A DNA stretch of 64,000 nucleotides from Lepidodermella squamata (taxonomy: Eukaryota; Animalia; Gastrotricha). The notes beneath the pieces are model-generated. The model saw only the letters and a list, made by a program, of their open reading frames with translations. It was not told where the DNA came from and made no database searches. The position numbers were made by a program, and so were the translations under genes. Each line of letters starts with the position of its first letter. The first letter of the stretch is position 1. Location of the stretch: positions 4,278,001 to 4,342,000 of the forward strand of contig JBLDXI010000024.1 in assembly GCA_047495785.1 (NCBI GenBank). Reading direction: 5' to 3'. Below, piece after piece: positions 1 through 64,000 of the stretch.

Positions 1-1350
1 CATCTCGCTGGACCCCAAGTTGCCGATACCGGCTTGAGTGAAGGATAGCGTTTAATTACTTGACGTGCTTATCGTTCTAAAGCCTTTCCAAATTTGGAAA
101 CCGTTGAGATTGTTCTCCAAATCAGCAATGTATATAGCCATTTGATAATAATTATACGACGGGGATACTATAGTATGAAGGTTGTGCAAACCCAGCCAGA
201 AACTATTGTTGAATGAGCCGAACCCGGATACGTAATCGGTCCAGGGCCGAGTGAAATCGACAGAAGCCGAAGAGCGCCGCTGAAATACTGTCCAACCGCC
301 ACCGAGTGCCTTCATATCACAGTATACCTTTCGAGAGGCTGTTCCCAAAGTATTGATGGTGTAAGCTCCGCTGGGAGCCGACGGCTGTCTCATCGCAATG
401 TCCTCACAATCCACCGGCGGTAGTGTCAATTGATCTGATAAAAATCGATTCGTTTCAAAATCGCGTCCATAAATTAGATTATCAATTAAGTAATATATAC
501 CACAATGAGGCCAAGGGTTGAGAGTCGGATCTTTACTAGAGTAACCAATCGGACATTGGCAACCAGCTTCTGAGCACACAGTGCAACCAGCATGAGCCAA
601 GCATCCGTCCACCAGAAACCTAATTCGCATCGCTGTAATAGACGTCGAACTGTTCCTCGGATGAATGCGCAATGAATTTCTGCGTCCTAATAACAGGGCA
701 CAGAACGGTCGAGTAGAAATAAGTCGTCGAAGAGCCATTTAGCGATGTATTGAATAGCACGGGAGTGCTCCTCGAATCTTGCTGATCAGTCAATACTGGC
801 AAGAACAGTTCGCCCATGCCGGTCTTCGCGAGAAAAGATAAAGCAAACGAAATTACATAGCCGAAACCTATTTCCCCGGCGGCAGTTCTTATCGTGCGAA
901 CAGAGACCTCCCTGCCAAAGTTCAAATCCAAGTATATGTTGATTTCACTTCCCAAAGGTCGCCAAAAAGATCCTGGTGGCAGATTTCCGTTTGCATTTGC
1001 AGCAGTTCCGGATGAAGCAGTTATTGATCCACACCACTCAGCAATCTTAGATATCAGCTCAATATTTTGGCATGCCGTCGCTATTTCATTAACGATGTTC
1101 ATAGATATATAATCCATAGCATTACTTTTTAACTAACATTGATTGCATGTTGGCCCAGTCCAATCATCCACGCATGTGCATGTCTCTGGAGCCGTGCAGC
1201 TGCCACCGTTGAGACAAGGATTTGAACAGGACTCTGCTTACGTAAAATATGAAATGTATGCGGAATTTTCCCGTGATGGAACGAACGTGCGGTAACTTTT
1301 TGCTGCAGGGTGAAGATTGAAATGAGCAGAAAACATACAAAAAGCCGCAT
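1..1350 (-). CDS. 5' part of a multi-exon secreted/membrane protein gene: signal peptide - EGF - discoidin/F5-8C-like - Cys-rich - FReD; paralog of the 5' end of the PKD1-like gene at 33617-49343; runs off the left edge
   Basis: ATG at 1350 gives MRLFVCFLLISIFTL. An EGF exon reads CSNPCLNGGSCTAPETCTCVDDWTGPTC. ORF 52-738 has FReD motifs (PVDCEDI, VYCDM, GGGWTVFQRR, WTDYVSGFG, FWLGL). Shared motifs GCxAHAGC and LPVLTDQxDS also occur in ORFs 48031-48809. Confidence 0.8.
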
Positions 1351-2473
1351 CAGGAAGCCACTAGATGGTTCCAAAAAATCGATTTCGACAGTAAGTTATC
1401 TGTTTCTTCGAAAAATCGCGATAATGCTTAACTGCCTTCAAAAACGCCTAAAATATTTATGAGGTCTCAGTTATCCTAAATCCAAGTGGAACAACTAAGC
1501 TATTGGCCATTTATTGGAAAACGGTCAAAGAAAGTGCCTACGTGTTGGGAAACCCCTAACACGTAACCTTAAAACTGCAAAAAATTAAGTTATCATTTAG
1601 CAACAGGCAGCAACATTGATTCCGCCCCTTCCGCCAGTTTGAAATAAATCGATCGCTTGCAGGTTTTGTTGACTGCCAAGTTCAATAATTAGTTACTTAT
1701 CCGCAGGGCATATCGTCTATAACAATGAAAATACCCAACCAGCAAATTTGTTATTAGCCATTGCGTATCTATTGTATAATTGATGTTACAGCTTTTTGCA
1801 ACGCTTTTTTGGGAGAATCGATGCTTGCCATTCTTAGCTCTTTTGTTTAGATTTTTATCAATCAATAAGACAGAATGACCCCGGTGTGGTGCGCTTTCCG
1901 GTTCAACACTTTCAAGGTTTGCGCATTCATGATGTCGCACAAAGACGGGATGAAAGTAGGTAGAAATGCCAAACCCACAGTTTTTTCGATAAGCGATAGG
2001 CAAATAACCCAGGCTAGCTGTAGCGTACCACCTTTTGTATTCAGGGGAACAATGAGCGCCATTAAAATATTCATTAAGATTTTTTATTGTTCCATTATTC
2101 ATGATGCCTCATTTTTGCTCGTTGGTTGTTGGGCGTGGATCGAATTGAATGGAGTGCAAACCTCGCACAAACTCGGTCACGCAGCGGGCGGAGTCGAAGC
2201 TGAAGGATGAAACTACGATTCAATATTCAATGTTTATCCTCAAATGAGGCTTTTTGCCGTTAGTTAACTTGATTGAACGAATTGGCTCCATAGACGTCAG
2301 ACCTTAGTAGAGGTTTATGAAAATATTCAAATCTGAATGACAACATATTACAACTTCCAACTCTTTCACGCTACGAGTTCAGTACAAAGCTGAAAAAAGA
2401 TAAAATACGCGAGGGAGATAGAAAAAGTTTGATTTCTAGGGAATATTTCTCAGTTGATTCAGCATGTCAAGCA

Positions 2474-5400
2474 TCAGAAGTAACCGACCTGCAAGAACGA
2501 ATAAAGGAAAACCGCCAGTGTTGTTATGGCGAGCAATGAGTAAACAGCGAAATCAATATAGCGACACAGCTTCTTCTTAGATTTCTGCTGACTCAGCCAC
2601 AGCATAGCCAGGCTCTGCGTTGTCAACGCCAATGAAATCCCCTCCAAGCAGAACATCATATCGCTGATTAAAACGCGTTGATTGGATCGAGGAATTTTAC
2701 CAGCAATAGGCCCGATCGATGCTGTGTAAGCAAGCAGCAGGTAAACATTGAAGCAGGCCCGATCGCTGTTATCCGGCGGCAGCAGAACCGTACTGAGCGC
2801 CAGTAGAACCAACACGAAACAGGGCCCGAGTAAATTGAACAGAAAATAGTCAGGCTTACGGCGCAGCTCAATTGAAAATATGACTCGGCTCGATGCCAGT
2901 TCACTTCTGAGGTTCGGCTTGGTAGTCTCAACTTTGTACCCAATCGGACGAACTCGCCACTCTTCTAACGTGCTAGCTGAATCGCCATCCATCATTATAA
3001 GGTTAGCCTTAGTCACGCGGACGAGATTTGCCGGTTGTTCAACAGTAAATACCAAGCTACAAACTTGAGTATCAAACGGGAACTTCGATAAATCGAAGTC
3101 GCAATTGGCTTCAAACAGGCCGTATTGCCGCCAATAGAAATAGATCGGCCAGTAAGTAGCGTTGTTCCACGTTTGGTTGAGATAGATATCCATGTAGTTT
3201 CCGATTGAAGAGAAAGCCATTCCTGTTGAAGCGTTTTCCATAACGATTCCAGGATGCCAGATTGAGTTGAGGTCGACCACTCGAACGCGATTGGACACGT
3301 AAGATTCGTTGAATTGGCATCGTACAACCATCCATTTTGTGTAAAGCTGGCCGGTGATTGCGAAGGACTTGGCGGCCTCTTGAACCTTTGCAAGTCGATC
3401 GAGAGAAAATGCCATTCTGAGAGGCAGCATGGCTCGTAAAGGGCTTCTGTTCGAGGACGATAGGTCAGGACACCACAAGGTCAAGTCTTCTACAGTCAAA
3501 TCGGTTATTGGCTTGGGAGTCGGAGGCACTGGGAAATCGGCAACTTCAGCAGCTTCTTCCAGGATCTCGTAGTTTACTGCGGAAATCGTTGGGCTTACCG
3601 TTGATCCTTTTTCATCTGCAGTTCGCGTTGTTGCTGTACTAACTGAAGAGGTGGATGTCTCATGAGAAGAGGAGGTACTTTGGGATCCAGTAGTAACAGG
3701 CTGTGATGATGCAGCACTACTAAGAGAAGAAGTTGACATCTCATTTGCTTCAAAAATATTGGCCCCGTCAGGAATCGGAGTCCTAGTACTATCCAGATCA
3801 GTCTTTCTAGCTGTAGTGGAAATAATCGGATTTGCTGTTGTAGTTTCTTGTGTTGTAGTCGGTGAGGTCGTAGGTGATGTATTCTGAGGGTTCGTAGTTG
3901 TGTCTGTGGAGCTAGTGCTGATAGAGCTTGTTATCGCAGTAGTTGTGGTAGGTGGTGATGATATTCCCGTCACTGCTATACTGACTACTTCGGCCTTGCT
4001 ATCAGACCAATCGTGGGTATGCCCGGACACGACCGCGACTACGTAACTTCCCTGCTTTAAGAAATCGGCAAACATAGAATTGTTCGCATTTTGAACACAA
4101 GGGATTTTCGTTGCTGGTGCATTACCATGGTTTTTGATCAGTGCAACATTTAGATAGCCATTTAGGCTGGTTATTGAGTAAGTGGCGTCCTCCATCCCAG
4201 GTTGTGAAAATTCGCACGATCCAATATTTGCACCGGCAGTCGATTTGAGGTCGTGCAGTGAGGTTCCAGACGATTCAATGTCGTTAAAAAGATTCACATT
4301 AATTACTTCATTGAAAGGGTAGAACCTTATTTGAAAAGCTGCTTTGAAAACATCGTCAGTAGTTCTAATCCCATAATTCTCTGTTTCGCCGCAATCAACT
4401 GAATTTAGTTTCAACATCTTGAAAGTTACTAACGATTGATGAATAAGTTATTACCTTCCGTCCTAGCTATGCTGTCGTTATGAACAATGAAGATCGCATA
4501 GCCGTCATTATTGGGATGCTCGGGATTATTTGTTGTAATCCTTATTTCAATGTGGATATTTCCATCGGGTTGTAGTGCAAACGGTTTCGCTGCAAGAAGT
4601 GTGGCCCGTTTTGATTCACCTGGCTCCGGGAAATCTGTTATCATGCCGCCGTTTGTTTTTGCGCCGCAGGCTACTTCCCACGTTCCATGCCCTATCAAAA
4701 ACATGAAAATGGCCAATTGCTCAGGCTAAAGATAAACTCACTCAATCCGAGTAAATAGCTGTAGTAAAACTGATTAAAGAACAATTTGGATTGATAACTG
4801 GCAAAGTCTGGGAAATCGATGAACAATTTCTCCAACCCCCGACTTTTCACTAGCAACAGTTCCTCTCGATTGAGCGCTACAGGGTACAGCGATAGCCATG
4901 ATGCAAACGTTGGTTGGGTTAGCCAATAATCGGCACGGCGCCCTCCTAGCATAAAAGAACCCGACGAGGTATCTGCAGTCACGCCATAGCTTGTCCGATT
5001 TACATAGTCCTGGTCACAAAACAAGCCGTAACTTCTCGTTTGATTGTTGTAGGAAACTGCGACAAAGCGCCAACCCTTGCTGAATTCACATGGTCCGCTT
5101 ATTGGTGTGGGTGGTTGAACGCCTTGCTTGCTTATATATGCGTAAATCCTGTCCTTGACAAAGCCGATTCCGTACTCGTGATTCGCCAATAAATGAAGCC
5201 CGAATGATTCTTGAGTAACGAATTCAATTATGGGTACATAAGCTGGGTGATCGAATTTGAAAAACACAGAAAATGTCCACGATTGACCCCCCAATGATAA
5301 CGCTGGGTTTTCGAAAGAAGTCTCGTTCTTGGTGTCAGTACCGATTTTTAGATATGAGAAGCTTGTTATTGAATCGCTGAGGATCTCAACAACACCTGCC

Positions 5401-5546
5401 GCATTACGTCCGTCTATTCCTCGGCCGCTAACATCGGACAATCCGGTTTCGAATCTCAACGGCCAAAATGCAATAGGTGCGGGCATTTGTAGTATGCCTT
5501 GAACCAGAGCTAGTCCGAACAAGAAACAGGTATAGAAGATCAGCAT
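2474..5546 (-). CDS. Cys-loop (pentameric) ligand-gated ion channel subunit with extended N-terminus: signal peptide, LamG/pentraxin-like domain, unidentified domain, Ser/Thr mucin stalk, ligand-binding domain, 4 TM; about 988 aa, exons 5546-4742, 4691-4455, 4398-2474
   Basis: Cys-loop CDFDLSKFPFDTQVC (13 residues between the Cys), IWHPGIVMEN, LRRKPDYFLFNLLGPC (M1) and four hydrophobic helices. Two GT-AG introns (50 and 56 bp, both phase 1) join ORFs 4695-5546, 4429-4716 and 2474-4417 in frame. LamG-like motifs: PIAFWPL, DVSGRG, WRFVAVSYN. Confidence 0.8.
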
Positions 5547-5870
5547 TTTTTTAGGATGAAATGGAGTAAACTGGACAAAAAAATGGAGCGCTCAGCTTGA
5601 AAGCTAATATTTTTCCCCAACGCAATATTTCAGCTGCTTGAAGCATACTATCAAATCTTTTGTTTATATAGACTTCAAATTTCCGTACAGACAAATATAT
5701 ATACTACTTTTATATTAATTGGCAGCAAACGTTGTTATTGTCTCGAGCTTCGGCATTCACGTTACCAATGATTAGAATTAAAGAACGGACAATAATATTC
5801 TTGCTCGCAATATTCCCACCTAACGATGAGGAATCATTTGAAGCGGTTATCATCATCAGATGCACATTAT

Positions 5871-6748
5871 CAGGCCCGCCTACGTTACGGCTCTGCGCGC
5901 GCTCCTATTGGCCGGCCATTTCGCGCACACTGTTACGCAACACATGCGCGCCCTAAGTGCGCGCGTGCACAACTAAATCAATTTTAACCCAAAAAATGTG
6001 CGCATTTCGCATCTATTTTGTCAGATTTATGAAACATCATTTCATCCGAAAAAATCTTCATCTATCGATATAAAATGTGCATGGTAGGTACGAAAAATAA
6101 GCAAATATGGCTAAATTTAGGACATATCGTTAGCGTCGTTGAAAAACTCGGATTTAAGCTTGCTTACATCCGTTTCAAGGCGACGGGTGACAAGTAAAAA
6201 GTCTTTTGTTTGCCTCTTCATTCACGTTAAAAACGCCGCTATTTACTTGTCACCCGTCGCCTTGAAACGGATGTAAGCAAGCTTAAATCCGAGTTATTCA
6301 ACGATGCTAACGATATTTACAAGACACGCTCACTCGCCCAAATCGTGCGCACTGTTATTTATCGCTGATTTTACCGCGCGCGCTGTTGTCAAAGAGTAAC
6401 TTGACATTTTTGTGTCGGTTTTTATGCCAAAATAAAGAGAATTTAATCATCTATCGATTGAATATAGGGTTCTCGCTCGAAAAATTGAATTGGAAAAGGT
6501 TTTACGCGCACTGAAAAATTAGGGCGGGTGACCTCCCGCGAGCGCACCGACAAGTAACCATTATGCACGTAAAATGTTTCATTCTCAAATTTCAATCGTA
6601 ACAAATCTATATTCAATCGATAGAGAATTTAATTTACTTCATTTTGATGTAAAAGCCGAGGTGAAATTCATAGATTGCCCTTTGATTTCAGTTCAAAATG
6701 AGCTAGCCAATAGGAGCGCGCACAGAGCCGTATCGTAGGCGGGCCTGA
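5871..6748. mobile_element. Non-autonomous foldback/MITE element with about 50-bp terminal inverted repeats and an internal long hairpin
   Basis: caggcccgcctacgttacggctctgcgcgcgctcctattggc at 5871 is mirrored by gccaataggagcgcgcacagagccgtatcgtaggcgggcctg ending at 6748. No coding potential. Confidence 0.75.
6124..6316. repeat. Near-perfect inverted repeat: 75-bp arms (6124-6198 / 6242-6316), 43-nt loop
   Basis: The arms are reverse complements with 2 mismatches seen. Confidence 0.92.
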
Positions 6749-7212
6749 AAATGTGCTCATCAGATAGATCTAATGCACGGTTAGTAAATGTTGCTCGAGC
6801 GAGAAAAAATAGAGACGACAACGTGAGTAATTAAGGGCGACCGGATCTTTCGGGAATATTTATTTTCAATTTGATAAGAAAAATATAAAACACGCAGTTT
6901 ACCTCGATGGCCTCTTGTAGATGATCATTTTCAGCTCTAGTGGTAAAGGTACTCACTTAAATTTTAGCAATCTCCAGAATTAGAGTCGAATCCTGTCGGA
7001 CCGAGTAAAGAACCTCTCACAGTTCCCAGCCCCTAATGAGAAGACTTTTGTTAACGCAACAAGCACCTCTTCTATGCAAGGTCTTCGTATGGCTTCAATG
7101 ATGTCGAAGAGAACTGAGTAGACATGTTTATTAGACACCACTCTCACAAATAAAAAACAATTTTTCTTAATTTCACGGCGATATGTAATAGACATTTAGA
7201 AGTCAAAATTTC

Positions 7213-9681
7213 TCACATTTCATTCAATTTGAGTTCTTGTTCTTCCTCTTGCTCAGTATTCTCAGAGTATTTACGATCCAGCAATGCCAGCTTGCTGTCC
7301 CACTCCTTTTGCTGTTCAGCATTCTCAATTTTGCACGGCAGGCCCAAGATATAGGCAGTGTGCTGCGGCGGAATCACGCCGTCGATGATCCACTGCACAA
7401 GGTCGAGCTTCTTCGTGAAAGAAACATTCAACTGACATTGATAGGCCCGCCCGGGCGCCAGGTTGAAGTTCTTCTGCTTCGCCGTGAGTTCGAGGTCAAA
7501 AACAGGGTCTTCATCCCGCCACCGCTTGAAGTGCTTGCGGGCCAGCAACTGGTGCCGCCCGATGAAGTCGAACTGGTACCGAAACCAGCGGTACTCGCTG
7601 ATTTTCAAGTCGCTCACACCCTCGAGCGTCGTCATGAAATTCGGCTCCAATTTGAAGTCGCGAAACATGTCGTGCGTCATCTCCTGGATGACGAACGGCG
7701 AAGGATCCTGCCTCGCTTGAATCATGATTGTCCGCCATTCCAACGGGTGTGTCACATTAAGCGAGGTCCGTTTACGTGCCTGCTCGATCAAACTGTGACA
7801 ATTGTCAACCGACATTTGCGTGTGGCCAGCCACCTTAAATAAAATGTCCTAATTCAGTTCAGTTAATCCTGGCTAAACACCTACGAGGAACATGTGGTCA
7901 ACGATGCGCAATTTCTTGAACTTGGGGCCGTATTTCGCCCGCCGCTGCTTGTTCGCCTCCCGCATGGCCCAGAAAATGGCGTTCGGCACGATTTTATTCT
8001 TGCCCTGGCCGCACGTGCTGTCAGAGAATATGCTAACTTCCTCGACGGAGTCTGCCAGATGGTTAAGGATGAAATCAGCCAAACACGTGCTGATCTCTGT
8101 GCTACCTTGGCCGCCTAGGAGCAGATCTTGAATAGCCTTCGTTTTTCATGTTTCATGGACTAACCTTCATATTCCTCGTACGTGTAGCAAACGCATTTCT
8201 TCGTAACTGTGTCCAGCACAGTGAAGTTATGGGTGACTAGTTTTTCACGCCGATAAGCGAAATTGCAACACGGCACCTGAAATAATGAAAGACATCTAAA
8301 TTCATTCGGTTTTCAATGAAATCTGCTTACCTGTAACTGCTTCTGCATATCGAATTCGAGAACGGCATATTTCGGCCCGTCAGGTGAGTTTTGAAGAGAT
8401 TCGTTAGCGACCTCCTTACGGTGAGCTCGCTCGAGTCGGCTCTCATCTTTATCTTCGACGTGGGAACCGTACGATTCGCGCACCTTCTCCTTCTCTTGCG
8501 AATTCATGAAATTCCATCTCATGCATACCTTGCAGCTAAATAAGCATTTATAGCTTGAAATGTGGTTCTCAGTGACTGCAATCAAATTTATACCGGTCGT
8601 TTCGTGGCTGCTTGAAAGAAACGTCACGAAACAGCAGTTTGAACTTGCTTGCGAACGTTCGCATCGAGCAGCGCATCACTTTGAGGCTGTCCGGACTCCG
8701 CTTGATGTGGTCGACCCAGTCGCGGTAGAGCGACGACACTGTCATGTTTGGGTTCACAAAAAGTCGCTTCGACCACTGGCGGCGGAAATGGCTCGCACTC
8801 CTACACATGTCACATTATCGAATGAGCTTGGCAATTAAAAAGAAGAATCCGAAACTGAGGTGAATAATTCCGTGGGCTCTACTGAATTTGAAGAATGAAA
8901 TGAATTTATGCAAATCTCCCAAAAAATAAGGTCGAATTTTAGCTTATTTCCGGCCTGCCGGAGCCCTACTCGAAACTAGTACCGGAGAAAATATTTCCCA
9001 GGCAGAAACGTAGCCTACAACTCACGCTTTGAGGCGCGGCTCGACAAAGCGCTTGATGGACTGGATGGTGGCCGGACTGCACATGTTGGAACCGACGGCA
9101 CTCGCTCGCCGCCGGTCCGGCTCAACCTCCATGCCGTTGTTTTTGATCTTCTTCTCGAGGTTGTAGCACAGGAACTTCTTGCCGATGTCGAGCGCCTTCA
9201 TGAAGAAGGGCTTGCACACGCGGATCGTGGCGAGCGCGGCGCCGCGTTTTGGCACGTGCTCTTCCAGCGCATACAACGCCGGTAGTGTGTACGTGACGAT
9301 GCTGCGCTTGGGCCGCGGCTCGCGGGACACGTAGCGGGCGAGGAACAGCCGCTGGTCGTGCAGCTTGCCGGACTTGCGGAAATCGCGCTCCAGCTGCATG
9401 ATGCGCTCGTCGCTGAACTTGTCGTGGCAGCGCATGGAGCAGCACTTGAGCAGGCGGACGCCTTTTCGGGCCCGAACGAGCTTGGCCTTGCGCTGAACGT
9501 AGAGCTCGCCAGTAGTGCGGTTGCGGTACATGATCTTGTTCTGGAAGAACTCGACGCCTGTGTTACGTGCGAATTTCTCCTTCTCGGCGCGCAGTTTCGA
9601 CGGCGAGATGGCGGCCGCGCCCGGGTTCGCCACGCCCACAAGCCCGTCCGTACCCACGACGAAGTGCACCTGGTTAGACAT
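7213..9681 (-). CDS. Sola1-like DDD DNA transposase, six exons (9681-9026, 8800-8594, 8535-8331, 8276-8165, 8114-7885, 7833-7213), about 676 aa, apparently intact
   Basis: All five GT-AG introns are phase-compatible. Motifs typical of Sola1-type transposases: CCxxxC..., RVCKPFFMKALDI, SHFRR, SFKQPRNDRCKVC, EFDMQKQL, HNFTV, CYTYEEYEGGQGSTEISTC, FSDSTCGQGKN, HMFLVAGHTQMSVDNCHSLIE. The three presumptive catalytic Asp are present. Confidence 0.8.
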
Positions 9682-9836
9682 GTTGCTCAATACAACAACA
9701 GCCAATGCGCTGCAGCTGCGATTGAATTAATTTTCTAAGAAACCCAAATCCTATTATGAAATAGCAAAACATGACTTGGTACTTGGTCTGATATTTTTGC
9801 ACAAATTATAAATCATCACTTTGCAAAAAGGGGAAC

Positions 9837-10143
9837 ACTTTTTACATCCGACCAATGTCTTATTTCATCCGACAACCAAACATTTGACTGAATCCTGCCG
9901 ACTAGCTTTTTCATATTTTCAAAAAATTCAAAAACAGTGAAAAAGTGACATCTCGGATCGCCATGAATCTTTGACCATAAAATTCTGCCGGTTCAGGGGC
10001 CAAAATAGGGTGAATAAAAGAGATATGCCCGTGCGGAAAATGGAACTCGGGAGTGTCGAGAACATTGATATTTTCATGTCGGCTAATTTTAGACACATTT
10101 TTGACTGTCGGATGAAATAAGACATTGGTCGGATGTAAAAAGT
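9837..10143. mobile_element. MITE-like element or transposon subterminal structure with perfect 38-bp inverted repeats
   Basis: actttttacatccgaccaatgtcttatttcatccgaca at 9837-9874 is the reverse complement of 10106-10143. Each arm contains catccgac twice. Confidence 0.75.
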
Positions 10144-11726
10144 CACACCCGCAAAAAATGCAGCGATGATTCATTATGTATTGGTAGCTCATGTTCACAC
10201 AAAGAAGCCGAAAAATGAGCGAATTTCGCGGCTGGAAATTTGAGATTTCAGCCTTGAAAATTGACTTCCCTAAATTACTTAGAGATAAAAGGAGTGTTGG
10301 GTTTCTACAGAAAACTGAGCAAACGTGTGAGAATCGTAAATTTCAGTCAATTTTTCGGTCCCCTTCACACAATATAGCGCAGATTTTTGAAAATTAGGAA
10401 ACAAATTAATATGAATATTAAACTAGCGAAGATATTAACAAGAATACTTAATTATAATCCTAGAATCCTATTTTGTAATTTTGTAATTTTTGCTAGTTAT
10501 TAGGCTAATTCGAATGCCACTCCTTTTATGAGCGTCCCAGTGTGTCAGAAATATGCAAATTTGTGATCAGGGTGGTTATAGATTACACGCGGGCGTAAAA
10601 TTACAGGGCTGCATTGTCGGTGAATTTTGCGCGCTTGCTTAGCCCCTTTTCACATTTTATCTAAGCGCGCGTGTGGAATGCTAGCAAGGCCAAGGTAATC
10701 CTATAATGTTCGTCAAGCGCCTATGCCACTGAAAAAAGCCGAGTGAAAAAGATTAAAAGGAGAGATTTTAGGCGAAATTGAGACATGGATAAATAGAACG
10801 AGGCGAGATGTGCTAGATACTGAAAGGGACGCTATAGCCTCGTCCGCAAACTCATTTTAACAACACTGAGGTATACGCAAAGCTTGTTATATTATCGATC
10901 TTGCTATTATTAATATGATATACAATAAATGTATGTGCGATTGTTGAAAGCTGTGGGCAGCCCGACAACAACAATAAAAATGCGCGCTGCTGATGATAAG
11001 CCCCTTTTCAGTATCCGCGCTACAGTAATAATAAAAGTGCACGCATTTATAGACGAGCACGCTCACAGCTGCTGCTGAGGCTGCAGATAGGCGCTGACCT
11101 TTGTGCTGACCGCCGCTCTCATATAGGCTTATTCTGCGTGTGTTGTGCGCTATGAGAGCGGCAATACTGCGGAGGCGCGGATCCGCAAACAAGCGCACAT
11201 ACACGCATACGCGTTGCATAACGCGCGCACTCACTGCGCATGTTTCAATGGTGATGACCTCGCCCTGCCCGCTTAATATGAGATGACTAAGCATGATTAA
11301 GCTGATGAAAACGAGAATACTGGAAGGGAAGCAATAAATTAATAATGCAGGCCAACATTTGTTGCAAGTTGCAACATTTTTGGGGCTGGTGCCAGCTAAT
11401 TGATATGGAATAACACAAATTAGCTGGCTAGCCGGAGGGAGTCGACTGGATTTCCACGGAGTTGTCCAGCGCTCATCCGCATTCAATATTTTTCAACTTA
11501 AACCGCACTATGTTCGGCGGTGTTCGGCTGCTAAATTCCAATCCTGAACACGGAAAATTGAGACGAAGCAGTAAATTTGGCACTATTCCGCCACATGCGC
11601 GCTCCTATTGGCTGACGTTTACTTTTCCTCCAAGCGCTGACGAATCAGCTGACCATCTGGCGCCCATGGCGTAGCACCCTTTTTCTCGTGAGTAAGCAGT
11701 CTATCCTAAATTATGTCTATGGTCGC

Positions 11727-11785
11727 ACCACAACTAGAGCAGCCTTGAATTGTCCAACTCCGCCACGCGTTTCCTACGCTCGTTA
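11727..11785 (+). pseudogene. Fragment of Sushi-MACPF gene exon 1
   Basis: accacaactagagcagccttgaattgtccaactccgccacgcgtttcc closely matches about 27987-28045. Confidence 0.7.
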
Positions 11786-12137
11786 TTCTTCGTTATGCCT
11801 TGACTGGCGACATGTGTTATGTGTTGCAAGTTGACATTAAAAACAAGAAAATGACGTTCAAATAAAAATGAAAAGAGCAAGAATCCTAAATGGGCTAGTA
11901 AATAGAAATAAATACAAAATACATGAATACGCCGCCCAAGATCGATGCTAGAAGCAATCGGCGGATGCCGGAGTACAGAGTCCAGAGCTTTGAGCTTTGG
12001 CAGAGTCAAGCATCCGGGGCTAAAAGAAAGTGCCTGCCAAGTTTGCAAAAAGGCAAAAGGGAACTCGGGAACAGGACTTCATCTTAATTAACTTAATTAA
12101 CTTGGGGCTTGATCTTCCAGCGCAGCACTACGTCTGA

Positions 12138-12283
12138 AGCAACGTCTACGCGTGTTACAAAGATCCTGGACCTAGCAAGATGCCCTGGCTCGAAGGCTTT
12201 TCGCCACTGGTCTAGGCACCAACCCAGTACACGGATTGCGGCACATCAACGCCAACACGAGCCTACGCATGTTTGTTAGCCTG
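12138..12283 (+). pseudogene. Remnant of the 3' end of a Sushi-MACPF gene copy, with internal deletions, followed by homologous 3' flank
   Basis: Matches 19880-20080 and about 30553-30754 (SNVYACYKDPGPSKMPWL...TPTRAYACLLA*) with deletions. Confidence 0.85.
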
Positions 12284-12799
12284 AATCGAAGAAAAACTGG
12301 CTGAATACATACTCGATACTTAATAATGACAAACAATTATTCGACCAAATCTCAGACTGTTTATTTTTAAGGAAATAAAAGCGAAACGCTTAAAATGCTG
12401 CCGCATTGCATTTTTAATTGCAGCCTCAATAAATTCCCTAAATAAACTTACAAAACTGAAGTTGCGTTTACAACCCATCTTTGTGACTAAAGACCATTAT
12501 AAAAAACAGCTTGAGCTTTCGCAAGATTCACGGGCGGGTCGAATTCCCACCACAGAATATTCGCGAAGAGATGCGATTACTACCAATTATCCAGGATAAG
12601 TGGATGCGTTAATACTGATGAGAACCTACTGCCAGGTTCAATGCCGTAAAAAATGACCTAATGATTGAAGCACCAACTTCAGATTTTTGCTTATTAAGGA
12701 TACAAATTATATGACTAGAGCTGCCGCATCTGATACATAGTTTTTATTTTCAAATAAATGAATAATTGTTCACAGTATTTTAAATTTGCCTTACTCTCT

Positions 12800-12966
12800 A
12801 TGCTTGAGTTATTGAAAGGGTTTGATTCGGATTACTAAGCCCTACAACTGACAGAGGACAGAGGGCACCTTCTAGTGTAGAGTTGCAACCAACATCGTCC
12901 CATTCGTAACTGTAGGCGATGTGCATGCAGGTTTGCCCACCGCCACAGCCACCGCCATCTGGTTGT
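12800..12966 (-). pseudogene. C-terminal half of a divergent C-type lectin domain
   Basis: Translates QPDGGGCGGGQTCMHIAYSYEWDDVGCNSTLEGALC, homologous to lectin exon 2 at 14112-14350. Confidence 0.75.
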
Positions 12967-13008
12967 CTGTCACCATTTCAGATGTAAAATTCAATTTTTT
13001 CGACCTAC

Positions 13009-13598
13009 CTCGCGTTTCGCCCGCATTTCACGCTTATTTTAGCCGTTGTGCCACTGCTAGTGCATCTGGTTGTGTCACCGACGCTGAAACTGGAGCCGAC
13101 GCATTCGTCGCCGTCAATCACTGGGTTTGCGCATGTTTCGGCGATTTTAGTTGAACTTCTCGGAACCGTTTAAACAGCACTCAAATAACGTAATGTAATT
13201 TGAGAGAAGTATAGGGACAAACAGCGATTATCCGCGAGCGAGCGTAACGAGCGAGCGCCTTATTTTTTTGACCTCCGAAACCCCTCAATTTTGTAACCCA
13301 TCCCCTCAGACAAAAAGCTGGATAAACCCTTGGTCGTCATGAAAGTAGTTATTACATTATGGTTTGCAGACGATGCCGCTCCGGGCTTACTCGTATTCCG
13401 TGTAACCAGCAGTTTCTTAACAGCGTTTTGAGTGTCCACTGGCCATGGTTTATTCGAGACACGAGCAAACGGAAATGGGCAATTCGAGGCGGCTCTGGTT
13501 GTTGTTCGACTGGCCGCTGCCTTTGTGGTCATCGTGGCAGAGGCTGCGACCACCGAAAAAAGATGAAGCAAAATTTCAGCGAATATCAATGCCCGCAT
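13009..13598 (-). pseudogene. Inverted, internally deleted copy of Sushi-MACPF exon 1 (signal peptide/Thr-rich part 13598 to about 13350; last Sushi part about 13150-13009)
   Basis: MRALIFAEILL...TTKAAASRTTTRAASNCP..ARVSNKPWPVDT matches 27891 onward. 13009-13150 is the reverse complement of about 16588-16724. Confidence 0.8.
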
Positions 13599-13699
13599 GG
13601 CTGAAAATGGTTTGCGATTCAGATGAAAATTGTGGAGCTTAAGCGAACCCGTGAAAGACCTGGCCTTTTATTGCCGCCGTTATGCTTTTTAGCGCCAAT

Positions 13700-13945
13700 A
13701 AGCTTACAGCTTTCATAGGACTAGCAGCCGCTATCAAAGTCTGGGGCATGGTTGCTAAGAAGCCGGCGTTGGAACATCTTCGCTGATTATCTCTTAACAA
13801 TCTCTCCACTTTCCCTATCCGGTTTCTAGTGCAGGTGCACATTTTGGGCTGCGCATGCGTTCCCCCATTCTCCTAATCACCCAAACTGGAACTTTATACT
13901 ATTTTCGAGAAATTATTTGAAAAATGCAACATGAATTGTTGAAGC
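13700..13945 (-). pseudogene. Degenerate fragment of the PKD1-like gene (last EGF and following exon)
   Basis: ataggactagcagccgctatcaaagtctgggg... and the adjacent intron align with about 38530-38770. Confidence 0.75.
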
Positions 13946-14111
13946 TTTGAAGTTTGCCATTGAATCATAGTCTCATCAGTTGTTTTGGATTTATTAGTTT
14001 CTTGGATATAAATTTTTTTGCTGCAGTTACATGTTGATTGTAAAAAGCTGAATTTAAATTTGAAAATCCTAAAATAGCCCCCAATTTAAAATAAGCCACA
14101 AAAGTTAAAAG

Positions 14112-15254
14112 TTATAGTAGTTGGCAGATAGCGCCATCCAAGCTGGTACCGCAGCCAACATCGTCCCAGACACCTGTATGGCTGATACGTGTGCATGTAG
14201 TTCCACCGGCACAGCCGAAACCATCTGGCTGGCCGGGTGGCCAGCTCGAGTAACTGAAAGCAGCGTTGTTGCTTTGCCAACGGAATGCACCATCTCTATT
14301 GATGCCTGCGAGCCAGAACCCATTGCAGCCCCAACCTGGGTTATAATTTGCTGTTTTAACTAAAAAGGATGTTTGCTATAGTCATGTTTAAGACCTCTTG
14401 AAGGATACCTTACCAGCTATGAGAACTCGAACAGCATCTTGCTCTGCAGCATTTGTTATCTCAGCCAGTTTCCCGCCTTTCAGCTTGCAAACCTCTACGG
14501 CACTCAACCAATTCATAGCTTGTTTTCCAAAAAGACCCCTTCTGGGAAACCAAGGCAGCTTTGGCAGCTGCACTTCTCCGCTTCGAATAAGAAAGAAACT
14601 TGGAATAGGCTTCTGAGAGGCAACTTGCATAATCGTACCATATGCCGGATGCTTCCTTAAAGCTTCAAGAAGCTGAGTTTGTGCGTACTGGAATTCTGCG
14701 TCGGAGATCCCGCGAGCTTCGTGGCCAACGACCTCGTGCCAAACATCCGTACCACCGCCCTTCCACCACGGTTGCTTCTTGACGTGCTCGACCACGATTC
14801 TCCTCTGAGCTGTGATAACTGCTTTTGATTCTAGTGCAGTTACCTCTGCGTTGATAGTGCGGTCCGCTGAGCGAGGAGCCTCAACTGCGATGGCAACGAC
14901 GTAGGACATGTCATTCGGGCGAATTTCCTGGGAAAAACGCATGCCACTGTAGTCATCGCTACCGTGCATGAGTTGGGCAGCTCTGTCCAGAAAAGCTGAT
15001 ATTTGAGGGTTGTCCAGCCAGTCTGCTCGAGAAGCTAGTTGTTCAACTAGTTTTTGTTTGATAACTCCTACAGAAGACTGTTCTGCTGCGAGGGAAAACC
15101 TGCCCTCGATCAGTGCCGTAGAAATAGGTCCAATCTCCATAGGAAGATCGTGAGCACTCGTTGAGCTGCTCTTTTTAACCTTCCAACCTGCATTGGCCAG
15201 GCCAAACGTTAACAACACTGCCACTGAGAAAACAGAAAATGAAGCCTTAACCAT
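14112..15254 (-). CDS. Secreted protein: signal peptide + unidentified about 190-aa domain + C-type lectin domain (QPD/WDD); two exons (15254-14414, about 14350-14112); apparently intact
   Basis: Signal peptide MVKASFSVFSVAVLLTFGLANA. CTL start MNWLSAVEVCKLKGGKLAEITNAAEQ. Exon 2 translates ANYNPGWGCNGFWLAGINRDGAFRWQS...WPPGQPD...C...WDDVGC...AICQLL*. The intron is phase 1, gtaag...ag. Confidence 0.85.
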
Positions 15255-15302
15255 GTTTTTACTCGGTTCAATGATCGATTGAATAACCAGAAGCGATGCT
15301 GC

Positions 15303-15309
15303 TTTTATA
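15303..15309 (-). promoter_or_regulatory. Candidate TATA box (TATAAAA) about 50 bp upstream of the lectin gene ATG
   Basis: Perfect consensus at a plausible distance. The equivalent position in the pseudogenised copy (about 26796-26803) is degenerate. Confidence 0.45.
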
Positions 15310-16855
15310 CCTGTGAAAGGCTAAATAAAGGTTTAATTATTCCCATTGTAATTCGACCCACAAAGCTTGCTTTATCTATTGCCTTAATTAAATTCATAGC
15401 GTACGTTAATCATTGTGATGTTCCGTTTTTTCGCCCCTGATTAGCTAGTAAACTGTCAAGTATAAGTAATAGTGTTGAAATGTGATTCATCAATACCGGA
15501 AGTAAAATTTAAATCTGCTAATTAGTTTACATTACCTATGCATATCATTGTTTATGATCACGAACCTCGCATCCGTGCCGTTTTTTATTTATTTTTTAAT
15601 TTTAAAGATTCGGACAACAATTTTCCTACATTCCAAGTCAAGCTGGAATAGCTTTAACCGTGAACTTCTGAAGTCGGAACTTCACTTTTGAAATAAAACA
15701 GCAAATTTTCAGAACCTCCGACTATTGAGTTCAAATGCGTTATACAATCTACTGGGTCGGATTCGGCTGTTGTGATAGAACGGATCTCTTTGTCAAGGTT
15801 GAATCATACTGCCAGTAGTGCTCCAAGCGCTTCAAACACATACTTGCGTGGGGTTGTTGATGATATTAGTTACATTGCTAACAGCCTTTGGCTGAACCGC
15901 AGCAACCCTATACACTCCTGGCACGTTTTCACGTTGCGGAAAAAACCTGCTTGCCATCTGAATGAGCTGTTTTTCGGTTTAGCTCATCACATATATTCTT
16001 GAAGTACGTGGAGCTTATTGAATCATGCTCGTGTTGAAATTTGCCGTAATTTCGATGCTATCCTCGGGGGTCTATGCCGCCTTCCCCCGCCCCCTCATCC
16101 AACAACAACAATGGCCGCTGTTCGAACGATGCCTGGAGCTAACTTATCGCCCAACATATTGTGTGTTGCCACTACAAATTTCCCAACTCCACCGCAAGTT
16201 TCCTGCGCTCGTGTCTCAAATGTACCATGGCCGGTGGACACTGAAAATACAGTTACACAGACTTCTTTCCCAGTCGGGAGTTACGTTTACTACCAAGTAT
16301 TAGACAAAACTAAAAGCAAGCTCGTCGGAAGTGACACCATTCAATGCCAATTGAGCGGAAGGTGGAGCAGAGCTCCGACCTGCGACTTTTGGTGTAACAT
16401 GCCAGTGATCGATGACGGCAACTGTGACGAGGGTGCGCTGAGAGAAAACTCGAATGAATTCCAGATCTCCGAGACTGCAATGTTCCGTTGCAATGAGGGC
16501 TCCACCATGTCTTCGGGGAGCGCCAGCCCTGTCTGTCAAAGCACCGGTGAGTGGGACGATGTGCTTGTATGCGTCAAACGCCGGCAAATCACCGAAACTT
16601 GCGCAAACCCAGTGATTGAGGGCGGCGAATGCGCCGGGTCTAGTTTCAACGTCGGCGACATAGCGACATGCACCTGCAGTGGCACAACAGCTAGAATAAC
16701 TGTGAAGTGCGGACGACATGCTAGGTAGGTCAACATGAAATTTAGTTAAAACTCTGAAATGTGGATTTACTGAACGACAGGTGGACCGGCCTGCCGACCT
16801 GCAGAAAATCCCCCGGGATTAACCAAGACCCAGTAACTACTACAACAGCTCCCGC

Positions 16856-17443
16856 GAGTGCAGACTTTCCCGGTAACCAAAATGCATGCATTTTCCGTGT
16901 GGCGAGGTCCTTGACGAAGAACGCCCCTTGAAGAATGGGGACGCGGGAAGAACTTCTCACGTTGTTTCTGAGGAACAATTTAAAATAGAGAGGAAATTCA
17001 GCTGTAAGACTTAAGACCGGGCATAGAGCGAAGTAGGACCGTGGAACTGGTTGGGATAGCAAAAATCGACATAAGGGTCCCCCTTTGGTCTTTGAATAAA
17101 CTCATCGTACGGACCAATGGAATTGGTAGGGATGATCCCTAGCGTTACTTCGCTCTCTGAGACCGGGATCCGGTGTGAAAAGCTTCAGGGGAATTTAACA
17201 GGAATCAAGTTTCATGGCAGAGAACAAGGTTAAAACACTTAAAATAGCGGAGCGAGCTTTTTCTGACGCCTTTTCAAGCCGAAAATGGGTTAAGGATGCG
17301 TTAAAAGCTGGAAGGTTCTTTAAAAATCTGGAGAATGGAGACACAAGCTACCCAAACCATCGCGAGTTATTTTTGCAGGGACTCCAATAAAATGCAGCGC
17401 AGCGAGAATTTTTTGGTTATCAGGATTTGCACGTTCTGCACTC
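16856..17443. mobile_element. About 590-bp insertion in the Thr-rich exon of copy A with short imperfect inverted termini (gagtgcaga...tctgcactc)
   Basis: Absent from copy B at the equivalent position. The termini and taaccaaaa/ttttggtta motifs are inverted. No clear TSD. Confidence 0.6.
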
Positions 17444-19025
17444 AGTTCATACAACTGCTAATACCATAATAGGATGCGCACCTGGTAGTGCTACAACAAG
17501 TTCCACAGCCTCCTGCTCGCGATCTCTCTCCGTTCGGCCAAGCAACGGCGCTGTTGCCACAACACCCACGCCACGAGGCGCTTCTTCGTCCAGAAGTGGT
17601 CAATTTGGAGCTTTGAGTAAGGCAAATGCAGAGAATACAGGACACCATCTAGTTTGATCATTCATTTATGTATCGCCACACAGCATCTTCTGCGCTGCCA
17701 AATATCCAGTATCTGGGGCTTGGCTATGACATCCTAACAGCAAATCGAAGACCCATGAGAGCTGTAAACAGTGATCTCTTAGGTTACCGGCTTCCTGTCG
17801 TTCGTCTGTCCACTACGGAAGTCCCGGCCTTTGACGGATTCACGGCTCCTGATAACGTTGAAGCATTGAGGCAGCCGACATGTGCTGCTACGTATTCCGG
17901 TGAAATGATAAATGATTTCAAATCATACAAGCAGTCTCGGTCGTGGCAAGCCAGCTCTTCAGGTGGCCTCAGCTTCGGATCGGCGTTCAAATTCAGCGCC
18001 GACTATAGCGAGATGCGCCAATCATTGATGCAGGGCTATTCAGCTAATTCCAGGAAAACGATCGACGCCTGGTCATCCTGCACGTCCTATCAAGGCCGTA
18101 TCAAGGCACTACTGCTGAATAAGGACCAACTCGACGCCGAGTTCAAAATGGCCGTCGCGAAACTGCCAGCTGCAAATTGCGGAAACGCCTATCGTGAATT
18201 TATCGGTATAACTACGGCAGTCACTTTGTAGTTCAAATACAAATGGGTTGGCTTGCTTGGAAGAGATACTCATTCACTAGCACGGCCTGGGCCAGTTTTT
18301 CCAGCTACCTTCAGTCTCAATCATCATCGACTGCCGTAAAAGCCGCTTACAAAGGCTTTGCGTTAGATATGGGCGATACCGACTCGAGAAGCTCATCGGA
18401 CGAGGTGACACAGAAGTTTTTGTCACTGACAGACAAATAGAACACGCTAACAATCGGAACGCGCAACAACATGTCCAATCCATTGCCGGTCGTGGTCAAA
18501 TTAAAGGCGATCGCTGATCTGCTTACGTCAGAATTCTTCCCAACAGACTGCTCGATCGACGCGAAAAGGCAACTGTACCTTTCGGCACTGACGTCCTACT
18601 GCACATCGCTTCAGGTGAATGACGGCTACGGCGCCGATGCAGCGTCTTGCTTTGAAACGCCAAATGACGATAGCTATTCTAAGCTTTACTTGACGTCGGG
18701 CTTTGGGGGTATGAGTGTTAGTGGGTCCTATGCCCGAAGTGGCGTGAACGCTCTGACTGGTGGTTTCAATTGCCCTGGCAATTTCACGGCACGCACTATT
18801 GCAACGGTTAACGCCCAATAAAGGTATCTTCACGGTGTGCAGCTTGCCTTCTGGGGACCCAGCTGGTGTCTTCGGCGGAATGTACCAGACGACTCCTACC
18901 GGCCCGGACGGGTGCAACAATGCCGGATTTGCAGGGTTTTGCCCAGTCCCAGTTATCGATGGAAATACGGTTAATGTTGTGACTGGCGAAGCTTCTTGCC
19001 CAGCCAACTACACTACGATCCAGCT

Positions 19026-19726
19026 CAAAAAAATCTCAAATCTTTATTGTTTACCGTTCGCTTTGCACCTATTATTAGTCATAATGTTTACAAAATTCAG
19101 AATGAGTACAAAGGTGGCAAAGGGAGGCTCGAGCGCAAAGAACAAGGCGTCCGGGACTGCATAAAATTAATTACAGCATGATGCATACAACTGTATGCAT
19201 ACTTAGATACAGGAGGAATGGTACAAAGATTACATGTTCGGCAGGATAGGTAGGAACTCGAGAATATAATGGCGCACTTTGGTAGCAAAAATCAATGTAG
19301 AGTAAATACTGGTGATATTATTAGGTAGTGAGTTCCACAAAGATGTCAGGCGCAAAATAAAGGAACAATGCCGTTGTTTGTAGTTCCACTGAGGACAAAT
19401 TAATTTATTGTTATGACTAGAACGAGTAGTAGAAGTGGACGGGGGATAAATAAATTCATTATGAAGCACAGAAATATGATTATGAATGATTTTGTGGGCT
19501 ATTTGAAGGTCCCTGAACAACCATCTCTGATGAAGTGATTGAATGTTAAATTTTTTCAGCCTTTCCAAGTAACATAAAGGAGCAAAGGGAGGAACTATCA
19601 TTCGAGAAGTAAAATTTTTGAGACATTTTTCCAAGAGAATTTTATCAGAAGCATTAGTGGGGTTCCAAACAGTTGAACAATAAAGGAATAAAGGTAAGAC
19701 ATAAGTATTAAAAGCACTTAAAAGCA
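19026..19726 (-). mobile_element. 5'-truncated non-LTR retrotransposon (CR1/L2-like, C-terminus of ORF2 plus 3' UTR) inserted in MACPF copy A
   Basis: TYVLPLFLYCSTVWNP, YLERLKKFNIQSL, TRSSHNNKL and WNSLP motifs. AATAAA lies near the 3' end. Flanked by direct repeat cagct (19021-19025 / 19727-19731). Confidence 0.88.
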
Positions 19727-20737
19727 CAGCTGCTTCGCTCTTGTGTCTCCTTCACTAACGCTTGCAATAAGCCCATGCCAGGAACGTGTGGCACAAATTG
19801 TTGCAGGAGGATTTTGGGAGTATGCACGAACAGACGCGATAATGACTGTCCTCCGGCTTTGTGCACGCCCAGCTACAACAGCAACGTCTACGCATGTTAC
19901 AAAGATCCTGGACCCAGCAAGATGCCTTGGCTCGGCGGTTTTTTTGCCACTGTCCTGGGCACAAACCCACGAACAGGTTCGTACGGCTGCCCGGTTGGTT
20001 ATATCGCGGTTCTTCTTTTTGAATACACGGATTGCGGCACGTCAACGCCAACACGAGCCTACGCATGCTTGCTAGCCTGAATTGCCACTTTAAAGAAAAC
20101 TGGCAGAATGCAACAACTCGATATCAAATATTGACACTAATAAATAATTGACGGAAATCTACTAAGAGTGTTCATTTTCAAGAAAATAAATGCGGAAAGC
20201 TTTACAATGCATATAATATATCCTTGCTAAGTTTCCTCAAAATAAACATCATTTTATTATGCTGAAATTCGATTCGCAATCTTTGAAAAACTGGTCATCC
20301 ATCAATTGATAGAATTGCCTCGCTAATATGACAGATGACAGCGATATGATGAACCATGAACCAACAAGTTTAACTCTTTAGCTGCTAGGCAACTACGAGT
20401 TTGACCGAATTTGCACGCACGTTAGTTTTTTCGCCGAAAAATTTGTTTACACCAGTGGTTCTCAAACTACTCAAACTACGCTGGCTAGCGAACTTTCCGG
20501 CCGCATTGCCTCTTGAGCACTCAGTCGGCCGTTTTCGGCCTATTTCTGGGCGATTCCGTGACTGTTGCAAATGTCTTACTCTTTCCGCAAAAAAGCAGCC
20601 TTAATTTGATTCCCAAAGAAAACATCAATGCTTGAAGTGACTTGGAAACAATCTACGTTATCTCCCTTATATAAGCCGATGAATTTTTGAACTATATTCG
20701 AACATCAGTATCAATAAAGTCAGTCGTGCGCCAGTTA

Positions 20738-23700
20738 TTAGGATTGACTATTCCATCCTGGCCAGCCTCGGAGACTTGGACTGGACCTTAGCAGCATCCC
20801 AAGCGTACTTCCGATACTAGTTGTAGTTGTCGCAGTTGTAGTTGTCCCAGAGGTCGTCGTCAAATACAAAGGCATCGGGTTAGCCTCAACAGCTCCAACG
20901 GCTCTCAACGCGGATATGGCCCGTGTATTGCCGTATATCAGCGCTAAACCAAGCGGAGAATAGCCGTCGTCATTCAGCGCATTAAAATTAGCTCCAGCAT
21001 CAATCAACTCGCCGACATTCTTTGTGGTTTCTCGAGCTGAGAGGACGTGCAGAACAGTATCCCCCCGGCGAAGGTTTCGATTGATATCGTACCCCTTTTG
21101 AACCAGAAGCTTGGCAAAACCGTTGAACTCGTAGTATTTCCGAATCAGGGTTAGACACGTGTCGTTGTTTTTGTTCTGAGAATTTACGTCCACTCCAGTG
21201 AGATTTGCAAATCGCCTGGCCTTCGTAAGAGACATGTCGTCATTCTCACAAGTCAACAAAAAGGCGTCATTTCCATCATTGTCCACAGCCGTTAAGTCCG
21301 CACCCGAATCGACGAGAAGATCGGCAACATGTCCAGAGCTTTCGCTAGCTGCAATCATTAACGGCGTTTTACCTGTTGAATCACGGTCTTCCAGGTCGAT
21401 GCAAGCAGTTTTGATTAGCAATCTCGCCAGGTCTACGTCATCTACACGAGCAGCTTGATGAAGTAACGTATAGTTTTTGTATCTGTTCGAGGTCGAATAA
21501 ATCCTGGTTTTAACATCGGCACCTTTCAATAACAAATATTCAAAGACTTGGACGCGATCTGGTGATTTCAAGTAAATGGCCGCGACTGCGAGTGGAGTCC
21601 TGCCTTCGGTATCCGTGTCAGAAACAGAATTTCCAGCCTGCTCAATGGCGAATTTCACCATAGGCAGAGCAGGCATCGCGGAGATCCGGCAAGCCTCGAA
21701 AATGATTTGATCCAAATTTTTCGAAGCTCCCTGCGAAAAAAGGAATTTCACGATTTCAAGATTCGTAGCCGTCGCGTCGAGAATCGCCGTTCTTCCGTTC
21801 GCTTCCAAATCGACATCTGCACCGTATTGCACGAGTAATTTAACCAGATCAAGGCGACCTTGTTCAGCTGCAAGCATTAGGGCGGATTTCTTGAACTTTG
21901 GGTGAATCGCATTTGCATCGCCGTCGTTTTCGAGTAGAATCTGAAGCATTTCCAGCGAAGCATTGGTCACACTCAAAGCAGCAGCCACCACCGGGATCGG
22001 TTGGAAGTAAATAAAACTCTCGCAGATTACGTAGTCATAGTGCTGTTCAATTATGAGAGCGTCCCCGCGGGCTTGATTGAGTCGAATCATTTCGCGAACA
22101 GCAGTAACGTTCCCAGCTTTGACGTGTCCCGCAAATATCTGAAGAAGATGCGTAATAAACAGGCAATATTCGGTAGTCATTTTATTGATGGATCTCTGGA
22201 AAACTGATGGTTAACTGCTGGAAATGGTTAAAATCAGCGTTCGAAGTTTGACCAAGGGGCTTAGGGGTGTCCTGTTCCAATTTTTGCCCTGAATATTCGG
22301 AATAAAGGATCTTCAACCGTAACCCTTGGAAGCTTCTAAAATTGATACTCAATTCCCCACAATCGATTTAGTATTGAAATGATCTTTAAGAGAGAACATG
22401 TCCGCCCCGCAGTCATTAGTAGGGGTTGTAGGTCAAGATGACACCCCAACCCAGCCCAACTCAAGTTGACAAGATCACTAGGATGACCCAGGATCTTCTC
22501 TAAGGGGTACAGGAGGCCGCCGGAGGCCCCCGAAAAACCACAGGGGGAGGGGGACCATTTGCTGTCTTTGGCTTGGTCCCAGAAAACAGATGTTAGACCG
22601 CAGAAAATGGTTTAAATCACAGTTCGAAGTTGGACCATGGACCAGGGTGTTCTGTTGTAATTTTGTTCTGTTGTAATTTCGAACTAAAAGGGTTCCGCTC
22701 ATCGATAAATTTGCCTATTGAAATGTAACATACCGAGATGAGCTCATTTTGAGATTCATTCCGCACAGCTTTCATTGCTGATCGGGTAGTAATGCTGGTC
22801 TTCATTGCAGCCGTTGATCTTTTTTTCAAAATTGCTCCAACAATCGGCTGTAGACCATTATCAATTGCCTCGTCGCTAGGCGTCAACGGCCAACTTTTAG
22901 CTGAAGTTATTGCTGCAGACATTGTTGAAAATGTGGATGAACTCGAAACTGTTGATGGCGGAGTGACGCGCGGGTTCCATGCTCTCGTGCCTAACTCACG
23001 GCCTAAGGCAGCGCCTCGTCTTCTCAAATTGCCGATACTGAGTTCATCGTTCCACATTGTCGCGATGTCCAAGGCTGTATCGCCCCTGTCATTCGTTGCA
23101 TTCACATCAACGCCCAAATCGAGCAAGGCCACAAGGGTATGCTCCCGAGCATTCGACGCTGCCGCAGACATGAGTGCGTTATAGCCAGAATCTTCAGACC
23201 TAAGGTTGAAATCGTAGCCTTTACTAGCTAGGTACCGCATAATTTCAACAAGATCCCAGTCATTTATTTGCGCACCACTGCGAAATTGAAGGTAATAGTC
23301 GCAGGCGGCAACTTGCGACCTTGAATTGACGTCATTCTGTCCGATTTCAATGGCAAACTTGATAAAGGTTAAATGACCCAATGCAGTTCGACCAATTTGA
23401 CAGGCTTGCAGCAACATATTATCACCTTCGTAATTCATCGCCTGCGTATCCGCTCCTTGCTGGATCAAGTATTGAAGTAAACCGAGGGAATAGCCGGTTC
23501 TTGTCGCCAACAGCAATGGCGAGTTGCCTTCCTTGTCCATCGCATTAACATCCATCTTGAACTGCTCGACCAGTAATCTAGCGAAAGGTACCGGATCACT
23601 AGTGTCTACCCGGCAAAGTATATGAAGAGCAGTTTGCCCAAGCCTGTTTCTGGAATCAGGCGATTCGAATGGTAACAAGTAGTAAACAAGCCGGAGATAG

Positions 23701-24248
23701 TCTTGAGTGATTTGCCCGTCGAAGGCAACCATCAGCGCCGTTTGAAGTTTGTTGTCTCGAACATCAGTTCTAGCCTTGTATTTTTCGACGAGAAGTCTCG
23801 CTAGATCCAGCCTGCCTACTCTGGCTGCCCAGAGAAATGGAGTTTTTGAATCATCGCGATCATCGATGAGCTCGACAACATGTGTACCGATTCGATACTC
23901 GGAATAGCCGTAACTCCTTGCCTCAACATCTGCGCCATTTCTTAGTAGCAGTTCCACCATTTCGTAGCTCTGATTTGTTCGAATTGCATTCGCTAAAGCT
24001 GGGGCTCGGCTACTTGGTTGGTAAACTGCCGTGGAATTAGCGTTTACAAGACCCGAATTCAACATTTGCTGAACAGTAGAAATTTGGCCCGACATAACAG
24101 CTTGGTTGAAAGCCTAAATCGAACACTTGTAGACTGCTGAAAAATCTGAAAAGGTTCAGAGTCTTACGCTATCGTAATCGATCGCCCGAGCGTAAATCAT
24201 AGTAACCGTGGAACATATTTCGAGAAAAATTACGTAAATGGAAAGCAT
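20738..24248 (-). CDS. Double ankyrin-repeat-array protein with an N-terminal signal-peptide-like exon and Ser/Thr-rich linker and tail; about 953 aa, exons 24248-24168, 24113-22734, 22138-20738
   Basis: Many ankyrin repeats (TPLxxAA, GADV, GDTALDIA). Exon 1 reads MLSIYVIFLEICSTVTMIYARAIDYDS. Phase-0 GT-AG junctions join both large ORFs in frame; they could alternatively be two genes. Confidence 0.72.
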
Positions 24249-24689
24249 TTGTTTTTCACTCTTGGATTATTTTAAAAAAATGCTGCATTCATCGAGACAT
24301 GAATGTTTTTCTGCTATCATTAAACAATAAAAACACGATTTTATTGCGGCATTCAGGTTAGCCATTCTTTCCAGCTCGAGGAATTATATTTTTCTACGTA
24401 ATCACGTGACGCCATTGTGTTCAAGCCATTGTGTTTATATGGTCACCCAGTTATGCAGTTTCGCTAGTGCTTACAGATGTACAATTGTACCCGTGGATCA
24501 CAAACACGTAGAAAGAGGAAAGCATGAGGAAAGCATGAGGAAAGCATCATATAAATTCAAAATTTAAGTAATGACCGAAACATTCGACCAATTGCGCGCA
24601 ATCTCTCTGTATATTCCGTTCTCATGCAATATGCTGTAATCGTTATTGAAAATGAATGATGATTTCAGAGCTACGTGCTACATTGGGAA

Positions 24690-24930
24690 AACCGATACAG
24701 TATATTGGCTTAGGGTGGATTTCCGCTACAGTAAACGAAATCGCTGGCGCGTGGCTCCAGCGAGCATCCGACATCGAACACGTTGTAGTAGCGCTGGATG
24801 ACGCGCTTGCCCAGTACGATTTTGCTCGGAGCAGTGTTAGCATAGATGAAAGGCCTCTGCGAGCGATATTTTTGTGGACTACACGCTGAATGAATAACCG
24901 AGGTATCCCCTGCTCAAAAGTTATACTTCG
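24690..24930 (-). mobile_element. Possible degenerate LTR-retrotransposon integrase (zinc-binding region) fragment, BEL/Pao-like
   Basis: VHKNIARRGLSSMLTLLRAKSYW...TTCSM resembles the H..G...L..LR..YW...C..C pattern, but key residues are lost. Confidence 0.35.
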
Positions 24931-25116
24931 CACGCTACTGTTCAGGTCTCGTTCATCCCATCCTTGTTTTAGTCGCCATTGAATCATAGTCTCATCTGTT
25001 GGTTTATATTATTATTTTAATTCTTGGCGATTATTGTTTTCGCTGCAGTTACTGATGGGTCATACAATCTATATTAAAACTTCCTAAACTAGTCCCACAA
25101 TTACAAGCCACACAAG

Positions 25117-26748
25117 TTATAGCAATTGGCAAATAGCGCCATCCAAGTTAGTACCGCAGCCAACATCGTCCCAGACACCTGTATGGCTGATACGTGTGCA
25201 TGTAGTTCCACCGGCACAGCCGAAACCATCTGGCTGGCCGGGTGGCCAGCTCGAGTAACTAAAAGCAGCGATGTTGCTTTGCCAACGGAATGCACCATCT
25301 CTATTGATGCCTGCAAGACAGAACCCATTGCAGCCCCAACCTGGGTTATAATTTGCTGTTTTAACTGAAGAAATATGTCGCTATAATTATGCCGAAGACC
25401 TCTTTAAGGATACCTTACCAGCTATGAGAACTCGAACAGCTTCTTGCTCTGCAGCATTTTTTATCTGTTATCTCAGCCAGTTTCCCGCCTTTCTGCTTGC
25501 AAACTTCCACGGCAGTTAGCCAATTCATAGCTTGTTTTCCAAAAAGACCCCTTCTGTGAAACCAAGGCAATTGCACTTCTCCGCTTCAAAAAAGAAAGAA
25601 ACTTGGAATAGGCTTCTGAGAGGCATCTTGCATAATCGTACCATATGCCGGGTATTTTCTAAAAGCTTCAAGAAGCTGAGTTTGTGCGTACTGGAATTCT
25701 GCGTCGGAGATCCCGCGAGCTTCGTGGCCTACGACTTCATGCCAAACATCCGTACCACCGCCCTTCCACCACGGTTGCTTCTTGACGTGCTCGACCACGA
25801 TTTTTCGCTGGGCTGTGATAACCGCTTTCGATTCTAGTGCAGTTATCTCTGCGTTGATAGTGCGATCTGCTGAGTGAGGAGCCTCAACTGCGATGGCAAC
25901 CTTGTAAGGAATAACAGAGGAGTTCAAACATGCGCGCGCACACATCGCGAGTCAGGCGACAACGCGTGGTTTTCTTGAGGTAACTTTTTTGTCATGATGA
26001 ATATCGGAAATATTTTTACATATTCGGGAAGCTCTCTTTAAGCTGCGGTCGCCTATGTTTTTATTTTGTTGATTTTCGAATTCGAAATTTAAGAAATCTT
26101 GTGTAAATGCCCAAAATGCACGAAAACAAGCTAAAATGACCATATTTCAGGCGCCCGCTGCCAAATAGCTGAAAATTATTTCTCAAAAATAAAAACATGA
26201 GCGACCGCATTATGAGGCGAGCTTTCCGAATCTGCTAAAATATTTCCAAAATTCGTTAAAACAAAAAAGTTACCGCAAGATGATGACTAAATAACACCGC
26301 GCGCTGGTCGCACAATAGGCCCATACTATTACGCGCGCGCGCACGCAAGTTTGAACTCCTCTACTATTCCTTACAAGATGGCAACGACGTACGACATGTC
26401 ATTCGGGCGAATTTCCTGGGAAAAGCGCATGCCGCTGTACTCATCACTACCGTGCATGAGTTGGGCAGCTCTGTCTAGAAAAGCTGATAATTGAGGGTTG
26501 TCTAGCCAGTCGGCTCGAGAAGCAAGTTGTTCAACCAGCTTTTGTTTGATAACTGCAACCGACGATTGTTCTGCTGCGAGGGAAAACCTGCCCTCGATCA
26601 GTGACGTTGAAATAGGTCCAATCTCCATGGGAAGATCGTGAGCACTCGTTGAGCTGCTCTTTTTAACCTTCCAACTTGCATCGACAGAGCCAAAAGTTAA
26701 AATCACTCCAACTGAGAAAATAGCTAATGTAGCCTCAAAAGAAAACAT
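25117..26748 (-). pseudogene. Second copy of the unknown-domain + C-type lectin gene; disrupted
   Basis: Highly similar to 14112-15254. It has a MITE insertion in exon 1, a CGA>TGA stop at 25586-25588, a 9-bp deletion and a small frameshifting insertion near 25460. Confidence 0.9.
25901..26377. mobile_element. 477-bp MITE with about 40-bp TIRs (cttgtaaggaata...) and 8-bp TSD atggcaac
   Basis: TSD at 25893-25900 and 26378-26385; the empty site is visible in the paralog near 14890. Imperfect inverted symmetry extends through most of the element. An 8-bp TSD is compatible with hAT, P or Merlin. Confidence 0.92.
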
Positions 26749-26807
26749 GTTTCAGCCTAGTCAAATGAGCGATATAATAACCCGATATAATGCTGTTTTT
26801 ATTCCTG

Positions 26808-27102
26808 CATTGTGTTTGAGGTTGTAAGTTGAAAAAAATCCGCACGCTGATTGGTCAGTTGGCTCGTATCCATGACTCCGCCTTGCTACTTGATCGTGCG
26901 ATCTATATATTTGTGGCTTTTACTATTTTTATGAAGGCCGTAGCACGCGTTTCCAACAAATGCCTAAAACCATTCATAAAAAGATATTTTTTGCAAACAT
27001 TTTATGGATCGCACGATCAAGTAGCAAGGCGGAGTCATGGATACGAGCCAACTGACCAATCAGCGTGCAGATGTTTTTCAACTTACAACCTCAAACACAA
27101 TG
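26808..27102. mobile_element. 295-bp MITE with about 97-bp TIRs inserted in the promoter region of lectin copy 2
   Basis: cattgtgtttgaggttgtaagttgaaaaa...cgtgcgatc is mirrored at 27007-27102. The empty site is at about 15310 in copy 1. Probable 2-bp TSD (tg). Confidence 0.9.
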
Positions 27103-27890
27103 TGGGAAAGCCTAAAACCGTTCAATTATTCTAATTGAAATTCGACCCACTAACCCTGATTCCTCCGATCGACTCATCTCATTTAAATTCAAAGCGTTAA
27201 TCACTGTTATTGACACTGGTTTTTCGCCCGGTGACAATCAGTCAACTTTCTAATGTTATGACTGTGATTCACAAATTCCAAAAAAAGTTTAATTAGCTGG
27301 ACAAATTACCTGTGCATCGGATTGTTTTTATCACGAACTTCACTTTTCCGTGTAATTTGTTTGCCCGTTTGAAAATTTACGATTTAATTTGAATGATTCA
27401 GTCATAATTTTTTTTAGTATTTGTATGGCAGGAACCCGGAAATTTCTGAATTCCGTACTTCAATGTAAAAAAGCATATTATAGGCACCCCAGACCTTATC
27501 GGAGGCTGATTTGTTTGCTATCTTCTTGGCGAGATTCGACAGACCGGATGTTTTTGTTAACGTTGAATTATTCGCTCATCAACATTCCAAGTGATTTGAA
27601 AAGCATCTTAATTGGATAAACACATACGTGCCGTTGAATCTAATTTTTTCTATCGCCGGCAGCCGCTGGCTAAACCGCAGCAACCCTGTGCATTGTTGGC
27701 ACGTTTTCTTAAGGCGGTGAAAACCTGCCTGACATTTGAATTAAAAATAGCACGCTAAAAGTAAAACACGCGAACAATCTAGAATACTCAAATATTCACC
27801 ATAACAGGATGCTAACGGCGAAAATAAAAGGCCAGCTGTTTTTCGGCTTTGGTCATCATATTTTTTCGAAACGTAGAGCTATTTTCAGCC

Positions 27891-30754
27891 ATGCGGGCGT
27901 TGAAATTTGCCGGAATATTGTTGCTATGTTCGTTAGTCGCAGCTCAAACGACTACTAAGACAACCACAAAGGCAGCCGCCAGTTGAACCACAACTAGAGC
28001 CGCCTTAAATTGTCCAGCTCCACCGCGTGTTTCCTGCGCTCGTTATGCTAATAAACCATAGCTAGTTGACACGGAAAACGCACTAAGGAAACTGCCCGTT
28101 CGACGGACTACAAGTAAGCCGGGAGCGGGCTCGACTACGACGCGTAATGTAACCACAGTCAAGACAACTACACCTAAGCGGACGACTAGAATTGACGACA
28201 GTTTGTCCCGAGCCTTGACGAGCTACCCGGTCGGCAGTTACATTTACTACCAAGTATTGGATGACAGTATTAGCACGCTCGTCGGAAATGACACCATCCA
28301 ATGCCTATCGAACAAAAAGTGGAGTAAAGCGCCGACCTGCGACTTTTGGTGTAACATGCCAGAGATCGAAAACGGCAACTGTGACGAGGGTGCGCTGAGA
28401 GAAAACTCGAATGAATTTGACATCTCCGAGTCTACGCTGTGCCGCTGCGATGACGGCTACACCAAGTCTTCGGGCAGCGTCAACCCTGTCTGCCAAAGCA
28501 CCGGCGAGTGGGACGATGTGCTTGTATGCGTCAAACGCCGTCAAATCGCTGACCTGTATGCGCGAATCCAGTGGTTGATGGCGGCGAATGCGCCGGGACT
28601 AATTTCAACGTCGGTGACACAACCACATGCACTTGCAGTGGTACAACAGCTAAAATAAGCGTGAAATGCGGACGAAATGCAAGGTAGTTCGAACAATTTA
28701 CAGAATCAAACATTCATGACTTTAATTTACTAAACTACAGGTGGACAGGATTGCCGACCTGCAAGAAATCATCCGGGTCTACCCAAGATTCAAAAACTAC
28801 AACTACTACCACTACTACTACTACTACTACTACCGTTCCTACAACTACAACCACCACAGGATGCCCACCAGCTAGTGCTACAACAAGTTCTACAGCCTCA
28901 TGCTCGCGATCTCTTTTCGTTCGACCACGTAATCGCACTGCCGTCACAACACCTAAACCACGAGGCGCTTCTTCGTCCAGAAGTGGTCAATCTAGAGCGT
29001 TAAGTAAGTCGAAGGCTGGGTACGATCTAGTTGGATTATTTATTTATCTTCACATAGCATCTTCTGCGCTGCCAAATATCCAGTATCTAGGACTTGGCTA
29101 TGACATTCTAACGGCCAACCCCAGGCCCATGAGAGCAGTTAACAGCGATCTCCTTGGTTATCGGCTTCCTGTCGTTCGTCTGTCCAGTACAGAAGTTCCG
29201 GCATTTGACGCATACACGGCTCCTGATAACGTTGAAGCCTTGAGGCAGCCGACATGCGCTGCTACGTATTCCGGTGAAATGATCAATGATTTCAAATCAT
29301 ACAAGCAGTCTCGGTCGTGGCAAGCCAGCTCTTCAGGTGGTCTCAGTTTCGGATCGGCGTTCAAATTCAGCGCCGACTATAGCGAGATGCGCCAATCATT
29401 GATGCAGGGCTATTCGGCTAATTCCAGGAAAACGATCGACGCCTGGTCATCCTGCACGTCCTATCAAGGCCGTATCAAGGCCCTACTGCTGAATAAGGAC
29501 CAACTCGACGCCGAGTTCAAAATGGCCGTCGCGAAACTGCCAGCTGCAAATTGCGGAAACGCCTATCGTGAATTTATCGGTAACTACGGCAGTCACTTTG
29601 TAGTTCAAATACAAATGGGTTGGCTTGCTTGGAAGAGATACTCATTCACTAGCACGGCCTGGGCTAGTTTCTCCAGCTACCTTCAGTCTCAATCATCATC
29701 AACTGCCGTAAAAGCCGCTTACAACAGCTTTGCAATAGACATGGGCGATACCGAATCGAAAAGCTCTTCGGACGAAGTAGCGCAGAAGTTTTCGTCGCTG
29801 ACAGAAAAATCGAACACGTTAACAATCGGAACGCGCAACAACATGTCTAATCCAATGCCGGTCGTCGTCAAATTGAAGGCGATCGCTGATCTGCTGACGT
29901 CAGAATTCTTCCCAACAGACTGCTCGATCGACGCTAAGAGGCAACTGTTCTTATCTGCGCTGACGTCCTACTGCACGTCGCTGCAGGTGAATGACGGCTA
30001 CGGCGCCGATGCAGCGTCTTGCTTTGAAACGCCAACTGATGATAGCTACTCTAAGCTCTACTTGACGTCGGGCTTTGGGGGTATGAGTGTTAGTGGGTCT
30101 TATGCCCAAAGTGGCATGAATGGCCTGACCGGCGGATTCAATTGTCCTGGCAACTTTACCGCCAGCACTATTGCAACGGTTAATGCGAATTCGCCCAATA
30201 AAGTTATCTTCACAGTGTGCAGCTTGCCTTCTGGGGACCCAGCTGGTGTCTTTGGCGGAATGTATCAGCTGACACCTACCGGCCCGGACGGGTGCAACAA
30301 TGCCGGATTTGCAGGGTTTTGCCCAGCCCCTGTTATCGATGGAAATACGTTAAATGCAGTGACTGGTACTGGGGCTTGTCCAGCCCAATACACGGCGATC
30401 CAACTGCTGCGTTCTTGCGTTTCCTTCTCCAATGTTTGCGTGAAGCCCGTGCCAGGAACGTGTGGCAGAGATTGTTGCAGGAGGTTTTTGGGAGTGTGCA
30501 CGAGCAGATGCGATAATGACTGCCCACCGGCTTTGTGCACGCCCACCTACAACAGCAATGTCTACGCGTGTTACAAAGACCCTGGACCCAGCAAGATGCC
30601 TTGGCTCGGCGGCTTTTTCGCCACTGGTCTGGGCATCAATCCACGCACAGGTTCGTACGGCTGCCCGGTTGGTTATATCGCCGTGCTTCTTTTCGAATAC
30701 ACGGATTGCGGTAGTTCCACGCCGACGCGAGCCTACGCATGCTTGCTAGCATGA
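27891..30754 (+). pseudogene. Sushi x3 - Thr-rich - MACPF - perforin-2/MPEG1 P2-like gene, copy B; exon 1 disrupted, MACPF/P2 exon fully open
   Basis: ATG 27891 gives MRALKFAGILLLCSLVAAQ. In-frame stops TGA at 27984 and TAG at 28059, and a frameshift near 28555. Introns about 28684-28740 and 29004-29057. MACPF motifs YLGLGYDIL and FIGNYGSHFV; P2-like repeats FGGM..N.LTG.F.CP and LGGFF..INPRTGSYGCPVGY. No C-terminal TM helix. Confidence 0.85.
28796..28834 (+). repeat. (ACT/ACA/ACC)n coding microsatellite, poly-Thr
   Basis: actacaactactaccactactactactactactactacc. Confidence 0.85.
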
Positions 30755-31217
30755 TTTGCGGCCTGGGAGATATAAACCTGGCCTTTTATGCACCAACTCG
30801 ATATCAGTTCAGAAAATTTATGCAAAAAGTTTTGAAATATCTTCATATTGATATGATACTAAAATTCCAAAAGAATTTAAATAATTTCATTTTGCTAACA
30901 AATGATGTTACGGGGGCTTGCTAGCACCCAAATGACGGTGAATTGTTATGCCGAACGGAACATCTTGTATCTTGTTTTTTCAATAAAAATTTGCAAAATT
31001 TGTACAGTGTGGACTCGGATTATCTCGTCTTCGATAGGCTACCAGTCTGCCTTTTGCTAATGGATCTTTCGTCGCTCTTATCATACAGTTTTTCCTCGAA
31101 ACTAACATTCCTTAGGGCTTTAAAAATACATATTAATATAATTTTAATAGTTAACTTGTTTTCGATAGTTTGAGTAAAAAGATTAGCGCGTACAGTCGAA
31201 CTTTTTTATTTCTTGAA

Positions 31218-31255
31218 GACGACGTTTCGGCACAAGCGGGTGCCATCATCAGGTC
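31218..31255 (-). ncRNA. Second, identical minimal hammerhead ribozyme in the inverted pLTR
   Basis: Exact reverse complement of 33108-33145. Confidence 0.83.
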
Positions 31256-31267
31256 ATATATAAGGAA

Positions 31268-33008
31268 GGATCCGTCTGCACCCAAAGCCTTGAAACGTGC
31301 CATCAACCAACTGAAGAAGCGCAAGGATATTGTCATCACTAGACCCGACAAAGGTTCCGGAGTTGTCATTATGGACAGATCAGAGTACATGCGACTCTTG
31401 AAAGCAGCATCGATCGACAACCAGGAAAAGTTCGCTCCGGTGAGCCTTGAGCGGCCGAAGACTCGAGGCCCTCGGCCTAAACACTTCCACCCTCTGCTAC
31501 AGAGAGAAAAAGAAATCAACAAGGCCATCAAACGCATTCTTCCTGAGAAGACAGCGAAAGCCCTCTACTCCAAAGGCGCGAGGCTTGCTCACCTGTACGG
31601 CTTGCCAAAAATCCACAAGAAGGTTCTGGCAGTACGTCCCATTCTGTCGGCGAGTTCAACCTACAACTCCAAGCTAGCGAAATATCTGGAGAGCCTACTC
31701 AAACCTTTGGCTCAGAACGATTACACCATCTCCGACATACTGTCCTTCAGCGAAACCCTCCGGAAGACTGAAGTTTCAGCAAACAGCATCCTGGTCTCTT
31801 ACGACGTCAAATCACTCTTTACGAATGTCCCCGTCGACGACGCGATTGAGATCATCACTGCGAAAGCCTTCCAAGACGATTGGTTCAACAAAACACACAA
31901 TCTCAACATCAAGAAGGAAGACCTTGCTGAACTCCTGTCCTTGGCAATCAAAAACCAACTGTTCCAACTTGACGACAAGCTGTATCAACAAGTGGACGGC
32001 GTGGCTATGGGCTCGCCGCTGGGTCCACTAATGGCGAACGTCATCATGGGCCACCTGGAGGAAAAACTGGAAAAGGACGGCAAGATTCCGGAGCTCTATC
32101 ATCGCTACGTCGACGACACCCTGTCCCTGATGCCCAGTGTTGAAACGGCCGAGGAGTTTCGTGAAACCCTGAACTCATGTCACCCATCACTGAAATTTAC
32201 AATGGAAATGATGGATGAGAATTGCTCGATACCTTTCTGTGGAATGCGAGTTCAAAAAGTTGGCTCGAGCCTAAACACAAGCGTCTACATCAAACCAACC
32301 GATACCGGGCTGCTACTGCATCATCAAAGCCACGTTGATTACAAATATAAGCGGAGTATCATAACAACCATGCTCCACAGAGCCTATCGACTCTCGACAA
32401 CCTGGCCTGAAGTCCACCGAGAAATTCAACGTATTAAAAAAGTCTTTGTCGACCTGAAATATCCCGCGAAGCTTCTGGATTCGACCATCGACAGATTTCT
32501 CTCTGAGAAGCAATCGCCTCACACAATGAAAACCGAGAAGCCGGACGCGCCGGTTCGAATTGTGCTTCCGTTCAAAGACGAAAAAGGAACCCAAGTTGTC
32601 CGACGACAGCTGCACGACCTGAACAACAAAGCGAACACCAACGTCCAGGCGGTCTTCACGAGCAAGAAAATTGCGGACTATTTCGGGCCGAAAGAGCAAA
32701 AGCTACCCATCATCAACTCGCAGTGCGTAGTGTACCAATTCAAATGTAAACAGTGTGATGCTGTTTATGTTGGCTGTACTGGCCGACATCTACACGTACG
32801 CATTGATGAACACATGAAGAAAGGCCCTCTCAATGAGCACGTCAAGAGTCATGGAGCAGATGTTTCCACCTTGCACAGAAACTTCACCATCCTCAAAAAG
32901 TGTCGCACCAAATGGGCATGCCTACTATTCGAGATGCTTTTCATCAAATCTATTAAGCCTAACCTGAATAAGCAGAAGGACTCTATCAAAGCTAAACTAT
33001 TTATCTAG
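31268..33008 (+). CDS. Penelope-type reverse transcriptase / GIY-YIG endonuclease; N-terminally truncated, uninterrupted frame
   Basis: ORF 31170-33008. Its first about 33 codons are just the inverted pLTR. Confidence 0.9.
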
Positions 33009-33107
33009 TCGTTTTCCTTGTTGTAGCCTTTACACTGATTAACCCTATCTCATTGTTGTAGCCTTTAACTATACTATCTTTGTTTAGATTTTTGTTTCCT
33101 TATATAT

Positions 33108-33145
33108 GACCTGATGATGGCACCCGCTTGTGCCGAAACGTCGTC
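33108..33145 (+). ncRNA. Minimal type I hammerhead ribozyme in the Penelope pLTR
   Basis: GAC CTGATGA T GGCAC ccgctt GTGCC GAA ACGT C GTC: conserved core, 5-bp stem II, palindromic ACGT stem III and 3-bp stem I. Confidence 0.85.
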
Positions 33146-33616
33146 TTCAAGAAATAAAAAAGTTCGACTGTACGCGCTAATCTTTTTACTCAATATAATT
33201 TTAGAATAGCCATAAAAAATATCGGTCGATTAGCTTGGCCAGTTCGATATTTTATGATATAACATTCGTAAATTGTTCCCATATGAACTCTTTACTTGTG
33301 CTATATCACCCAAATGTGATAAGTTACATACTTTAGTTACTCATCTCGTCGGCCCTCTCCACAAAGCAATTGGAAGCTTGCCGAACTCCCCGAATGCTTG
33401 ACACATATTGACCTTAAATCATAAACAGTTGCGAACAGCGTCACTGTTTACTGTTTATAACATTTTAGCTATTTAATAGCTTTACCAAAAAGATGCGCAA
33501 GGTTTAATCATCACTGCACACATCCCTAATTGTCGCCAGGCAATTATAAACATTATCAAGAATTTGTTTTTTCGGCTTGAAATGCCGCAATCACTGCACT
33601 GCAAACCACTCAAGTT

Positions 33617-49343
<15,727 letters not shown>

Positions 49344-50239
49344 GTATTATTGGCTATATCTGAAAATGCCGTTGACCAACTTACAATATCAAACTAGACT
49401 GGGAGCTAGAGGTTTTCCACCTCGAATATATAGACTGTTATAGTTAAGGTGAATGTTGCTTGGCTGCATTGTTTGCATAGTATAACAGTTAATTCATTTT
49501 TCTCGAATCTTCAAACCTCCAGCAGTGGCCTTGTCATAAATAAATCGCGACAATTTTACACTGATCAATTTTCAAGGAAAATCTGCCTTTCCAGCGGCAC
49601 AAGCTGTCACTCCATAAGCGGCATTCAATACTTCAAGGTGTGTAAGAACCTCCTTCATATTGATGCATGTGGTATTTATTACCTTATGCATAAAAGATTA
49701 GCCTATTTTTCACCGAGCAAAATAAATCTATAGTTCATAGTGTCAAGCCTCTTGTATCATAGGGTCGAAAAGACGGTCCTTTGTTAAAGGACATTAATCA
49801 TGGCATATTTCTTTCATATCATTAAGATTTTATTGAGCGATAACAAATCCATATGCACCAGATTATCAAAAATGCACGCTTTCAGGCTCGCCCACGGTTC
49901 GCGCTAACTGGGATGAATAAATTAGACAATTCAGCGTTTGCCTCAATATCGCGAAATGCACGTCATAACAACGTTCCAAAAATAGAAGCAAGTTGAAGCA
50001 AACTATTGTTCAGCTTTTTTCGTGATGCCGTTGGAAGAATTCGAATACAAAGCCCGGAAGAAATCGCATTGAGCGGTTCCGTTATAATCAATTAGGTACC
50101 GTGCGATTCAACGATGAATAATTAGTTAGTCTTCGCTGCATTTCTCTACCTGGAAAAATGCAAAGCATCGTTTCAAGAGTTTTGGTTATAACCGGTCAAT
50201 AGCTGTATCGGTGCGCGTTTCAAGACGCTTAGAAACGCC

Positions 50240-50487
50240 CAATAAATGATGTATATATGAAAGATTACGAACCGCGACAATTCTACAGTGGAATAAGTGG
50301 ATAAAACTTTCAGCTGTTTAATAATAAATGGGGGCTAACAATAGCATAAGTTAACAACTGCTATGGTATACAAACTCTCAATAAATGATGCATATATGAA
50401 AGATTACGCATCGCGACAATTCTTCGGTGGAATGAGTTACGAATACTTTCAGCACTTAAATAAAAAATGGGGCTAACAATAGCATAC
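50240..50487. repeat. Imperfect direct tandem duplication, about 139-bp period, upstream of PKD1-like copy 1
   Basis: caataaatgatg.atatatgaaagattacg...ggggctaacaatagcata at about 50240 and 50379. Confidence 0.85.
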
Positions 50488-51141
50488 AACAATAAAAGCA
50501 ATAAACAACTCTAGTGCTATACAAACTATGTACCTATCTTAAAAAAAGATACAATTACATTTTAAGATAAGCAGTAATGCAAAATTGATCACACATCTAG
50601 GTCGGTTCAGAAATTGTAACAATCGGAACGCACCGAACGACAAAGTCGTGCTTGGCAACCCGTGGTTCACCTAGAAATTGATTAGAAATAAAGTAGCGAA
50701 TGAGAACTCAGCCGTTCTGGGCTACCTTTTGTTCATTTTCAGTATGGCGGCATGTATTCGAGCATGAGTTTCCGATTCGCCGCTTCCAAATTGCTCGTTG
50801 CTGGAATTCGAGATTTAATAAGCTAAGATTTAATAATTACTCATGGGTGTAGCCACGAAAAGTTCATCTGAGAAATATCGAAACAAATTATCGCTTAAGC
50901 CCATTATGGTGGTGATATTTTATAAAATACCTTCTACCTATCCGGATTAAACTGTTTTTATTGATCGTGAATATTCATGCTTTTATCTGATTTTCCCCAA
51001 TTTTTAAAAATTACCTGGATCCTAAAAATGACAAATTTATTTTAATTTATTTAATTTTAATTTTATTTAATTTTGATACTTCGGTGCGCCTTAAAAACTG
51101 AGGCTCAGCTCCTCTCGCTCAAACAGAGGTTTTTCATTAAC

Positions 51142-51312
51142 AGGGTACGGCGACAAAACTTCGCGAAACAGCACATTTTTTATTTCGCGACAAAACAGCG
51201 AAAACTTACAGTGTAAAAGATGCCTCGTCTTGCTGTTATGTCGCAAGTTAAAAAGTTGCTGTTTTGTCGCGTTTCCTGTTTTGGGTATTTGCTGTTATTA
51301 CGGTCTGCCACT
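51142..51312. repeat. Short degenerate MITE-like element with aaaacagc/gctgttat motifs; a related copy lies at about 60112-60256
   Basis: Both sites show the same layout: (c/t)agggt..ggcg, caaaacagcgaa, gctgttatg.cgc.agtt, gctgttttg. Confidence 0.45.
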
Positions 51313-51842
51313 AACAGACTTCCTCCATATTAAAGCTCCATATTATTGACTGGCACTGGTTCCCTTCATCTTTAATTTAGCAGCCCACTTGCAAGCCATT
51401 ACACATAAGTCAGCGGTCCAATAACCGTCCTTTTGTAAACGAGACATGAAATTTCTCGTTTTTTTTGAAAAGCAGCAATCAATTTTGTCTAAGAAGTCTG
51501 CTCATTTTTTCTGGGCAGCCTGTCAACATTAATCCATTTTTAGGTCGAATTAGACTTGTTTTTCTTCAAATTCTGTATGAAATAATAAATAACACTGCCG
51601 AACACACCTTTATTAATCAATATCGTCAAAGTCAGAAATTTACACATCAGAAATTTACATTAGCGTATTGCGTATTTTCTCGAAGAGCAGCGCAGCAAAA
51701 AACATCGATAATAATAATATGATTCATCTACTTATCAAAGTGTAATTTTCATCTCTATCAAAGTGTAATAAACCTCTATCATTTATTCATTGTCGTTCAA
51801 ATTGCTTGATGTTGTCATTTTCCATCGACGATTTTCAATCAC

Positions 51843-64000: not shown

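Follow-up and report, generated by a model that had tools for sequence, protein, structure and literature searches.

The gene described here has the confirmed sequence anatomy of a channel subunit with a stalk and two extra N-terminal modules, and the fusion of head, stalk and channel in one gene is very probably real. The reading that we favour, and hold to be fairly probable, is that of one real gene for an orphan-clade, nAChR/5-HT3-like and probably cation-selective subunit, whose heads would bind glycans or matrix and whose pore would be opened via its own extracellular domain. The gene runs on the minus strand from 5546 to 2474 of the window, i.e., the whole 64-kb stretch of DNA that was analysed, and its three exons (5546-4742, 4691-4455 and 4398-2474) and two GT-AG introns give a CDS of 2967 nt, corresponding to a protein of 988 aa plus the stop codon. 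The gene model comprises the following features:

5663..5670, minus strand: TATATAAA motif, about 120 nt 5' of the start codon, a candidate core promoter read from the sequence
4742..5546, minus strand: exon 1, aa 1-268 plus 1 nt, running from the start codon through the signal-like peptide and the LamG-like domain into a helical tail, based on the ORF and the splice donor GTGAGT at 4741
4692..4741, minus strand: intron 1, 50 nt (GTGAGT..GATAG), phase 1, giving an in-frame stop on retention
4455..4691, minus strand: exon 2, 237 nt, symmetric (phase 1-1), encoding the opening part of the second head module
4399..4454, minus strand: intron 2, 56 nt (GTAATA..TTCAG), phase 1, giving an in-frame stop on retention
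2474..4398, minus strand: exon 3, an uninterrupted ORF for the remaining second module, the stalk, the linker and the entire channel
2474..2476, minus strand: stop codon of the channel gene
2227..2473, minus strand: probable 3' UTR, with contigs of run X1 at depth 10-18 that drops toward the 5' end; a weak assignment

The encoded protein is divided as follows:

5484..5546, minus strand: signal-peptide-like N-terminus, aa 1-21, MLIFYTCFLFGLALVQGILQM, hydrophobic
4839..5477, minus strand: LamG/ConA-like jelly-roll head, aa 24-236
3986..4691, minus strand: second head module, extracellular, aa 269-485, about 217 aa, with intron 2 inside
3566..3985, minus strand: mucin-like Ser/Thr/Pro-rich stalk, aa 486-625, about 140 aa
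2855..3565, minus strand: linker and ligand-binding-type extracellular domain, aa 626-862, AF2 pLDDT > 90
3059..3103, minus strand: Cys-loop, CDFDLSKFPFDTQVC, aa 780-794, C-x13-C with the FPFD motif
2477..2854, minus strand: transmembrane domain M1-M4, aa 863-988
2690..2764, minus strand: M2 pore helix, with -1' Asp, 0' Arg, 6' Tyr, 9' Leu and 23' Pro
2558..2593, minus strand: minimal M3-M4 connection, SQQKSKKKLCRY, which the AF2 model reduces to about 2 residues, leaving no intracellular domain

A preliminary description of this DNA had claimed that phase-compatible introns join the head to the channel, and this is borne out at the sequence level: both introns are in phase 1, the frame is intact, and the intron sizes fit the short gaps separating same-strand ORFs in neighbouring genes. 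Splicing is not the sole basis of the fusion, because exon 3 takes in the latter half of the second head module together with the stalk and the channel, without interruption. The domain chain proposed in that description, from signal peptide through LamG domain, second module and stalk to a complete channel, stands in the predicted CDS, except that the Pfam match of the LamG domain lies below the curated cut-off. For the alternative that it had named, a channel with its own signal-peptide exon, no such start was found: neither a start codon nor a signal peptide belonging to the channel part was detected in the ORF list and the upstream sequence, and in-frame ATGs 5' of the channel exon are present only within introns, with resulting N-termini that are non-hydrophobic. 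Readthrough of intron 1 gives a 283-aa ORF ending at its own stop. The sole run with the locus that was guessed to be RNA, X1 (labelled 'RNA?'), covers 2227-3400 and 4767-5147 at low depth, with zero reads at 3497-4640; within this low and patchy coverage no intron-skipping joints were found and no RNA read crosses either junction. DNA contigs of run X2 retain both introns. Run X1 also contained many 'opposite strands' joints, which resemble artefacts from the assembly of short contigs. Scans of the window for Rfam families and tRNAs returned zero matches, and the gene neighbourhood includes fibrinogen-related, C-type lectin and MACPF genes.

The gene was also compared with a diverged DNA copy. 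From 33 listed differences, 24 are synonymous and 23 are located at third codon positions (binomial p 2e-5), the changes within the transmembrane domain being mostly synonymous. Both indels within the CDS have lengths that are multiples of 3, whereas 4 of the 5 outside the CDS do not, and a net loss of 48 nt from the stalk of the copy, at 3576-3626, leaves the frame intact. At the nucleotide level, this comparison shows the signature of purifying selection on the gene.

By its ligand-binding-domain profile, its Cys-loop and its four transmembrane helices, the protein is a member of the Cys-loop receptor/pLGIC superfamily. The extracellular domain matched Pfam Neur_chan_LBD at 53.2 bits (curated cut-off 26), and phmmer aligned the protein with the Torpedo nAChR gamma subunit at E 7e-18, the alignment running through M3; Pfam Neur_chan_memb gave no match at E up to 1. 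AF2 placed the four helices at 515-538, 544-567, 576-602 and 605-637 (exon-3 numbering) with pLDDT > 90, and Foldseek searches with the channel model reached TM scores, normalized by target, of 0.76-0.81 to GlyR, nAChR and Alpo4. The FPFD Cys-loop and the pre-M1 Arg are invariant across the family; in alignment A2, R513 and P569 (exon-3 numbering; the pre-M1 Arg and the M2-M3 Pro) are invariant, and Cys657 in the linker and Cys708 in the extracellular domain occupy near-invariant columns. An M3-M4 loop of only a few residues, as claimed earlier, agrees with both the sequence and the model.

The M1-M2 linker reads PPDNSDR, as previously reported, with Ser at -2', Asp at -1' and Arg at 0', and the Pro-Ala-Arg anion motif is absent. 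The acidic residue before M2 is thus present at -1', and it is conserved in the family: among 60 relatives, -1' is Asp or Glu in 51, 9' is Leu in 58, and 0' Arg and 23' Pro are found in all 60. An acidic -1' ring is typical of cation-selective pLGICs, and the channel is probably of the cation-selective type, within the nAChR/5-HT3/ZAC branch. The helix also displays oddities (6' Tyr, 13' Ala, 16' Gly and 17' Pro), the 6' Tyr being common to the three nearest relatives; since Tyr, Gly and Pro are unusual at 6', 16' and 17' of M2, a homopentamer might conduct poorly. Loop C is short in the Torpedo gamma alignment and, in keeping with the preliminary description, lacks vicinal Cys, there being zero adjacent cysteines in the whole protein. 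In the same alignment, Glu residues are located 7 residues past the Trp of WxP and 7 past the second Cys of the Cys-loop, positions that, going by nAChR landmarks, we take to be those of loops A and B. An acetylcholine-binding (alpha-type) nAChR subunit was ruled out, given that both the vicinal Cys and the aromatic box are absent.

The N-terminal signal-like segment has a Kyte-Doolittle value of 2.13 over 19 residues and was modelled by AF2 as a helix (2-16). Residues 24-236 matched Pfam Laminin_G_3 with E 3e-4 and 21.4 bits, under the curated cut-off of 27.6, and their ESM features compared with Laminin_G_3 clusters at a score of 0.97. The AF2 model of this domain contains 13 strands (pTM 0.64, mean pLDDT only 59.8), and the top Foldseek matches of the head model were ConA-like jelly-roll subdomains (E 1e-8, TM 0.54-0.58), with a trans-sialidase lectin-like domain likewise among the best. 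In this model, aa 24-236 adopt a curved, two-sheet jelly-roll fold of the LamG/ConA type. A leave-one-out profile built from the heads of related channels scored 50.6 bits on the LamG-like domain, and phmmer matched it with E 2.3e-7 to the relative P0129, whose head repeats match Laminin_G_3 at 59.3 bits; by these sequence comparisons, the LamG-like head is shown to be homologous to heads on related channels.

The second head module contains four Cys and two N-glycosylation sequons, and AF2 predicted beta strands in it with low confidence. Pfam searches with both of its pieces at E up to 10 found no family match, and neither a PDB sequence search nor the LamG profile matched it; by tblastn it was not detectable at the related loci, and it was detected in none of the relatives compared. 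The best lead in the ESM Atlas, Methyltransf_FA at 0.66, was below the useful level, and hhalign of the module against the heads of relatives gave E values of 0.007 and 0.18, which are not significant. An identity as L-type (legume-like) lectin or Methyltransf_FA is accordingly not supported by a match in Pfam, the PDB, the Atlas or hhalign, and the likeness by eye of its strand pattern to L-type lectin heads (P0163, 'DGLAFW') has no statistical backing. In the adjoining stalk, Ser and Thr together account for 68 of 140 residues, a count that rises to 78 when Pro is included, and AF2 assigned no secondary structure (pLDDT < 50); from this composition, the stalk is probably O-glycosylated and mucin-like.

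Relatives of the channel were drawn from metagenome contigs by an exhaustive HMMER search of the protein library, which returned 2950 matches. A word-indexed protein search with the channel region as query gave no match, nor did one with alignment A2, in which words of the Ser/Thr stalk probably swamped the candidate list. The matches P0003, P0015, P0018 and P0025 were rejected as decorated channels, being tandem channel genes merged by gene callers; these and similar long matches were left out of the alignment and the tree. In P0129, a signal peptide, Laminin_G_3 and the channel form one ORF. Head and channel are likewise joined in single ORFs in P0021, P0037, P0044, P0022, P0005, P0006, P0011, P0019, P0020 and P0163; the heads of P0129, P0044, P0037, P0021 and P0022 are LamG-like, while P0005, P0019 and P0163 carry other heads. 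The nearest relative, P0001, runs upstream into a Thr/Ser stalk, and other ORFs further upstream at its locus encode a beta-rich segment and a signal peptide. At locus L003, the ORFs of head and stalk are presumably separated by an intron.

In the channel tree, a single clade of 22 rows with support 100/97 takes 13 of the 14 decorated proteins, including the present one; P0004, P0007 and P0010, which are undecorated and have signal peptides of their own, also fall inside it. The metagenomic relatives share with the present protein the channel clade, the conserved Cys before the ligand-binding domain and a homologous LamG-like head, most of them have a Thr/Ser stalk as well, and they extend only about 190-210 residues past the Cys-loop, which indicates the same minimal M3-M4 loop. 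They differ in that identity to the present protein is just 16-30% and in the number and kind of their head modules. Some of their linkers are short, and P0129, P0022 and P0011 have no mucin stalk; therefore, the coupling of head and channel could be more direct in these proteins, and pure placement may not fit the whole clade.

Adhesive modules are known to act on ligand-gated channels from separate proteins: neuronal pentraxins partner with AMPA receptors, and LEV-10, LEV-9 and OIG-4 with nAChRs of C. elegans, a ConA-fold or other adhesive module positioning or clustering the channel. Pentraxin and LamG domains both have the ConA-like fold. In the present protein, by contrast, the module is covalently within the channel subunit. 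Arthropod clusters of the ESM Atlas are alike in that one protein has both an animal Cys-loop channel domain and extracellular domains of lectin or pentraxin type, namely Neur_chan_LBD with Ldl_recept_a and Pentaxin (57 and 88 members), with Ldl_recept_a and Lectin_C (63) or with Methyltransf_FA (69). These clusters were retrieved solely as structural neighbours and not by channel relationship, differ from the present protein in their domain sets (LDLa, C-type lectin) and are annotated only automatically; no paper describing arthropod proteins with Neur_chan_LBD and Pentaxin, LDLa or Lectin_C was found in the literature searched.

Among known channels, Alpo4 of Alvinella pompejana (PDB 8BYI) has the same channel fold (Foldseek TM 0.80), with about 17% identity in the structural alignment. 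Both Alpo4-type orphan receptors and the present protein belong, by best sequence matches, to the cationic-type branch, lack vicinal Cys at the tip of loop C and are orphans, and lineage-specific expansion is common to the present protein and lophotrochozoan nAChR-like receptors (PMC10338036, PMC6896357). However, Alpo4 starts with the ligand-binding domain and its intracellular domain comprises about 100 residues, whereas the present protein is devoid of an intracellular domain and begins with about 640 additional residues of head and stalk. The prokaryotic-type comparison is DeCLIC (PDB 9FTG, 9EV7; PMC9897478), which is alike in its jelly-roll-type N-terminal domains, its lack of an intracellular domain and its acidic cytoplasmic pore mouth. 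In DeCLIC, two lobes packed on the extracellular domain modulate gating, whereas here a long unstructured Ser/Thr stalk lies between; the present protein also differs in its true Cys-loop and in being encoded in an animal genome. No sequence homology was detected between the N-terminal parts of the two proteins, and a DeCLIC-type NTD-bearing pLGIC was rejected, as DeCLIC chains match the channel body only, from query residue 295 or so onward. The literature on pLGICs describes extra N-terminal domains only in prokaryotic members and not in eukaryotes (PMC9897478); the corresponding background statement of the preliminary description thus matches the literature, its suggestion of rarity being softened by the arthropod clusters.

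With the integration of these findings, the mechanism that we favour is the following. The N-terminus of the extracellular domain, expected at the top of the pentamer, would be extended there by the probably O-glycosylated stalk, which would hold the two-module head (LamG/ConA-like plus Cys-containing module) tens of nanometres off the membrane. As each subunit has an N-terminal head, the pentamer would show five. The heads may bind in multivalent fashion to extracellular glycans, matrix or particle surfaces, and would place, cluster or load the channel, with opening still driven by the channel's own extracellular domain; the pocket lacks the acetylcholine-type aromatic residues, so some other agonist would presumably be bound.

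An unlikely alternative, the one put forward in the preliminary description, is an ionotropic contact or pattern receptor gated directly by its heads, in which the five heads would bind a surface, a glycan array or a tether, move the N-terminal helix and open the pore. The missing nAChR orthosteric aromatics, with Glu at the loop A and B positions and a short loop C, speak for it, as do the variation of head types on a conserved channel within one clade, in the manner of recognition receptors, the short linkers of some relatives, and the position of the gene among fibrinogen-related, C-type lectin and MACPF genes. However, the stalk, at about 140 residues and with no modelled structure, would transmit allosteric change poorly and speaks against a rigid DeCLIC-type coupling, the literature searched contained no precedent, and the undecorated members of the clade imply that a headless channel presumably works. 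The sensory role named in the preliminary description is an inference.

Distinctly unlikely, in our estimate, is a non-conducting adhesion or recognition molecule, the channel body of which would do no more than anchor five heads in the membrane and hold them together as an oligomer. The absent intracellular domain, the non-canonical binding pocket and the four odd pore residues would fit such a molecule, but the family conserves the -1' acid, the 0' Arg, the 9' Leu and the 23' Pro as well as the FPFD motif and the pre-M1 Arg, the transmembrane domain has changed mostly at synonymous sites, and a 6' Tyr shared with the three nearest relatives is not a one-off lesion. A gene-model artefact, in which the LamG ORF would end in intron 1, encode a secreted protein by itself and be followed by a separate channel gene or fragment, or a pseudogene, appears very unlikely: the junctions have no RNA support and readthrough does yield the 283-aa ORF, yet the channel exon lacks a signal-peptide start and its upstream ATGs are intronic, the introns are canonical, phase-compatible and in line with the gaps of neighbouring genes, relatives carry head and channel as one ORF, and the intact frame is accompanied by differences biased to synonymous sites.

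Our results indicate that the genome of an animal contains a gene for a Cys-loop channel bearing lectin-type heads, against the stated prokaryote-only pattern (PMC9897478). Such decorated channels are no isolated case, as all but one of those in the channel tree fall in one supported clade, and undescribed arthropod combinations are present in databases. A broader interpretation, which we regard as quite unlikely, is that they constitute a novel class of ionotropic recognition receptors in animals, in which a minimal Cys-loop pore would carry swappable lectin-type heads (LamG-like, other beta-rich or EGF-containing modules) and be opened directly by their multivalent binding of glycans on microbes, food particles or cells; if true, recognition would produce an electrical or calcium signal within milliseconds and with no second messenger. 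With a small channel body and no intracellular domain, such proteins would be convenient for structural work. If expressed, they would constitute a natural system for the effect of an accessory extracellular domain on a pentameric channel, and may link glycan or matrix recognition directly to fast ionic signalling.

On the minus strand, from 5546 to 2474, three open stretches can be joined across two canonical short introns, giving a predicted coding sequence of 2967 nt that encodes 988 aa plus a stop. The phase-compatible joining of head and channel proposed in the preliminary description holds as predicted splicing, both introns being in phase 1.

Features of the channel gene
~120 nt 5' of the start codon, minus strand, TATATAAA motif, read from the sequence
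5546-4742, minus strand, exon 1
4741-4692, minus strand, intron 1 (50 nt, GTGAGT...GATAG, phase 1)
4691-4455, minus strand, exon 2
4454-4399, minus strand, intron 2 (56 nt, GTAATA...TTCAG, phase 1)
4398-2474, minus strand, exon 3
3470-3472, minus strand, Cys657 (exon-3 residue 309, outside the Cys-loop)
3317-3319, minus strand, Cys708 (exon-3 residue 360, outside the Cys-loop)

Exon 2 is a symmetric 1-1 phase exon, a class typical of shuffled extracellular modules. In neighbouring genes, successive same-strand ORFs lie a few tens of bases apart, which suggests that short introns are common in the Lepidodermella squamata genome. Just 5' of the gene, positions 5783-5900 were called a high-copy repeat, given a word depth of ~3800 in the genomic DNA run X2 (50-300 elsewhere) and the many contigs with loose ends there.

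The head-channel fusion is very probably real, as judged from the continuity of exon 3 without a signal peptide of its own, the stops and phases of the introns, a synonymous bias among substitutions, and the existence of single-ORF relatives. A single uninterrupted exon, exon 3, encodes the second half of the second head module together with stalk, linker and channel, and it contains no start codon with a signal peptide behind it; the in-frame ATGs just 5' of this exon sit within introns, and the corresponding N-termini are non-hydrophobic. A type-I-oriented channel domain requires a signal peptide, and the sole one of the gene lies in exon 1. Both introns contain in-frame stops, together with canonical ends and compatible phases. 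When compared with a copy in X2 that is 5-9% diverged, 24 of the 33 listed coding differences were synonymous and 23/33 were third-position changes (binomial p 2e-5). Most of the 33 lie in exon 3, which leaves exon 1 with less firmly supported constraint. Inside the coding sequence there were two indels, one of 3 nt and one, in the stalk, of net 48 nt; of the five located 3' of the stop, four were not multiples of three. Coverage by X1, a run labelled 'RNA?', was thin and confined to 2227-3400 and 4767-5147, with no reads over either intron; X2, the second run holding the locus, is genomic DNA with the introns present. If intron 1 were retained, read-through over 4695-4741 would terminate the LamG ORF in an aromatic, hydrophobic tail, …YYSYLLGLSEFIFSLSNWPFSCF, thus a LamG protein of its own, secreted or membrane-associated, is conceivable, as a speculation. 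Over positions 2100-5650, X2 contains the exact sequence at depth ~55 and one or more 5-9% diverged copies at depth 100-170, among which a stalk shortened in frame by 48 nt occurs. Alleles, polyploid homeologs or a mixed sample could each account for these copies.

Genes for extracellular recognition are abundant around the channel gene, and other elements were observed in the window.

Other features of the window
52-738, 42706-44028, 45086-45832, 60258-61826 and 62754-63755, minus strand, five fibrinogen-related-domain genes, one of them with a PAN domain
31170-33008, plus strand, 612-aa ORF with RVT_1 reverse transcriptase and GIY-YIG endonuclease domains, a pairing typical of Penelope-like retroelements
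34015-38862 and 52517-57266, minus strand, two paralogous units with a Polycystin domain and a PKD channel, each with large upstream ORFs without family matches, the pieces lying only a few tens of bases apart, as expected for very short introns

The predicted protein begins with a hydrophobic, signal peptide-like segment (aa 1-21). The LamG/pentraxin-like domain described at its N-terminus was sustained by fold and by a family profile, and not by the Pfam threshold: the Laminin_G_3 match over aa 24-236 reaches 21.4 bits, below the cut-off of 27.6, while a profile built from the heads of other channels, with the query left out, scored 50.6 bits over the same residues. Exon 1 also aligns with each of the three repeats of the decorated relative P0129 (BLASTP E 2e-4, 4e-4 and 9e-3; phmmer E 2.3e-7). 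An AlphaFold2 model of moderate quality (pLDDT 59.8, pTM 0.64) retrieved ConA-like jelly rolls in Foldseek (E 1e-8, TM 0.54-0.58), and ESM features agreed, at 0.97 to Laminin_G_3 clusters. Ranked first among the structural matches was the lectin-like subdomain found in the binding domains of clostridial neurotoxins and in related non-toxic proteins; a trans-sialidase lectin-like domain came next. For this model, the neurotoxin-type matches speak to fold class alone and are silent on toxicity. Residues 269-485, with four Cys and two N-glycosylation sequons, gave no match in family or PDB sequence searches, and the half of this module encoded by exon 3 was modelled at pLDDT <50. The Ser/Thr stalk was recovered as aa 486-625 (68/140 residues Ser or Thr), without secondary structure in the AlphaFold2 model.

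The C-terminal part proved to be the complete Cys-loop channel anticipated from the sequence, with a Neur_chan_LBD (53.2 bits, Pfam), the Cys-loop CDFDLSKFPFDTQVC, four helices and, as described, a short M3-M4 connection of about a dozen residues. The alignment with the Torpedo nAChR gamma subunit (E 7e-18) spans the first strands to M3, and AlphaFold2, using a 61-row alignment of the exon-3 product, gave pLDDT >90 for residues 295-640, which form a beta sandwich preceded by an N-terminal helix and followed by M1-M4. Foldseek neighbours of the channel part included glycine receptors, nAChRs, Alpo4 and DeCLIC, with best TM by target of 0.76-0.81. The channel family conserves the FPFD motif and the pre-M1 Arg, and a second Cys pair is near-invariant in the family alignment (A2). 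Cys657 lies ahead of the LBD and Cys708 within an early strand; an additional disulphide between them may pin the N-terminal pre-LBD segment to the beta sandwich.

The PPDNSDR linker was correctly read, its Asp and Arg aligning with M2 positions -1' and 0', respectively. An acidic -1' ring is an established cation-selectivity marker of the superfamily, hence cation permeability is the likelier reading. Unusual M2 residues include 13' Ala, 16' Gly and 17' Pro.

M2 positions in the predicted subunit and in 60 relatives
-1', Asp; D/E in 51/60
0', Arg; Arg in 60/60
6', Tyr; Thr in 48/60, Tyr being restricted to three members of a 22-row clade
9', Leu; Leu in 58/60
23', Pro; Pro in 60/60

In agreement with the reported lack of vicinal Cys in loop C, no adjacent cysteines occur anywhere in the protein, which therefore lacks an alpha-type loop C. 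When the usual nAChR landmarks are mapped through the Torpedo gamma alignment, Glu stands where loops A and B would each carry an aromatic residue, and loop C is short, making acetylcholine-type binding unlikely.

HMMER, run exhaustively against 1.84 billion representatives, yielded 2950 matches, the best at ~30% identity; every match looked up traced to an ENA or Logan metagenome assembly. Those nearest in sequence are 'minimal' Cys-loop proteins with only ~190-210 residues beyond the Cys-loop, and thus likewise without an intracellular domain. A subset displays long N-terminal extensions inside one called ORF, and the search for LamG plus Neur_chan_LBD architectures was answered by P0129, which carries both in a single ORF.

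Relatives with N-terminal extensions
P0129, 1099 aa, signal peptide, LamG-like repeats (Laminin_G_3 59.3 bits), then channel
P0021, 914 aa, contig neighbours being intron-split trypsin genes
P0037, P0044 and P0022, weaker LamG matches
P0011, EGF domain included
P0005, P0006, P0019 and P0020, other heads, then Thr-rich stalks
P0163, 812 aa, longer version of P0008, two beta-rich modules

The closest match, P0001, was called from an internal Met (metagenome contig L003, 4019-6481) and is a truncated gene call, since its reading frame stays open 5' of that Met through a Thr/Ser stalk and into the last part of a beta-rich module; ORFs lying still further 5' encode another beta-rich segment and a signal peptide, and no in-frame placement was found on L003 for an intron between the head and stalk ORFs. 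Several seemingly bare members are accordingly truncated calls. In two metagenome samples (L004 2776-5389, L005 3037-5650), the minimal channel P0007 has a second, 408-aa Cys-loop gene 220 nt downstream in the same orientation; minimal channels thus occur as tandem pairs. A maximum-likelihood tree was built from the channel parts of 61 proteins. In it, a single 22-row clade (support 100/97) gathered all six LamG-bearing members and seven of the eight with other heads, with P0004, P0001 and P0007 as partners of our protein (99/93). Head types are mixed within this clade and at least three changes of head type are needed, which suggests that heads have been repeatedly exchanged or lost.

Known pLGIC structures have the start of the extracellular domain on the upper outer rim of the pentamer, so that five stalks would project from the channel top, each bearing a two-module head at its tip. 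A glycosylated Ser/Thr stalk of ~140 residues, as in mucin domains, could reach over tens of nanometres and looks more like a reaching-and-binding device than a rigid allosteric lever, and for this reason we favour the head as a binding and placement module on a self-gated channel. The heads would bind extracellular glycans, matrix or particle surfaces, thereby placing, clustering or loading the channel, whose opening would proceed through its own extracellular domain by some agonist. Direct gating of the channel by the head is possible, and more plausible in the short-linker relatives P0129, P0022 and P0011; against it, headless members with their own signal peptide (P0004, P0007 and P0010) share the clade. 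The contact or glycan gating proposed earlier is a hypothesis, and binding and placement is the reading we favour.

The DeCLIC literature (PMC9897478) describes such N-terminal domains as absent from eukaryotes. Extra domains are not mentioned in a survey of pLGIC evolution (PMC4795631), in a study of the lophotrochozoan nAChR expansion (PMC6896357) or in the Alpo4 paper (PMC10338036), and full-text literature searches found no papers on decorated animal Cys-loop receptors. The ESM Atlas does hold decorated channels in arthropod clusters, combining Neur_chan_LBD with Ldl_recept_a and Pentaxin (57 and 88 members), with Ldl_recept_a and Lectin_C (63 members), or with Methyltransf_FA (69 members), and AlphaFold DB cluster matches include long uncharacterised proteins with a C-terminal channel and a 'WSC domain-containing' fragment. 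The L. squamata protein is a member of the Cys-loop superfamily whose N-terminal decoration is unusual and clade-defining.
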